From the IMG/VR virus record IMGVR_UViG_2576861478_000002: a stretch of DNA of 64,000 nt, one strand, 5' to 3'. The position numbers were made by a program, and so were the translations under genes. This stretch comes from a virus (taxonomy: Duplodnaviria; Heunggongvirae; Uroviricota; Caudoviricetes). Below the pieces are notes generated by a model, which worked only from the letters and a program-made list of their open reading frames with translations, was not told where the DNA came from and ran no database searches. Shown one piece after another: positions 1 through 64,000 of the stretch. How positions within the stretch are numbered: position 1 is the stretch's first letter; every line of letters starts with the position of its first letter.

Positions 1-585
1 CTATAATAGTTCATCTTGTCCAAATAACTGATTTATAGCATTAGTAGAATCTTTTTTTCTTTTTAGTTCATTGAATTCAAAATCAATAACCCTAGATATT
101 CTTTCATAAAATTCGAGATATTCACGGCCGCTTAAAATAACATGTTCATTTGTTTCAGTGTCGGTTATTTGATTTGTACTAGTTGGACTTAAATTTAGGT
201 GATATTCTCCGTTAGTATTAAGAGTCTCCTTATGATAACCCAGACTTTCTAAGAAGCTTTCAAAGAAGTTTAGGTCATCTGAAAGTTTTAGTAGTCCTTT
301 AGCGGTTTTATCGTTAAATAAACTTGGCTCCTTTTCTAAAGCCTCTACACCTCTTTCAGCAATTTTCTGTTCTATTGCTTCATGATTTACAAATAAAAAA
401 GTATCCATAGGAACATTAAGTGCCTTAGCTATATTATTCAGTACTTCAAAGGAAATTTTTCTTTTGCCGTTTTCATATTGGGAAATTGCTTGTTGAGATA
501 CTCCTATCATTTCTCCTAATACAAATGCTGAAATTCCTTTCGCCTTTCGAATTTCTTTAATTACCTTACCTATGTTTTCTTGCAT
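1..585 (-). CDS. XRE-family HTH transcriptional repressor (candidate island master repressor)
   Basis: N-terminal HTH_3 motif (KAKGISAFVLGEMIGVSQQAISQYENGKR). No LexA-like S24 motif and no ImmA partner. Divergent from the + strand operon. Confidence 0.75.
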   Translation of the reverse strand: MQENIGKVIKEIRKAKGISAFVLGEMIGVSQQAISQYENGKRKISFEVLNNIAKALNVPMDTFLFVNHEAIEQKIAERGVEALEKEPSLFNDKTAKGLLKLSDDLNFFESFLESLGYHKETLNTNGEYHLNLSPTSTNQITDTETNEHVILSGREYLEFYERISRVIDFEFNELKRKKDSTNAINQLFGQDELL

Positions 586-639
586 GTTGTTTACCCTCCT
601 TGCTTGTATTATATGGAAAAATAATAAACATTACAACTA

Positions 640-805
640 AATGAAGTAAAAATAAATAAAAACCGTTGACACAACAACTCAATGAGGTATATTATTGTCT
701 TACAACAAGAAAATACAACAAATAGTAGTAAAAATCATCAAAAGTTATGTATATCTATCATATTGAATGTTTTACTTTAAAGAACTTATTAAAAAGGAGG
801 GTGAG
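640..805. promoter_or_regulatory. divergent promoter/operator region of the island (TTGACA at 665..670 with TATATT-like -10; repeated TACAACA motifs)
   Basis: Sigma-A-like hexamers 17 nt apart. Several direct copies of (T)ACAACAA lie between the divergent repressor and the rightward operon. Confidence 0.35.
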
Positions 806-807
806 TA

Positions 808-1077
808 GTGAATTTAAAATTTGAGTTACCAGATGATACGTTGATAACTTCTCGTTCTGATTTGAAAAGTTTATTACGTGAGTTAAAAGAGGAACTGCAG
901 GAAGAAAAAATGCAAGATGATATTTTTACAATTAAGGAAGCAGCTGAATATATGAAAGTAAGTATTCCAACCGTACGATCATTAATAGCTACAAATGAAA
1001 TACCTTATTTTAAAAGGGGACAAGTTATTCGTTTGAATCGTTGGGATATCCTTGACTGGATGCGTAAGGATAAATAG
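808..1077 (+). CDS. excisionase/AlpA-like HTH DNA-binding protein
   Basis: The C-terminal IFTIKEAAEYMKVSIPTVRSLIATNEIPYFKRGQVIRLNRWDILDWM matches the excisionase-family HTH pattern. A GGAGGG RBS precedes the GTG start. Confidence 0.7.
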   Translation: MNLKFELPDDTLITSRSDLKSLLRELKEELQEEKMQDDIFTIKEAAEYMKVSIPTVRSLIATNEIPYFKRGQVIRLNRWDILDWMRKDK

Positions 1078-1218
1078 GAAACTATGAAAATATAAAAAGC
1101 TACTAATATTTTGTTGGTCAGATGGTCTATTGCGGACCGAACATAAATGCAATGTTGGAAATGATAGCTGAAAAAAAGACGGTTGCAACGTCAAATTAAA
1201 AAAATGAGGTGAATACAT

Positions 1219-1365
1219 ATGAACGGAGTATTGTCTGCAACGAGGTTAATGAAGGCGCATGAAATTGTAAAACGATGTGCTGTAGCAAGAAAAAATCCTG
1301 AGATTTTAGAAGCTATGGAGTTTGAAGCTAAGAAAAGATTATACGAAATTAACAATAGTAAATAA
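1219..1365 (+). CDS. small hypothetical protein (48 aa)
   Basis: ATG preceded by a GAGGTGAA RBS; below the ORF-track length cutoff. Confidence 0.3.
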   Translation: MNGVLSATRLMKAHEIVKRCAVARKNPEILEAMEFEAKKRLYEINNSK

Positions 1366-1379
1366 GGAGCGTTAGAAAT

Positions 1380-1706
1380 ATGGATCAATTAGTAGCAGTC
1401 AATGAACAACCAAATTTAAAAAATTTCACAAGTGAACTTGATGGTGAATTAGGATCGCTGGGAGTAAGCGTTGCGACTTTAACAGATGTAGAAGTTCTTT
1501 TAGCGCACTTAGTAGAGGATATGGATACAGCGGTATACAAAGGTGAGGAAATTTATTGTTTTCGTGGGTTTCATAGAAAGCTAAGAGTGTATTGGCGCCT
1601 GCTCAATCATACGATGAATGAATTAAATAAAGAATATGAAAGAGTAGATGAAATTAAAGATGGATTATTTAAAGAGGTAGTAAAGAATGGTGAAAAAAGA
1701 CAATAA
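1380..1706 (+). CDS. hypothetical protein
   Basis: Same-strand ORF within the operon, with an AAGGAG RBS. Confidence 0.45.
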   Translation: MDQLVAVNEQPNLKNFTSELDGELGSLGVSVATLTDVEVLLAHLVEDMDTAVYKGEEIYCFRGFHRKLRVYWRLLNHTMNELNKEYERVDEIKDGLFKEVVKNGEKRQ

Positions 1707-1807
1707 AAAAAGATATATGAACTGCGAATTCATATATCCTCAAGAACAATTATTTATCTACTTATATTTTAACATTGAGTTCGTCTTGTGACAAGGGAGG
1801 TGAGAAG

Positions 1808-4237
1808 TTGTTATCTACAGCAGCGAATTATACAGAAGCAATTAACAACATAATGCCTGGAGCGAAAATTATTAAGCTTACTGGATATGCAAAGGGCAAT
1901 CAAGAGTATCAAAAAGCAAAAACACCAGTAGGTTCTTGGAAAGTCACGCATTCATTAGATAACGATCAAATTAATGGATGGCTTGGTCAAGGTGGCTGGA
2001 TAGGGTGTGTTGTTCCAAAAGGTATTTTCATTGTCGACATTGACGATTCTAAAGAAGGTCAGTTACTAAGAGAATTACTTGAAGGAGAAAACATTCATCA
2101 CCATTTAATTAAAACTCCTAATGGCTGGCAGTTTATATTCAAAGGCGAAACGGATTTAACGAAAAAAGAAGGTCAGTATCAGAATTACGTTAATCGTTTA
2201 GGGTTAACACAAGATACACGAGCAGTGGAAAAGGGTTATATCGTATTCCCGACCGAAAATACAGAAGGGCGTCATGTTGTAACTCAAAGTCTAGAAAAAT
2301 TGGACGAGCTTCCACAGTTCTTATATAAAGCATGGAATGGTGCGAAAACACCTTCACCTATGAGTTATCCATATGAAACTAACGGTTCACGTGATGGGGA
2401 TTTTTATGATTTAGCCAGAAGGTTATTAATTTGTAAGGTGAGCAAAAAGGAAGTATTGTCCAGTCTTAAATTGGCTCACAAATACTTTGTTTCCTTCAAA
2501 AAAGGGTTTCTTATTAAGGATATTACAAAGGTTGTTAATTCGGCCTATAAGAAGGTCAATGAAGGAAAAGCGGATGAGGGAATAACAAACGATAATGAGA
2601 AAAAACAAGAGGATTCTATCATTCCTGTAAATATTCCATCTCCTTACAAAGTTAAAAATAATGCTTTATATAGAGTGGAAACTAAGGTCAAGAATGGAGA
2701 ACTTGATGAACGGGAAATCATGGTTGCTAGGCATGTTCCGATTCTAAAAAGAGAACTACATAACGTTGAACGTCAACAATTATATTATGAGTTAACCTGG
2801 AATGATAGAGGGAAGGTCGTCACCGAGATTGTTCCAGCTGGAGCATTGGTCACTAAGAGGGAGATGATGCCATTAGCAGATAAAGGGTTTCCTTCAAATG
2901 ATAATAACATAAAGCAGTTAATAGATTACTTTGATAAGGTTTTAGCGTTTACCGAGATTGATAGAGGGCTGATGGTAGACCGTTTAGGTTATGTGAAAAG
3001 TGGTTTGGCCCATCCATTACTAGCAACAGATTATGAAATACTGCCTAATGATCAAGGAGAGCAGCAACTTTTTGAATCATTCCAAGTAGCTGGGACAGTC
3101 CAAGGGTGGATAGATGAAGTATTTAATCGTATTAAAGCCCATCCGAGAGCATTATTTTTTGTATTAGCATCCTTTGCTAGTGTACTGCTTCATGATTTAA
3201 AAATAGATCCTTTCATTGTGGATCTTTCTAGCGGAACTTCAAAAGGAAAAACAAGCGTATTAAAAGTTGCAGCCAGCGTGTGGGGGACAAGTGAACTTGT
3301 AAATGAATTTAACGCAACCAAAGTTAGTATTGAACGTAAAGCATCCTTCTTAAACAGTTTTCCTTTGTTAATGGATGATAGCCGTAAAGCGGATGAAAGA
3401 TTACTTCAATCCATTGTTTATAACTTCAGTGGAGGGAAGTCTAAAGGTAGGGGTTCTCTTAGTGGTTCGCAAAGAGAAAATACATGGAAAAATATCATGT
3501 TAACTACTGGAGAAGTAAGTCTAAATGAATATGCATCTAAAGCTGGGGGAGCTGCTGCTCGAATTGTGAGTTTAAATGATAGCCCATTTGAAGGAGTAGA
3601 TTATATATTCTTCGCTGATTTATATAAGGGGCTAGAAACAAATTATGGAGTAATTGGTTTAGAGTTTTTAAAACAGTACCAAGTACGTAAGAAGGAGTTG
3701 CTCCCATCTTTTTATAAATTTAAAGATTTTTATATGAATAAAGCACAGGGAAATGAGGTTTTAACAAGATTATCCCTTTATTATGCAACAGTCCATTATG
3801 CAGGTAGACTCCTAAAAGAATTTTTCAAGGTTAGTGTAGATCTTGAGCAACTGGACAAGCTTTTTGACGAAATTGCCCAAGAAAATAAAGCAATAGATAA
3901 ACCAAAAGAACTATTGAATGAAATTTTAACTTACTTGGATAGTAATAGGGATGGTATTTATTATGACTATGCTCCCAAAAATATCAAAGCAATTTATAAG
4001 TTTAGTTCAATTTGTTTAACACCATCTTTTTTAAAAGAGTTCTTAGGACCAGAAGAAAAAAGGACTAGAAAAGAGTGGTTGAAAAGGGGATTTACTGTTC
4101 CTAATGTTTTAGATGGGAAAGCAGTTGATTATCAAAAAATTAGCCATAAAGGGCGAAAAATCAATGCTGTAACTATAAATAAAGAGATTGTCCAACAATT
4201 AGGTTTTGATTTTGAAGAAAATCCACCTAATAACTAA
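1808..4237 (+). CDS. bifunctional primase-polymerase (prim-pol) N-domain + DUF927/D5-like NTPase replication protein
   Basis: Prim-pol catalytic block (GWIGCVVPKGIFIVDIDD). C-terminal P-loop-like SSGTSKGKTS plus a Walker-B-like LLMDDS. Start is probably the TTG at 1808 after GGGAGGTG (the ORF track gives 1775). Confidence 0.75.
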   Translation: MLSTAANYTEAINNIMPGAKIIKLTGYAKGNQEYQKAKTPVGSWKVTHSLDNDQINGWLGQGGWIGCVVPKGIFIVDIDDSKEGQLLRELLEGENIHHHLIKTPNGWQFIFKGETDLTKKEGQYQNYVNRLGLTQDTRAVEKGYIVFPTENTEGRHVVTQSLEKLDELPQFLYKAWNGAKTPSPMSYPYETNGSRDGDFYDLARRLLICKVSKKEVLSSLKLAHKYFVSFKKGFLIKDITKVVNSAYKKVNEGKADEGITNDNEKKQEDSIIPVNIPSPYKVKNNALYRVETKVKNGELDEREIMVARHVPILKRELHNVERQQLYYELTWNDRGKVVTEIVPAGALVTKREMMPLADKGFPSNDNNIKQLIDYFDKVLAFTEIDRGLMVDRLGYVKSGLAHPLLATDYEILPNDQGEQQLFESFQVAGTVQGWIDEVFNRIKAHPRALFFVLASFASVLLHDLKIDPFIVDLSSGTSKGKTSVLKVAASVWGTSELVNEFNATKVSIERKASFLNSFPLLMDDSRKADERLLQSIVYNFSGGKSKGRGSLSGSQRENTWKNIMLTTGEVSLNEYASKAGGAAARIVSLNDSPFEGVDYIFFADLYKGLETNYGVIGLEFLKQYQVRKKELLPSFYKFKDFYMNKAQGNEVLTRLSLYYATVHYAGRLLKEFFKVSVDLEQLDKLFDEIAQENKAIDKPKELLNEILTYLDSNRDGIYYDYAPKNIKAIYKFSSICLTPSFLKEFLGPEEKRTRKEWLKRGFTVPNVLDGKAVDYQKISHKGRKINAVTINKEIVQQLGFDFEENPPNN

Positions 4238-4560
4238 GGGGTACCAAGAGTACTAAGAAAATAAAGTTCATTTTATAGATTTGGTACTCCTAAAAACATT
4301 GATATAGCAAGTATTCAATACGAATAGTACTAAAAGTACCAAGAGTACTAAGAAAATAAATATATATTTTATAGAAAAAACTATTCATAACTTTTTTCTA
4401 TAAAACCCATATATATGTACTTTGAAAAAACGTGGTACTTTTGGAACTTTAAGAACTGAAGTGGAGAATATGTTGATATGACAATGTTTTTGCGGAAGTA
4501 CTAAATAAGAAATGCGCTGGAACTGTCTAGAACTCTTGGTACTAATCAAATGAATAAGGA
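4238..4560. repeat. iteron cluster; candidate replication origin of the island
   Basis: A 24 bp unit TACCAAGAGTACTAAGAAAATAAA repeated directly at ~4240 and ~4338. An inverted copy GAACTCTTGGTAC at 4538..4551. Further GTAC-core half sites. Located immediately 3' of the primase gene. Confidence 0.45.
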
Positions 4561-4796
4561 TGGTAGAAATGGCAATTAAAAAAATTCCAACCGTACTAGC
4601 AATTGAACGTGATAAAAAAGGAAATCTTAGTACATGGTGTCAATACTGTGGAAAGTTTCATCATCATGGAATAGGTGAAGGACATAGAGATGCACATTGT
4701 TTTGAGGAAGATAGTCCTTATATTCGTACAGGCTATATCCTTAAAAAGATGAAATTATCGGGTAAAGAGGTTGTGAGGATGGGGGAAACCTCATGA
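4560..4796 (+). CDS. small Cys/His-rich hypothetical protein
   Basis: CxxC ... HHH ... H ... C pattern; RBS present. Confidence 0.4.
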   Translation: MVEMAIKKIPTVLAIERDKKGNLSTWCQYCGKFHHHGIGEGHRDAHCFEEDSPYIRTGYILKKMKLSGKEVVRMGETS

Positions 4797-4945
4797 ATGA
4801 AATATTAGAACGATTGAAGGAACAATTAGAAATTCATCGTGATGATGAAAAGGTAATGGTAGATCGTTTAGACCTTATGAAGCTTATACAAGAATACGAA
4901 ATAGAGACAGGTAGAAAGAAAATATGGCTAGATGAGAGGTGGTGA
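4793..4945 (+). CDS. small hypothetical protein (50 aa)
   Basis: ATG overlaps the previous stop (ATGA); GGGGGA RBS. Confidence 0.3.
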   Translation: MNEILERLKEQLEIHRDDEKVMVDRLDLMKLIQEYEIETGRKKIWLDERW

Positions 4946-4949
4946 GTAA

Positions 4950-6146
4950 ATGGCGAGTTTTTTCAATAAAATTTTTAACCGTAAAAAAGAACTGCAGAAG
5001 ACAGAAAGAGCAGATGTTATGAGCGGTGGACCAGCAATATTTACACCTTTTAGCGGTAACGCTTATGAAAGTGATATTTATAGGGCGGCTGTGGATAGCA
5101 TAGCTAGAAATGCTGCAAAGCTAAAAGGAACGCATGTAATGACATCATCAGACCGTCGGAAAAAGGGTGATTATAATTTAAATCGGATTTTACAAGTAAG
5201 ACCGAACCCTTATATGACGGCATATGATCTTATTTATAAGTTGGTTACTCATTACTATCTTTACAATAATGCTTTTGCTTACTTAGAAAAGGACGACAAA
5301 GGTAATTTAGTTGCTATATATCCATTGTCACCTCAAAGTGTGGAATACCTCACCGATCTAACAGGTGAAATGTATTGTCGTTTCTTATTTGCGAATGGTC
5401 AACAAGTCACATTGCATTTTTCAGAGGTATTTATAGTAAGACGTTTCTTTAATTCTAATGATCTATTAGGTGATACCAATACAGCTATTTTGCCAGCGTT
5501 AGATTTGGCACATACGCAAAATGAAGGGTTGAGCAATGCAATAAAATCCAATGCAACTATTAGAGGTATCTTGAAATACAATCAAGTTTTATCACCTGAG
5601 AAGCTAAAAGAAGAAAAAGAAGCTTTCACCAATGATTACTTATCCATTGGCAACAATGGTGGAATCGCAGCAATAGACAATAAATATGACTATATCCCAC
5701 TAGAAACAAAGCCGACAACTATTGATGATAAGCAGCTTGAAGCGGTGAAAAAGAAAATCTATGAGTATTTGGGTATTAGTGAATCCATTGTGAATAGCAC
5801 TTATTCAGAGGAAGACTGGGCGGCGTTTTATGAAAGTGTATTAGAGCCTTTAGCAATTCAATTCTCTTTAGAATTGACGGACAAGCTTTTCACAGAGCGT
5901 GAGCAGTCCTTTGGGAATTCTATTATTTTTGAAGCGAATAGGTTGCAGTTTGCTAGTAATGAAACAAAAACAAACATCATTAAGGAATTAATGCCGTTAG
6001 GCTTATTCACAATAAATCAAGCATTAGAAATTTTAAACCTACCACCAGTTGAGGACGGTGACAAGCGACTACAAACATTAAATGTAGTTAATGCAGCAAA
6101 AGCCGATCAATATCAACTTAAAGAACAAGGGGGTAATAACCAATGA
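4950..6146 (+). CDS. phage portal protein (HK97 family)
   Basis: Homologous to the prophage-2 portal (29422..30645). Sits in the portal position before the protease and capsid genes. Confidence 0.85.
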   Translation: MASFFNKIFNRKKELQKTERADVMSGGPAIFTPFSGNAYESDIYRAAVDSIARNAAKLKGTHVMTSSDRRKKGDYNLNRILQVRPNPYMTAYDLIYKLVTHYYLYNNAFAYLEKDDKGNLVAIYPLSPQSVEYLTDLTGEMYCRFLFANGQQVTLHFSEVFIVRRFFNSNDLLGDTNTAILPALDLAHTQNEGLSNAIKSNATIRGILKYNQVLSPEKLKEEKEAFTNDYLSIGNNGGIAAIDNKYDYIPLETKPTTIDDKQLEAVKKKIYEYLGISESIVNSTYSEEDWAAFYESVLEPLAIQFSLELTDKLFTEREQSFGNSIIFEANRLQFASNETKTNIIKELMPLGLFTINQALEILNLPPVEDGDKRLQTLNVVNAAKADQYQLKEQGGNNQ

Positions 6147-6721
6147 AAGAATTGAGAGTAGCAGAACTAAGAGCAGCCGAGCCGGCAGGTGACAGCAGCC
6201 TTATTCTAAATGGTAGACCGATTGTGTACGATCAGCCTACCACCATAAAAGCACCATTTGGGGAATATATCGAGATTATTAAAAGGGGCGCATTAGATAA
6301 AGCTGATTTATCGGATATTCGCTTACTGTATAACCATGATATGAGTAAAATCCCTTTAGCAAGAACACCTAAAACAATGTCCTTTGCGTTAGATTCGGCA
6401 GGATTAACAATGAGGGCGGAATTACCAGAAACCGAAGAGGGAAAAAGCGTTTATACGGCAGTAAGGCGCCAAGACCTATCGGGAATGTCCTTTGCTTTTA
6501 AAGTACCAGAAGGCGGCAGCCAATTTGATGCAAAGACGAACACAAGAACAATAACCAAAATTGAAAAAGTCTATGAGTTTAGTATTTGTCCATTTCCTGC
6601 ATATCCTCAAACGAGTGTGGAGGCAAGGGCAGCTATTGAAAGTTCATGGGAAATGTTGAAATCAACAGAAAGACAAGCATTAAAAATAAAAATTAATCAA
6701 TTATTAATGAGGAGAGTGTAA
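6143..6721 (+). CDS. HK97-family prohead protease
   Basis: Paralog of 30602..31186; overlaps the portal stop (ATGA coupling). Confidence 0.85.
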   Translation: MKELRVAELRAAEPAGDSSLILNGRPIVYDQPTTIKAPFGEYIEIIKRGALDKADLSDIRLLYNHDMSKIPLARTPKTMSFALDSAGLTMRAELPETEEGKSVYTAVRRQDLSGMSFAFKVPEGGSQFDAKTNTRTITKIEKVYEFSICPFPAYPQTSVEARAAIESSWEMLKSTERQALKIKINQLLMRRV

Positions 6722-6725
6722 GAAT

Positions 6726-7988
6726 ATGAAATTCACTACAGTAGCAGAGGCATTTAATTTTTATCGTAATCATTCTTTAGCAGAAATGGAAACAAGAGCA
6801 GCACAAATTAAGGGTACAGTTGATACTGATCCAAATGCAGATATTACATCTATCAATATTGAAATCGAAGGGTTGCAACAAGCAATGAATAACAGTAAAG
6901 AAAAAGAAAAACAAGCACAACAAAGTCAAACTCAAACACCACCAGCAAACGAAGGAACGGCACAACGTAGCCAATTCAATCCGATTACTGGAATGAACTT
7001 TAACCAGGGGCAACAAGTACCAACAGAAAATATTTTTGGCAGCGCAGAATACCGCAGTGCATTCTATAAAACAATGCTAGGGCAAAAGCTTACAGATATT
7101 GAAACAAGAACATTTAACCGAGCGATGGAAATTCAAGAAGCGGAACACCGAGCGGATGCATTTAACACAACAACGAATAGTGCAGCTGTATTGCCTACAA
7201 CTACGTTAAATGAGGTTATCAAGAAAGCACGTACAATGGGCGGATTAATCTCACATTGCCGTAACTTTAATATCCCAACTAATATTAGTGTACCAATCGG
7301 AACACCTTCTAGTAAGGCACAATGGCATGTAGAAGGGGCGCCAGTAGAAAGTGAAAATGTTTCAACAGCAACTGTATCATTTAAAGGCTATGAGATCATT
7401 AAAGTATTTTCTATCAGTGCTGCAGCTAAGAAAATGTCTATCCAAGCATTTGAAGCATATATGACTGATGAACTTACTAATTGTGTAATGGAAGCTATTG
7501 CAGATGCTTTAGTGAATGGTACTGGAAGTGGTCAAGGTACAGGGCTGGTAACAGGTGTTACATGGAATGATACAAATAGCTTTGAAAATACAGGGAAGTA
7601 TACAGACTTTACAAAAGCATTGGCTATGCTTAAGCGAGGATATGCAGCAGGGGCAAAATGGGCTATGAGTAACGCTACACTATACAACGAAGTATATAGC
7701 CTTGTGGATGCAAACGGACGACCTATCTTTATTGCGGATCCAAAGAATGAAAGCATTGGATACATTCTAGGTAAAGAAGTAGTTATTGATGACAATATCG
7801 AGGACGACACTATTATTCTAGGAAACTTCCAGTACATGGGTTACAACATGCCGCAAGGTGTAATGATTGAAACATCAAGAGAATCAAGCTTTAAGAGTGG
7901 ATTAGTTGATTACCGAGCAATGGCAATTGCAGATACGAAACCACTTGTACCAGAAGCATTTATTAAACTATCTAAAAAGCAAGCATAA
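6726..7988 (+). CDS. major capsid protein (HK97 fold) with N-terminal delta/scaffold domain
   Basis: Coiled-coil N-terminus followed by a region homologous to the 31203..32387 capsid. Strong terminator downstream. Confidence 0.85.
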   Translation: MKFTTVAEAFNFYRNHSLAEMETRAAQIKGTVDTDPNADITSINIEIEGLQQAMNNSKEKEKQAQQSQTQTPPANEGTAQRSQFNPITGMNFNQGQQVPTENIFGSAEYRSAFYKTMLGQKLTDIETRTFNRAMEIQEAEHRADAFNTTTNSAAVLPTTTLNEVIKKARTMGGLISHCRNFNIPTNISVPIGTPSSKAQWHVEGAPVESENVSTATVSFKGYEIIKVFSISAAAKKMSIQAFEAYMTDELTNCVMEAIADALVNGTGSGQGTGLVTGVTWNDTNSFENTGKYTDFTKALAMLKRGYAAGAKWAMSNATLYNEVYSLVDANGRPIFIADPKNESIGYILGKEVVIDDNIEDDTIILGNFQYMGYNMPQGVMIETSRESSFKSGLVDYRAMAIADTKPLVPEAFIKLSKKQA

Positions 7989-8005
7989 GCAAACTAAGTA
8001 TGAAG

Positions 8006-8040
8006 GGGTATCAGTATAGCGCTGGTATCCCTTTTATTTA
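8006..8040 (+). terminator. rho-independent terminator after capsid gene
   Basis: GGGGTATCAG..CTGGTATCCC stem followed by TTTTATTT. Confidence 0.5.
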
Positions 8041-8054
8041 AAGGAGTGAGTAAA

Positions 8055-8342
8055 TTGTTAATTAGTATCGAGGAAGCAAGGGACACAGTAAGAGTAGATG
8101 GTGAAGACAATGACGTAATCATCATTCCGTTATTAGAATCTATTCCGTCTTATCTCGAGATAACAACAGGAAGAACATGGACAGATGATACATCAGTACA
8201 TCCATTAGCACAAACAGTAACAAAGTTTCTCTTACAGTTGTGGTATGACCCACAAGATCAGGATAGTGAACGATTAAAGCGAACAATCGACAATCTATTA
8301 GCGGCATTGACTGTATTAGGTAGGAATATGAAAAATGGCTAA
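8055..8342 (+). CDS. gp6-like head-tail connector protein
   Basis: Size, position and pattern match the gp6/DNA-packaging connector family. Paralog of 32657..32929. TTG start after AAAGGAGTGAG. Confidence 0.65.
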   Translation: MLISIEEARDTVRVDGEDNDVIIIPLLESIPSYLEITTGRTWTDDTSVHPLAQTVTKFLLQLWYDPQDQDSERLKRTIDNLLAALTVLGRNMKNG

Positions 8343-8625
8343 GGATTATGCAAAATCTTTTTATAACAGTGCAACATGGCGTAAATGTAAAGATGGATTC
8401 ATGCAAAGTAAGCACTATTTATGTGAAAGATGCGGTGATATAGCCGTTATATGCCATCATAAACGCTATATTACACCACAAAATATTAATAATCCCAATA
8501 TAACGTTGAGTTGGGACAATTTAGAGGCATTATGCCAAACGTGCCATAACCAAGAACATCATAGCAGCGAGATATGCGCAAATGGATTAGCATTCGATAG
8601 CAAAGGGAATTTGATTCAAAAATAA
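8335..8625 (+). CDS. HNH endonuclease (terminase-associated)
   Basis: CxxC ... HH ... N ... CxxCH motif set. Paralogs at 26556..26858 and 61165..61500. Positioned immediately before cos/terS. Confidence 0.85.
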   Translation: MAKDYAKSFYNSATWRKCKDGFMQSKHYLCERCGDIAVICHHKRYITPQNINNPNITLSWDNLEALCQTCHNQEHHSSEICANGLAFDSKGNLIQK

Positions 8626-8630
8626 AACAT

Positions 8631-8690
8631 ACCCCCCATTAATTTAAGAAAAAGGCATGGCTCGAGGACCGAGGAGGAGCCTTTCTTTTC
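8631..8690. other. candidate cos region (C-run + GC-rich GGACCGAGGAGGAGCC motif)
   Basis: GC-rich island in AT-rich DNA between HNH and terS. A similar motif is found upstream of terS in both prophages (27236..27290, 61517..61575). Confidence 0.35.
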
Positions 8691-8751
8691 CTCTCCATGA
8701 CTTTCTATATAAAGGGAGGGATGGAAAAAAACAAAAAATGAAGGTGATTAT

Positions 8752-9099
8752 ATGAGGACTTCTAAGAAAGTTACAGCGATTTCTAGTGATATGAAAAAAC
8801 TTAAAACGATATTAAGGCAGATTCCTAAAGAGCGTTTACCGATAGCGCAGAGTTTATATAACGAGCTTGTATTTATGCAAACTACTTTAGAGGCTTTAAA
8901 AACTCAAGTAAATGAAGAAGGACCGACAGCAATGTTTAAACAAGGTAGGCAAGAATTTTTAAGGGAACATCCAGCGTTAAAAGCCTATAACACAACTGTA
9001 CAGCGTTACAGTCTTTTGTATAAGCAATTAGTTGATTTATTACCGCCAACAGATTTAAAACCAAAAGAAGATGAACTAATTGACTTTATTAAGAGGTGA
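8752..9099 (+). CDS. terminase small subunit (P27 family)
   Basis: Resembles 27349..27711 and 61651..61986. Size and position immediately upstream of terL. Confidence 0.75.
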   Translation: MRTSKKVTAISSDMKKLKTILRQIPKERLPIAQSLYNELVFMQTTLEALKTQVNEEGPTAMFKQGRQEFLREHPALKAYNTTVQRYSLLYKQLVDLLPPTDLKPKEDELIDFIKR

Positions 9100-9103
9100 T
9101 AAC

Positions 9104-18023: not shown

Positions 18024-18737
18024 ATGACTATGACAAGAGAAGCAATTGAAAAAGTATTAGAGATTGGAACGATTGAAACACATAAAATTGGGGAACAAAC
18101 TTATTCAACACAACGATTACATCTTGTGCAAGAACCGACACCAGCAGAGATTACTGTTCGTAGTTTATCTGGTTTAGTAGGTTACGTGAAATCAGAATTT
18201 GACACAACAGAAGCTGTAATGATTCATATTGTAAACCCAACAACGGTAAGATGCTTTACTGCGGTTAATGGAGATAAGGCTAGAAGTACTTATATCGAAG
18301 CACAAGCATCCATTCCACGTTTTAATTTTGGAAGCTTTTATGACAGAGAAGAATTTAATATTGCATTGCAATCAGGTTTTGTACAAAACAATCATCGAGA
18401 CATTGTTTTACAGGTAGTAGGTACGGTTGTAGAAAATGATGTTAAGGAAATTGGAGATGATGGTGTATCGCAAGCTGTAACAGTGAAAACAGGAGTTGCG
18501 AGTAGAGGGAATGCAAAAGTACCTAATCCAGTGCAATTAAGCCCGTATAGAACATTTGTTGAAGTGGAACAACCAGAAAGTAAGTTTGTGTTCAGAATGC
18601 GTGAAGGTGCACGTTGTGGTTTGTTTGAAGCTGATGGTGGGGCTTGGAAGTTAGAAGCGATGAATAACATTAAAGAGTATTTAAACGAAGCGTTGGCGCA
18701 AGAAATTGAGTCAAAAAAGGTGTTTGTTTTAGCCTAA
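18024..18737 (+). CDS. hypothetical phage protein
   Basis: 237 aa ORF with RBS; no recognisable motif. Confidence 0.45.
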   Translation: MTMTREAIEKVLEIGTIETHKIGEQTYSTQRLHLVQEPTPAEITVRSLSGLVGYVKSEFDTTEAVMIHIVNPTTVRCFTAVNGDKARSTYIEAQASIPRFNFGSFYDREEFNIALQSGFVQNNHRDIVLQVVGTVVENDVKEIGDDGVSQAVTVKTGVASRGNAKVPNPVQLSPYRTFVEVEQPESKFVFRMREGARCGLFEADGGAWKLEAMNNIKEYLNEALAQEIESKKVFVLA

Positions 18738-18952
18738 TGGATATTACAACGGTAGAAAGTACAACGAATGTCTGTATCTTTGGATTAGGGATTGTGATAC
18801 TTGCGTATGGAGTTTATAAAGGTGGTACTTTCATTGAACAAAAGTTTGATGAAAGTGATCGCTTAGAAAGGGAGGCTTTAGATAATGGGAATAGAAAGCC
18901 GAGTTCTTTCGGAACATCTAGAAAAGGCTTTGGAATTAGAAGAGGAGCGTAG
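18737..18952 (+). CDS. small membrane protein (uncertain)
   Basis: One TM segment (VCIFGLGIVILAYGVY). Its 3' end overlaps the next, better-supported ORF. Confidence 0.25.
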   Translation: MDITTVESTTNVCIFGLGIVILAYGVYKGGTFIEQKFDESDRLEREALDNGNRKPSSFGTSRKGFGIRRGA

Positions 18953-19223
18953 AGAGTGTATACAAAATCTGCATCTGTTATATAAACAAATGAACCAGGC
19001 AAATAAGGAAAGGAATAAAACTTTGTATCTTGAATTGCATAACGCTTATCAGAAGCAAAGTATAAGAGATTTAGAGATATCAAAGCAGTTATCAGCTATG
19101 TATTTTAAGAAACAGAAAAGTGATCGTGAAGCAGAAAGAGCAGAGGTTTTTCGTGTAGCAGATCGTCTTGAAAAGGTTGGTGGCAGAAAAGAAGTAGTTG
19201 AAAGAATTCGCAAGAATGCATAA
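18885..19223 (+). CDS. hypothetical coiled-coil protein
   Basis: AGGGAGG RBS; charged helical sequence. Confidence 0.45.
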   Translation: MGIESRVLSEHLEKALELEEERRECIQNLHLLYKQMNQANKERNKTLYLELHNAYQKQSIRDLEISKQLSAMYFKKQKSDREAERAEVFRVADRLEKVGGRKEVVERIRKNA

Positions 19224-19316
19224 GAGAAGAACCCGCTGCAACGGGTCCTAAAGAAAAAATAATAATACGTATTATAACAATTAATTGATGTTTTGGAAAT
19301 AGGAGAGGTAGGAAAT

Positions 19317-20270
19317 ATGGGTATTTTTCGAGTGAAAAAGGATACAAATTATTCGGTTATACACAATACGCCTTTGCGCGATGAAAATTTAAGTTGGAGG
19401 GCAAAGGGGTTATTGGCTTACATGCTTTCTTTACCGGATGATTGGACATTTCATGCTACTGAATTAAGTCAACATGCCAAGGATAGCGAGAAAACAACAA
19501 CAAGTACCCTAAAAGAGTTGAAAAAGGCAGGGTATTTGAAGAGATATCCAATCCAAAATTCAGAAACAGGGAAAATTTCACATTGGGAAACCATTGTTTA
19601 TGAGTTACCAACCATAGATACCAAAAACCATAGGGTGGATAAACCACCTAATGGTGAAACCACTGAGTGGAAAAGCCACCCTATGGATGAACCACATGAT
19701 GGTGAAACCACCGAGTGGACGAACCACCCTATGGAAAAATGCCGACTACTAAATACTAATTCTTTACTAAGTACTAATAATATACAAAATACTAATTATT
19801 ATCATGATGATAATAAAGAATCGAAATCACATGTATTAGTCGATGAAGAATTTAAAGTCAGTTATAACTTTTTAAAAGGTGAAGGAATTCCATTAAGTGA
19901 AATTGCCATTACGGAATTAGGAGAGTTTTGTGATTCGTTTGGTAGCGAATTAATTAAACATGCTGCTCACAAAGCTATTGATGAAAATAAGCCAAAATGG
20001 AATTACATTAAGGCCATTTTGAAAAGCTGGGAAAAGCAAAAAGTAAAAACATTAGATGATGTTGCTGCATTAGATAGACGCTTTGAAATGAGTAAGAACA
20101 AACGATTGAATGGTTCGGGACCAGGTCGTTCAAATAGAAAAGAAATTGTTCCAGATTGGTTACGTGAAGATGTTGAGCCAACTAAAAAAGAAATTGAAAA
20201 GCAAAACTCGCAATCTATTGATGAAGAGCGTGAGAGATTGCAAGAAGTGCTAAACAAATATAAATCATAG
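19317..20270 (+). CDS. phage replisome organizer (Phage_rep_org_N + DnaD-like C-domain)
   Basis: N-terminus MGIFRVKKDTNYSVIHNTPLRDENLSWRAKGLLAYMLSLPDDW. C-terminus KPKWNYIKAILKSWEKQKV. Start after GGAGAGGTAGG. Confidence 0.8.
   Translation: MGIFRVKKDTNYSVIHNTPLRDENLSWRAKGLLAYMLSLPDDWTFHATELSQHAKDSEKTTTSTLKELKKAGYLKRYPIQNSETGKISHWETIVYELPTIDTKNHRVDKPPNGETTEWKSHPMDEPHDGETTEWTNHPMEKCRLLNTNSLLSTNNIQNTNYYHDDNKESKSHVLVDEEFKVSYNFLKGEGIPLSEIAITELGEFCDSFGSELIKHAAHKAIDENKPKWNYIKAILKSWEKQKVKTLDDVAALDRRFEMSKNKRLNGSGPGRSNRKEIVPDWLREDVEPTKKEIEKQNSQSIDEERERLQEVLNKYKS
19629..19743. repeat. internal iterons: 2 x ~46 bp direct repeats plus an inverted half-site (candidate phage ori)
   Basis: GGTGAAACCAC(T/C)GAGTGGA..ACCACCCTATGGA twice (19650..19695, 19698..19743). 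CCATAGGGTGG at 19629 is the reverse complement of CCACCCTATGG. Confidence 0.45.
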
Positions 20271-20281
20271 GAGCGATTTAC

Positions 20282-20761
20282 ATGTTAAATCCATTTGAAG
20301 ATGTAATTGGAGAAGAGTGTTATAAATGCGAAAATCCTTATCCTGAGTCTGATATGAGTAAAATATATATTTCTGGTTTGGAAAGGACTTTATGCAAGCA
20401 GTGTAGAGAGCAGCTTGAACAGAAAGTAAAAGTGTTAGATTTTCGTGTCATTCATGACGTACTAAAGGAATTAATAAAAGGATTCGGCCGTGAGAAAGTC
20501 CGTCAATTTGATTTAGTAACTGCAAAAAGATACGTGATTGACAACGTAGTAGATCTAACGATTGAAAAACGTGGTGGCAAGTTCAATCAAGAACTTTTAG
20601 GTGAATTTGTTTCCTTATCTACTGAAGAGTTAATCACAGTCATCGAATTTTTAATGAGAAAAATGAATCCTAATCTATGGATGAATGCTGTGATAGGGAA
20701 TGTGTTAGATCAACAAATGATTATTACGCTTTCACCGATAGAAGGTGAATCAAATGACTGA
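20282..20761 (+). CDS. hypothetical protein
   Basis: ORF in the replication module; CxxC..CxxC N-terminus. Confidence 0.4.
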   Translation: MLNPFEDVIGEECYKCENPYPESDMSKIYISGLERTLCKQCREQLEQKVKVLDFRVIHDVLKELIKGFGREKVRQFDLVTAKRYVIDNVVDLTIEKRGGKFNQELLGEFVSLSTEELITVIEFLMRKMNPNLWMNAVIGNVLDQQMIITLSPIEGESND

Positions 20762-20984
20762 ACAAATCACAATAGATCATGATTTTATTTACGAGCCGCT
20801 CATAGATACATACATGGTAGATATTGTTACAGAATCAGGATTCAAATTAGAATTTTGTGAAGCTGAAACGAAAGAAGAGGCAGGATTAAAAATTCGTAAA
20901 AAATATCGTAAGAATTATAGTTTTAAGATTCGTAGTATTGAAGTTTCGAATAGATCGTTAAAAGAAATTCAAGAACTTAACTAA
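20745..20984 (+). CDS. hypothetical protein
   Basis: Overlapping coupled ORF. Confidence 0.35.
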   Translation: MNQMTEQITIDHDFIYEPLIDTYMVDIVTESGFKLEFCEAETKEEAGLKIRKKYRKNYSFKIRSIEVSNRSLKEIQELN

Positions 20985-21007
20985 CAATTGAATAGGAGAA
21001 GATACTC

Positions 21008-21565
21008 ATGCGGAATCCATATGATTATTATATAACTCCAGAAGAATATGAGGCGGCTGCAAAGAATGGAATTAGTAATGAATTACTGACACGTAGGATT
21101 AGAAATTTGGGATGGGACAAAGAAATTGCAATGACAAAACCATCAAGATATAACGCAAATAGATGGAAAAACATTAAAGAAATAGCTTTGAAAAATGGTA
21201 TCTCTCATTCAACTTATACAGCAAGAATAAAAAAAGGTTGGAGATTGATTGATGCAATCAGTAAGCCACCTATAGATAAGTATCAAGCATTAAAATTGGC
21301 GGAACAAGCCAATTCAAAATGTAAAAATAAAGTGTTAACTGATGGACAAGCGGAACAAGCTGAATTAAATGGTATTAGTTATAGTACGGCACGTGACAGA
21401 GTTAAACGTTTGAAGTGGACTGTAGAAGAAGCCATAACAACTCCAGTGTTAACACGATCAGAATGTGGAAAGAAGGCAAAAGAAGCTTCACCTTGGTCAA
21501 AGTTGGTTATACCATCAAGAGAAGAAATAATGAAGCGTAGAAAGCTAACTTATATAGCAAATTAG
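21008..21565 (+). CDS. hypothetical protein with three internal ~45-aa repeats (paralog of 54322..54786)
   Basis: Repeated NGIS..T...R...LxW..EEAxTxP modules. Confidence 0.5.
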   Translation: MRNPYDYYITPEEYEAAAKNGISNELLTRRIRNLGWDKEIAMTKPSRYNANRWKNIKEIALKNGISHSTYTARIKKGWRLIDAISKPPIDKYQALKLAEQANSKCKNKVLTDGQAEQAELNGISYSTARDRVKRLKWTVEEAITTPVLTRSECGKKAKEASPWSKLVIPSREEIMKRRKLTYIAN

Positions 21566-21603
21566 TTTGAATTCATAAATCTTGAATTAAGGAGAGATAG
21601 GGA

Positions 21604-22038
21604 ATGAATTTACAAATTGATGAAAAGAATGTAGCTGCTGGTCAATGGGTTGTATGCGAATTGAAGGATAACAAAGTTATTACACAAGTGAAACGAGTGA
21701 TTAAAGATACATTTAACAATAAAGTGGAATTATGGGGATCGTGGGGATGTGAAGGAGCAATACATGGTGATTGGGGCTACAATCATGCGAATAAATGTAG
21801 ATATGCGACAGTTGAGGAAATCAACGCAGAAAGTGTAAGACGTGTATTTGCTCAAAAAGGACGTAAGCCAAACGAGTATCGCTCAGGTGATGTTGTAACG
21901 GATGATGTGTATGCATCTCGTGTTTTACACGTAATAGATGATAGAGCAACTGTACAAATCATGAACTCGCATCAAATATATGAGGTTGCAATAGATAATT
22001 TAGAAATTCTATTTTTCGCTGAAGATATGGCTGGATAA
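21604..22038 (+). CDS. hypothetical protein
   Basis: ORF with an AAGGAGAGATAGGGA RBS. Confidence 0.45.
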   Translation: MNLQIDEKNVAAGQWVVCELKDNKVITQVKRVIKDTFNNKVELWGSWGCEGAIHGDWGYNHANKCRYATVEEINAESVRRVFAQKGRKPNEYRSGDVVTDDVYASRVLHVIDDRATVQIMNSHQIYEVAIDNLEILFFAEDMAG

Positions 22039-22096
22039 AGCAATTGCATAAATAGTTTGCTCTACTTCAAATAAAGGATAAGGAGATACATTTTAA

Positions 22097-22387
22097 ATGC
22101 GATATGCAAGAGGCACTCAATATGGTTTATATGCATGCAAGGGTAACAATAAAGATTACAAATGGTTTAAAAAAGCTAGGAAAGGTATGGGAAATATAAC
22201 TATTGAAGAGAACAAAACGTTATGGCCATACAACGAAAAACTTGATTCAACGTTTAATTGGGACAGAGTGATGGGAAGAGTTTGTTGGTCATTTGTGAAT
22301 GGGGATACGGAAACTACCATGTTTGCACTCTTAAAATATACAAAAATACCACGCTGGATTGCTGTGAGGCTAAAGAGAAAGGAGTGA
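22097..22387 (+). CDS. hypothetical protein
   Basis: ORF with an AAGGAGATA RBS. Confidence 0.4.
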   Translation: MRYARGTQYGLYACKGNNKDYKWFKKARKGMGNITIEENKTLWPYNEKLDSTFNWDRVMGRVCWSFVNGDTETTMFALLKYTKIPRWIAVRLKRKE

Positions 22388-22533
22388 TGCAATGTTCTCG
22401 TTATTTGTAGGAATTATAGTGTTTATCATGATGTTGTCATTTTTATGGATTGTAGCAGGTAAATTAGGAGTTTTTGAGTGTATTGGAAATGTAGTATTAA
22501 AAATTAAAAACATATTCAAGGAGGAAAAATAAA

Positions 22534-23325
22534 ATGAATACAAAGAAAATCGTAGGTGCAGCAGTAGTAGGATTTAGTCTTTTAACAGGTGGAATTTTAA
22601 CTGCAATGAGCGTAAAGGTGATTGACCAGGGACATGCAGGTGTTGTCTATAACAGAAGTACAGGAATTGAAAAGGAGACTTTAGGACAAGGGTGGCACTT
22701 AGTTTCACCATTTAAACGTGTAACAGCTTATCCTATTTCAACAGAAACGGTTAAAGTGGATAAATTCAGCGTACAAACCAAAGATGGTAAGCCTTTAACA
22801 GTGAGTCTATCTTATGATTACATGAATGATGCAGAGAAACTTCCTAAGATTTATAACAAGTTCAAAGGACAAGCTCCAGATGTGATTGAGAACGGGTGGT
22901 TGCAGACTCGACTTAAGAAAGCTACATTAAACGTTTTCTCTAACTATTCAGTTCTTGAGGTCTTCCAACACCAAGGGGAAATTAATGGAGCGATAGAAAA
23001 AGAGTTTAGAAAAATGGTAGACACTACTGGATTCTTAGTAGATTCCGTTACGTTAGAAGCGCCTAAACCAGACGCAAATACAGCGAAAGCGATTCAAGGA
23101 GTAGTAGACGCCCAACAAAACCTTGAAAAGGCAGAGATTGAGAAGAAGCAAGCTACAATCAATGCAGAGAAAGCCATTGAGGAAGCAAGAGGAAAAGCTG
23201 AAGCGAATGAGATTATTAAGAAGTCTTTAACTCCAGAAATTGTAGAAATTAAAAAGATAGAAAAATGGGATGGTAAGTTACCGCAAGTAAGTGGTGAAGC
23301 TAATCCGTTGGTTCAAGTTAAGTAA
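22534..23325 (+). CDS. SPFH/band-7 (prohibitin-like) membrane protein
   Basis: N-terminal TM, then SPFH-domain pattern. C-terminal coiled-coil EKAEIEKKQATINAEKAIEEARGKAEANE. Confidence 0.7.
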   Translation: MNTKKIVGAAVVGFSLLTGGILTAMSVKVIDQGHAGVVYNRSTGIEKETLGQGWHLVSPFKRVTAYPISTETVKVDKFSVQTKDGKPLTVSLSYDYMNDAEKLPKIYNKFKGQAPDVIENGWLQTRLKKATLNVFSNYSVLEVFQHQGEINGAIEKEFRKMVDTTGFLVDSVTLEAPKPDANTAKAIQGVVDAQQNLEKAEIEKKQATINAEKAIEEARGKAEANEIIKKSLTPEIVEIKKIEKWDGKLPQVSGEANPLVQVK

Positions 23326-23335
23326 ATTATATTCC

Positions 23336-23368
23336 CAGGACTTTCTGGAATGAGAGAGTCCTGGAATG
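23336..23368 (+). terminator. putative terminator
   Basis: CCAGGACT..AGTCCTGG hairpin; weak T-tract. Confidence 0.35.
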
Positions 23369-23407
23369 TTATTAAATTGGAATTTTATTAGAACAGGAGA
23401 ATGAGAG

Positions 23408-23767
23408 ATGAAAAGTATCGATAAAGGATATATGAGCTTTGCAAGTGGTTTTATTGTAGGACCAACAATGCCAGAACGTGAAGGAGGATTTCGTCAAATT
23501 GATTGGGAATTATTAAAAGCTTTCATTGAAAAAAATAAAGAAGCTTTTCAATCTGTTGAAGCTGGGCTTGCTGAAGATTGGGGATGCACATCAGGAGAAG
23601 TTTGGAATAGCGATGAAGGATATATTCCACAAAATGATACGTATGTTTATGCTTCAAGTAGATGGGCAACACCTGCTGTTTCTGTAACTTATAAAGATGG
23701 TCGTGAGGAAACTTTTGAAATGTGGAAACAAGGTGAGGATTCGGATAGCTATTTTGAAGGGATTTAA
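23408..23767 (+). CDS. hypothetical protein
   Basis: ORF with a GGAGAATGAGAG RBS. Confidence 0.45.
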   Translation: MKSIDKGYMSFASGFIVGPTMPEREGGFRQIDWELLKAFIEKNKEAFQSVEAGLAEDWGCTSGEVWNSDEGYIPQNDTYVYASSRWATPAVSVTYKDGREETFEMWKQGEDSDSYFEGI

Positions 23768-23805
23768 GACGAAATCTTTATTTGAGTAGAAAGAGAGGGA
23801 GTATC

Positions 23806-24333
23806 ATGGGTTACGCCAATAGAGGAATGTCATTTGAACTTTTATTAAACAATACATGCCGTATGTATAAAGCGGCAAATGTAGGAGTATTTAATAAGCG
23901 CCCTACACCAATAAAAGTGATAAAGACAGATAAGAAAGGCAATATAACTAAAAGTGCATGGGAAAGTAAATCTACAGTAGATTATGACGGTGTGTACAAA
24001 GGAAGAGCTGTTTATTTTGAAGCGAAATCTACTGAAAAAACCACGAGCTTCCCGTTAGATAATATAAGTAGGCACCAGATTGACTATTTAAAGGATACAC
24101 AAGAACAGGGAGCACTTTGTTTCTTTTTAATAGAATTCAGAACGGATCAGGTTATTTATTTTGTTCCTGTTTCTGTAGTAGCAGAATACTATGAAGCTAT
24201 GCTTTATGACGGAGGAAGAAAGTCTATTCCAAGAGAGGAATTTGAGAAAAGAGCGTATATAGTACCACAAACTAATAGAGCACCTGTTGATTATTTATAT
24301 CATGTAGATAAGTTAGGAATGGTTACTATATGA
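23806..24333 (+). CDS. recU: Holliday-junction resolvase RecU
   Basis: Strong similarity to B. subtilis RecU (YSNRGM..E..L; TTDYDGVYKGR..FEAK.T...SFPL.N...HQI..LK). Confidence 0.8.
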   Translation: MGYANRGMSFELLLNNTCRMYKAANVGVFNKRPTPIKVIKTDKKGNITKSAWESKSTVDYDGVYKGRAVYFEAKSTEKTTSFPLDNISRHQIDYLKDTQEQGALCFFLIEFRTDQVIYFVPVSVVAEYYEAMLYDGGRKSIPREEFEKRAYIVPQTNRAPVDYLYHVDKLGMVTI

Positions 24334-24656
24334 GTCCAAAAGAGGTGAGGATGGAAATACTAGGATTAACAGATAATCATTGCCGTCAGTGTGACAATAA
24401 ATGTTCTCGTGATTTTGTGTATTGTTGGACAAAGTGTGAAGTGGGGAAGAGATTGAATGAAATAGGGGTTGTTTTGGGTGGTAAAGTTTTTGTTAAAACA
24501 TCCATACAAAGAACAGAAGACGAATGGAATAAAATTTGTGAAGAAACCATGAAACTTAAAGAACATGGAATGAAATATATTGAAATTGCTAAAAGGTTTA
24601 ATGTGAGTTACGGGCATTTAAGAAAACAGTTAAATAAACGTAACATGAAGAAATGA
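24330..24656 (+). CDS. hypothetical Cys-rich/HTH protein
   Basis: CRQCDNKC..CW..C cluster; C-terminal HTH-like MKYIEIAKRFNVSYGHLRKQL. Confidence 0.4.
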   Translation: MSPKEVRMEILGLTDNHCRQCDNKCSRDFVYCWTKCEVGKRLNEIGVVLGGKVFVKTSIQRTEDEWNKICEETMKLKEHGMKYIEIAKRFNVSYGHLRKQLNKRNMKK

Positions 24657-24681
24657 GTTGACATGGTGAAAGAGGAAGCAG

Positions 24682-25095
24682 GTGAGCCAACCCTTGTTTG
24701 AATGGTTTAAAGATTATAAAAAGTTGGAAGATGAAATCATTTATTTAGAAAATAAATTGCATAGAAGTAAAAGAGAATTAATACGTTGGAGTGTTGGTGA
24801 TTTATCAAAGTATAAGTTAACTGCGGATTCAGATGGTGCGAAAATAGAGGAACACATATCGGCTATAGAATATGAACTAGCGAATAAGATGAACGATCAG
24901 TACGACCTCAAAATATTAATTAGTAAGTTTGAAGGGCTAGAAAATAAAATTCTATTTGGTAAGTATGTGCAACGAAAAACGTTAGAATCTATAGCTAGGG
25001 AATTAGGCTATAGTAGTAGTTATGTATATCAGAAGCATGCTGAAATTTCTAGAAGGATAAAGCTCGCTGAGGAACTTACACTTTTCTTACAGTAA
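24682..25095 (+). CDS. ArpU-family / sigma-region-4-like late transcription regulator
   Basis: Size ~137 aa. C-terminal HTH TLESIARELGYSSSYVYQKHAEISRRI. Position before the packaging genes. Confidence 0.55.
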   Translation: MSQPLFEWFKDYKKLEDEIIYLENKLHRSKRELIRWSVGDLSKYKLTADSDGAKIEEHISAIEYELANKMNDQYDLKILISKFEGLENKILFGKYVQRKTLESIARELGYSSSYVYQKHAEISRRIKLAEELTLFLQ

Positions 25096-25350
25096 GTTTT
25101 ACATATGGTATCTATTGAAAAAATGAATTATAGTAATAGCATAGAATTTTACGTAAGAGCGACTGGTGCATGGTTGCTCTTTTCTATTTTTAATAGTAAC
25201 TGTAAAATTTGAATGGGTTGGTTACCGAATAAAGCTTTATGGATGTCTGTTTGAATGAACTGGCGTTTATAGGGCGAGTAAATAATTACAAAGAGAACTT
25301 TCGAATCTAATTGTGATTATGCAGGAATACAAAAATAATTAAACGGTCCA

Positions 25351-25421
25351 TAAGGAGAGCTTTTGCTCTTCTTTGAGCTGATACGTGCCTATCTATAGTG
25401 TCGGTTCAAAGAAGAATAAAA
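25351..25421 (+). other. conserved hairpin/mini-ORF element, copy A (also at 60119..60236)
   Basis: Identical 29-mer TAAGGAGAGCTTTTGCTCTTCTTTGAGCT and 12-mer AGAAGAATAAAA in both prophages. The arms are complementary around a variable loop. The RBS-like GGAGAG is followed by a TTG mini-ORF MLFFEL... Confidence 0.3.
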
Positions 25422-25454
25422 AAATGAATATGAGTAACAAATAGCTTATATAAA

Positions 25455-25490
25455 AAAAGAGGACGCTTATATGGCGTCCTTTATGGTGTA
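25455..25490 (-). terminator. terminator for hicAB (bidirectional hairpin AGGACGC..GCGTCCT)
   Basis: Perfect 7 bp stem flanked by A and T runs. Confidence 0.5.
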
Positions 25491-25906
25491 TTCTTTTTTT
25501 CTTTATATCCTAAATGCTTTTCTAATGCTTCTACAAGCATTTCAGAGAAATTGACATTTTGATTTGCTGCATGTTCTTCCAACCAAGAAGGAAGAGTAAC
25601 ATTTTTTCTTTTGTAAACTGTACTATCTTTTTTTCTAAGTGGTGGCATCCAAACATCGATTAAAATAGAGTATTCATTTGACTCTAATTTTGGTTTTAAC
25701 CATTTTATTGACATTGGCTCTGGAAGTGTATCATTATCTTTCTCCATTTCAGATAAATGGAGTCCTAATGCTTCTCTAGCTTCTTTTAAAGCATCTTCTT
25801 GTGTATCGGCAAAAGATGTACAACCAGGGAGATCAGGAAAGTAAATACCAAAGCCATCAGAAGATTGTTCTAAGACAGCTGGATAAATATAATAGTCTTT
25901 TTTCAT
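25481..25906 (-). CDS. hicB: HicB-family antitoxin (RNase-H-like fold + C-terminal RHH)
   Basis: YPAVLEQSSDGFGIYFPDLPGCTSFADTQEDALKEAREAL signature. Sits downstream of hicA. Confidence 0.85.
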   Translation of the reverse strand: MKKDYYIYPAVLEQSSDGFGIYFPDLPGCTSFADTQEDALKEAREALGLHLSEMEKDNDTLPEPMSIKWLKPKLESNEYSILIDVWMPPLRKKDSTVYKRKNVTLPSWLEEHAANQNVNFSEMLVEALEKHLGYKEKKNTP

Positions 25907-25957
25907 AATTTGTTTTTATAACGATTTCTTGTATAATTAGGGAAAGCAAGGGGCGGT

Positions 25958-26140
25958 TTATAACCAACCCGCTTGCTTATAGATTGAGCGAAGTGTACCT
26001 TTTGGAATATCCTTGCACGGATGTTTCACGGTTACTTTGCCAATCTTAGAAGGATGTTTGAACTGATGGTGGCTGCCTTCAATGTTCACTATAAACCATC
26101 CTTCTTTTTTTAACCTCTTAATTACTTCCCTACTTGAAAT
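25958..26140 (-). CDS. hicA: HicA-family mRNA interferase toxin (no canonical start; apparent ATT start)
   Basis: Minus-strand translation gives (I)SSREVIKRLKKEGWFIVNIEGSHHQFKHPSKIGKVTVKHPCKDIPKGTLRSIYKQAGWL. AAGGAGG RBS is 8 nt before the ATT. Not in the ORF track. Confidence 0.65.
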   Translation of the reverse strand: MSSREVIKRLKKEGWFIVNIEGSHHQFKHPSKIGKVTVKHPCKDIPKGTLRSIYKQAGWL

Positions 26141-26177
26141 CGTTATTACCTCCTTTCAACTTTCTATACTTATTATA

Positions 26178-26195
26178 ACACGCATTACAATGCGT
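26178..26195. promoter_or_regulatory. palindromic operator ACGCATT-AC-AATGCGT upstream of hicAB
   Basis: Perfect 7 bp inverted repeat in the hicA promoter region. Confidence 0.35.
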
Positions 26196-26258
26196 ATCAA
26201 TAGATAAAGGTGAATTTCTCTGTTTTTTATATGTTTTTTTATGAATATATCAGTATAT

Positions 26259-26285
26259 TGAGCACCCGATTTGGGTGCTTTTTAT
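26259..26285 (+). terminator. rho-independent terminator before the late operon
   Basis: GCACCCGATTTGGGTGC followed by TTTTT. Confidence 0.5.
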
Positions 26286-26317
26286 TATGTAAAAATTACA
26301 TAGGTGGTGTTTAGCAA

Positions 26318-26539
26318 ATGACACGACATTATTTAATCGGTACATTAGTTAATTGGCGTGAAAGTGTAGAAAGGTTTCACTACAACGAATCATTACAATG
26401 TTTAAAAAATGAGTTTCAATTAAGTTGTGAAGAGGCAAAAGAAATGTATGAAGATACAATAAAAGCATTTTGGTTATCTTTCTATAAGTGGTACGAATAC
26501 AGACACCCGAAGTTACGAGAGTTATTAGGAGAATGGTAA
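26318..26539 (+). CDS. hypothetical protein
   Basis: First ORF of the late operon; RBS present. Confidence 0.4.
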   Translation: MTRHYLIGTLVNWRESVERFHYNESLQCLKNEFQLSCEEAKEMYEDTIKAFWLSFYKWYEYRHPKLRELLGEW

Positions 26540-26555
26540 AGAGTGAGCAAAGTGA

Positions 26556-26858
26556 ATGGCTAAAGAATTTGCAAAGAAGTTTTATAAATCAACGGCATGG
26601 AAGAAATGTAGAAAGTCATATATAGCCTCAACATTAGATGGTATGTGTGAGCATTGCAAAGAAGTACCTGGATATATCGTTGACCATATAGTGGAGATTA
26701 CACCAGTAAATATAAACAATCCGGATATCATATTGAACCATGAGAACTTACAATACTTATGCTTAAAATGTCATAACACTAAGACATTTAGTAAGTACAG
26801 TCCGATGAGGGAAGATGTAATGTTTAATGAGAACGGTGAATTAATTAGGAGGGATTAG
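26556..26858 (+). CDS. HNH endonuclease (terminase-associated)
   Basis: Paralog of 8335..8625; CEHCKE...HNHENLQYLCLKCHN. Confidence 0.85.
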   Translation: MAKEFAKKFYKSTAWKKCRKSYIASTLDGMCEHCKEVPGYIVDHIVEITPVNINNPDIILNHENLQYLCLKCHNTKTFSKYSPMREDVMFNENGELIRRD

Positions 26859-26860
26859 AG

Positions 26861-27256
26861 ATGCAGTGTAATGGTAAGGTGTTAAATAAAGAACAAGTAG
26901 ACAAGATACAGTTCATGCTTAATAACTATTCTAATAAGGGAATGGATATTTGTACATGTGATGTAGAGCGGGTACTAAACAAACAATATATGAAACTAAC
27001 AAAGCTAGAGAAAGCTATTGCTCTTAGCATAGTCTTTAATGCTATTGATACCAAGGAACTAGATGGACATGTAAGTAAAGAAAAATTATCGGATGTACTT
27101 AAAGTAATTGAAGCGTTAAAAGAAGAGATAGATGCAGATAAAGAGTTAGAAGAAGAAAAAGAAGCGCATCTAAATATAATTAATAAACTAATTGATAGTT
27201 TATTAGCAGAAAAGAATCAGGAACAAAAAGAACCAAGCCCCCCCTTTCAAAAATAA
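26861..27256 (+). CDS. hypothetical protein
   Basis: ORF between HNH and terS. Confidence 0.45.
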   Translation: MQCNGKVLNKEQVDKIQFMLNNYSNKGMDICTCDVERVLNKQYMKLTKLEKAIALSIVFNAIDTKELDGHVSKEKLSDVLKVIEALKEEIDADKELEEEKEAHLNIINKLIDSLLAEKNQEQKEPSPPFQK

Positions 27257-27290
27257 ATCAAGGCCCCTTAGGGGGACCGAGAGGGGAGCT
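27236..27290. other. candidate cos region (C7 run + GGCCCCTTAGGGGGACCGAGAGGGGAGC)
   Basis: Same motif architecture as 8631..8690. Confidence 0.35.
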
Positions 27291-27348
27291 TCATGTAACA
27301 CACAGGTCATTTCTATAGGGGGTGTGGTCATGGAAGGAGTGAGATTTT

Positions 27349-27711
27349 ATGAGCGATAATTTAGATATAGAAAAAGAAAAAAGAATTAAGCGAGAGATGA
27401 CACGATTAAACAGTTTATTAAAGAATTTAGAGCCTAAGAAAAAGAGAGCAGTTTCTTCACTCATAAAAAACGCTGCTTTTATGGCTGTCACTTTAGAAGA
27501 TCTGCAAGAAGATATTAATCAGAATGGTGTTACTGAACAATACCAAAACGGAGCAAATCAATTTGGAGTTAAAAAATCTTCAGCTGTTGAAGTATACAAC
27601 ACAATGATAAAAAATCATGTACAGGTAATGAAACAACTAACTGACTTGCTCCCGAAAGAACAGCCTAAAGAAGAGGATGATGGGTTTGAAGACTTCGTGA
27701 ATAGAAAATGA
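27349..27711 (+). CDS. terminase small subunit (P27 family)
   Basis: Family pattern; position before terL. Confidence 0.75.
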   Translation: MSDNLDIEKEKRIKREMTRLNSLLKNLEPKKKRAVSSLIKNAAFMAVTLEDLQEDINQNGVTEQYQNGANQFGVKKSSAVEVYNTMIKNHVQVMKQLTDLLPKEQPKEEDDGFEDFVNRK

Positions 27712-29408
27712 GTAAGCAAGTAAAAAAACAGTATCCGTTAACTTATAATCCAATCATTGAGTATTACAATCAAATCGAATCTGGACAAGTAATTGTATCC
27801 AGTAAAGTTAGGCGGATATATAAAAAGCTTGTAGATGATGTGCATGATACTTCCTCTGTATTTGAGTACGATGCAAATAAAGCGAATCACGTAATAGAAT
27901 TTATTGAGAATTTTTGCAAACACTCAAAAGGAAAATGGGGAGGTAAATCGATTGAATTAGAGCTTTGGCAAAAAGCATTTTTAGCAGCTTCTTTTGGATT
28001 TGTTCATAAAATTGATGGAACGAGAAAGTATAGAGAAGTACTCTTAATTGTGGCTCGTAAAAACGGAAAGTCAACAATCGCTTCTGGAATTGGTTTGTAT
28101 TTACAAGTTGCCGATGGTGAACCAGGTGCAGAAATATATGCAGTTGCTACTAAATTAGACCAAGCAAAATTAGTTTGGTTAGATGCCAAAAGGATGGTTA
28201 AGAAATCCCCCGTATTATTAAAACGAATTAAACCGCTTGTTCGTGAATTAAATGCAGATTTTAATGATAGTACGTTTAAACCTTTGGGAAGTGATTCAGA
28301 AACACTTGATGGTCTTAATGTTCATGGAGCGATGATGGATGAAATACATGCTTGGAAAGATAAGAATCTATATGACGTTATAGTGGATGGTACTTCTTCA
28401 AGGGAACAACCAATGATATTTATGATTACAACAGCTGGAACCATTCGTGAATCAGTTTATGATATGAAATATGAAGAAGCCGAAATGCTTTTAAATGGTT
28501 TGGACGATCCAGACGGCTATAAAGACGATCGCTTTTTACCAATCATATATGAGTTGGATAAAAGAGAGGAATGGACTGATAATACTAAATGGACAAAAGC
28601 TAATCCTGGTTTAGGTACGATAAAAAAGATAGACCAACTTGAAACAAAGGTAAACAAAGCGAAAGCAAATTCTTTGCTAGTTAAGAACTTACTAACAAAA
28701 GATTTTAATATCCGCGAAACAAGTACAGAAGCCTGGTTAACATTTGAACAATTAAATAACAAGGCTACCTTTGATGTAGCAAAATTAAAGCCTTCTTATG
28801 GGATTGGCGGTTGTGATTTATCTTCAACAACTGATTTAACCGCAGCGAAGGTTATTTTTATGCTTCCAAACGATCCGCATGTCTATGTATTACAAATGTA
28901 TTGGCTTCCTGAAGATTTGCTTGAACAAAGAAGTAAAGAAGATAAGATTCCATATAATTTATGGGCAGAACAAGGAATATTGAGAACAACACCAGGTAAT
29001 TCAGTTCATTATAAATTTGTAACACAATGGTTCTTAGAAGTCAGGGATGAACTCGGTATTTATATTCCGTGGATCGGTTATGATAGATGGTCCGCAAAAT
29101 ATTGGGTGGAGGAAATGGAAGGCTACTTTGGTAAAGAAGCAATGATTCCAGTTGCCCAAGGGAAACAAACTCTTTCTAGCCCTATGAAATTATTAGGAGC
29201 AGATTTAGAGTCTAATTTAGTAAATTACAACAATAATAGCATTGATAAATGGTGCTTATCGAATACAGCCATTGATGTGGATAAAAACCTGAATATACAG
29301 CCGAACAAAACAAATAATCAACGTAGAAGGATTGACGGAACCGCAGCGCTTTTAAATGCATATGTTGTGCTTCAAGAAAAACGTAATGATTACTTAAATA
29401 TGATTTGA
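27708..29408 (+). CDS. terminase large subunit
   Basis: Paralog of 9104..10744. Confidence 0.9.
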   Translation: MSKQVKKQYPLTYNPIIEYYNQIESGQVIVSSKVRRIYKKLVDDVHDTSSVFEYDANKANHVIEFIENFCKHSKGKWGGKSIELELWQKAFLAASFGFVHKIDGTRKYREVLLIVARKNGKSTIASGIGLYLQVADGEPGAEIYAVATKLDQAKLVWLDAKRMVKKSPVLLKRIKPLVRELNADFNDSTFKPLGSDSETLDGLNVHGAMMDEIHAWKDKNLYDVIVDGTSSREQPMIFMITTAGTIRESVYDMKYEEAEMLLNGLDDPDGYKDDRFLPIIYELDKREEWTDNTKWTKANPGLGTIKKIDQLETKVNKAKANSLLVKNLLTKDFNIRETSTEAWLTFEQLNNKATFDVAKLKPSYGIGGCDLSSTTDLTAAKVIFMLPNDPHVYVLQMYWLPEDLLEQRSKEDKIPYNLWAEQGILRTTPGNSVHYKFVTQWFLEVRDELGIYIPWIGYDRWSAKYWVEEMEGYFGKEAMIPVAQGKQTLSSPMKLLGADLESNLVNYNNNSIDKWCLSNTAIDVDKNLNIQPNKTNNQRRRIDGTAALLNAYVVLQEKRNDYLNMI

Positions 29409-29421
29409 GGGAGGTGAGGAA

Positions 29422-30645
29422 TTGGGGTTATTCAACAAAATATTCGGTAGAAAACAACCGCCTACTACGACCCGTTTTGAAATGATAAACGATAATGGAG
29501 GGGGCTTTTTCTCGTGGAATGGGAATATCTATCAAAGTGATATTATTAGGGCCTGTATACGTCCTAAAGCCAAGGCTGTTGGTAAATTAATAGCAAAGCA
29601 TATACGAGATAATACAAATGAATTTAAAGTAAATCCAGAGCCGTATATTAGATTCATTTTAGAAGAACCGAATCCATTAATGACAGGTCAAATATTCCAA
29701 GAAAAAATGACTGTACAGCTAGAGCTGAACCATAACGCCTTTGCATATATCAAACGAGATGAATTAGGAGTTCCAATTGAAATTTATCCTTTGCCATGTG
29801 TAACTGTAGAAGTTGTAGAGGGAGCTCAAGGTGATATTTTTCTTACTTTTTATTTTAAAAATGGGAAGAGAATGACCGTTCCTTATGTCGATGTTATCCA
29901 TCTTAGAAAAGATTTTAACGAAGATGATTTCTTTGGTGAACATCCAGGTAAAGCTTTATCTTCCTTAATGGATATTGTTACAACTACCGATCAGGGAATT
30001 GTGAAAGCAATTAAAAATAGTGCAGTGGTGAAATGGATATTAAAATTTAAATCGGTTTTAAAGCAAGAGGACATCGATGCACAAGTTCAAAATTTTAAGA
30101 GAAATTATTTGAGTATTGATAATGAAAATGGTGGAGCAGCTTCATCTGATCCACGTTATGATTTAGAACAAGTTAAACCAGAAGCATTTGTTCCAGATTC
30201 AAAACAAATGCAAGAAACAACACAGAGAATTTATAACTTCTTTAATACAAACGAAAAAATCATTCAAAGTAAATACAATGAGGATGAATGGAATGCTTAC
30301 TATGAATCTGAAATTGAACCGTTAGCGATGCAACTTTCTGGGGAATTTACCAGGAAGTTTTTTTCACGTAGGGAACGTGGCTTTGGGAACAAAATTATTT
30401 TCGAAGCAGCAAGCCTTCAATATGCTTCTATGCAGACTAAAATGAATTTAGTTCAAATGGTTGATAGAGGAGCAATGACACCGAATGAATGGCGTTCTAT
30501 TCTCTCTGTAGGTCCAATTGAAGGTGGCGACAAGCCGATTCGAAGACTAGATACAGCGTTAGTTAAAGACGGAAATACAACTGTTAAAGGAGGTGGGGAT
30601 AATGGACAAGACGGAAACAAGGGAAATAGTAACACAGAAGATTGA
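29422..30645 (+). CDS. phage portal protein (HK97 family)
   Basis: Paralog of 4950..6146. Confidence 0.85.
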   Translation: MGLFNKIFGRKQPPTTTRFEMINDNGGGFFSWNGNIYQSDIIRACIRPKAKAVGKLIAKHIRDNTNEFKVNPEPYIRFILEEPNPLMTGQIFQEKMTVQLELNHNAFAYIKRDELGVPIEIYPLPCVTVEVVEGAQGDIFLTFYFKNGKRMTVPYVDVIHLRKDFNEDDFFGEHPGKALSSLMDIVTTTDQGIVKAIKNSAVVKWILKFKSVLKQEDIDAQVQNFKRNYLSIDNENGGAASSDPRYDLEQVKPEAFVPDSKQMQETTQRIYNFFNTNEKIIQSKYNEDEWNAYYESEIEPLAMQLSGEFTRKFFSRRERGFGNKIIFEAASLQYASMQTKMNLVQMVDRGAMTPNEWRSILSVGPIEGGDKPIRRLDTALVKDGNTTVKGGGDNGQDGNKGNSNTED

Positions 30646-31186
30646 AATTAGAGAAGATGATAACGGAAATCGGACACTTATAGGCTATGCAGTAAAGTGG
30701 GAAAAGAAATCCGTAGTTATGGGATATTATCGTAAGTTTCGTGAGCAATTTAAAAATGGAGCATTCACAGAAACATTACAAAATGATGACCAACGTTTTT
30801 TATGGTCTCATGATACATCTAAAGTGCTGGGAAGAACAAAGAATAATACGTTACGTTTGAGCGAGGATGCCGTGGGCTTACGCTTTGAATTGGATTTACC
30901 AGATACAACTCTAGGTAATGACACTTACAAATCTATTAAGCGTGGAGATGTAGATGGTGTTTCGTTTGGGTTTAGCATGATAAGTGAAGAAATCCAAGAA
31001 CCAGATGATGATTTGATGCTACGAACTGTTACAAAAGCAAAACTATTAGAAGTTAGTGCAGTAGCTTTCCCAGCATACCCAGATTCAGAAGTAAGTGCTA
31101 GGGGATATGATCCTTATAAACATTTTACAGAAGAAAAAAAGCGCTCGGAAAAGCGCAGAAGACTATATTTACAAACATTATTATAA
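30602..31186 (+). CDS. HK97-family prohead protease
   Basis: Paralog of 6143..6721; ATG after GGAGGTGGGG. Confidence 0.85.
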   Translation: MDKTETREIVTQKIEIREDDNGNRTLIGYAVKWEKKSVVMGYYRKFREQFKNGAFTETLQNDDQRFLWSHDTSKVLGRTKNNTLRLSEDAVGLRFELDLPDTTLGNDTYKSIKRGDVDGVSFGFSMISEEIQEPDDDLMLRTVTKAKLLEVSAVAFPAYPDSEVSARGYDPYKHFTEEKKRSEKRRRLYLQTLL

Positions 31187-31202
31187 AAGGTGGACTTTGA
31201 AC

Positions 31203-32387
31203 ATGAATAAAGAACAATTATTAAAACGTAAATCTGAAATCAGTGAATTATTAAGTGATGAAACTCGCTCTATTGATAACCTTGATACAATTGAAACAGA
31301 ATTACGAGATATTAATAATCAGTTGGCAGCAATTGAGAAGCGTGAACAACTTTTAAATGAAGCACGTTCTATCAATGAAGGAAATGCAACTGGTGCTAAT
31401 AAGATTGAAACATTTAATACGGATTCATCAAATGAAAAACGTGAACTTGGTACAAATACAGTTGAATATCGTAATGCTTTTATGAATTACGTATTACGCG
31501 GTGAAGCAATTCCAACTGAATTACGTGCAAATGCTGTTACGAAAACAAGTGACATCGGTTCTGTTATCCCACAAACAGTATTAGATAAAATTATCGAAAA
31601 GATTGAAGCAGTAGGAATGATTCTACCTTTAATTACTCGTACAGCTATTAAAGGTGGCGTAACAGTACCAACTTCAGCAGTTAAACCAGTCGCAACATGG
31701 GTTGCTGAAAGCTCTGGAAGTGATAAACAAAAGAAAACTACAGGAAGCATTACTTTCAACTATCATAAATTACGTTGTGCCGTAGCGGTTTCTCTTGAAG
31801 TAGAAACAATGTCTCTTGCGGTATTTGAAACAACATTAATTAATAATATTGTGGAAGCTATGACAAAAGCGATTGAACAAGCGATTGTTAGTGGTGATGG
31901 GTCTGGTAAGCCAAAAGGGATTCTAGCGGAAACACCTGTTGACGGACAAGCATTAGATGTTGCGAAAATTAACTACAAAACGTTAACAGATGCAGAAGCG
32001 GCTTTACCACTTGAGTATGAAGCAAGCGCGATTTGGACGATGACGAAAAAGACATTTATGGAATTTTCGGCAATGACAGATGCAGACGGCCAGCCGATTG
32101 CACGTACAAATTACGGGATTTCCGGTAAACCAGAACGCATTTTATTAGGTCGTCCAGTTGTTCTATGTAATTATGTTGATAGTTTCGCAACGGCTACTGA
32201 AGGAACAACATTTGCATTCTTATTTAATTACAAGGATTATATTCTGAATACAAACTACCAAATGGGTGTTAAGAAATATGAAGACAATGAAACTGACGAT
32301 CAAGTTACAAAGGCAATTATGATTGTGGATGGTAAAGTAGTAGACAAAAACTCTTTAGTTGTTTTAAAAAAAGCTCCAGCAGCTTAA
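31203..32387 (+). CDS. major capsid protein (HK97 fold) with delta domain
   Basis: Coiled-coil N-terminus; homolog of 6726..7988. ATG at 31203 preferred over the overlapping 31095 start. Confidence 0.85.
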   Translation: MNKEQLLKRKSEISELLSDETRSIDNLDTIETELRDINNQLAAIEKREQLLNEARSINEGNATGANKIETFNTDSSNEKRELGTNTVEYRNAFMNYVLRGEAIPTELRANAVTKTSDIGSVIPQTVLDKIIEKIEAVGMILPLITRTAIKGGVTVPTSAVKPVATWVAESSGSDKQKKTTGSITFNYHKLRCAVAVSLEVETMSLAVFETTLINNIVEAMTKAIEQAIVSGDGSGKPKGILAETPVDGQALDVAKINYKTLTDAEAALPLEYEASAIWTMTKKTFMEFSAMTDADGQPIARTNYGISGKPERILLGRPVVLCNYVDSFATATEGTTFAFLFNYKDYILNTNYQMGVKKYEDNETDDQVTKAIMIVDGKVVDKNSLVVLKKAPAA

Positions 32388-32402
32388 TAAAGGAGTGATA
32401 CA

Positions 32403-32660
32403 ATGAATCATTTAGTCTTGAATGCTTTCATTGATAAAGAAACAAAAGTTGGATATTCAAAAGGCGATATGTACGAGTCAAATGATTCGGAACGTGTTGC
32501 CTTTTTAATTGAAAAAGGATTCTTAAAAGGAAATAAAGAGATTTCTACATTCCCTAAGCATACTGGCGGTGGATGGTATGAATTATCGAATGGTGAAAAA
32601 GTGCAAGGGAAAGAGGAAGCGATGTCAGCTGAACAATCATTGAGGGGTAACGAATCATGA
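32403..32660 (+). CDS. hypothetical head protein
   Basis: ORF between the capsid and connector genes. Confidence 0.4.
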   Translation: MNHLVLNAFIDKETKVGYSKGDMYESNDSERVAFLIEKGFLKGNKEISTFPKHTGGGWYELSNGEKVQGKEEAMSAEQSLRGNES

Positions 32661-32929
32661 TTTTAAAAGATATAAAAAAGGCATTGCGCATTTCTCATGA
32701 TGCCCTTGACGATGAAATAAACGATGCAATAGAGGCAGCTCGACACGATTTAATGTTGTCGGGTGTTTCTTCTATTAAAGCGAATAATGACGATGATCCG
32801 TTAATCAAAAGAGCGATAAAAGTATATTGCAAAGCAGAATTTGTTGCTGAAGCTAAAGAGGCTGAAAGATTCCAGGCATCGTATAACATGTTAAAAAATC
32901 ATCTCACTTTAGCAGGTGATTACAAATGA
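32657..32929 (+). CDS. gp6-like head-tail connector
   Basis: Family pattern; paralog of 8055..8342. Confidence 0.65.
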   Translation: MILKDIKKALRISHDALDDEINDAIEAARHDLMLSGVSSIKANNDDDPLIKRAIKVYCKAEFVAEAKEAERFQASYNMLKNHLTLAGDYK

Positions 32930-33225
32930 ATGATATTGTATTCTTTCCAGTTGTAACGACTACTACAGATGATTTAGGTCAAATAGAAGTAGCGGAAGAT
33001 TTTACAAGACAAGTATTTTGTGAGAAAAAAAGTGTTTCTCAAAATGAATTCTTTCAAGCGGGCCAAAATGGTTTTAAGCCTAAATGTGTATTAATTGTTT
33101 ACACATTGGATTATCAAGAAGAACAGAAAGTACAGTATCACAAAAAGAAATACAACATTTATCGCACATATGAAAGAGACGATGAAAGAATTGAACTCTA
33201 TTGTGAGGTGAAGACAGGTGGCTAA
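32926..33225 (+). CDS. head closure / head-tail adaptor
   Basis: Same family as 10761..11090. Confidence 0.6.
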   Translation: MNDIVFFPVVTTTTDDLGQIEVAEDFTRQVFCEKKSVSQNEFFQAGQNGFKPKCVLIVYTLDYQEEQKVQYHKKKYNIYRTYERDDERIELYCEVKTGG

Positions 33226-33574
33226 TATTGATGAATTATCCAATGAAATTGCTAGAGAACTACAAAGATATGCCAATGTAATTGAGGAAGACATGGAAGT
33301 TGCGAAGGAAGAGGTAGCGGATAATTTAGTGGGTGAATTAAAGCAAAAAAGTCCTAAAAATACAGGTAGGTATAGTAGAGGTTGGCGAAAAAAGAAGGAT
33401 GGAAACGCGATTATTGTTCATAATGCTTTAAAACCGCAGCTTACTCATTTACTGGAGAAAGGTCATGCGAAGGCAAATGGTGGACGAGTACCAGCAAAGG
33501 TTCATATTGCACCAGCTGAAGAGCATGCGATTCATGATTTTGTTGAACGTGTTGAAAGGGCGATTGGGCAATGA
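33218..33574 (+). CDS. HK97 gp10-like tail component
   Basis: Size, position and pattern. Confidence 0.55.
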   Translation: MANIDELSNEIARELQRYANVIEEDMEVAKEEVADNLVGELKQKSPKNTGRYSRGWRKKKDGNAIIVHNALKPQLTHLLEKGHAKANGGRVPAKVHIAPAEEHAIHDFVERVERAIGQ

Positions 33575-33900
33575 CATTAGGTGAATTAAAGAAAATTCTT
33601 GAGGCTACAGGTTATCCTGTGGCTTATTCGCATTTCACTGAAACACCAGGTGTTCCCGTACCTTTACCACCTTATGTTTGCTACTTTGTAGATGGATCAC
33701 CTAATATGGCCGCTGACAATAAGGCCTATCACAAAATAAATGATGTAAATATAGAACTTTATACAACTAAGAAGGATTTAGTTGCAGAAGCCAAGCTAGA
33801 ACAAGTCCTTGACGATCATGAAATTCCTTATGATTCGTATGGAACTTTTATTGAATCTGAAAAACTATTTCAAAAAATATATGAAACGAGGTTGTTGTAA
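33571..33900 (+). CDS. tail completion/terminator protein (putative)
   Basis: Position before the major tail protein. Confidence 0.4.
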   Translation: MTLGELKKILEATGYPVAYSHFTETPGVPVPLPPYVCYFVDGSPNMAADNKAYHKINDVNIELYTTKKDLVAEAKLEQVLDDHEIPYDSYGTFIESEKLFQKIYETRLL

Positions 33901-34494
33901 ATGAATGAAAACAAGGTAACATTCGGTTTAAAAAATGTACATTACGTGCCATTAGATATTAAGGATTTTTTAGTTACATTTGGTACGCCAATTCCATTAC
34001 CTGGTGGAGTGGAACTAACATTTGAGCCACGCGGTGATTTAATTGAATTCTATGCGGATGACATGCTTTATTACGCAGCAAGTAATAATCAGGGTTACGA
34101 TGGAACATTAAGTATTGCTACTATCCCAGAAAAATTTGCTATTGATGCACTTGGTGAGGAATTAGACGAAACAGATGGTGTATTGAATGAATTGGCTGAT
34201 GCAAAAGGAAAACCATTCGCATTATTATTTGAGTTTGATGGTGATGTCAATGCAACTCGACATGTTATGTATAACTGTTCAGCAAGTCGTCCAACACTTG
34301 CATCTAAAACAAAAACAAGTTCAGCTGAGCCAAATACAAATGAACTGAAGTTTGTTTCTAGTCCAATTATTTTAGCACCAGGGGGAAGACCTATGGTTAA
34401 AACAAAAACAACATCTAAAACAACGCAAGAAATTTACAAAAATTGGTACAAAGAAGTGTACGTTAAAAAACCAGCAGCACCAAAAGGAGCGTAA
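33901..34494 (+). CDS. major tail protein
   Basis: ~22 kDa; position before the chaperone pair and tape measure. Confidence 0.65.
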   Translation: MNENKVTFGLKNVHYVPLDIKDFLVTFGTPIPLPGGVELTFEPRGDLIEFYADDMLYYAASNNQGYDGTLSIATIPEKFAIDALGEELDETDGVLNELADAKGKPFALLFEFDGDVNATRHVMYNCSASRPTLASKTKTSSAEPNTNELKFVSSPIILAPGGRPMVKTKTTSKTTQEIYKNWYKEVYVKKPAAPKGA

Positions 34495-34500
34495 TAGTAA

Positions 34501-34863
34501 ATGGAAAAGACAATTACAATAGATGGAAAACAAGTCCGATTAAAAAGTACAGCAGCTACTGTTAAACGATATAAAGCACAATTCAGACGTGATTTATTTG
34601 CTGATATGTTTAAGTTAGGGATTTTGTCTCCTTCAAATCCTCAAGAGGGTTCACTAGCTACTATTGATTTAGCAAATATCGATTCAAGTAAACTGGATTT
34701 TGAAGTTATTTATGATTTAGTTTGGTTATACGCGAAAACAGCAAATCCAGAAATTGCCGAGCCAATTACATGGTTAGACGGTTTTGATGAATTCCCTATC
34801 TCAGAGATTATTCCGGAAATTATGGATATGATTCAAAGTACAATGGGCGCAAAAAAAAAATAA
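34501..34863 (+). CDS. tail assembly chaperone (gpG-like)
   Basis: Position; ends in an A10 slippery run. Confidence 0.6.
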   Translation: MEKTITIDGKQVRLKSTAATVKRYKAQFRRDLFADMFKLGILSPSNPQEGSLATIDLANIDSSKLDFEVIYDLVWLYAKTANPEIAEPITWLDGFDEFPISEIIPEIMDMIQSTMGAKKK

Positions 34864-35078
34864 ACAAAAGTAATGGAGAGCAAGGGACTTTCAGTGATGA
34901 AGAATTAACCGCTGATACGTTCCTTGCTCTTTGTTATAAAGCGAAATTAACGCATTGGGATTTGGAAGTTATGACAATTGGTGATTGCTTTGATTACATT
35001 GCTGAATTCGCTGAAATGGAGAATCCAGACAAAGAAAAAGTAAGAAAAGCAAACCAAAAAGACTTTGATTCATTCTAA
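34501..35078 (+). CDS. tail assembly chaperone -1 frameshift product (gpGT-like)
   Basis: A10 run at 34851..34860. The -1 frame is open until 35078. Confidence 0.45.
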
Positions 35079-35093
35079 GAAAGGGGTGAGAAA

Positions 35094-38000
35094 ATGGCAG
35101 GAAGAATTAAAGGTATTACGATTGAAATTAATGGTGAAACCACAGGTCTTCAAAACGCTTTAAAAGATGTAAATAAGCAGAGTGACAACTTGGCCAAAGA
35201 ATTAAAAGATGTAGAACGTCTTTTGAAATTCGATCCTGGTAATGTTGAGGCACTTTCTCAAAAACAAAAATTACTTACACAACAAATAGAAAATACAACG
35301 CAAAAGCTAGATAAATTGAAAGCAGCGGAACAACAAGTACAAGCACAATTCCAAAACGGAAAAATTTCTGAAGAACAGTACCGCGCGTTTAGGCGTGAAA
35401 TTGAATTTACACAAGGATCACTTGATGGGCTGAAAAATAAGCTTGGTAATATGAAATCTGAACAAGAGAATGTAGCGAGTTCAACAAGACAATTAGAAAC
35501 ATTGTTTAGTGCTACAGGAAAAAGCGTTGATGATTTTGCAGGCGCATTAGGTAATCGTCTTGTAAATGCAATTCGAAACGGTACAGCAACAAGTAAACAA
35601 TTAGAACAAGCAATTGGAATTATTGGACGGGAAGCATTGGGAACAGAAGCTGACATAGAAAAATTACAACGGGCTCTTCGATCTGTGGATGCTGGAAATT
35701 CAATTCAACAAGTTCGAAACGAGTTAAGGGATTTGCAACAAGAGGCTGAGAGAACGGAGAAGAAGTTTGAAGGGCTCCAAGTAGGACTCGAAAACGTCAT
35801 TGGTGGGTTGGCAGCTGGTGGTGGAATTGCAACCGCAGTTGAAAAAGCGATGGATATATCAAAGTTAAAAACAAAAATTGATGTATCTTTCGAAGTGCCG
35901 GAGTCATCTAAAAAGACAGTTGAAGAATCAGTAAGGGCTGTTACTGCGTATGGTGTTGACATAGATGAAGCTTTAGAAGGAAACCGTAGGCAGTGGGCAT
36001 TAAATAAAGATGCTTCTGACGAAACAAATGCAGCCATAGCTAAAGGTGCCGCTGGTATTGTAGCGGTTTATTCTGATATTGATTTTACCGAATTGATACA
36101 GGAAGCGAACGAAATTGGGGCAACTTTAGGAATTACAAATGAGGAAGCTTTAGGGTTAGTTCATACTCTCCTTAAAACAGGTTTTCCACCTGAGCAACTA
36201 GATATTATTGCTGAATATGGCGACCAAATGATGCAGGCAGGGTTTACAGCAAAAGAAGTACAAGGAATTATGTCGGCTGGAATTGATACGAAAACGTGGA
36301 ATATTGATAATCTTCTAGACGGTGTCAAAGAAGGACGTATCAAAATGGCGGAATTTGGTGCGGGTGTAGATAAATCTATGCAAGAGGTTTTAGATAAAAC
36401 AAAGATTTCAGCTGACCAGTTTGAAAAATGGGGTCAGGCGATTGCTGGTGGCGGTGAAAATGGACAAAAGGCGATGCTTGAAGCAACCAAGGCTTTAGCT
36501 GGTGTTGAAAATGCTACAGACAGAAATGCACTTGGCACGAAGATGTTCGGTACTCTTTGGGAAGACCAAGGAAAGAAGATCATTGATACCATTTTAAAAG
36601 CAGAAGGAAAACAAGTGGATCTAAAAAAAGGTGTAGAAGATTTAAATAACACCACCTCTAAATTAGATGCGTCTCCAGCGGCTAAAATGCAAAAAGCAAT
36701 GAATGATTTACAGAAGGCGCTTGAACCAGTGTTATTAGTGATAGCAGACCTTGTTTCGAAATTTGCAGAATGGGTTTCTAATAATCCAGAATTAGCAGCA
36801 ACGTTAGCGGCTATTGGTGTTGCTATTGGTGTAATTTCTGGTGCGGTTATGGCACTTGCTCCTATCGTTATGGCGGTCATGGGTCTGTTTGGTATCGGGG
36901 CAGGACTAGCAGCCACGTTTGTTGCTGTAGTTCCTATTATTATAGGGCTTATAGCAGCTATAGGAATTGCAATTTATAAAAATTGGGACGATATCCAAAA
37001 ATGGACCATGGAGGTATGGAATTCAATTACAGAATTTCTAACAGGAATTTGGGAAGGCATATCCCAATGGGCAACAGAAACATGGGAAAGCATTAGTGAA
37101 TCTACTTCTTCAGCATGGAATGCCATTAAAGAATTTTTAACAGAACTATGGAATGGAATCATGGAGTCTTTATCTGAAACATGGAATTCGATTGTTGAAA
37201 CTACTACGGAAACATGGAATTCGATTGTAGAGTATTTGACTGGAATATGGGATGGAGTAGTTGAAACATTATCGGAAGTTTGGAATGGCATCAGTCAAAC
37301 TACTTCTGAAGTGTGGACAGCGATTAGTGAGTTTTTCATTAACACTTGGAATGGGCTAGTTGCCTTTCTAACTCCTATCTTACAAGGAATTGCTGATTTC
37401 TTCTCCATGATTTGGAATGGCATTTCCACAGTGATTCAAACTGTATGGGGTTTTATTACTCAATACTTACAAGCAATTTGGACGGCTATTTTATACTTTG
37501 CTACGCCAATATTTGAAAGTATCAAGAATTTCATTTCTGAATGTTGGAATACCATTAGTTCTACTACAAGTTTTGTATGGGAAACAATTAAGAATTTCTT
37601 AGTTTCTTGTTGGAATGGACTTGTAGCGTTTGTTATGCCGATTTTTGAAAAAATCAAGTCCTGGATCATTGCTGTGTGGGATACAATCAGTTCAGCAACA
37701 ATGTCTGTATGGAATGCTGTTAAGAATTTCTTACAATCATGCTGGAACGGGTTAGTAGCTTTTGTAACGCCAATATTCACCTCAATAAAAGATTGGATTG
37801 TGAATACATGGAATACGATTAGTTCCACAACAAGTGCAGTATGGAATACGATTAAAAGCTATCTATCTAGCTTATGGAATGCAATTGTTTCCACAGCGAG
37901 TTCTGTATTCAATAGCATCAAAGAAGCCATTTCAACGGTTTGGAACATGATTAGTAGCACGAGCAGTAGTATTTGGAATGGTATTAAATCTACACTTTCA

Positions 38001-38738
38001 AACATTTGGGAAGGTATCAAGTCAACCGCATCTTCTGTCTGGAATGGATTAAAAGAAGCCATTATGACTCCTGTTCGTTGGGTAACAAATGCGGTTAGTG
38101 GAGCATTTGAAGGTATGAAATCAGCAGTATTAGGCGTATGGGATGGTATTAAAAGTGGTATTCGTACAGCTATCAATGGAATTATTCGTATCATAAATAA
38201 ATTTATAGATGGCTTTAATACACCAGCAGAATTACTAAACAATATACCAGGAGTTAGCGCGCCGACTATTCCGCATGTACCAATGCTTGCGAAAGGTGGA
38301 AAACCTGTAGGAGATGGCTCATTTATTACTGGAGAAAAAGGCCCCGAACTGTTTACTAAAAGAGGGAATTCTATCACAGTTACACCGTTATCTTCAAAAG
38401 AAAGATCTCTCGGTATCACTGGAACTATGAATCAACTAATGAGTGATATGAGCCGGATGATGGCTAGTTCAATGAGTCAATTATCAGGGTTAAAGAGTGT
38501 TATGAGTGGTGTGTATGGGAATATGTCAAATAGTAGACAAGCTATGGCAGCTAGTGTTGCGAATCCAGTGATTAATTATTCTTCAGGATCATCTGGCGGT
38601 GGAGTCATTCCAATGCTTGGTGGAGATTTAGTTATTGAAGTACCTGTTAATTTAGAAGGAAGAGACGTGGCACGCGGTACTTATCGCTATACAACCGAGT
38701 ATCAAGAAAGAGAAGCAAAAAGAAACTCAGACTTTTAG
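35094..38738 (+). CDS. tail tape measure protein
   Basis: 1214 aa. Coiled-coil N-terminus, TM cluster, ~11-aa-periodic Trp repeats (nt ~37010..38120). Confidence 0.9.
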   Translation: MAGRIKGITIEINGETTGLQNALKDVNKQSDNLAKELKDVERLLKFDPGNVEALSQKQKLLTQQIENTTQKLDKLKAAEQQVQAQFQNGKISEEQYRAFRREIEFTQGSLDGLKNKLGNMKSEQENVASSTRQLETLFSATGKSVDDFAGALGNRLVNAIRNGTATSKQLEQAIGIIGREALGTEADIEKLQRALRSVDAGNSIQQVRNELRDLQQEAERTEKKFEGLQVGLENVIGGLAAGGGIATAVEKAMDISKLKTKIDVSFEVPESSKKTVEESVRAVTAYGVDIDEALEGNRRQWALNKDASDETNAAIAKGAAGIVAVYSDIDFTELIQEANEIGATLGITNEEALGLVHTLLKTGFPPEQLDIIAEYGDQMMQAGFTAKEVQGIMSAGIDTKTWNIDNLLDGVKEGRIKMAEFGAGVDKSMQEVLDKTKISADQFEKWGQAIAGGGENGQKAMLEATKALAGVENATDRNALGTKMFGTLWEDQGKKIIDTILKAEGKQVDLKKGVEDLNNTTSKLDASPAAKMQKAMNDLQKALEPVLLVIADLVSKFAEWVSNNPELAATLAAIGVAIGVISGAVMALAPIVMAVMGLFGIGAGLAATFVAVVPIIIGLIAAIGIAIYKNWDDIQKWTMEVWNSITEFLTGIWEGISQWATETWESISESTSSAWNAIKEFLTELWNGIMESLSETWNSIVETTTETWNSIVEYLTGIWDGVVETLSEVWNGISQTTSEVWTAISEFFINTWNGLVAFLTPILQGIADFFSMIWNGISTVIQTVWGFITQYLQAIWTAILYFATPIFESIKNFISECWNTISSTTSFVWETIKNFLVSCWNGLVAFVMPIFEKIKSWIIAVWDTISSATMSVWNAVKNFLQSCWNGLVAFVTPIFTSIKDWIVNTWNTISSTTSAVWNTIKSYLSSLWNAIVSTASSVFNSIKEAISTVWNMISSTSSSIWNGIKSTLSNIWEGIKSTASSVWNGLKEAIMTPVRWVTNAVSGAFEGMKSAVLGVWDGIKSGIRTAINGIIRIINKFIDGFNTPAELLNNIPGVSAPTIPHVPMLAKGGKPVGDGSFITGEKGPELFTKRGNSITVTPLSSKERSLGITGTMNQLMSDMSRMMASSMSQLSGLKSVMSGVYGNMSNSRQAMAASVANPVINYSSGSSGGGVIPMLGGDLVIEVPVNLEGRDVARGTYRYTTEYQEREAKRNSDF

Positions 38739-38779
38739 GTTTGGGTTTCTTTTATTTTATAAAGAAACGGGGTGTCAAA

Positions 38780-40249
38780 ATGAGCTCTTTTACATTCAAC
38801 AATCAACGAAAAGAATATATCCAAATAGAAAAAGGATGGAGTCCACCAACATGGGCGCCTTTAAAACGTAATTTCTTAAAAACACCTGGATATCCAGGCG
38901 CGAGATTATTAGGAATGGAAACAGATCCTCGTCCACTTCCTGTTCCTGTGGGAATTATCGTTCCAGATGGAACAAATTTAGAAACGTTAAAAGAAGAAAT
39001 AGCAGCTTGGTTAATTACAGAAGAAGCAGTTGAGCTAGTTTTTGATGCAACTCCTGATAGAACATATTTAGCTGTGATTGATGAAGAGTTTGATCCTGAT
39101 GATTTCGTTACGTTAGGTAAAGGCACTTTGAAGTTTATTTGTCCGATGCCTTATAAATTAGGACCTACTCGAACAGTAGATTTTCAAACAGGTGCGCTTG
39201 GGTTAACGGCAAATGTTCAAAACAAAGGAACTGTTCATTCTAATCCTATTATTGAGATTGACATTACGAAACCAAACACTTTTTTAGATGTATGGTTTGA
39301 AGATAAATATGCAAAGGAAACGGATTATTTCCGTATTGGAATGCCATTAAAAATGGAGCAATTGCCTGTAGAAAGAAATCAACGTCTTATATGGGATGAA
39401 ATGTCTACAACTGTAGGATGGAGTAAGGTTAGTTCTATGGAAGATGGGAATCCAGTTGGTGAAATGAAAACAGATAGTTACCAATTCTATTGTTCGGACT
39501 ATGGATCAGGTAATGGATGGCATGGCGCAGCTGTTAAGAAGAGTATCCCTGGTGGGCCAGTACAAGATTTTATTATGCAAGCCCACGTTACATGTAAAAG
39601 TAAAACGATTAATGAAATGGGACGAGTTGAGATAGCGATACTCGATGAAAACAGCAAAGTTCTTTCAAAAATTGCCATGAATGACCTCTATTGGCAAGCT
39701 GAACAAAATTTTGGAACGATGGTAATTGGATATGATAATAAACCTGGAAAAACAGGTTTAATTTATGAGAGTGGTGATTATCCGAATACATGGAATCAGT
39801 ATTATGGCAGGTTGTGGATCGCTAGAACCGGTAACGATTGGGAGGCTTATATTTCAAAATTTCTTCCTGGAACAGAAAAAGATGATTCAGAACGCTTTGC
39901 AAGGTGGACTGATAAAGACAATAAACATATGGAAAAAGCAGCTCAAATACAGATTAGTATCATGCAGTGGCAAGATGTTCCGCCAGTAGAAGCGATGACA
40001 GTTTCTGATTTGAAATTTTGGAAAGTGAATTTAAATAATCAAAATACACCGCCTTATATAGTCGATGTTGGTGACAAAGTCGTGATTGATACAGAAAACA
40101 GTCGTGTCAGTATTGAAGGGAAAAACGCTATTAACATAAAAGATATTTTTAGTAATTTTCCTGTTATCAATAAAGGTATGAATAAACTTGAAATTATTCC
40201 TTCTGATATAGGAACAGCAAAGGTGAAATATAGGGAGCGATTTAGATGA
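38780..40249 (+). CDS. distal tail protein (Dit), long form
   Basis: MSSFTFNN... Dit-like N-terminus; follows the tape measure gene. Confidence 0.65.
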   Translation: MSSFTFNNQRKEYIQIEKGWSPPTWAPLKRNFLKTPGYPGARLLGMETDPRPLPVPVGIIVPDGTNLETLKEEIAAWLITEEAVELVFDATPDRTYLAVIDEEFDPDDFVTLGKGTLKFICPMPYKLGPTRTVDFQTGALGLTANVQNKGTVHSNPIIEIDITKPNTFLDVWFEDKYAKETDYFRIGMPLKMEQLPVERNQRLIWDEMSTTVGWSKVSSMEDGNPVGEMKTDSYQFYCSDYGSGNGWHGAAVKKSIPGGPVQDFIMQAHVTCKSKTINEMGRVEIAILDENSKVLSKIAMNDLYWQAEQNFGTMVIGYDNKPGKTGLIYESGDYPNTWNQYYGRLWIARTGNDWEAYISKFLPGTEKDDSERFARWTDKDNKHMEKAAQIQISIMQWQDVPPVEAMTVSDLKFWKVNLNNQNTPPYIVDVGDKVVIDTENSRVSIEGKNAINIKDIFSNFPVINKGMNKLEIIPSDIGTAKVKYRERFR

Positions 40250-43200
40250 GGACACCAAGTGGGATACTTCATGTTGTTGATTTTCAAACAGAACAAATTG
40301 TTTCTACTATCCAATCTAAAGATTATTGGGATGATAAACGGCATTGGGAAATCAAGAACAATATTGATAAGTTTGATTTTACAACGGCTGATGGTACAGA
40401 ACAAGCAGCTACACTCTTGCAACAAAACTTAGTGTTAAAAGAAGTGCGTAGCGGTGTTATTGTACCGTATGTAATTACGGAAGCTGAAAAAGTTTCTAAT
40501 GATAGATCCGTAATTACTTATGCATCTGGTGAGTGGATTTTATTAGCAAAAGCAGGTGTTATCAATCCTCAACGAATTGAAGGGAAAACGGTCAATGAGT
40601 TTATTGACATAGCTTTAACAGGGACAAAGTGGAAACGAGGTCGTACAGAATACTCTGGTTTTCATACAATGACTATCAATGAACCTATAGATCCGCTTAA
40701 ATTATTAAAGGATATCGCTTCTCTTTTTGATTTGGAAATTGTGTATCGTGCTGAAGTTGTTGGTAATCAATTCGTTGGTCGTTATGTGGATATGATTAAG
40801 AAGCGTGGTCGAGAAATAGGTAAAGAAGTAACTCTTGGTAAAGATTTAATGGGAATCAAACGTATTGAAAACTCTCAAAATGTCTGTACAGCGCTTATAG
40901 GGTTCGTTAAAGGTGAAGGAGATAAGATAGTTACAGTTGAGAGTATTAATAATGGTCTGCCGTACATCGTAGATAATGATGCGTTCCAGCGCTGGAATGA
41001 AAAAGGAAAGCATAAATTCGGATTCTATACTCCAGAGACAGAACAAGATATCACTCCAGGCCGTTTAATGACTCTTATGAAAACGGAGATGAAAAAACGT
41101 GTAAACACATCTGTTTCTTATGAAGTTGAAGCACAATCAATCGGTCGTGTGTTTGGATTGGCACATGAGTTAATTAATGAAGGTGATACAATCCGAATCA
41201 AAGATACTGGATTTACACCCAAGTTATACCTTGAAGCACGAGCAATCGCTGGAGATGAGTCATTTAAAGATCCGATGCAAGATAAATATGTATTTGGTGA
41301 TTACCGTGAAATTGTTGATCCAAACGAGGAATTACGCAAGCTCTATAATAAAGTCCTGGCTTCATTAGGTAGTAAACAAGAAATTTTAGATCAGCTAGAT
41401 AAGTTGGTTAAAGAGACTGCTGAAAAAGCAAATGATGCTCAAAAAGAATCTGAATCCGCTAAGAAAATTGCTGAAAAGGTTCAGGAAAACCTGAAAAATA
41501 ATACGGTAAATATTGTTGAAGCTAAAAACCCACCAATTGATAATCTTATAGTAGGTAAAACATTATGGCGAGATATTAGTAACGGTAAACCTGGTATTTT
41601 AAAAGTGTGGAATGGTAAAGGGTGGGAGCTTCTTATTCCTGATGTGGAATCTATTAAAAAAGATACACTGGAGCAGGTTAATAAGGATATTAAACTTACA
41701 AAAGAAGAATTAAATAAGAAAGTGGAAGAAGCGCAAGAAGAAGCAACTGGGCAATTTAATACAGTAACAGAGGGTCTTTCAAAAGTTACAAGAACTATTT
41801 CTGATGTACAAAGAGATCAAGGTGAAATTGATAAAAAAGTAACTCAGGTTGAACAGGATTCTGAGAAATTTAAATTGTCTATTGAAACATTAACGAAAAA
41901 TAGTACTGATACTACAAGTAAAATCAATACATTAGAAAGTGATGTGGACGGAAATAAGAAAGTTATTTCAGCAGTTAAAGAAAGTGTAGCGAACATTAAT
42001 GACGATGTAAGAAACTTGTTAATCGGTTCTAAATCTTTTGATGGCGCTTTGACCTTTGCGCAAGCAGACAATCGTTGGTGGCTTAAATCAGCAGATAAAG
42101 TTAAAATTTCGAAGGATGTTTTTCAAGGTAATGCAGTCGTAGAAACTCAAACATCATGGACTGCTTTAGCTTATAACTTCAAGGATTTAGTAGATCGAAA
42201 AGTTGTAAAAGTAGGAGATAAAGTAACCTATTCAATTTTTACTCGTGTAAAAGGTTTGCCGAATGGCCAAGATCTACAACACACTTTCTATTTTGCTGCA
42301 GGTGCTACTGGCATCCGTCCAAATAAATCTACTAATCAATGGCAGCGTGTAATTGTTTCATTCGTAGTGACAGTGGGTATGATGGCATCAACGGGAACGG
42401 ATAACGAGAGTCATTTTCGTATAGAACCTGACGTAAATCCTCCTGCTGGTTGTTGGTATCAGCAGAGTTCACCACAATTGACTATAGGCAGTAAAGATTA
42501 TTCGTGGAGACCTGCTCCTGAAGATATTGCAGATGGTAATGTTTTCACCAAGATAACAACCGAAATCAAAGAAGAGGCTGGGAGAATCTCTAAAAAATTG
42601 GAGCAGGTTGAATCTCGTACAGTGGGCGTTGAAAACTGGCTAATCAATACTGGGCGAAATCAAAAGCCACAAACAATTGGAATGTCTGGAGGCGCACTAG
42701 TCAACAAAGCTACTCAATCATTCACTGAGGATTACATGATTGTAGAATGTACAGATCATACCGACTCTTTCTACCAATTCCATCTAGATAATACTAAGAT
42801 GGGTGACTACGAAAAAGAGAAAGATATGACATTTAGTATCGATATGCAAAACGATGTTCCTATTGATTTACTTGTATTCCAATTTATTAATGGAGTTTGG
42901 GCAGAAAACTTGTACAATAGATTCTCTGTCGCTAATTGGTCTAGAAGATCATTTACATTTAAAATTGATGCGCGGGCAACTGGATGGGGATTACGATTAA
43001 GATTTGAAAGAAACGAAAATTCAAAGGGTAAGAAATTTCGTTTCAAGAAACCTAAACTAGAAAAAGGTTCTGTTCCTACGGGTTTTACAAAATCGACTTA
43101 TGAGTTGGAACAAAGTTTCGAGGGTGTAAAAGAGCGTATTGAAAAAACGGAATCTATCATTAATGATGCTGGTGATCGTAACTATGTACGGAACGGAGAT

Positions 43201-44745
43201 TTCACACACTATTGGGCCGATAACGACCTGCAATGGGATAAGAACCTAAACGGTAATTTGCGCGCTGGTAATTGGGCAACAGGTTATAACGCTGGAACAA
43301 CAGATCCTACAAAGGGTTATCATATGCACGTTAATGACAAAAAGTTTGGGTATCCTGTAGTTGCTGTTATTAACAAAAATGGTCAATTCGGTCAAGGTAA
43401 AAGGTGGCTTGGAATGCCTCAAGAAATGCCAGCTAGTTTCCGAAATGATTTCCAGCCAGGTGATACGTACACGATCGCTTTAGATGTATGGACGGAAACA
43501 GTAAATAACAAAATAGCGGTAGGATTACACCACTTTATTGAGGGTAACACTTCAATGGGCTTTCATAGTGGGGGTACGCCAGAATTAAAGATTGAACCTG
43601 TTAAAAAGTGGGTTCGCCTGTATACAACAATGAAATTACATGATAAATCAGATATGAAAAAAGGTTTTAGCTTGTATATTTATGGCGATCGTTCTGCCGA
43701 TGGTAGTGAGTGCTACTTCAAAAATGTATCTGTGTTAAAAGGATCTATGCCGAAAGCATTCGCTCCGTCTCCGGAAGATGGGGTAAAAGAAAATGTATTC
43801 AGCCAGAAAGTAACGGAGATTACGAAGAACGCCGAAGGGATAACAAGTGATGTAAAAAAAATACAGGAAATACAAACTCAGCAAGGGCAAACACTGACTG
43901 AAGCTACTACAACGATCCTGCAACAATCTGAAGAATTGAAGCTAGCAATGAAAAAGAAAGATGTTGAAGCTTATGTAGGTGGTTTAGGTACTGTCAACGA
44001 GTTGCGTGATGCTAATTTTACGTTAGGACAGAAATATTGGTTTTGGAATAGCGGTAATGGGGCTACTGGTGCTGTTGATACGAGTTTAAAATACAAAGGG
44101 ATTAATACATTTGTAATTACTGTTGCTGGCCAGACGCAAGATCGTTGGTGGGGACTTACAAGTCAATTCATTGAGTGTCAGGTTAACGAAGAGTTTGTTG
44201 CATCAGGTTATTTCAATACTGATGGGAAAACACCTATTGATAGTGGCGGTGCATTTATTGAAATGGAATGGTGGACTGCTGACAAAAAAACTCGTATTAA
44301 GACAGCTAGAACGAATATCACTGTTGTAAATCATACATGGGTTCGTGCTGTATGCACAGATAAAGCACCAGCTAATGCATCGTTTGTGAGATGGCGTTAT
44401 TACGTGACAAGAAATGGGCGTTTATGGTGTGCTGCACCTATGTTACAACGTGGCACTATAGCTACAGAATTTTGGTTACATCCGAAAGATCAAACGGATG
44501 CTGACAAAATGATAGAGGATATTGCTAATAGAGTAGCAACTAAAGATTACGATAAAAAAGTAACCGAATTGGAAAGAAGTATCGCTACTAATGAAGAAGG
44601 CGTTACTATCATTTCAAAAAAACAGGAAAGTTTTATTAATGAGACCTATAATGCCTATGTAAAGAAAACAGAATCGAAGTTACAGGTATTAGATGAAGGG
44701 ATGCTTAGCACAAATTTTAAAAGACGGTATCATTACTTCTATTAA
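40246..44745 (+). CDS. tail-associated lysin/tip protein (Tal; prophage-tail endopeptidase N-domain + long coiled-coil + C-terminal binding region)
   Basis: 1499 aa; N-terminal Prophage_tail-like region; position after Dit. Confidence 0.75.
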   Translation: MRTPSGILHVVDFQTEQIVSTIQSKDYWDDKRHWEIKNNIDKFDFTTADGTEQAATLLQQNLVLKEVRSGVIVPYVITEAEKVSNDRSVITYASGEWILLAKAGVINPQRIEGKTVNEFIDIALTGTKWKRGRTEYSGFHTMTINEPIDPLKLLKDIASLFDLEIVYRAEVVGNQFVGRYVDMIKKRGREIGKEVTLGKDLMGIKRIENSQNVCTALIGFVKGEGDKIVTVESINNGLPYIVDNDAFQRWNEKGKHKFGFYTPETEQDITPGRLMTLMKTEMKKRVNTSVSYEVEAQSIGRVFGLAHELINEGDTIRIKDTGFTPKLYLEARAIAGDESFKDPMQDKYVFGDYREIVDPNEELRKLYNKVLASLGSKQEILDQLDKLVKETAEKANDAQKESESAKKIAEKVQENLKNNTVNIVEAKNPPIDNLIVGKTLWRDISNGKPGILKVWNGKGWELLIPDVESIKKDTLEQVNKDIKLTKEELNKKVEEAQEEATGQFNTVTEGLSKVTRTISDVQRDQGEIDKKVTQVEQDSEKFKLSIETLTKNSTDTTSKINTLESDVDGNKKVISAVKESVANINDDVRNLLIGSKSFDGALTFAQADNRWWLKSADKVKISKDVFQGNAVVETQTSWTALAYNFKDLVDRKVVKVGDKVTYSIFTRVKGLPNGQDLQHTFYFAAGATGIRPNKSTNQWQRVIVSFVVTVGMMASTGTDNESHFRIEPDVNPPAGCWYQQSSPQLTIGSKDYSWRPAPEDIADGNVFTKITTEIKEEAGRISKKLEQVESRTVGVENWLINTGRNQKPQTIGMSGGALVNKATQSFTEDYMIVECTDHTDSFYQFHLDNTKMGDYEKEKDMTFSIDMQNDVPIDLLVFQFINGVWAENLYNRFSVANWSRRSFTFKIDARATGWGLRLRFERNENSKGKKFRFKKPKLEKGSVPTGFTKSTYELEQSFEGVKERIEKTESIINDAGDRNYVRNGDFTHYWADNDLQWDKNLNGNLRAGNWATGYNAGTTDPTKGYHMHVNDKKFGYPVVAVINKNGQFGQGKRWLGMPQEMPASFRNDFQPGDTYTIALDVWTETVNNKIAVGLHHFIEGNTSMGFHSGGTPELKIEPVKKWVRLYTTMKLHDKSDMKKGFSLYIYGDRSADGSECYFKNVSVLKGSMPKAFAPSPEDGVKENVFSQKVTEITKNAEGITSDVKKIQEIQTQQGQTLTEATTTILQQSEELKLAMKKKDVEAYVGGLGTVNELRDANFTLGQKYWFWNSGNGATGAVDTSLKYKGINTFVITVAGQTQDRWWGLTSQFIECQVNEEFVASGYFNTDGKTPIDSGGAFIEMEWWTADKKTRIKTARTNITVVNHTWVRAVCTDKAPANASFVRWRYYVTRNGRLWCAAPMLQRGTIATEFWLHPKDQTDADKMIEDIANRVATKDYDKKVTELERSIATNEEGVTIISKKQESFINETYNAYVKKTESKLQVLDEGMLSTNFKRRYHYFY

Positions 44746-44746
44746 T

Positions 44747-45805
44747 ATGTCACCTGGTAAGATTATAATCGATGCTGAGAAACTGAATATTAATGCCGAT
44801 ACAATGGTGAAATGGTTAACTGCAAAAGGCATTGATACGAATCTTATTAGAATTGATGGTGATAAGATAACCATTGATAAAGATGGTGTAACTGTTAAAA
44901 TGCTAGACTTCCTATTCCAAGACGAATGGGGCACAAAAACAACTGCGGTATCAAGACGAAACCTAATAGCAGATCCAGACTTTTCTAGTGTTACAAAGAA
45001 AAACATTGGCCATAACGATTATTATGGATTTGAAGGTGGATATGGCCTTACTTGGAAGTCCTGGGGAAATGTCGTAATAGAAAAGAATACACATATATTC
45101 GATTACGAGCAGATGGTGAATGCTGCAAGGGTAGATATGTATAACTATCCAGAAGCAATCGTGAATAATGGGATACATCCTGGTAACGAATATACAGTTT
45201 CTGCTCACTTTAGAACGTCTATGATAAATGGTGTACGTAAAACAGGAAAACCACGTTTACAAGTATGCTGCGTTAAATTCCGAGACAATGTAAGTTACGA
45301 TATATGGAATGAACAAAAAATGGACTTTCCTGAACCGTCGACATTTTATGGAGAAATCAGAAGATACTCTTTCACTTTCAAAGTGCCGACAAACTATATT
45401 CCACAACAACACGCATTGATTATTAAAGTTTGTTCTGGAAATGCTGACATGAGACAAGGGACAGCGATTTGTGTAAGTGGTGTAACGCTATACAGTGGCA
45501 AATATGCATCTATGTATAATTGGGATCGTGCCGCAGCAGAAAGAGCAGATGGTATTCAGCCGTTTAACGCAATCGCTATAGGTGGTGTGAATAACAATAT
45601 AGCTCCAGCACCAGACGGACAAACGTTTGATATAAGTACTGAAAAAGAAGTGAAAATCTTTAGGAATATACGAGCAATGCAGGGAATTAACTTAGGTGGC
45701 GGTGGATTCCAACAATGGGGTCATATTCGCTTTACAGACGGTAATATGGGATCGGGTTTTTATGCGAGTACTCCAAGTGGTTGGAAATTTAACGCACTTG
45801 GATAG
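44747..45805 (+). CDS. putative receptor-binding/tail fiber protein
   Basis: Position after Tal; start uncertain (44693 in the ORF track). Confidence 0.4.
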   Translation: MSPGKIIIDAEKLNINADTMVKWLTAKGIDTNLIRIDGDKITIDKDGVTVKMLDFLFQDEWGTKTTAVSRRNLIADPDFSSVTKKNIGHNDYYGFEGGYGLTWKSWGNVVIEKNTHIFDYEQMVNAARVDMYNYPEAIVNNGIHPGNEYTVSAHFRTSMINGVRKTGKPRLQVCCVKFRDNVSYDIWNEQKMDFPEPSTFYGEIRRYSFTFKVPTNYIPQQHALIIKVCSGNADMRQGTAICVSGVTLYSGKYASMYNWDRAAAERADGIQPFNAIAIGGVNNNIAPAPDGQTFDISTEKEVKIFRNIRAMQGINLGGGGFQQWGHIRFTDGNMGSGFYASTPSGWKFNALG

Positions 45806-45821
45806 AAAGGAAGGATTAAAC

Positions 45822-46199
45822 ATGGATATTAACTACATGATGCCTTTTCAAGAAGGTGAAATGCTTCCTTATATGGGAAGAATAGTAGATGTAAAGCGAA
45901 CGGAAACAGGAGTCTTTATACAAGTACCTGCTGACATGTTAGATAATGCAGGGGTTTCCAATGATACGAGTAAAGTTGAGGTGTGGAGGGACATGTCTGA
46001 CGGAACTATTGGTTTTAGGGTTTTAACGAAATGTGAGTTATGTGGTTGTGGAGCCAAATTATATGAATTGAACTTAGGAGTTGCTAAAAGGAACATTTGT
46101 GCAAATGATTATTTTAAACTTACAGGGAATTACCCATCTCAAGAACCGCCAGCATCAACTAATGAAAATAACACACAAACAGAGCAGGAGCAGCCATAA
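45822..46199 (+). CDS. hypothetical protein (pre-lysis cassette)
   Basis: ATG after AAGGAAGGA. Confidence 0.45.
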   Translation: MDINYMMPFQEGEMLPYMGRIVDVKRTETGVFIQVPADMLDNAGVSNDTSKVEVWRDMSDGTIGFRVLTKCELCGCGAKLYELNLGVAKRNICANDYFKLTGNYPSQEPPASTNENNTQTEQEQP

Positions 46200-46211
46200 G
46201 CTGGTCTTTTT

Positions 46212-46481
46212 TTGTTGCCTAAAAAGGAGATGAGAAGATTGCCCGAACATGAAAACCATGACGATTTCACAAAAGTAATTATTGGATTAACAAGGGTGGA
46301 AACAAAAATTGATGGTCTCGGTAATGTTAGAGAACTCGCAATCGAAGCGCAACAGTCGGCAAAAAGCGCTCATTTACGTGTAGATCGATTGGATAAACTT
46401 GTGTTTTGGATGGGAACAACAGTTGTCGGTTCTCTTATAGCTGGAGGAATAGCACTACTTTTTAAATTCGTAGGGAAGTGA
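46212..46481 (+). CDS. xhlA: XhlA-family protein (coiled-coil + C-terminal TM)
   Basis: C-terminal TM VFWMGTTVVGSLIAGGIALLF. Start uncertain (TTG at 46212/46239 or ATG at 46230). Confidence 0.55.
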   Translation: MLPKKEMRRLPEHENHDDFTKVIIGLTRVETKIDGLGNVRELAIEAQQSAKSAHLRVDRLDKLVFWMGTTVVGSLIAGGIALLFKFVGK

Positions 46482-46506
46482 TCGTATATACGGTCACTTT
46501 TTTTAT
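46479..46506 (+). terminator. rho-independent terminator (intron target stem)
   Basis: GTGATCGTATATACGGTCAC then T7; the intron 5' GTGTG begins 9 nt later. Confidence 0.6.
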
Positions 46507-48362
46507 GTGTGCCAGGCATGGCAACTATCTAGGTGGTGGAAGTCCACTGTGGGGGTACACATCGACCAACCACTAAGGAAGCGCAAGGTACTTACCGTGA
46601 GGTTAGGGCTGGAGGAAGCGTGGAATAAAATCTTGGCTCGACGAACAGAAACCTGATATGAAGGCTTTATAAAGGGATGAGGCTCCATAACAAGTTAAAG
46701 TCCAAAAGATGTGCGTAACTTTGTAGAGTAAATCAGGCGAGTAAAAGAGGAAAGATAGTTGCCTTACCCTGGGAGATCTTGCGGATGTACTAACAGTACA
46801 GTCGAAAATGGTTAACCGCAAGAAGTCAGCCGAAGCCATAGTAGTGGAACAAATTCATGAAGGGCCGAACAGTTTATAGTGTTTCAACGCCATGAATGCG
46901 TAAGTGACATACTCCGAATATGTTAATGATGAAAGTATGAGCGTATCTCAAAGGATAATCAAAATGGAGTTGTCACTTACTACGTGAAGGGAAAGGAGAA
47001 ACGAGTGTGGAACTCTTAGAAGCAATTTTAAGCAACAAAAATATGAATGAAGCCTACTTACGCGTTTATAAAAACAAAGGTGTTAGTGGAGTTGATGGTG
47101 TAACAGTCGAAGAACTAAAGCAATATCTGAAAGAGCACAAGGACGAGCTACGTCAGCGCATTAGAACAAGGAAATACCAACCACAAGCTGCCTTAAGAGT
47201 GGAAATCCCAAAAGAGAATGGCAAGATGCGCAAGCTGGGAATACCAACAGTAGTGGATAGAGTCGTTCAACAAGCCATTCATCAAATACTCAGCCCGATA
47301 TTTGAGAAGCAGTTCAGTGAATTCAGTTATGGTTTTAGACCAAAAAGAAGTTGTGAGATGGCAATTGTTAAAAGCTTGGAATTTCTAAACAACGGATATG
47401 ATTGGATAGTAGATATTGATTTGGAGAGATTCTTTGACACAGTTCATCACGATAAATTGATGCGAATTATATCTAACTCAATACATGACGGAGACGTCAT
47501 CTCTCTCATAAGAAAGTATCTAGTCAGTGGAGTTATGGTGAATGGGAAATATGAAGAAACACCAGTCGGAACTCCGCAAGGAGGCAATCTCAGCCCTTTA
47601 CTGAGTAACATTATGTTGAACGAACTGGATAAGGAACTCGAGGGTAGAGGACTTCAATTTGTGAGATACGCTGATGACGCTCTTATCTTTGTGAGGAGTG
47701 AGAAGGCAGCGGGCAGAGTGATGAAATCAATCGTGAGATTCATAGAAAAGAAACTAGGCTTGATAGTCAATACAGAAAAGAGTAAAATCTCTCGGCCAAA
47801 AGATTTAAAATTTTTAGGGTTTGGATATTATTACACCCTCAAGGATAAGAGATATCAAACGAAACCACATCCAATCTCGGTACAAAAATTTCAAAGAAAA
47901 TTGCACCAACTGACAAAACGAAGCTGGAGTGTACCGTTAGACTATCGAATATTGAAACTTAAACAAGTGATATTTGGATGGGTCAATTACTTCAGGAGTA
48001 CAAATATGAAAGGTGTTCTGGAGCGAGTAGACCAGAAGCTCCGCTCCAGAATTAGGGTGATTATCTGGAAGCAATGGAAAGTACCGAAGAAACAAATCAA
48101 ATCGCTTGTTCAACTAGGGATTCCGGAGGAAGAAGCGAAGGGATTAACCTACTGTCGAAAGGGCTTCCGATATATAGGGTTATCGAAAGTTGTTCAAAGA
48201 GCCATCTCAAATCAAAGACTAAAGAAGAGGGGAGTCCCTTCTTCTTTAGAACGCTATCTAAAAGTTCACACTGTAATATAAACTGAACCGCCGTATACGG
48301 AACCGTATGTACGGTGGTGTGAGAGGGGCGAGAATAATTACTTTATTTTCCCTCTACTCGAT
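46507..48362 (+). mobile_element. group II intron, bacterial class C (IIC) type
   Basis: 5' GUGUG directly after a terminator. ~500 nt GC-rich domain I-III region. RT/maturase ORF in domain IV. Domain V-like ACCGCCGUAUACGGAACCGUAUGUACGGUGGU at 48286..48317. Domain VI with a bulged A ~48356. 3' end is +/-5 nt. Confidence 0.8.
47007..48281 (+). CDS. group II intron reverse transcriptase/maturase (no En domain)
   Basis: RT blocks 0-7 incl. YADD (FVRYADDALIF). X/maturase region present. Ends at domain V. Confidence 0.9.
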   Translation: MELLEAILSNKNMNEAYLRVYKNKGVSGVDGVTVEELKQYLKEHKDELRQRIRTRKYQPQAALRVEIPKENGKMRKLGIPTVVDRVVQQAIHQILSPIFEKQFSEFSYGFRPKRSCEMAIVKSLEFLNNGYDWIVDIDLERFFDTVHHDKLMRIISNSIHDGDVISLIRKYLVSGVMVNGKYEETPVGTPQGGNLSPLLSNIMLNELDKELEGRGLQFVRYADDALIFVRSEKAAGRVMKSIVRFIEKKLGLIVNTEKSKISRPKDLKFLGFGYYYTLKDKRYQTKPHPISVQKFQRKLHQLTKRSWSVPLDYRILKLKQVIFGWVNYFRSTNMKGVLERVDQKLRSRIRVIIWKQWKVPKKQIKSLVQLGIPEEEAKGLTYCRKGFRYIGLSKVVQRAISNQRLKKRGVPSSLERYLKVHTVI

Positions 48363-48379
48363 TGAGAGGAGGTGAGAGT

Positions 48380-48610
48380 ATGAGAAACTTTGATGCAGCT
48401 TCAATTAGTCGCTATGTCGTATTGGTGATTGCTGTGATTAATAGTGTCTTAAATCTTGTGGGATACCAAGCGATTGATGACAAAATTACAAACGATTTAG
48501 TAGCTGTGATTACAGGAGCATTCACTTTGTATATGGCTTGGAAGAACAACTATTTGAGCAACAAAGGATTACAACAAAAAGATGTATTAGAAAAAAATGA
48601 CTTACACTAA
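48380..48610 (+). CDS. phage holin
   Basis: Two TM segments; directly upstream of the endolysin. ATG after GAGAGGAGGTGAG. Confidence 0.7.
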   Translation: MRNFDAASISRYVVLVIAVINSVLNLVGYQAIDDKITNDLVAVITGAFTLYMAWKNNYLSNKGLQQKDVLEKNDLH

Positions 48611-48627
48611 AAGGGAGATGTTCAATA

Positions 48628-49560
48628 ATGGAAATCAGAAAAAAATTAGTTGATTCAAGTAAATATGGTACAAAGTGTCCTTATACAATGAATCCGGAAT
48701 TTATTACAGTCCACAATACTTACAACGATGCTACAGCAGAAAACGAAGTAGCTTATATGATTCGTAATGATAACCAAGTTTCATTTCATGTTGCGGTAGA
48801 TGATAAAGAAGCTGTACAAGGTCTGCCTTTAGAGCGTAATGCATGGGCTTGTGGTGATGGAAACGGTTCAGGTAATCGAGAGTCTATTAGTGTAGAAATC
48901 TGTTATTCTTTAAGTGGTGGAGAGAGATATTATAAAGCGGAAGACAATGCAACTATCGTTGTAGCTCAACTAATGAAACAGTACAATATTCCAATTCATA
49001 AAGTCCGTACACATCAATCATGGAGTGGGAAGTACTGTCCTCACCGTATGTTGGCAGAAGGACGTTGGACTAACTTTATTGAAAGAGTCCAAAATGCATG
49101 CAATGGAGATGGTAAAGTAACTCCTACGCTTATTCCACCGTCAAATAATGGGACAGGTATTGCGTATATTGAGGGGAATGGCATTAACCTTCGTAAAGGT
49201 CCAGGTACTGGATATGGCGTTATTCGTCAATTAGGTAAAGGTGAGGCCTACGAAGTATGGGGCCAATCAAATGGATGGTTAAACCTTGGTGGCGATCAGT
49301 GGATTTATAATGATTCATCATACATTCGTTATACAGGAGGAAAAGTACCAGCATCTTCTAAACCTTTAAATGATGGCGTTGGTGTAGTGACTATTACAAC
49401 TGATGTATTACGTGTTCGTAAAGGTCCAGGAACTAACTATGGCATCGTGAAAAAAGTGTATCAAGGTGAAAAATATCAAACGTGGGGATATAGAGACGGT
49501 TGGTATAATGTTGGAGGCGACCAATGGGTTTCTGGTGAATATGTGAAGTTTGAAAAATAA
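48628..49560 (+). CDS. endolysin: N-acetylmuramoyl-L-alanine amidase (PGRP/amidase_2) + two SH3b-like wall-binding repeats
   Basis: Amidase_2 motifs in the N-terminal ~160 aa. Duplicated GNGINLRKGPGTGYGV..WxxxNGWxNxGGDQW modules. Confidence 0.9.
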   Translation: MEIRKKLVDSSKYGTKCPYTMNPEFITVHNTYNDATAENEVAYMIRNDNQVSFHVAVDDKEAVQGLPLERNAWACGDGNGSGNRESISVEICYSLSGGERYYKAEDNATIVVAQLMKQYNIPIHKVRTHQSWSGKYCPHRMLAEGRWTNFIERVQNACNGDGKVTPTLIPPSNNGTGIAYIEGNGINLRKGPGTGYGVIRQLGKGEAYEVWGQSNGWLNLGGDQWIYNDSSYIRYTGGKVPASSKPLNDGVGVVTITTDVLRVRKGPGTNYGIVKKVYQGEKYQTWGYRDGWYNVGGDQWVSGEYVKFEK

Positions 49561-49720
49561 AACATATTACTGTATAAAAGAATAGTTTTATAAAAAATAT
49601 TATCTGATTCTATAGGTAGGTACGTATATCTTGACTATTATATTTGCAAATGTTACCATAAATGTACACCGTTTCTTATTTTTATATTTATGGTAAGTAT
49701 CCGTAAAATTAACCTAAAAA

Positions 49721-49765
49721 ATCCCCTCTTGCACTCATATGCAGAAGGGGATTTTTATTTTAATT
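49721..49765. terminator. bidirectional terminator
   Basis: AAAAATCCCCTCTTGCACTCATATGCAGAAGGGGATTTTTATTTT. Confidence 0.55.
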
Positions 49766-49835
49766 TGCTTTTAATATAGGGTTTATGATTGGAGCCTATG
49801 TGTATGTGAAATAGGGAATAGAAAAAAAGCATTCG

Positions 49836-49868
49836 TCCCCAAGAATGCTTTTTTTCAATAGATTTATC
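49836..49868 (+). terminator. terminator
   Basis: AAGCATTC..GAATGCTT followed by TTTTTT. Confidence 0.45.
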
Positions 49869-50172
49869 ATAAAAGGAGAAAAAATCACTGTCCATTTTAT
49901 TATATGTAGGTACACCGTGTAATATGCGAAAAAGACACCTTCCCCAGTTGAAGCTGTCTTTTTCGTGTTGAAAGTTCTTTAGATGTCAATTATAGAGTAT
50001 GCAGTTTACATACACTATATTCCACAATACCCCATGCGCTCCCCTGATAAACACAGTTATGTCATAAAAGTTGTTGGCAATCGCCCGATCTTTCACAAGT
50101 TGTGGGATGTGTAAACCAAGTTTTGCGCGTGGGTGATTATTTTATATCTTCCTGTGTATCTCGTCAAGTTGT

Positions 50173-50373
50173 TTAGAATAACGAGAGTTGTTCACCTTCT
50201 ATTTGTTGAACGTCTATTTGCCATTGGTATAGGTTACCCATTCTTCTTTTTAATTCAGTTTCTATTCCGTGTTTTGCATGCTCAACTGTTGGTGCGTAAA
50301 TTTCAATAAACTTTTCTTTGTATTGTTGCCCACTGGGAGAGAAAACACTATAAACGATTTGATATTTTTTCAT
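50173..50373 (-). CDS. hypothetical protein
   Basis: Isolated minus-strand ORF with an AGGTGATACAGC-like RBS. Confidence 0.3.
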   Translation of the reverse strand: MKKYQIVYSVFSPSGQQYKEKFIEIYAPTVEHAKHGIETELKRRMGNLYQWQIDVQQIEGEQLSLF

Positions 50374-50743
50374 GCTGTATCACCTCGAAAGTTGTATAGA
50401 TAGCAGTATAGCAACTGTATTGTTAGTATGGTAAAGAGATGTGGTTTTTAACAACCTATTGGAAAAAGAAAAAACACCTCATTATGAAGTGTCTTTTCCT
50501 GTGTTTCAATCCAAAAGAAAGATGACAGAACTACAATTCTTGTAAGACACCAAAAGGGAACTACAGAGATGTATTCTCAATAAGGGTATATAACAGCACA
50601 TAGAGTAGGGCAAGTATTACTAAGATATTCCCGGGCAACAAATTGGAGAAGTAAATCGTCGTATTAATGATAACCGAAATCGTTTTAAAGATACTGTAGA
50701 TATTATTGATATTAGGGCTAATGGGTTTGAGCCATTAGGTCGA

Positions 50744-51310
50744 TTGGCTGGATATACAAAACAATCATTTAATCAATCGAAGAACATCTACCTCCTCTCC
50801 GAACGAGGATACGCAAAGCTTTTAAAAATCCTTGAAGATGATACAGCATGGGAATTATACGATCAGTTTGTAGATGGATATTTCAATATGAGAGAACAGA
50901 AACAAATCCCTACAGACCCAATGAGTATTTTAAAACTAACATTTGATGCGTTAGAAGGACAAAAGCAAGAACTCCAGCACATCAAATCAGATGTCAAAGA
51001 CTTACGAGAAAACGCACCATTATTCGCAGTAGAGTGCGATGAAATATCCAATGCAGTAAAACGTTATGGTGTTGTATTACTTGGTGGTAAGAATTCTAAT
51101 GCTTATCAAGACCGTGGTTTGAGATCAAAAGTTTATAAAGACATCTATAGACAGTTGTATAGAGAGTTTGGAGTAACAAGTCATAAAGCGATTAAACGTG
51201 GTCATTTGGAGTTAGCATCAAAAATCGTTGAAGAATACACATTACCAATTGTATTAAGTGAAGAAATTACTTTTGTAAATTCACAAATAAATATGGCGGT
51301 AGTTCAGTAG
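50744..51310 (+). pseudogene. N-terminally truncated antirepressor (KilA-C/ORF6C domain only); duplicate of the ant 3' part
   Basis: ~520 bp ~90% identical to 16830..17348. Homology continues upstream in frame, without a start and with a stop at 50621. No RBS. Confidence 0.5.
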
Positions 51311-51322
51311 GAGGAAAAGAAA

Positions 51323-51520
51323 ATGAAAGAAACTAAATATTTTGTACTTCATAACAGAGGATATGGTTTAAACGCTTACGAGTGTGAATCAAAAATTGAA
51401 GCGAGTCGTATGATTAAGGGGTTAATAGAAGATGGTGAACCAGCATCTTCTATTATACTTACACAACAAGTTGCATTAAAAACAAAGATTCAAAGTGTAA
51501 TAGTTGAGATTGATGACTAA
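51323..51520 (+). CDS. hypothetical protein
   Basis: GGAGGAAAAG RBS; positional homolog of 17357..17545. Confidence 0.4.
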   Translation: MKETKYFVLHNRGYGLNAYECESKIEASRMIKGLIEDGEPASSIILTQQVALKTKIQSVIVEIDD

Positions 51521-51704
51521 TCATACGCTAAGTTTATTCAGAAGGGGAAGTGATTTAGTGGAAGATACAACATCGTTAGTAGTATTCGCAATGTTTATCG
51601 CATGCAGTGCATTGTTGCTTTACATTACTTACGAACCAATAAAACGATGGGCATGGAGTGATGTTGAACAAAAGGAAAAGACCCAAGGCAATGGGTCCCT
51701 TTAG
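51504..51704 (+). CDS. small membrane protein (putative)
   Basis: TM segment VVFAMFIACSALLLYI. Confidence 0.3.
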   Translation: MRLMTNHTLSLFRRGSDLVEDTTSLVVFAMFIACSALLLYITYEPIKRWAWSDVEQKEKTQGNGSL

Positions 51705-51750
51705 AAAAACACTTGATGTTAGTATACCACGGAAAGTAGGGAAATAGTAC

Positions 51751-51927
51751 ATGGATTTAATTGAATATCAAGTGCTATTACCTAATGAGTTTTGGGACTT
51801 AGCAAAAAGCAACGATGAATTAATGCAAATGATTGAACAGTATTTCAGTGTTGGTTATCCACATTATGAAATTCAAAGAATTATCAAAAGCGGACAAGCA
51901 TATGTGGCGGTTTGTTCAAGGAGGTAA
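51751..51927 (+). CDS. small hypothetical protein (58 aa)
   Basis: ATG ORF below the track cutoff. Confidence 0.25.
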   Translation: MDLIEYQVLLPNEFWDLAKSNDELMQMIEQYFSVGYPHYEIQRIIKSGQAYVAVCSRR

Positions 51928-51933
51928 ATATTT

Positions 51934-52650
51934 ATGTCAAACGTAGTAACTGAAATTGGTGGGTTAAATTTCAAAGGTAATGTGGTAGATCATGAATGGT
52001 TTAATTACATCACTTTTAGTAATGGTAAGCCTCACATTGTAGCGATTATGGTATTGAGTGAAATTGTTTATTGGTATCGTCCTACAGTTATTCGAGATGA
52101 AATAGATGGGAAAGTAACTTACAAGAAAAAATTTAAAGCGGACAAGTTGCAAAAAAATTATCAACAGTTAGCCGATACTTTTGGATTTACAAAATTACAA
52201 GTGAAAAGAGCATGTGATTTATTAACTGATATGCTACTTGTCAAAATCGAGTTTAGGACTATTAGCGCTGATGGGAAAATTTTGAATAACGTAATGTTTG
52301 TGGAACCTGTACCAACAGAAATAAGGAAAATTTCTAGTATGTATCAAGAGATAAAAGAAGACCCTGGTTACTTAGAAGTAAATAGGGTGGTTACTTCTAA
52401 ATCAAGACCCTCTTCACTTACAAGTAAGGAGTCTCCTAACTTCAAAGTAAAGACAAATACAGAGATTACTACAAAGAGTACTACAGAGAATGTAAGTAGT
52501 AGTAGCATCTTCTCTTTCTACGAAAATAATTTCGGTATTTTAAATTCATTCATAGCCGAAAGTCTTTCGCAATGGGTAAATGAGACAAGCGAAGAACTTG
52601 TACTAGCAGCAATGGAACGTGCTTTGAACCCGCAGAAGAAATGGAATTAG
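51934..52650 (+). CDS. DnaD-domain replication initiation protein
   Basis: C-terminal DnaD-like region LSQWVNETSEELVLAAMERALN; AGGAGG RBS. Confidence 0.7.
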   Translation: MSNVVTEIGGLNFKGNVVDHEWFNYITFSNGKPHIVAIMVLSEIVYWYRPTVIRDEIDGKVTYKKKFKADKLQKNYQQLADTFGFTKLQVKRACDLLTDMLLVKIEFRTISADGKILNNVMFVEPVPTEIRKISSMYQEIKEDPGYLEVNRVVTSKSRPSSLTSKESPNFKVKTNTEITTKSTTENVSSSSIFSFYENNFGILNSFIAESLSQWVNETSEELVLAAMERALNPQKKWN

Positions 52651-52759
52651 GCTGAGGGCATTTTAAAGCAGTGGGTTAATAAAAATATTCGTCCTTTAGC
52701 TGATGTTACGGCAGCAGAAATAGAGTTTAAAAACAAAGGTAAAAAAGGAGCGAAACGAA

Positions 52760-53635
52760 ATGGCAACACCAATGAAAAAGCTGGCAGAATCCCTGGAATT
52801 GAAGGTGAATTACCATTCTGATCAATGTATGAATCACTCTTATGAAATAGGTGGACAAAAAATCATTAAGCCAGTTCAAATGATTGAATACAGAGGACAA
52901 GTTGTTTGCCCTAGATGCGTAGTTGAACAAAACAACAAAGTTTTAGAAGAACAGGCTAATGCTCACTATAAAAAAATTAACCGTTTGCAAAAATTTAACA
53001 TGCTGGAAAAGGCTAGTGTTATTACAAATAAGAAAATTCCTCTTTCAAGATTATCTGATTACAGAACCGGGTGTGATGAAACGATTAGTCACAAGAAAGC
53101 TATAGAAGAAACTTTGGAGGATTTAAAGAACGGAGAAATTAGAAAAGTTGTATTTACAGGAAATCAAGGGACGGCAAAGAGTTTCTTAGCATACAGCATG
53201 CTTCATGAATTAAATCAATATTTCTGGGATATCAGTCAGGGAGAAGAAAACTATCATCTTATGAAAAGTTGTTTATATGTGGAATTAGAAGCAATAACAA
53301 GGATGATTATGGATTCTTTCGATGATAAGAGCAGTAAATATACACTTCAATATTTTGTTCAATTAATTGGCCAAGCTGATTTTGTAGTGTTGGATGATCT
53401 TGGGGCGGAAAGTGGTTCGACAGATTCAAATAGACAAGCTTCAGATTTCATCCAACGTCTTTTATATGCGGTATCAAATGCTAGACAAGGAATGAGTACC
53501 TTTACCACTACAAACTTTACTGGAAAACAACTTTTTAATAAATATGATGCTAAAACCGTTAGTCGCTTATTAGGTGATTCAAAGGTTTTGAAATTCACCA
53601 CAGCGGATCAAAGACTTGCAAATTTAGGTTTCTAA
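52760..53635 (+). CDS. DnaC/DnaI-like helicase loader ATPase with N-terminal zinc ribbon
   Basis: CxxH..CPRC N-terminus. P-loop-like GNQGTAKS. Walker B VVLDDLG. Confidence 0.7.
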   Translation: MATPMKKLAESLELKVNYHSDQCMNHSYEIGGQKIIKPVQMIEYRGQVVCPRCVVEQNNKVLEEQANAHYKKINRLQKFNMLEKASVITNKKIPLSRLSDYRTGCDETISHKKAIEETLEDLKNGEIRKVVFTGNQGTAKSFLAYSMLHELNQYFWDISQGEENYHLMKSCLYVELEAITRMIMDSFDDKSSKYTLQYFVQLIGQADFVVLDDLGAESGSTDSNRQASDFIQRLLYAVSNARQGMSTFTTTNFTGKQLFNKYDAKTVSRLLGDSKVLKFTTADQRLANLGF

Positions 53636-53650
53636 GAAGGAGGAATAATC

Positions 53651-53845
53651 ATGTGTGTATTATGTCGTGATAAAGGAATTATTCGTAAAGAAATTTATTC
53701 AGGTGTAACTCTAACGGAAGGTTGTAACTGTGAAGTAGCAAAGCAACAACAAGAAGAAAATGATAAGCGTTGGAAAGCGTACTTAATTAAATTTGAGGCA
53801 ATGAAGCAAGATTTACAACTTAATCAGCAACAAAAAGTTAGCTAA
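53651..53845 (+). CDS. Cys-rich hypothetical protein
   Basis: CVLCRDKG..CNC; AAGGAGG RBS. Confidence 0.4.
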   Translation: MCVLCRDKGIIRKEIYSGVTLTEGCNCEVAKQQQEENDKRWKAYLIKFEAMKQDLQLNQQQKVS

Positions 53846-54058
53846 CAAGAAAAAGGGGGATATCAGTCGTATGAAGCCTACGAAAGTTGAAATCGATGTT
53901 AATGATAATAAAATTTACGTGGTCAAAAATGGTGAAGTTACTCCGCTGAATCCTCCAGCAACAGGATTTGGTGAACAAATCATTACGTGGCAAAGTGGGA
54001 AGGTTGATCGCGTATCAACTACGTATACGGAAAAAATCAAATAACTGGAGATGCGATT

Positions 54059-54313
54059 ATGAAGCAATTATCGATTGATGATGTAATAGGGAGTTTTTGC
54101 TACAACGCCATAAGCACCAGTGAAAAGTTTTTAAATCCAAGTTTTGAAGTGCATTTTTACGATAAAGAAGAACGACAAAAAATGGATTGTTTTGATGCTA
54201 AAACTGAAGTGGAAGCTTGGAATGCAGCGTTAGAAGAGCACGGCAAGTGTATTCAGAAGATTAGGATAACTCATTCAAATCGTACTAGGACAGAATTTTT
54301 GGCACTCGATTAG
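54059..54313 (+). CDS. hypothetical protein
   Basis: ORF with RBS. Confidence 0.4.
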   Translation: MKQLSIDDVIGSFCYNAISTSEKFLNPSFEVHFYDKEERQKMDCFDAKTEVEAWNAALEEHGKCIQKIRITHSNRTRTEFLALD

Positions 54314-54321
54314 GAGGGAGA

Positions 54322-54786
54322 ATGGTGGCGGCTTTAAATCGATGGTTAACCGATGAAGAATATGCAAGGGCTTTATCTAATGGAATTAGTAGGAAAACGT
54401 TACATTATCGTGTTTATGAAGCGGATTGGGATTTAGAAGAAGCATTAACAGCACCGCCAGGAAGCGTAAGACATAACAAGTTTGAGGGAGTGCACACGAA
54501 ATGGCGTAGAATCGCTGAGGCGAATGGGATAAACGCAGCTACATTTTACAGTAGATTAAATAGCGGTTGGGGATATCAAGAGGCCTCTACGAAACCAGCT
54601 ATAAAAAGAAAAGGTTTGGGAAAAGTGTGGTTAGAACGAGCTAAGCCCAATGGAATTGGCTATTGCACGTTTATGACAAGAGTAATCACTAGAAAATGGG
54701 ATATAGAAAAGGCTGTAACAACACCAGTAATTAGAACTGGAAAAAATGCCTCAGTACGATTCGAGAAATCGATTGTGAGAAACTGA
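54322..54786 (+). CDS. hypothetical repeat protein (paralog of 21008..21565)
   Basis: Three NGI..T...R...W..E.A.TxP repeats. Confidence 0.5.
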   Translation: MVAALNRWLTDEEYARALSNGISRKTLHYRVYEADWDLEEALTAPPGSVRHNKFEGVHTKWRRIAEANGINAATFYSRLNSGWGYQEASTKPAIKRKGLGKVWLERAKPNGIGYCTFMTRVITRKWDIEKAVTTPVIRTGKNASVRFEKSIVRN

Positions 54787-54812
54787 AGGAATTAGAAAAG
54801 GAGCTGGAGATA

Positions 54813-55025
54813 ATGAAGGAAGTAATCAAGGAATATATAAATCAATTGCAACAATCAGCGATGGAAAACAGAAAGGAATCAGACAAAGCGTATGAAGTTG
54901 GAGATTTAGGTTTATCAGGTTACTATCGTGGTCAATGGATTGCGAATGAGGGAACAGCAATTGCATTAGAGACTATCTTAAATCAACACAGAGGGAAAAG
55001 TGTGGATTCAGATCTATTAAAGTAA
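54813..55025 (+). CDS. hypothetical protein
   Basis: AAAAGGAG RBS. Confidence 0.4.
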   Translation: MKEVIKEYINQLQQSAMENRKESDKAYEVGDLGLSGYYRGQWIANEGTAIALETILNQHRGKSVDSDLLK

Positions 55026-55063
55026 GACCAAATTTGAATTTTGTTAAGAAATGAGGAATCGTA

Positions 55064-55255
55064 GTGAAAATGGTACGTAGACGTGCGGTTATTCGTTTAG
55101 AAAAGCAACGAAAAAGCGAAGATAGATTCAGTGTGATTAGATGGGAAGTACACATAAATTTAGGTAAACGTAATTATAAGACTAAAGATATATTAGGTGC
55201 GTATCAAGATATGCAAGCCACCATGAACAAAGTGGAAAGCATAATGATGGATTAG
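55064..55255 (+). CDS. hypothetical protein
   Basis: GAGGAA RBS; GTG/ATG start. Confidence 0.35.
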   Translation: MKMVRRRAVIRLEKQRKSEDRFSVIRWEVHINLGKRNYKTKDILGAYQDMQATMNKVESIMMD

Positions 55256-55306
55256 TTTTATAACAAAAGCGTTATTTGAATAAAAAACAAAGGGGAGGAA
55301 TTAGAG

Positions 55307-55705
55307 GTGGAAGCGTTAGACTTAGGCGGACTTAAAAGCAATTGGAGAGCATTTAAAGAATTACTGGAAAGTAAACACCAAGATTATTTAACGGAGTATT
55401 ACTTTGTCTTTAGAGAAGATGATTGTGGGGATGAAGCATATGCATTCACGAGTCATACTGATTTAGATGAATGGTTATCTAAAAAGTTTTGGGAATGGGA
55501 GCGTTATGATACTAGGAATATTGAAGAATCAATGAATGACATATTTGTATGGAAACTAATTTCTGAAAGTGATTTTAAACGTTTAAGTTCTTTATATAAG
55601 GGTGCAAGAAAAACGGGAATTGAGATCGATGGGGAAAGATACTACCGAAAGTTGATACCAGTGAGTGTAGAACCTACAGTAGTTGTTTCAACTAATTTTT
55701 ATTAA
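55307..55705 (+). CDS. hypothetical protein
   Basis: AAAGGGGAGG RBS. Confidence 0.45.
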   Translation: MEALDLGGLKSNWRAFKELLESKHQDYLTEYYFVFREDDCGDEAYAFTSHTDLDEWLSKKFWEWERYDTRNIEESMNDIFVWKLISESDFKRLSSLYKGARKTGIEIDGERYYRKLIPVSVEPTVVVSTNFY

Positions 55706-55729
55706 AAAGGATCGAAAAGGGGAACGGAA

Positions 55730-56152
55730 ATGAAACCTACATTTGAAATGATAAAGAATGAACATGGTGGGGTTGAGATGACTTATACAACGAGTGGAGG
55801 GAAGCAATCTTCCACTTACTTCCCTGGTCCTCCAGAAGATATAGATCATGTTTGCTTGGACTATATGAAAGGTCGCTTTGCAAACGTTAGAACGTTGAAG
55901 CAAGTAGAATTTATAAAACGAAAATATAAAGAAGCTTATCAAACAGTATTCGGTGCAATGGAAGAATTAAAAGCAGGTGACAAGGTAGTGATGCACACTT
56001 GCTTAGAAGCGAAGCGTTATGAGGGAAAAGTTTGGACTTGTAGAACAGATCAATTTAAAGCAAATAGTGGTTCGCAAGTGGTGTTTTTAGAAGGATTTAG
56101 TGGTTACTTCTCAGTTAAGTATTTGCAGCGTATTAGCTTGTTAGAAAACTAA
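55730..56152 (+). CDS. hypothetical protein
   Basis: AAAAGGGGAACGGAA RBS. Confidence 0.45.
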   Translation: MKPTFEMIKNEHGGVEMTYTTSGGKQSSTYFPGPPEDIDHVCLDYMKGRFANVRTLKQVEFIKRKYKEAYQTVFGAMEELKAGDKVVMHTCLEAKRYEGKVWTCRTDQFKANSGSQVVFLEGFSGYFSVKYLQRISLLEN

Positions 56153-56327
56153 ACAAAATAGTTATTTGAATAGAAAGGGAGAAAATATGGAACCTTCAAT
56201 AGAATCAATTAAGGCTAAATGTGACGAAGCTGTTGAAAATGCATTTACTAGTAACCCTTTAGTGATGTTAGAAGTAGATACAATTTATTGGTTAATTGAA
56301 AAGGCACAAGAAAAAGGAGAATAAGAT

Positions 56328-56594
56328 ATGGAATTTTATAAAATGTCTTTTGGCGGAGATCAGGATATAAAAGTTATCCTGGCCAATAGCAAATATGAAG
56401 CTGCAGGATATTATTTAATGCATTGTCATAATGGATGCGGATATATGGATGACGTGGTGTTAGAAACAATGCATCCAGATGAAAAAATTGAAGTTTCTTG
56501 TGTCGGATTTCCAGTATATCAAACATTAGAAGAATTATATAAAGAGAAAGAATTTGGTGATACACCATGCGTTATTGTCGGATTAGCAAATTAG
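56328..56594 (+). CDS. hypothetical protein
   Basis: AAAAAGGAGAA RBS. Confidence 0.4.
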   Translation: MEFYKMSFGGDQDIKVILANSKYEAAGYYLMHCHNGCGYMDDVVLETMHPDEKIEVSCVGFPVYQTLEELYKEKEFGDTPCVIVGLAN

Positions 56595-56631
56595 AAAACT
56601 AAACAAAATTCTTATTTTGGAGGGAAACGGA

Positions 56632-57030
56632 ATGGAAATAAAAGTGAATGAGCAAGCTCAACGTTTTTATCTAGCATTTGATGAATGGGTACCTGCAGTT
56701 GGTCATGAAATTAAAGTGGGAAAATATCGTTTTTGTGCTATTCCATTAAGTAAATCTATTAATATTTCAGAAGTAACATCTGGTGTACATGCTATGAGCA
56801 TTCCGATTGATTTTAGGATTTGGATGGCAACAAGTACTAAGGAAGATACAATGAGGTTTTTAGAAAAAGCAGGTGAAGGTTTAAAGCGAATCCTTAAAAG
56901 ACAAAGTAATTTAGATGAATTACTTAAAAAAAATAAAAAGATAGCATTTGATCGTTTGGGAGAAATGCCACCAATTGAAGATGTTGATACGGATTGGATA
57001 ACTGCTGAGATTAGTGATGTGACTCATTAA
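56632..57030 (+). CDS. hypothetical protein
   Basis: ATG after TTGGAGGGAAACGGA. Confidence 0.4.
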   Translation: MEIKVNEQAQRFYLAFDEWVPAVGHEIKVGKYRFCAIPLSKSINISEVTSGVHAMSIPIDFRIWMATSTKEDTMRFLEKAGEGLKRILKRQSNLDELLKKNKKIAFDRLGEMPPIEDVDTDWITAEISDVTH

Positions 57031-57316
57031 GTAATACAAAATCTTTATTTGAGAGGGGAACGAAATCGTGAAATATGATAAACAAGAATGTCCGAAATGT
57101 AGCAAGCCAGTTAAAACTTTATATAGACCATCAATGAGTCATAAAGGCCCAAATCTTTGCTATTGGTGTAATAAGAAACGTGTTAAAGAAGAAAAAGCAA
57201 TGAGCGCACAAAAATAATACAAAATCTCTATTTGAAAAACGAACAAAAAGCACTACTGGATCCAGTGATAGTTCGTGATTTAATACAAAATCGTTATTTG
57301 AAAGGAAGAATGAGGG

Positions 57317-57535
57317 ATGGATTTACAAAAGTTGCAAGAACTGAATGATCTTAGACTCACAATAGAAATGTACAACGATTTAATGGATAAATACGATGAT
57401 GAAGATTTCGTTTTAGAAAACTTAGATAACATTTTAAATGTTTTTCATTCAGTGCCACGTCTGGTTGAAGAAATTACATTATTACGGGAAGAGAATCAGC
57501 AATTGCAGTATGAGTTAAAAGAAGAAAGAATTTGA
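57317..57535 (+). CDS. hypothetical coiled-coil protein
   Basis: ORF with RBS. Confidence 0.35.
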   Translation: MDLQKLQELNDLRLTIEMYNDLMDKYDDEDFVLENLDNILNVFHSVPRLVEEITLLREENQQLQYELKEERI

Positions 57536-57570
57536 ACAAAAACGCTATTTTAGTATAAAATATTTAAAAA

Positions 57571-57605
57571 GAAGGACCCACATTAAGGGGGTGGGTCCTT
57601 TTAAC
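57571..57605. terminator. bidirectional terminator
   Basis: GGACCCAC..GTGGGTCC stem followed by TTTT. Confidence 0.5.
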
Positions 57606-57715
57606 AAAGCTAAGCATATAGAGATTAACTATATATTACTAAAAACGGATTGGGATTTCTATGTGTTAATTGTTGAGAAATAATTAATAAAAATTTCATT
57701 TTGTAGAAAAGGAGA

Positions 57716-57904
57716 ATGGATATGGTCATAGATCCACCAGAACCATACAAGCATAAAAATGGCACGGTTGTTCATTTAATGGAGGTTAATCCGAATGATT
57801 GGTACTGTTGGGCTAAATTTCCCGACGGTTACATCAAACCGGTATCAGAAGATGTTTTCTTTAGAGATTTTGAACCATTAAAAAGAGCAGCTAGCAAAAG
57901 CTAA
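57716..57904 (+). CDS. hypothetical protein
   Basis: AAAAGGAGAATGG RBS. Confidence 0.35.
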   Translation: MDMVIDPPEPYKHKNGTVVHLMEVNPNDWYCWAKFPDGYIKPVSEDVFFRDFEPLKRAASKS

Positions 57905-58154
57905 CTGTTCGGCTGGTTCTCCAAGGGGGAACAAGGAGAAAGTAACTTAATGGGTTGTCTACAGTATTGACGGAATATTGAGTTTTATTCAAGGGAGGAA
58001 GAAGAAATGAGTAAAGAACAAATATTAAAAAAAGAAATAATTAAATGGGTGAAAACTATGAATAGTGATGACCCAGAACAATTTAATTCATGTGTAATGG
58101 AATTGGAAGATATGTTGTTAGGATATATTGAGAAAAATATGGAGGTAGAGGGAA

Positions 58155-58358
58155 ATGAGAGCAAGATATTTTGAGTATATGGTTTCTTATACTTTTGGAA
58201 GTTATAAAGGAAACGGAAATGGGAGCATAATTTTAAAGTTTAATAGAAGGATAAATGGGCGCATGTTAAAAAAAGCAAAAGATCACATAGAAATGAACAA
58301 TAAATTTCAAAACGTTGTTATACAAAATTATAAATTATTAAGGGAATGTAGAAGTTAA
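58155..58358 (+). CDS. hypothetical protein
   Basis: GAGGTAGAGGGAA RBS. Confidence 0.35.
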   Translation: MRARYFEYMVSYTFGSYKGNGNGSIILKFNRRINGRMLKKAKDHIEMNNKFQNVVIQNYKLLRECRS

Positions 58359-58402
58359 AACCAAACAAAATAATCCTTTGAATAGAAAGTGAGGTTGGGA
58401 AA

Positions 58403-58684
58403 ATGGGAATGAGTGTAGAAGGTGTGAAATTCTATTTAGAAACACCCGATGGAGAAAGCGTGGAAATAAAGGGTGGTGTTGATTGGGCGGATACTTCTCC
58501 TGGTGAAACAGGTAATTATGATTTTGACTTTACTAAAGAAATAAGTGTGCCGTGCACTTTTGAAGAACCGCAAAATATAAAAGATCTGCAAGATATAGGT
58601 TTTACACCACCACAAGCATGGAATATTCATTTGCACAAAGGTGAGAGTTGGAAAGAAAACTCAAAAGCAAGTCTTTTAAAGTAA
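58403..58684 (+). CDS. hypothetical protein
   Basis: AGTGAGGTTGGG RBS. Confidence 0.4.
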   Translation: MGMSVEGVKFYLETPDGESVEIKGGVDWADTSPGETGNYDFDFTKEISVPCTFEEPQNIKDLQDIGFTPPQAWNIHLHKGESWKENSKASLLK

Positions 58685-58799
58685 ATTAAAAATCAATATT
58701 GTCCGGCTAGAAAACTAGAGGACACCAATTCACTAAAGCAGCAATTAAAGCTGTTTTAGGAATAGGTGTCCTGTTTATTTTGAAAAGGGAGAGGGGGAA

Positions 58800-59144
58800 A
58801 TGAAGGTGTTAAAGGATCAGCTGCGTGAATGGAAAAAGCAATCGAATCAAGCAAAGAAGAAAAAGAAGAAAAAACGAAAAGAGAAATTAAGTACTCGTGA
58901 AATTGAGGATTTAATGGGGATGCATAGACCTTGCTATGAACGAAGACGTGGAGCAATAAGACAAAGAGATATTATTTATAAACGTTATTTAGAAGAAGAG
59001 GACGTATGTGATTACATGGTTTATAACGAAATAGGGATGTCAGAGCGTACTTATCGCCGTTGGAAATCTAAAGCATTTTATAAGCTTGCTTTTGCACTTG
59101 GATTAGAAGTTTATGAGACAGAAGAGACTGGAGGTAATGAATAA
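58800..59144 (+). CDS. ArpU-like late transcription regulator
   Basis: C-terminal HTH MSERTYRRWKSKAFYKLAFAL; Lys/Arg-rich linker. Confidence 0.55.
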   Translation: MKVLKDQLREWKKQSNQAKKKKKKKRKEKLSTREIEDLMGMHRPCYERRRGAIRQRDIIYKRYLEEEDVCDYMVYNEIGMSERTYRRWKSKAFYKLAFALGLEVYETEETGGNE

Positions 59145-59686
59145 TGAATTTTGTTCAGCCGATACGTGATCCAGAAGAAATACAGCAGCTAAAAGAATAT
59201 TTTAAAGAAAAGAGCTTACGTAATTACATTCTCTTCATTATGGGAATCAATACAGGCCTGAGAATCTCAGACATTTTGAAATTGAAGGTTGGAGATGTCA
59301 AAGGTAGTCATATATCTATGAGAGAAAAGAAAACAGGGAAACAGAAACGAATACAAATTACTGCAGCACTGAAAAGAGAACTTAAATGGTTTATTGAAGA
59401 AAGAGAAGATAATGAGTATTTATTACAAAGTAGACAAGGGAAGAATCGTCCTATCGGGCGTAGCATGGCATATAAGATATTAAGTGGAGCAGCGGCAGAG
59501 TTTGGATTAGATGAAATAGGAACACATACACTGAGAAAGACGTATGGGTATCATATGTACATGCAAACAAAAAACATAGCATTACTCATGGAGATATTCA
59601 ATCATTCGTCAGAGAAGGTCACGTTACGTTATATAGGCGTAAACCAAGATGCAATGGATAAAGCAATGACTAGGTTTAAAATCTAA
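59144..59686 (+). CDS. tyrosine recombinase, catalytic domain only (180 aa)
   Basis: GLRISD (R), HTLRKT (HxxR), LRYIG (Y). No N-terminal core-binding domain. ATGA-coupled to the upstream regulator. Confidence 0.75.
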   Translation: MNFVQPIRDPEEIQQLKEYFKEKSLRNYILFIMGINTGLRISDILKLKVGDVKGSHISMREKKTGKQKRIQITAALKRELKWFIEEREDNEYLLQSRQGKNRPIGRSMAYKILSGAAAEFGLDEIGTHTLRKTYGYHMYMQTKNIALLMEIFNHSSEKVTLRYIGVNQDAMDKAMTRFKI

Positions 59687-60118
59687 GCATTGCTTTTTCT
59701 TTTTAAATCTATACAGTTACTCATAAATTTCGTACTGTGTAACTCAAAAGGGAAAGTTTAATTAAGTCAATAATATCAAGGGATTTGGCGAAGGGGTCAG
59801 TTACACACAATACAAGATATGGGTAACTCATTGGAGAAAGAACAGGGGAGATAAGCGGTTGCCAAAAACCACTGATTTGGGCAAAACAGTTGCAAAGAAT
59901 AAGTGAGGATATTGATAAGAAAAAATAAGTGGCAGAGTCGTGACCGCTTTTTGGCAGGATATGTACCGGTTGTTTTGGAAATACCGTGTTATATTTGTAT
60001 TGTGAGAAGTGGCGGAAAACACAACTCACTATGTTGTTTCTAAATTTCTAAACGATTCGTAATGATGGCACATAAAATCCGAAACCAGCAGATGGTACTG
60101 ATTAAGCGATACCGTTAT

Positions 60119-60236
60119 TAAGGAGAGCTTTTGCTCTTCTTTGAGCTAACAACATCCTAGGTAGACGGAATGAGGAGACCTGATAAGTCGGACAAGAGTT
60201 TCTGTCGTGGTTGTTAGTTGAGAGAAGAATAAAACT
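60119..60236 (+). other. conserved hairpin/mini-ORF element, copy B
   Basis: Shares its 29-mer and 12-mer with 25351..25421. Long complementary arms GCTCTTCTTTGAGCTAACAAC / GTTGTTAGTTGAGAGAAGAA. Mini-ORF MLFFELTTS. Confidence 0.3.
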
Positions 60237-60322
60237 TCATTTACCGTATGCGAATTTATTGTAAATAATAACGTTCTCTATACATTTGAAATTATATATC
60301 GATAAAAGGATGTTGTGTTTAT

Positions 60323-60622
60323 TTGTCGAAATATAGAATGATGGGAAGGGGGTGTGTAAGTATGGCTAGAACATTACATACAAAAGTTATTATGGACAGT
60401 GGTAAAGAATATGACCTTGATGTTCATCCAGAAGACTTTATGAGTCGTATCTCAAATGAAAAAGGGGAATTGTATAAGGGATTTGTTCATTTTTTTAACC
60501 TTTCAATAAATCCTCTACATGTATCTTCAATTGAGACCGTAGAAGTGAAAGTTGATGGAAGTTCAGGAGTTACTGCAAAGTATGTGCTTGAACCATTTGT
60601 TACAGGGATTAAAAGAGATTAG
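60323..60622 (+). CDS. hypothetical protein
   Basis: ORF with a GGGAAGGGGG RBS. Confidence 0.4.
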   Translation: MSKYRMMGRGCVSMARTLHTKVIMDSGKEYDLDVHPEDFMSRISNEKGELYKGFVHFFNLSINPLHVSSIETVEVKVDGSSGVTAKYVLEPFVTGIKRD

Positions 60623-60763
60623 GGAATAGTTAATATCTGAACAGTCGCTATCGATATAGATAGCGGCTTTTTATTTTGGAGGAGGATGAAGGGTGGATAA
60701 ACATTACGTAGAGCGGAATCTATAGATTCTATTAAATGTCGAGCAATTAAGGAGTGAGGATAG

Positions 60764-61168
60764 ATGTGTAATGTTTCTAGATGTTGTTTAGCTTGTGACT
60801 ATCAAATTAAAACTTATCAAGCGCCAGAAGATGAATATCAAGAAGTAACTGTTTGTCCGAAATGTAATGGTGCGTTTGTAGATATGTTTAAGTTAGAGAA
60901 GTACAAACAATCTAACGAGACTGTAGAACCTTTATTAACAATTACATTAACAGATATAGATGCTAAACCTATAGTTCATTACAAAGGTAAACAGATAGAT
61001 AGAAAGTTACGTGTTGCATTTGATTGGGAATCACAATCGATTGATAGGATTAATCGGACATACATTCATATTGAACATGTACCAGCTGATAATAAGCAAT
61101 TCAATACTGAAGTTATTCAGCACAATCATCCTATTGTGGAAGACCAAGTGGAGCTTTATCGGTTATGA
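60764..61168 (+). CDS. hypothetical zinc-ribbon protein
   Basis: CCLACDY..CPKCNG. Confidence 0.4.
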   Translation: MCNVSRCCLACDYQIKTYQAPEDEYQEVTVCPKCNGAFVDMFKLEKYKQSNETVEPLLTITLTDIDAKPIVHYKGKQIDRKLRVAFDWESQSIDRINRTYIHIEHVPADNKQFNTEVIQHNHPIVEDQVELYRL

Positions 61169-61500
61169 AAGAATACAAAACCAAACAACAGAAGCGTAAG
61201 TTCTATGACAGGGGTGAGTGGAAGAGTATACGAGAGCAAGTAAAGAAGAGAGACAACTATGAGTGCCAAGAGTGTAAACGTAACGGTCGAGTACAAACAG
61301 ATACCAATGAGTACAGTGAGAGTGCAAAGCGTAAGAAGATACAGCTCGTCGTCCATCATAAAAAAGAACTAGAACATCATCCAGAACTCGCATTGGAAAT
61401 AGACAATCTTGAAACAGTCTGTGTGGATTGCCATAATAAAGAACACGGTAGAACATTCGAAAAGAAACCGAATAAATGGGAAAACGATGAAAAGTGGTAA
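61165..61500 (+). CDS. HNH endonuclease (terminase-associated)
   Basis: CQECKRNG...HHKKELEHH...CVDCHNKEH. Confidence 0.85.
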   Translation: MKEYKTKQQKRKFYDRGEWKSIREQVKKRDNYECQECKRNGRVQTDTNEYSESAKRKKIQLVVHHKKELEHHPELALEIDNLETVCVDCHNKEHGRTFEKKPNKWENDEKW

Positions 61501-61516
61501 AACTGATTCAGAAACA

Positions 61517-61575
61517 ATCCCCCCCTTAAAATATTTCAATCTTTTTCGGGGAACGAGGCACCGGGGAGGGGGTCG
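61517..61575. other. candidate cos region (C7 run + CGGGGAACGAGGCACCGGGGAGGGGGTCG)
   Basis: Same architecture as the other two elements. Confidence 0.3.
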
Positions 61576-61650
61576 ATTTTTCAAATTTAGAACCAAATTC
61601 GCGCGTTATATTAAATTGGAAAACGATGTAAATCAGAAGGGAGGGATATT

Positions 61651-61986
61651 GTGGCTAGAGGGAAGCGTGAAACAATGAGAAAAAGGATTGAAAAGGATCT
61701 AACAAATCAATTAAAAGAAAAAAAGATTGTAGGTAATCATTATACTGACTTAATTCAAGACTATTTATCGTTGTGGGATTTAAAGTGTGTTCTTGTTGAT
61801 GATATTGAAGAAACAGGAATAAAAGTATCTGGCATGCATGGTCCGAAATCCAATCCTTCTATTAATGATTTACATAAAACAAATGATCGAATGATAAAGA
61901 TTTTAGATGCACTTGGATTAGAAGCATCGGCAGAAGAAAAGAAAGTTCCTTCAAAACCTGTGCGCTCAGTTAAAGATTTAACATGA
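61651..61986 (+). CDS. terminase small subunit (P27 family)
   Basis: Family pattern. Confidence 0.75.
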   Translation: MARGKRETMRKRIEKDLTNQLKEKKIVGNHYTDLIQDYLSLWDLKCVLVDDIEETGIKVSGMHGPKSNPSINDLHKTNDRMIKILDALGLEASAEEKKVPSKPVRSVKDLT

Positions 61987-63641
61987 TTCAAAATAATTAT
62001 GTCACTGAATATATTGAGATGTATCGCGCAGGGAAAATTAAGCTGAATAAAGAGCGCATAATGCTAATTGAGTACCTGGAGAAATACATTTTAATACGCG
62101 ATGATTTGTATTTCGATAATGAAATGCATGAGGACTATATAAAATTCACTGAGAAATGGTACTTTGAATTGCAAGCATTTCAAAAGTTCCTAACAGCATT
62201 CGTTTTTCTTTTCTATAAAGAAGATGATTCTGTTTTTTACGAGCAATTTTTAATTATGATGGCTCGTGGTGGTGGTAAAAACGGTTTAATTTCATCATTA
62301 TGCCATTTCTTTATTAGTCCGCTGCACGGAATAGATCGATACAATGTTTCAATTGTGGCGAACAACGAGAAACAGGCCAAAGTTTCTTTTCGTGAAGTCT
62401 ATGATGCTATTAAAGGAAAAGAAATACTAGAAGATATGTTTTATCGAACCAAGGTAGAGATACTGAGTAACGATACGCAAAGCATTATTCAATATCATAC
62501 ATCTAATGCTGGTTCTAAGGATGGACTTCGTGACGGTTGTGTTATTTACGATGAAATACATCGATATGAAAACTTTGATGTAGTAAATGTATTCTCTAGT
62601 GGACTTGGAAAAGTGCCAAATGCTAGAGAATTTTTTATTGGTACAGATGGCTTTGTCCGCGATGGATTCCTGGACAAAACAAAAGAGCGGGCGATGAATA
62701 TTCTAAAGGGGAAAGATTTAGAAGATCCATTATTCCCTTTCATTTGCAAGATAGATAATCCAGAAGAAATTGATAATCCTGATGTATGGGAAAAAGCGAA
62801 TCCGATGTTTAGCGAGCCGAGAAGTTCTTATGCTAAACAATTATTTAAAAAGGTATTAACTCAATATAAACAATTAGAAAATAATCCTTCAAACCGTGAA
62901 GAATTCATAACAAAACGTATGAATTATCCTGAAACAGATTTAACAAAGTCTGTAGCTTCATGGGAAGAAATCATGCGTACTGGTTTTGAAGAAGATGGGG
63001 AAACGCTCAGAGAGGTTCCAGATTTAAAACATAAAGTAGCTGTAGGCGGACTCGACTTCGCCAGCATTAAAGACTTTGCTGCGGTTGGTCTACTCTTTAA
63101 ACATGGTGAAGATTATATATGGAAAGGTCATTCATTTGTACGTAAAGGATTTTTGGACAAGGTGAAATTAAAAGCACCTATATATGAATGGGCTGAAAAT
63201 GGCTTACTAACTATTGTGGATGAACCAGTTATTAATATCTCTCACATTGTAGATTGGTTTGTAAAAATGCGTGAGTTATACGGTGTTAATACGATTGTAG
63301 CCGATACATTCCGCCTTGATCTTGTCAAAACGGCACTTGAAGCTGAAGGATTTATATTGTTGTATATCCGTAATCCAAAGGCAATACATTCTCTTTTAGC
63401 ACCAAGAGTTGAAACGTTGTTTGCAAACAATCGCATTATTTTTGGAGATAATCCATTGATGCGTTGGTACACTAACAACGTCTACGTCCACATCAAAAAA
63501 GACGGCAACAAAGAGTATCTGAAAAAAGATGAATTTAAGCGTAAAACAGATGGATTTCAAGCTTTTATTCATGCGCTATGGCAAGCGGATAACATTCTTG
63601 TGGATGAATTCGACTTTATGCTAGATGGTATTAAATTCTAA
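61983..63641 (+). CDS. terminase large subunit
   Basis: Paralog of the other two terL genes. Confidence 0.9.
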   Translation: MIQNNYVTEYIEMYRAGKIKLNKERIMLIEYLEKYILIRDDLYFDNEMHEDYIKFTEKWYFELQAFQKFLTAFVFLFYKEDDSVFYEQFLIMMARGGGKNGLISSLCHFFISPLHGIDRYNVSIVANNEKQAKVSFREVYDAIKGKEILEDMFYRTKVEILSNDTQSIIQYHTSNAGSKDGLRDGCVIYDEIHRYENFDVVNVFSSGLGKVPNAREFFIGTDGFVRDGFLDKTKERAMNILKGKDLEDPLFPFICKIDNPEEIDNPDVWEKANPMFSEPRSSYAKQLFKKVLTQYKQLENNPSNREEFITKRMNYPETDLTKSVASWEEIMRTGFEEDGETLREVPDLKHKVAVGGLDFASIKDFAAVGLLFKHGEDYIWKGHSFVRKGFLDKVKLKAPIYEWAENGLLTIVDEPVINISHIVDWFVKMRELYGVNTIVADTFRLDLVKTALEAEGFILLYIRNPKAIHSLLAPRVETLFANNRIIFGDNPLMRWYTNNVYVHIKKDGNKEYLKKDEFKRKTDGFQAFIHALWQADNILVDEFDFMLDGIKF

Positions 63642-63658
63642 TAAAGGGGGTGATAATC

Positions 63659-64000
63659 ATTGGATGGCTAGATGCAGTATTTAAAAGAAATAGTGAAGTA
63701 GGATTTATGTTTGATGTGGAAATGTTTATTGAGAAAGCCAATAGAGTACACATGAAGCGACTGGCGATTGATACCTGTATATCCTTTTTAGGGAGAACAA
63801 TTAGTCAGTCAGAATTTAGAGTGAAAAATGGTGAAGAATTTGAAAAGGATGAGCTTTACTATCGATTAAATGTCAGACCGAATAAGAATATGACAGCAAG
63901 TACCTTTTGGGAGAGTTTCATTTACAAACTTATTTATGATAATGAAGCTTTGATTATACAAGCGGATGATGGTGATTTACTTATTGCTGATGACTTTGAA
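63659..64000 (+). CDS. phage portal protein, 5' part (apparent ATT start)
   Basis: MGWLDAVFKRN aligns with MGLFNKIFGRK of the prophage-2 portal. The NVRPN.NMTA block is conserved. AAAGGGGG RBS lies 8 nt before the ATT. Runs off the window. Confidence 0.65.
   Translation, partial: MGWLDAVFKRNSEVGFMFDVEMFIEKANRVHMKRLAIDTCISFLGRTISQSEFRVKNGEEFEKDELYYRLNVRPNKNMTASTFWESFIYKLIYDNEALIIQADDGDLLIADDFE

What the first reader, a model, noticed from the sequence alone, without database searches (positions are those of the whole stretch)
46479..48362. Class IIC group II intron inserted directly behind the xhlA terminator within the phage lysis cassette
The intron 5' GUGUG starts 9 nt after a terminator hairpin plus T7 (46479..46506). 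That is the signature target of IIC introns. The 1.86 kb intron carries an En-minus RT/maturase and plausible domains V/VI. Its 3' end abuts the holin RBS. Because it is not inside a coding sequence, splicing is not needed for gene integrity, but it separates xhlA from the holin and endolysin by 1.9 kb and could alter lysis-gene coupling.
Basis: partly seen in the sequence, partly recalled or inferred. Interest (0 to 1): 0.6.

Follow-up and report, generated by a model that had tools for sequence, protein, structure and literature searches.

The report
Group IIC intron in prophage lysis cassette
A complete, apparently active class C group II intron (a self-splicing mobile RNA element) sits exactly behind a terminator-like hairpin between the xhlA and holin genes of a Bacillus thuringiensis prophage; this is textbook behaviour for the intron class, in a slightly unusual place.

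Summary
Window 46507-48362 (1856 nt) is a full group IIC (bacterial class C) intron. Three Rfam group II models pass their gathering scores. The ORF is an intact RT/maturase (RVT_1 + GIIM, YADD, no endonuclease domain), and its best solved relatives are IIC maturases.

- **Class hallmarks:** domain V has the IIC-specific CGC triad and a short distal stem. Domain VI has a bulged A 7 nt from the 3' end.
- **Insertion site:** the intron starts 9 nt after hairpin 46478-46497 (T7 + AT) and ends 1 nt before the holin Shine-Dalgarno stretch.
- **Empty sites:** 31 of 31 IMG/VR prophage contigs and phages phiS58 and Waukesha92 carry the same hairpin joined directly to the holin RBS. This fixes both boundaries to the nucleotide.
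- **Family-wide target:** across 67 distinct sites of this intron lineage, 95.5% lie behind a hairpin plus T-run, against 3.5% of controls. The 4-nt EBS1 loop (46687-46690, AUAA) covaries with the 4 nt before the intron (UUAU here).

The window comes from B. thuringiensis kurstaki YBT-1520. Any effect on lysis timing is untested. This is a new member of a well-known kind, of low to moderate interest.

The parts
46239..46481 (+). xhlA (XhlA-family lysis protein). The longest ORF starts at TTG 46212 and the gene caller used ATG 46230. TTG 46239 fits the AAGGAG spacing and the phiS58 homologue's start.
   Evidence: PF10779 E 4.6e-09. It is 71% identical to the phiS58 protein that precedes that phage's holin. 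Start-codon choice is my inference.
46478..46497 (+). Terminator-like hairpin (8-bp stem with one G-U pair, ATAT loop) containing the xhlA stop codon. It is the structural part of the intron's target.
   Evidence: Fold z = -4.57. The same hairpin occurs in 31 empty-site prophage contigs and in phiS58/Waukesha92.
46498..46506 (+). T7 run plus AT. The last four bases, TTAT (46503-46506), are IBS1.
   Evidence: Sequence. IBS1 is assigned from covariation with EBS1.
46507..48362 (+). Complete group IIC intron, 1856 nt (5' GUGUG ... 3' GAU).
   Evidence: Rfam hits. Empty sites fix both ends. Full-length matches occur at other sites.
46591..46865 (+). Core of ribozyme domain I, covered by the Rfam D1D4-3 and D1D4-1 matches. 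It includes the AGGAA bulge at 46613-46617.
   Evidence: alignments. AGGAA is named as an IIC hallmark in PMC1702495.
46687..46690 (+). EBS1 (AUAA) in the hairpin loop CUCC-AUAA-CAAG. It pairs with IBS1 UUAU.
   Evidence: 16 EBS1 variants match their 5' flanks. 47 of 60 sites form all four pairs, mean 3.75 against 2.23 +/- 0.12 for shuffled partners.
47007..48281 (+). Intron-encoded RT/maturase in domain IV, 424 aa, En-minus. YADD is at aa 221-224 (47667-47678).
48288..48317 (+). Domain V, 30 nt, with the CGC catalytic triad at 48289-48291.
   Evidence: The alignment to RF00029 shows a 4-nt deletion in the distal stem and CGC aligned to the consensus AGC. Fold.
48320..48360 (+). Domain VI, with the bulged branch-point A at 48356 (7 nt from the 3' end).
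   Evidence: alignment and the MFE fold.
48363..48363 (+). IBS3, the first base of the 3' exon (T).
   Evidence: T occupies this position in 37 of 40 full-length copies of the lineage. The EBS3 partner was not mapped.
48364..48610 (+). Holin Shine-Dalgarno stretch (GAGAGGAGGTGA 48364-48375) and the SPP1-type holin gene (ATG 48380).
   Evidence: PF04688 and TIGR01592. Sequence.
48628..49560 (+). Endolysin (N-acetylmuramoyl-L-alanine amidase with SH3 domains).
   Evidence: PF01510 and PF08239.

Best explanation
A mobile bacterial class C (group IIC) intron, consisting of a ribozyme and an endonuclease-less RT/maturase, has inserted into the sense strand of a B. thuringiensis prophage. It sits exactly 9 nt after the terminator-like hairpin at the end of xhlA.

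**Target recognition.** The intron reads its target as IIC introns do: a DNA stem-loop, a 4-nt IBS1 (UUAU) paired to EBS1 (AUAA), and a T at +1.

**Inferred mechanism (not shown here).**
- The RNP reverse-spliced into transiently single-stranded DNA and was copied from a nascent strand at a replication fork, because the protein has no endonuclease domain.
- The intron has no obvious promoter of its own. It is transcribed only when late-operon transcription reads through the hairpin, that is, during lytic growth.
- Maturase-assisted splicing then restores the ancestral xhlA-hairpin-RBS-holin mRNA.
- The insertion is therefore near-neutral, and the intron travels with the lysis cassette.
For: **Shown here**
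- Ribozyme domains pass three Rfam gathering scores.
- IIC hallmarks are present: CGC triad, a 30-nt domain V, the AGGAA bulge and a bulged A at -7 (criteria from PMC1702495).
- The RT/maturase is intact, has YADD and lacks En. Its nearest solved relatives are IIC maturases.
- The insertion is precise against empty sites in phiS58/Waukesha92 and in 31 of 31 IMG/VR contigs. Three of those contigs have the identical 3' flank.
- 95.5% of 67 sites lie behind a hairpin plus T-run, against 3.5% of controls, and EBS1-IBS1 covary.
- Mobility or transfer looks recent. The intron is 100% identical in two prophage backgrounds. A copy with 8 differences in 1856 nt (2 amino-acid changes) sits at an unrelated hairpin on 10.6-kb B. 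thuringiensis plasmids.

**Bearing on the read-through inference**
- In empty sites only about 20 nt separate the T-run from the holin ATG. Holin and endolysin transcripts must therefore cross the hairpin.
- No plus-strand promoter-like site was found between 45500 and 47759.
Against: - Nothing here shows transcription, splicing or mobility. IIC introns mostly splice by hydrolysis in vitro (PMC4748821 abstract).
- Whether the hairpin terminates transcription at all is unknown, and the simple terminator scan did not list it.
- No virion-derived phage genome in INPHARED carries this intron, and 0 of 31 IMG/VR contigs with this hairpin are occupied. The intron-bearing prophage may therefore be impaired, or the insertion may be confined to one clone.
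- Promoter-like hexamers inside the RT ORF (47760, 47804) could drive the holin independently, although their number does not exceed that in shuffled sequence.
Confidence: 0.9

Rival explanations
1. The intron is authentic but has a polar effect. A 1.86-kb structured insert behind a terminator lowers or delays holin and endolysin expression, so the prophage lyses late or is lysis-defective (cryptic).
For: The lysis genes have no room for a promoter of their own in empty sites. The intron adds 1856 nt to transcribe and fold before the holin RBS. No isolated phage in INPHARED carries the intron, and 0 of 31 IMG/VR contigs with this hairpin are occupied.
Against: The holin and endolysin ORFs are intact. 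The 5.9-kb cassette including the intron is kept 100% identical in two different prophages. A related copy sits just upstream of another prophage's holin and amidase. Splicing would regenerate the ancestral mRNA.
Confidence: 0.15
2. The intron is a dead relic: a passenger that no longer splices or moves.
For: No expression data exist. IIC introns behind terminators are thought to be transcribed rarely (PMC7306698).
Against: The 424-aa ORF is uninterrupted and has YADD. All ribozyme motifs are intact. Only 8 differences in 1856 nt separate it from a copy at a different site, with a matching EBS1-IBS1 pair.
Confidence: 0.07
3. The RT ORF belongs to another retroelement (retron, DGR or an Abi/DRT defence RT), and the flanking RNA similarity is coincidental.
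For: Weak sub-threshold NCBIfam hits to retron and Drt models. Some PDB and GenBank depositors label such proteins 'retron-type'.
Against: TIGR04416 scores 421 bits (cut-off 300), while every retron or Drt hit is far below its own cut-off. A GIIM maturase domain is present. Ribozyme domains I-III lie upstream and V-VI downstream of the ORF. The whole 1856-nt unit moves as one piece.
Confidence: 0.01

Closest known systems
B.h.I1 (Bacillus halodurans) and O.i.I1 (Oceanobacillus iheyensis), the model group IIC introns
   Same: Same 5' end: GTGTGCCAGGCATG matches the B.h.I1 primer sequences quoted in PMC1702495. Also shared are the CGC triad, the short domain V, the AGGAA bulge, a 3-4 bp EBS1-IBS1 pairing, the absence of EBS2, and insertion after an intrinsic-terminator stem-loop. 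From my own memory, O.i.I1 also has the AUAA loop and UUAU exon.
   Different: This is a different lineage member with a different host, the B. cereus group. In 2008 class C introns were known there only from strain NVH391-98 (PMC2504315). It also sits inside a prophage operon rather than at the end of a host operon.
Eubacterium rectale IIC intron/maturase (PDB 7uim, 7uin, 8t2r-t) and GsI-IIC RT (6ar1)
   Same: The IEP aligns end to end (residues 3-419, E 1.7e-154, and 1-420, E 7.3e-105). It has the same RT-plus-thumb/maturase architecture without D/En domains.
   Different: It is an orthologue-level relative only. No structure or biochemistry exists for this protein.
[quoted passage not shown]
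   Same: A group II intron carried on a (pro)phage genome. [quoted passage not shown] Nanz197 is also a tblastn hit of this RT at 38% identity.
   Different: Most of the 20 phage introns in that survey interrupt coding genes. This one is intergenic, between xhlA and the holin RBS inside a lysis cassette, and is absent from the isolated-phage collection.
Near-identical copies annotated as ltrA on B. thuringiensis plasmids (e.g. NZ_CP083153, NC_022877/NC_022882)
   Same: 99.6% and about 92% identical over the full 1856 nt, each behind its own hairpin plus T-run.
   Different: They occupy other insertion sites, for example beside a toxin-antitoxin pair. The YBT-1518 subfamily has EBS1 AAUU and targets xAUU instead of UUAU.

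Membership tests
Group II intron (ribozyme) | Conserved domain I-IV core and domain V/VI structure, 5' GUGYG and 3' AY ends | tested here: met
   RF02001 128.5 bits, RF01998 45.5 bits and RF00029 44.6 bits, all above gathering score. GUGUG at 46507 and ...GAU at 48362.
Group II intron (ribozyme) | Self-splicing or maturase-assisted splicing that yields ligated exons | not testable with these tools
   Needs RT-PCR or RNA-seq across 46506|48363.
Group IIC / bacterial class C intron | Domain V with CGC in place of the AGC triad and a distal stem 2 bp shorter (PMC1702495) | tested here: met
   CGC at 48289-48291 aligns to the consensus AGC. There is a 4-nt gap in the distal stem, giving a 30-nt domain V.
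Group IIC / bacterial class C intron | Bulge with a conserved AGGAA in the epsilon-prime region (PMC1702495) | tested here: met
   CUGGAGGAAG aligns to the consensus CUGAAGGAAG. AGGAA is at 46613-46617.
Group IIC / bacterial class C intron | Short (3-4 bp) EBS1-IBS1 pairing | tested here: met
   EBS1 AUAA (46687-46690) pairs with UUAU (46503-46506). Family-wide covariation: 47 of 60 sites form four pairs, mean 3.75 against 2.23 +/- 0.12 for shuffled partners, maximum 2.65 in 2000 shuffles.
Group IIC / bacterial class C intron | No EBS2-IBS2 pairing; a stem-loop occupies the IBS2 position (PMC1702495) | tested here: inconclusive
   The hairpin occupies the place where IBS2 would lie. I did not search the intron for an EBS2 motif, so its absence is inferred, not shown.
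Group IIC / bacterial class C intron | Insertion just downstream of an intrinsic-terminator-like stem-loop plus T-run | tested here: met
   Here the order is hairpin, T7, AT, then the intron. 95.5% of 67 distinct sites of the lineage fit, against 3.5% of random controls.
Group IIC / bacterial class C intron | Compact ribozyme and an IEP of class C without a D/En (HNH) domain | tested here: met
   581 nt of non-ORF RNA. The 424-aa IEP has RVT_1 and GIIM only. Its top solved relatives are all IIC maturases.
Group IIC / bacterial class C intron | EBS3-IBS3 pairing with the first 3'-exon base | tested here: inconclusive
   The +1 base is T in 37 of 40 copies, which fits a fixed EBS3 A. EBS3 itself was not located.
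XhlA-holin-endolysin lysis cassette of Bacillus (pro)phages | Adjacent co-oriented genes for XhlA, a holin and a cell-wall hydrolase at the end of the late operon | tested here: met
   PF10779, then PF04688/TIGR01592, then PF01510 + PF08239. The same order without the intron occurs in phiS58 and Waukesha92.
Rho-independent terminator | The hairpin plus U-run actually terminates transcription | not testable with these tools
   The motif folds well, but essential lysis genes lie directly downstream. It must therefore be leaky or antiterminated, which is my inference.
Retron / DGR / defence RT (considered) | RT scoring above the family cut-off, with msr-msd, TR/VR or effector partners and no ribozyme | tested here: not met
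   All retron and Drt NCBIfam hits fall far below their cut-offs, and the ORF is embedded in group II domains.

The most novel reading that the evidence does not exclude
The conserved hairpin in front of the holin RBS may be a safety terminator for the lysis genes, overridden only during late lytic transcription. By sitting behind it, the IIC intron would be silent in the lysogen and expressed exactly when replicating, single-strand-rich phage DNA is abundant. Holin and endolysin synthesis would then depend on transcribing, and perhaps splicing out, a 1.86-kb ribozyme. That would make the intron a lysis-timing element and the phage a dispersal vehicle for it. A second, independent insertion of a related copy directly upstream of another prophage's holin and amidase hints that this position recurs.
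Probability: 0.15. Interest if true: 0.55.

Novelty: new member of a known kind. Interest (0 to 1): 0.27.

Why it matters
Group II introns were long thought absent from phages and are found in only about 0.07% of isolated phage genomes (PMC12350094). This one adds a clean, boundary-resolved case of a class C intron inside a temperate-phage late operon of an industrial B. thuringiensis strain.

- **A tractable splicing test.** Essential lysis genes lie directly downstream, so the locus offers a natural test of whether terminator-hiding IIC introns are transcribed and spliced in vivo, and whether they cost the phage anything.
- **Annotation.** The RT gene between xhlA and the holin should not be read as a phage gene or as a defence RT.
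- **Mapped recognition loop.** The EBS1 loop with its 16 natural variants shows how this Bacillaceae-wide lineage retargets itself.

Tried and rejected
- **Terminator and promoter scan.** It did not list the 46478-46504 hairpin. I set this aside in favour of direct folding, and the scan gave no promoter signal above shuffles.
- **Isolated phage genomes.** Megablast and blastn of the intron against 50,697 phage records found no phage with this intron, only short unrelated matches. tblastn of the RT gave at best 51% identity, in unannotated gut 'Bacteriophage sp.' fragments.
- **Phages B13, phi4J1 and B83.** They share the upstream 125-aa gene but have a different holin and no xhlA, so they could not serve as empty sites.
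- **Exact-hairpin scan of species-representative genomes.** No hits, so the empty sites came from IMG/VR instead.
- **First guess for EBS1.** I first considered the conserved CAUAGUA internal loop and the Id3 loop UAACA. Both were rejected because they do not change when the 5' flank changes. The CUCC-NNNN-CAAG loop does.
- **RBS sequestration.** The MFE fold of 48283-48400 keeps domains V and VI intact and leaves the Shine-Dalgarno largely unpaired. The spliced-form fold is ambiguous. No conclusion was drawn.
- **Literature searches.** None of the held papers describes this intron or a group II intron in a Bacillus lysis cassette. Robart et al. 2007 (PMC1871835) is not held.
- **EBS3.** Not mapped.

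Full report
**1. Observation**

The sequence at 46478-48382 reads as follows:
- hairpin GTGATCGT/ATAT/ACGGTCAC at 46478-46497, with the xhlA stop TGA (46479-46481) inside it
- T7 at 46498-46504
- AT at 46505-46506
- the intron, GTGTGCCAGGCATGG ... CCCTCTACTCGAT, at 46507-48362
- TGAGAGGAGGTGAGAGT, then the holin ATG at 48380

As RNA, the hairpin region folds at -16.4 kcal/mol, with z = -4.57 against dinucleotide shuffles. The simple terminator scan did not list it. I attribute that to G-T-tolerant stem extension into the T-run, which is an inference.

Rfam gives three matches above gathering score on the plus strand:
- D1D4-3 at 46591-46762, 128.5 bits
- D1D4-1 at 46800-46865, 45.5 bits
- domains V/VI at 48286-48362, 44.6 bits

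The 424-aa ORF at 47007-48281 has RVT_1 and GIIM and no endonuclease domain. It scores 421 bits on TIGR04416, whose cut-off is 300. It also keeps YADD at residues 221-224.

**2. Exact boundaries from empty sites**

Phages phiS58 and Waukesha92 have an XhlA homologue (71% identical) followed by the same hairpin. In phiS58 the sequence runs ...CGGTCACTTTTTTTAT directly into TTGGAGGAGGTGAGAGTATG, the holin start.

A scan of IMG/VR for the exact 27-nt hairpin/T-run found 31 prophage contigs. All 31 are empty sites, and three of them (L024, L026, L048) have exactly the window's 3' flank, TGAGAGGAGGTGAGAGTATGAG. Removing 46507-48362 from the window therefore regenerates a natural allele nucleotide for nucleotide.

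The same 1856-nt unit also matches end to end at unrelated sites:
- 99.6% identity on 10.6-kb B. thuringiensis plasmids
- about 92% in several copies on YBT-1518 plasmids
- 85% in Peribacillus
- 82% in Lysinibacillus

**3. Class assignment**

The criteria come from Toor, Robart & Zimmerly 2006 (PMC1702495).
- **Domain V:** it is 30 nt long. The Rfam alignment shows a 4-nt deletion in the distal stem, and CGC (48289-48291) aligns to the usual AGC.
- **AGGAA bulge:** present at 46613-46617.
- **Domain VI:** it has a bulged A at 48356, 7 nt from the 3' end.
- **Ribozyme size:** the non-ORF RNA is only 581 nt.
- **IEP relatives:** the best solved relatives are all IIC maturases. These are 7uim/7uin/8t2r (E 1.7e-154 over residues 3-419), 5hhj/5hhl, and GsI-IIC RT 6ar1.

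**4. Target rule tested across the lineage**

The intron's first 20 nt occur in at least 120 loci of Bacillaceae and Planococcaceae genomes and in 9 IMG/VR contigs.

Among 67 distinct 5' flanks, 95.5% have a stable hairpin (MFE at or below -8 kcal/mol in 45 nt) plus at least 6 T in the last 12 nt. Only 3.5% of random positions from the same loci do.

The alignment of seven copies showed a 4-nt loop, CUCC-NNNN-CAAG, that changes together with the last 4 nt of the 5' exon:
- AUAA with UUAU (this window)
- AAUU with xAUU
- AAGA with UCUU

Over 60 sites carrying 16 different loop sequences, 47 form all four pairs. The mean is 3.75 pairs, against 2.23 +/- 0.12 when partners are shuffled (maximum 2.65 in 2000 shuffles). 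EBS1 is therefore 46687-46690 and IBS1 is 46503-46506.

The first 3'-exon base is T in 37 of 40 full-length copies. A second hairpin+T7 at about 46186-46213 is unoccupied. It is followed by GTTG rather than TTAT, which fits this specificity (inference).

**5. Context**

Window positions 41007 onward are identical to CP004858.1:295129-308403. That record is the chromosome of B. thuringiensis kurstaki YBT-1520 (PMC4585936).

The prophage runs from an integrase (13636-14733, minus strand, next to guaA) through terminase, portal and tail genes to the lysis genes. All late genes are on the plus strand.

The 5.9-kb block containing xhlA, the intron, the holin and the amidase is 100% identical in a second prophage with unrelated flanks. 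A related copy sits between a tail-fibre gene's hairpin and a BhlA-like holin plus amidase in a YBT-1518 prophage.

**6. Mechanism**

- **Shown:** element identity, intactness, precise insertion, target rule, and near-identical copies elsewhere.
- **Inferred from established knowledge of class C introns** (Robart et al. 2007, as cited in PMC7306698 and PMC12350094; the IIC RNP structures behind PDB 7uin): the RNP recognises the stem-loop in single-stranded DNA together with IBS1 and IBS3. It reverse-splices into that strand and, lacking En, is primed from a nascent strand at a replication fork.
- **Weakly consistent:** plus-strand GC skew is +0.21, and the intron lies on the strand co-oriented with replication.
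- **Read-through:** empty sites leave only about 20 nt between the T-run and the holin ATG. Holin and endolysin transcription must therefore cross the hairpin, so the intron is co-transcribed with the late operon, and splicing would restore the ancestral mRNA.
- **Untested:** whether the extra 1.86 kb delays or lowers lysis-gene expression.

**7. Comparison and novelty**

Class C introns behind terminators are the commonest bacterial group II introns (PMC7306698). This one is already auto-annotated as ltrA in public records.

Group II introns in phages are rare. A survey found 20 in 29,015 isolated genomes, including one IIC intron behind a terminator in Mycobacterium phage Nanz197 (PMC12350094). 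In 2008 class C introns were known in only one B. cereus-group strain (PMC2504315). No held paper describes this insertion.

**Verdict:** the finding is real and correctly interpreted. It is a new member of a known kind, of low to moderate interest.

Noticed in passing
window 9080-10744, 27708-29408, 61983-63641: Three large-terminase genes lie in one 64-kb window. The intron-bearing prophage (integrase 13636-14733 on the minus strand, through to the amidase at 49560) has phage-like DNA on both sides, which suggests tandem prophages or remnants. The right neighbour starts with ORF6C antirepressor-like and DnaB_2 genes at 50744 and 51934.
   Followed up: partly
window 11766-11867 and 12023-13570: A purine riboswitch (RF00167, 84 bits) lies upstream of guaA (GMP synthase). 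The prophage integrase gene begins 66 nt after guaA, so the attachment site is probably at the guaA 3' end.
   Followed up: no
window ~44700-50600; L012 vs L013 3700-9600: A 5.9-kb block holding the tail-gene 3' end, a 125-aa gene, xhlA, the intron, the holin and the amidase is 100% identical between two prophages whose flanks are unrelated. The lysis module, with its intron, has been exchanged as a cassette.
   Followed up: partly
L010 1501-3400 (Peribacillus frigoritolerans plasmid NZ_CP085396): Two copies of the intron lie in direct tandem. The second GTGTGCCAGG starts at the base right after the first copy's ...CTCGAT, so the site behind one hairpin was hit twice.
   Followed up: no
L021 (IMGVR_UViG_2561511152_000013), reverse strand 9059-10918: A roughly 92%-related copy with EBS1 AAUU sits behind the hairpin of a tail-fibre-like gene and immediately before a BhlA-like small membrane protein and an amidase. 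This is a second, independent insertion just upstream of a prophage lysis cassette.
   Followed up: partly
window 46186-46213: Another hairpin (GAGCAGC-CATAA-GCTGGTC, with the stop codon of the 125-aa gene in the loop) plus T7 lies just upstream of xhlA. It is unoccupied and is followed by GTTG rather than the TTAT this intron needs. The late operon therefore carries at least two internal terminator-like motifs within 300 nt.
   Followed up: partly
window 45822-46199: A conserved 125-aa protein with a CxxC-containing C-terminus lies between the tail-fibre genes and xhlA. It has no Pfam or NCBIfam match, and its homologue in phage B13 is annotated 'transcriptional regulator'.
   Followed up: no

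Follow-up and report, generated by a model that had tools for sequence, protein, structure and literature searches.

Known tyrosine recombinase systems

The TnpI/IRS module of Tn4430, a Tn3-family transposon of Bacillus thuringiensis, consists of a recombinase gene and an adjoining site of about 116 bp containing four motifs: the inverted pair of the core and two accessory motifs, which give the system its selectivity for resolution. TnpI has 284 aa, including an N-terminal domain, and its accessory motifs are direct repeats. FimB and FimE, tyrosine recombinases of very small size (about 200 aa), have their genes beside a non-coding control region upstream of an operon. Cre has 343 aa and clamps the DNA with two domains, and its target, loxP, has no known accessory site. 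To our knowledge, no tyrosine recombinase without a core-binding domain has a described recombination site. MrpR and YopR of SPbeta are not known to recombine DNA. They have been described as phage proteins related to tyrosine recombinases and used in gene control (PMC10516654).

The Cre/loxP system of phage P1 resolves dimers of the phage replicon (PMC8138268). Single-recombinase Xer modules (XerS/difSL, XerH/difH and archaeal XerA/dif) have one recombinase gene adjacent to its own site, which is built of two inverted arms of roughly 11 bp and a centre of 6-11 bp (PMC5357621). The core of cer comprises 30 bp, arranged 11+8+11 (PMC5357621). The enzymes of these single-recombinase modules contain a core-binding domain and reach about 290-360 aa, and their sites are chromosomal, located near the replication terminus, with no accessory dyad.

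The gene analysed here lies in a 64-kb window (the whole stretch of 64,000 nucleotides that was examined). It is a direct homologue of p22 of phage phIS3501 and of the PHROG 216 "integrase", placed in the same family and, like them, following ArpU. In the phIS3501 paper, what this "second integrase" does was described as not clear (PMC3335513). Our literature search found no functional study of the short recombinase, and a search for the sequence of the site described below retrieved solely an unrelated paper on cavefish. Short "integrases" of this type are annotated in thousands of prophages of Bacillus, Streptococcus, Clostridioides and Listeria, where they are routinely taken for integration genes or ignored.

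The recombinase gene and its product

The gene (59144..59686, + strand) is an ORF of 180 aa with matches to PF00589 and phrog_216. The PF00589 profile aligns residues 10-167 of the protein with 5-169 of its 172 positions, at a score of 84.3 bits (cut-off 27.1; E value 1e-23), and the phrog_216 profile covers residues 1-179 (E value 4.6e-73). All the catalytic residues can be recognized in the sequence (R40, K63/K66, H128-x-x-R131, H154 and Y163), and each of them is invariant in an alignment of seven homologues, 180-202 aa long, that share 37-57% identity with the window protein. Position 59144 is the earliest possible start codon 3′ of the in-frame stop, and GGAGG is located 9 nt upstream of this ATG. 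The protein begins at the catalytic domain, leaving no space for a core-binding domain; the N-terminal arm-binding and core-binding domains of canonical integrases (of the lambda Int or Tn916 Int type) are absent. The closest solved structure by sequence is that of XerA (4a8e), and the alignment spans only residues 117-277, i.e. its catalytic domain, which sets the protein apart from the two-domain XerC/D, XerS, XerH and XerA. Judged from its sequence, the 180-aa product is a tyrosine recombinase that consists of the catalytic domain alone; its active site is intact, and it is apparently enzymatically active. The earlier note, which had described a protein with R, HxxR and Y residues and no N-terminal core-binding domain, was correct in both respects.

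PHROG 216 is, as far as the compared sequences indicate, a large family of uniform length (about 180 aa) in temperate phages of Bacillus, Streptococcus and Clostridioides. The homologue covers at least 80% of the query in 221 of the 227 phage records that contain one, and of the 7,955 protein clusters with E ≤ 1e-5, the best 120 consist almost without exception of proteins of 171-183 aa. In size, the family amounts to hundreds of phages and thousands of protein clusters. A protein identical to that of the window is indexed in 328 blocks of a public assembly collection.

The short protein might have arisen by decay of a full-length integrase, or be a passenger devoid of function. The state of the host prophage, with its truncated activator and missing left end, is consistent with this, as are the disrupted copies in two relatives: Athena has a stop at codon 98, and in L098 no more than 26 aa of the recombinase remain. 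Such decay is nevertheless contradicted for the family as a whole, and scarcely credible for this copy. The short form is the native one, because the length of about 180 aa is uniform, the catalytic residues are invariant and synteny is conserved across genera. The window copy is, moreover, identical to copies in prophages with an intact ArpU gene, and a Pfam search for an N-terminal integrase fragment encoded upstream of the gene found none. The earlier note had named the discovery of such a fragment as the result that would overturn its interpretation.

Gene order and the upstream ORF

In every locus examined (the window and phages of Bacillus, Streptococcus and Clostridioides), the recombinase gene is located between a late-activator gene and the HNH/terminase operon. 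This agrees with the placement in a late-control region that had been assigned to it previously; the gene is far from the prophage ends. The activators encoded 5′ of the gene are of several types: ArpU, DUF722-like, DUF1492-like and sigma-70 region 4. A comparison of the window with the Streptococcus pneumoniae phage IPP43 revealed 52% identity for the recombinases, against 24% for TerL, 23% for HNH and no detectable relationship for TerS, the activators belonging to different families. By this measure the recombinase is the sole well-conserved protein near the site across genera.

The placement typical of canonical integrases (at the prophage end, beside attP and the lysogeny module) is not observed for this gene, which lies between the early and late regions. 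Most phages of the family also carry a separate canonical integrase, e.g. Athena gp1, IPP43_00001 and phIS3501 p01. An FtsK-like gene is annotated in phiCM3 and has been discussed for phIS3501. In phage Athena the recombinase gene has a nonsense codon at position 98; since this phage is viable, the gene is dispensable for its plaque growth.

Phages from the B. cereus group without the recombinase gene encode the RecU Holliday-junction resolvase at the equivalent position, and none of the listed recombinase-positive phages was among the RecU-positive Bacillus phages. The other prophage of the window, as had been noted before, has no homologue of the short recombinase family; what it has instead is a RecU resolvase and a canonical integrase ORF of 365 aa. 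No resolvase family occurred among the 25 most frequent PHROG families in 114 ORFs upstream of the gene at 12 loci, a count restricted to PHROG families with at least three members.

The ORF immediately upstream (58800..59144, + strand; 114 aa) had been regarded as an ArpU-like gene, which proved to be incorrect. Its PHROG matches are split (residues 1-56, to phrog_3928, and residues 48-111), and the second part was assigned by aligning the product with intact ArpU from phiCM3 and from Athena. The ORF is a fusion in which a small phrog_3928 protein is joined in frame to the C-terminal 59 aa or so of an ArpU-family late activator. According to blastn comparison with the intact prophage L383, which is 99.7-99.9% identical to the window prophage on either side, the fusion was created by a deletion of 332 bp, with the junction at about 58962-58965. 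A look-up of the exact 114-aa protein found no record.

The two ORFs do overlap, as previously described, but by a single nucleotide and not by ATGA: the junction is TAATG (stop TAA 59142-59144, ATG 59144-59146). The ATGA overlap is found in relatives, e.g. phiCM3, BtCS33, phIS3501 and PfEFR-5. The window offers no case of translational coupling with a working ArpU regulator, because the neighbouring ORF is a deletion-fusion remnant in a defective prophage. Nor is coupling a trait of the family: gaps of 160-257 bp separate the activator and recombinase genes in Streptococcus and Clostridioides phages. With its late activator truncated and its left end missing, the window prophage is defective, and the recombinase gene and site within it are intact but probably idle.

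A candidate recombination site downstream of the gene

Inspection of the region downstream of the gene revealed a 30-bp candidate core recombination site (59799..59828, + strand), composed of 11-bp inverted arms (AGTTACACACA and TATGGGTAACT) around an asymmetric 8-bp spacer (ATACAAGA) of the form ATA(C/T)AAGA. It starts 112 bp past the recombinase stop codon. The 11-8-11 dyad was first found in three loci, at +112 in the window, +103 in IPP43 and +115 in the C. difficile phage phiCD6356. A loose form of the pattern was then surveyed in 139 non-redundant loci collected by three independent searches. In 99 of these loci, across genera, the recombinase gene is followed by a forward copy (at +80 to +170 in 67 of them), and 62 of the 99 have ATATAAGA as spacer. 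The 506 kb of downstream sequence contained 103 forward and 4 reverse copies, and the remaining 1,123 kb of the same loci 12 forward and 7 reverse copies; these counts overstate the independence of the observations, because the pattern was refined on the surveyed family and the loci are related by descent. About 29% of the loci are without the pattern, e.g. PfEFR-5, phiCD38-2, 315.1 and 268TH007. The 64-kb window has a single copy, in forward orientation. In all of the prophage loci examined the core, the recombinase gene and the late genes are contiguous.

A second, accessory dyad (59715..59744, + strand; AGTTACTCATA, AATTTCGT and ACTGTGTAACT) combines the half-sites of the core with another spacer; its start is 84 bp upstream of the core. 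Bacillus, Streptococcus and Clostridioides-type lineages have equivalent dyads with lineage-matched half-sites, placed at a constant phase (84-87 or 109-110 bp) upstream of the core, and half-site-like 9-mers are more numerous in the 110 bp upstream of the core (245) than in the 110 bp downstream (76). The half-sites of both dyads co-vary, lineage by lineage (e.g. AGTTAC, AATTAC, AATTAG, AGTTTA, AACACA and AAGGAT). RNA hairpins were considered as an explanation of the dyads and judged unlikely, because the four half-sites change in parallel between lineages. Together the two dyads span 114 bp (59715-59828). The region at 59.7-60.3 kb, which had been suggested for recombination assays, does contain the candidate site, in this segment. 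The core is a candidate cognate site of the recombinase, apparently not described before.

The arrangement combines features of several known systems. As in the single-recombinase Xer modules, one recombinase gene adjoins its own putative site; the protein, however, has the catalytic domain alone, and the site is phage-borne and accompanied by a second dyad 84 bp away. With Cre/loxP it shares a phage-encoded tyrosine recombinase, a single nearby site and an asymmetric 8-bp spacer (loxP being arranged 13-8-13), whereas P1 is a plasmid prophage and most of the phages considered here also have a canonical integrase. A core with accessory sites to one side, as in the resolution systems TnpI/IRS and XerCD/cer, is found here as well, and the four half-sites in 114 bp are comparable with the four motifs in about 116 bp of the TnpI/IRS site.

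Cargo cassettes between the gene and the site

The sequence AAATCTATAC (59708..59712) marks an empty insertion point. Exactly at this position, about 30 of 80 related Bacillus loci carry a cargo cassette of 0.5-3.3 kb. Most of the inspected cassettes have Tn3-like terminal inverted repeats of 36-38 bp, of the GGGG...ACGYTAAG type, which we take to be typical of the Tn3 family; an initial assumption that the ends resemble those of IS231/MIC231 was dropped, as the Tn3-family layout presumably fits better.

These cassettes raise the question of whether the recombinase could be an integron-like cassette (moron) integrase that captures cargo just upstream of the accessory dyad. Diverse cargo is indeed found at the same nucleotide position, in one orientation, between the gene and the accessory dyad. 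In data with one genome per species, exact copies of the cassette end were followed by the dyads in 6 of 6 cases, and ArpU was located upstream in 5 of the 6 (four with a full and one with a truncated recombinase gene), the sixth locus being too short upstream to show it. We nevertheless regard this role as highly improbable. The cassette ends are flanked by a duplication of 3-6 bp and look like products of transposition, the junctions and the target have just CTA in common, an identity too short to allow a tyrosine recombinase to exchange strands, a small plasmid that has no recombinase contains similar ends and cargo, and the insertion point is outside both dyads. The attC-bounded cassettes at an attI site that define integrons (IntI) were not found, and the 180-aa protein presumably has no space for the additional IntI-specific segment. 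The cassettes were rejected as substrates of the recombinase in favour of Tn3-like passenger elements.

Possible functions of the recombinase and its site

The recombinase and the site probably constitute a self-contained recombination module, and not a broken integrase. The reading that we prefer, to which we would assign slightly less than an even chance, is that of a resolution module resembling Cre/loxP, Xer/dif or TnpI/IRS, which would act on multimers of the phage replicon. Four recombinase protomers would occupy the four half-sites, with cleavage and strand exchange at the edges of the core spacer, and the accessory dyad would steer the reaction to directly repeated copies on one molecule, resulting in resolution. 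The natural substrates would be multimers, because each phage genome has one such site; these could be (i) circular dimers arising during theta replication, (ii) dimers of a plasmid-state prophage or (iii) tandem copies. We infer the binding of the dyads by the recombinase, rather than by the neighbouring activator, as well as the cut positions, the resolution outcome and the benefit to the phage. Alternatively, the dyads could be bound by the adjacent late activator or by another phage protein.

Resolution at a local site was among the roles suggested in the earlier note, and the conserved core and accessory dyad directly downstream of the gene would fit it. The nonsense codon of Athena is more in keeping with an accessory role in maintenance than with a late function that is essential, and the presence of RecU at the equivalent position in sister phages is circumstantial support for a resolution module.

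Some properties of these phages sit less easily with resolution. The need for multimer resolution in an integrating cos phage is not obvious, and conversion of late concatemers to monomer circles could hinder cos packaging. Nor would resolution explain why the gene is constantly placed between late activator and late promoter.

A different function is suggested by this same place in every locus examined, since the protein could regulate the late switch: it would bind the dyads and help, time or block late transcription, alone or with the activator, recombination being secondary or absent. The dyads are located 170-270 bp upstream of a conserved promoter-like motif (described below), and MrpR/YopR of SPbeta is described as a recombinase-like repressor (PMC10516654). 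The complete catalytic set is, however, invariant in the family analysed here; the retention of all these residues in distant members, including the tyrosine nucleophile, would be unexpected for a pure DNA-binding regulator. The site, moreover, resembles a recombination core, with inverted arms and a conserved asymmetric spacer, and the plaques of Athena indicate that the protein is no essential late activator there, so that we consider a regulatory role unlikely. Recombination of the site with a similar one elsewhere (in a resident prophage, in a phage infecting the same cell, or the dif of the host), leading to IMEX-like integration or to shuffling of early and late modules, would account for two further observations: homology between related phages often stops where the core has its right edge (59826-59832), and the spacer ATATAAGA is common to phages of different genera. 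The right arm and centre of some family sites, e.g. TATGTTAAACT in phiCD6356, also resemble what we take to be the XerD arm of dif. It is quite unlikely, however, that integration or exchange is the function, since the contiguity of the recombinase gene, the site and the late genes means that none of the examined prophages was integrated via the site, most of the phages have a separate canonical integrase, and an accessory dyad is typical of resolution sites and not of exchange sites.

The distribution of RecU points to yet another role, in which the protein would replace RecU or RusA as a branch or junction resolvase, recognizing structure more than sequence, and would clear intermediates or make and resolve dimers before cos packaging. 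Both the shared position, with the two genes not found together in the listed Bacillus phages, and the lack of a common resolvase family upstream of the recombinase at the 12 loci agree with it; the sample behind them is small, consists of related phages and excludes PHROG families of fewer than three members. A conserved, sequence-specific site argues for site-specific action, junction resolution by a tyrosine recombinase in the absence of its own site is not known to us, and the gene is dispensable in Athena, all of which makes such a function very unlikely. Inversion, the other recombination role put forward in the earlier note, would require a FimB/FimE-like enzyme that inverts a segment with a promoter, located between the recombinase gene and the late operon. 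The protein is as small as the Fim recombinases, its gene adjoins a non-coding region upstream of an operon, and a 10-nt inverted repeat (CACAATACAA at about 59805-59814 and TTGTATTGTG at about 59996-60005) flanks approximately 180 bp. Inversion nevertheless appears extremely improbable. FimB and FimE need two inverted sites flanking a segment, whereas the window has one forward and no reverse copy of the core, and downstream sites in general are overwhelmingly forward (103 against 4). The 10-nt match is not conserved in relatives, and the blastn matches of the tested segments are all in + orientation (88 of 88 matching related loci), with no inverted segment. The AT-rich core centre and the promoter-like motif were rejected as partners of an inversion, as their likeness is not conserved and neither inverted copies nor inverted orientations were found.

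The preferred reading, resolution of replicon multimers, can be extended to the family as a whole. The catalytic-domain-only recombinase and its two-dyad, 114-bp res-like site may be an unrecognised module, very widespread at the early/late junction of temperate Firmicutes phages. It would resolve multimers of phage genomes that are replicating or in the plasmid state, might also form dimers for cos packaging, and would in this way control their multimer state; it would further stand in for the RecU-type junction resolvases of sister phages. Such a module would show that site recognition and recombination can proceed without a core-binding domain. This broader proposal, which draws on comparison of sequences, is possible but doubtful.

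The oriented 30-bp core with its phased accessory dyad provides a concrete target for the family and makes its function testable. Should the protein prove to recombine the site, it would rank as roughly the smallest site-specific tyrosine recombinase that is self-sufficient, posing the mechanistic question of how DNA is clamped without a core-binding domain and offering a compact tool for genome engineering. A step of replicon topology would also be added to the early-to-late transition of Gram-positive temperate phages, and the gene would be unfit as a marker of prophage ends in annotation pipelines.

Other sequence elements of the region

An inverted repeat with 21-nt arms (81% complementary), followed by a T-rich run, extends across the recombinase stop codon (59657..59699, + strand). 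It is conserved in relatives and possibly constitutes the end of the early transcript; it was not called in the terminator scan. The hairpin that had been reported after the gene is present at 60129-60234, 443 bp past the stop codon. A cos end at this hairpin was considered, as the phiCM3 record stops about 25 bp past its match to the window. The idea was dropped because BtCS33 runs through the same sequence, so the end of the phiCM3 record may be arbitrary. The RNA structure of the leader (59996-60250) was not significant (z = -1.4), and an Rfam scan of 56000-64000 (E ≤ 1) revealed nothing relevant.

The promoter-like motif TGTTATATTTGTATTGTGAGAA (59986..60008, + strand) is conserved and of the extended -10 type. 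It starts a conserved block of about 160 nt that ends in a terminator-like hairpin (about 60121-60145), and motif and block are probably the promoter and leader of the late operon. The same promoter-like 20-mer is located downstream of the recombinase gene in Streptococcus phage IPP43, and it was found 218-3662 bp past a recombinase gene in 83 of 119 viral contigs.

The short recombinase gene and its product

The region 58800-59686 is occupied by two + strand ORFs, of 114 aa (58800-59144) and 180 aa (59144-59686). The second, identified by an ORF scan, encodes the short recombinase; it cannot be longer, because an in-frame stop lies upstream and no other start codon intervenes, and GGAGG is located 9 nt upstream of its ATG. 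Residues 10-167 of the protein match positions 5-169 (of 172) of the Pfam model of the tyrosine-recombinase catalytic domain (PF00589, E 1e-23), and the protein also matches PHROG 216, labelled "integrase" (E 5e-73). The closest solved structure by sequence is archaeal XerA (4a8e), aligned over its catalytic-domain residues 117-277 only; in this match the N-terminal domain of XerA has no counterpart in the 180-aa protein. The near end-to-end PF00589 match and the confinement of the XerA match to the catalytic domain bear out an earlier note, in which the protein was described as a tyrosine recombinase reduced to this domain. The catalytic residues mentioned there are likewise present: in an alignment of the window protein with six homologues sharing 37-57% identity with it (lengths 180-202 aa), R40, H128/R131 and Y163, as well as K63, K66 and H154, are invariant. 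Catalysis thus appears to be under selection in this family.

In approximately 50,700 phage records searched with tblastn, the short recombinase was found in 227, with at least 80% of the protein covered in 221 of them; Streptococcus (128), Clostridium/Clostridioides (38) and Bacillus (28) account for most of the records. A large protein collection yielded 7,955 clusters at E <= 1e-5 (nearly all 171-183 aa among the matches listed), and an index of public assemblies contains the identical protein in 328 blocks. The earlier note had named decay of a full integrase as the finding that would refute its reading, but a domain search revealed no integrase N-terminal domain in the ORFs directly upstream of the gene. 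This result, the family-wide length of about 180 aa and the invariant catalytic residues rule out a decayed fragment, and the comparison indicates that the short form is the native one. Nothing sets the protein apart within its family, which is very common and already annotated, and for which no function is reported in the literature searched.

Genomic position and state of the prophage

The gene follows a late activator in the Bacillus phages phiCM3, BtCS33, phIS3501, PfEFR-5 and Athena, in Streptococcus phages IPP43 and 315.1, and in phiCD6356 and phiCD38-2 of C. difficile. In most of these phages non-coding sequence and small ORFs come next, ahead of HNH, TerS and TerL. The upstream activators belong to differing families (ArpU, DUF722-like, DUF1492-like, sigma-70 region 4). 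When the window is compared with S. pneumoniae phage IPP43, amino acid identity is 52% for the recombinase, 24% for TerL and 23% for HNH, and TerS shows no similarity; judged by these values, no other protein of the region comes close to the recombinase in conservation. As noted earlier, the other prophage of the window has no equivalent of this gene; RecU (23782-24333; PF03838, E 1.5e-48) precedes the late regulators there, in the position that the short recombinase has in the second prophage.

The gene immediately upstream in the window proved not to be the ArpU-like gene assumed previously. PHROG matches and alignment revealed that the 114-aa ORF (58800-59144, + strand) is an in-frame fusion, with a junction at about 58962-58965: residues 1-56 match phrog_3928, a small protein of unknown function, and residues 48-111 correspond to the C-terminal portion of ArpU-type activators (phrog_248, profile positions 82-148 of 161). 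Compared with the 161-aa ArpU of phiCM3 and Athena, it lacks the first ~100 residues. The intact prophage L383, with 99.7-99.9% identity to the window on either side, has separate, intact genes for the small protein and for a 160-aa ArpU; relative to it, 332 bp are absent from the window, a deletion that took the end of the phrog_3928 gene and the first ~100 ArpU codons. No database record of the exact fusion protein was found. The overlap with the recombinase gene is TAATG and not ATGA, because the TAA (59142-59144) and the ATG (59144-59146) share one base. The activator and recombinase genes of intact Bacillus relatives share 1 or 4 nt; a gap of 160-257 bp lies between them in the phages of Streptococcus and Clostridioides.

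From 49144 onward the window is 100% identical to GCA_000688795.1 (CP004858.1). The match to the intact prophage starts only at 50624, and to the left of this position lies the endolysin gene of the other prophage (48628-49560) instead of a repressor/integrase module. Beyond the window, some structural (head, tail) genes of the GCA_000688795.1 record are shorter than in intact relatives. The recombinase gene thus resides in a defective prophage, because the left-end module is missing and structural genes are shortened. With no repressor/integrase module at its left end (49560-50744; L388), the prophage looks like a defective remnant. With a fused neighbour and a defective prophage, the translational coupling to a regulator proposed earlier has no functional meaning in the window copy.

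Candidate recombination site

Within the 145 bp following the recombinase stop codon, an inverted-repeat search revealed a pair of imperfect palindromes that resemble each other and are spaced 84 bp apart: site 1, an accessory dyad (59715-59744; AGTTACTCATA-AATTTCGT-ACTGTGTAACT), and site 2, the candidate core (59799-59828; AGTTACACACA-ATACAAGA-TATGGGTAACT). Both are kept in Bacillus relatives, with symmetric double changes (e.g. AATTAC...GTAATT in phIS3501), and the same 11-8-11 layout is found at +103 in IPP43 (AATTGGATAAA-ATATAAGA-TATAACTAATT) and at +115 in phiCD6356 (AGTTTAACAGA-ATATACCT-TATGTTAAACT).

We surveyed 139 non-redundant loci, obtained in three independent searches of viral contigs, with the loose pattern N6-A[CT]ANA-N8-TAT[AG]N-N6 (at least 4 of 6 outer positions complementary). 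A forward copy is present within 4.5 kb after the stop codon in 99 of the 139 loci, and in 67 of these it lies at +80 to +170. The downstream sequences (506 kb) contain 103 forward versus 4 reverse copies, and the surveyed loci elsewhere (1,123 kb) 12 forward and 7 reverse. Sixty-two loci carry ATATAAGA as the core spacer, and 13 carry ATATTAGA. Site 2 is the single match in the window, and two RecU-type phages without the short recombinase gave none. With its constant orientation and a spacer that is both asymmetric and conserved, this sequence looks like a recombination core.

In nearly every lineage a second dyad is located 84-87 bp (109-110 bp in some) upstream of the core and shares its lineage-specific half-sites, e.g. 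AACACAACA/CGTTGTGTT with core AACACAACA...TGTTGTGTT, or AAGGATACA/TGTATTGTT with core AAGGATACA...TGTATTGTT. The 110 bp preceding the core contain 245 half-site-like 9-mers, and the 110 bp following it contain 76. The co-changing of the four half-sites points to one sequence-specific protein, which would bind as dimers on two phased dyads. No paper describing the site sequence in a phage context was found in the literature searched, and the two-dyad candidate site appears to be undescribed so far; it makes the function of the short recombinase family directly testable.

Proposed function

We tentatively propose, with slightly less than even confidence, that the short recombinase binds these elements, occupying the four half-sites, and that strand exchange at the core spacer would resolve multimers of the phage replicon. 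We propose this because the layout, with one recombinase gene, an adjacent core of 11-bp arms around an 8-bp spacer and a one-sided accessory site, matches multimer-resolution modules. The closest analogues are presumably Cre/loxP of P1 and TnpI/IRS of Tn4430, and we know of no demonstrated case of site recognition by a lone catalytic domain. In single-recombinase Xer systems the gene and the site form one module, and the 30-bp core of cer consists of 11+8+11 bp, accompanied by accessory sequences (PMC5357621).

Further support is circumstantial. The RecU Holliday-junction resolvase is encoded just before the late regulators in the other prophage and in further B. cereus-group phages without the short recombinase, and RecU-positive and recombinase-positive phages of this group do not overlap among the phages listed. 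No resolvase was found among the 25 most frequent families of the 114 ORFs upstream of the recombinase gene in 12 loci. In vB_BanS_Athena (L002, 6806-7348) codon 98 of the gene is a stop, and the annotation divides the gene into two CDSs. Athena was isolated as a viable temperate phage and retains its canonical integrase and AimR gene; the recombinase is thus dispensable for plaque growth in this phage, as would be expected of an accessory role in maintenance more than of a late function that is essential.

The dyads might instead be bound by another protein. The interpretation in the earlier note is supported in part: of the roles it suggested, local resolution fits the data best; DNA inversion is not supported, since the window contains no inverted partner of the site and all matched segments are in + orientation in the 88 loci giving a match. 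A regulator of late transcription would suit the position of the gene, but the invariant catalytic tyrosine and the Athena mutant speak against this role. Against integration at a dif-like or prophage site stands the contiguity of the module in all prophages seen.

The recombinase might also capture cassettes between its gene and site 1. About 30 of 80 Bacillus loci carry cargo inserts of 0.5-3.3 kb exactly there (window ~59708-59712), always in one orientation, encoding hydrolases, a CspA-like cold-shock protein, a permease, a metalloprotease, a nucleoside hydrolase, a SpoVS-like protein and IS4 transposase fragments. Most, however, are bounded by GGGG...ACGYTAAG-type inverted repeats of 36-38 bp and a target duplication of 3-6 bp, cassettes and target have only CTA in common, and a small plasmid without the recombinase bears similar ends and cargo, all of which speaks against recombinase substrates. 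The cassettes look like Tn3-family passenger elements favouring this spot; we take the repeats to be Tn3-family-like. Some transposons target res sites, and, by this analogy, the exact, oriented hot spot beside the dyads may, speculatively, hint at a protein-DNA complex there.

The comparison behind this hot spot includes loci L014-L080, L093 and L095-L100; in the window the spot is empty. A copy of the right cassette repeat (87% identity) is also present in the B. cereus megaplasmid pE33L466 (L094, 3215-5061), about 125 nt after group II intron ltrA, with neither the short recombinase nor the dyads nearby.

Downstream non-coding block and other features

A strongly conserved non-coding block (59925-60150) contains the promoter-like TGTTATATT (extended -10), followed by ~130-150 nt of conserved sequence and a terminator-like hairpin, AAGGAGAGCTTTTGCTCTTCTTT; its 20-mer TGTTATATTTGTATTGTGAGAA recurs 3' of the recombinase gene in Streptococcus phages. 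The arrangement is reminiscent of phage lambda, whose late genes are preceded by a short terminated leader. Rfam gave no match in the block. The conserved hairpin mentioned in the earlier note does exist, as an inverted repeat at 60129-60234 (inverted-repeat search; 25-nt arms with 80% complementarity, 56-nt loop). Because its left arm shares sequence with the 3' half of the terminator-like hairpin, only one of the two structures can form at a time. Folding of the RNA from 59996-60250 gave no significant gain in stability over shuffled sequence (z = -1.4).

In the first prophage, a 424-aa ORF (47007-48281) between the tail and holin/endolysin genes reads, from its translation alone, like a group II intron reverse transcriptase/maturase. 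The same prophage carries a HicB-like antitoxin-family gene (25481-25906, - strand) with the late regulators on one side and the HNH/terminase genes on the other; phages lacking the short recombinase therefore also take up cargo in the slot that separates late regulators from late operon.
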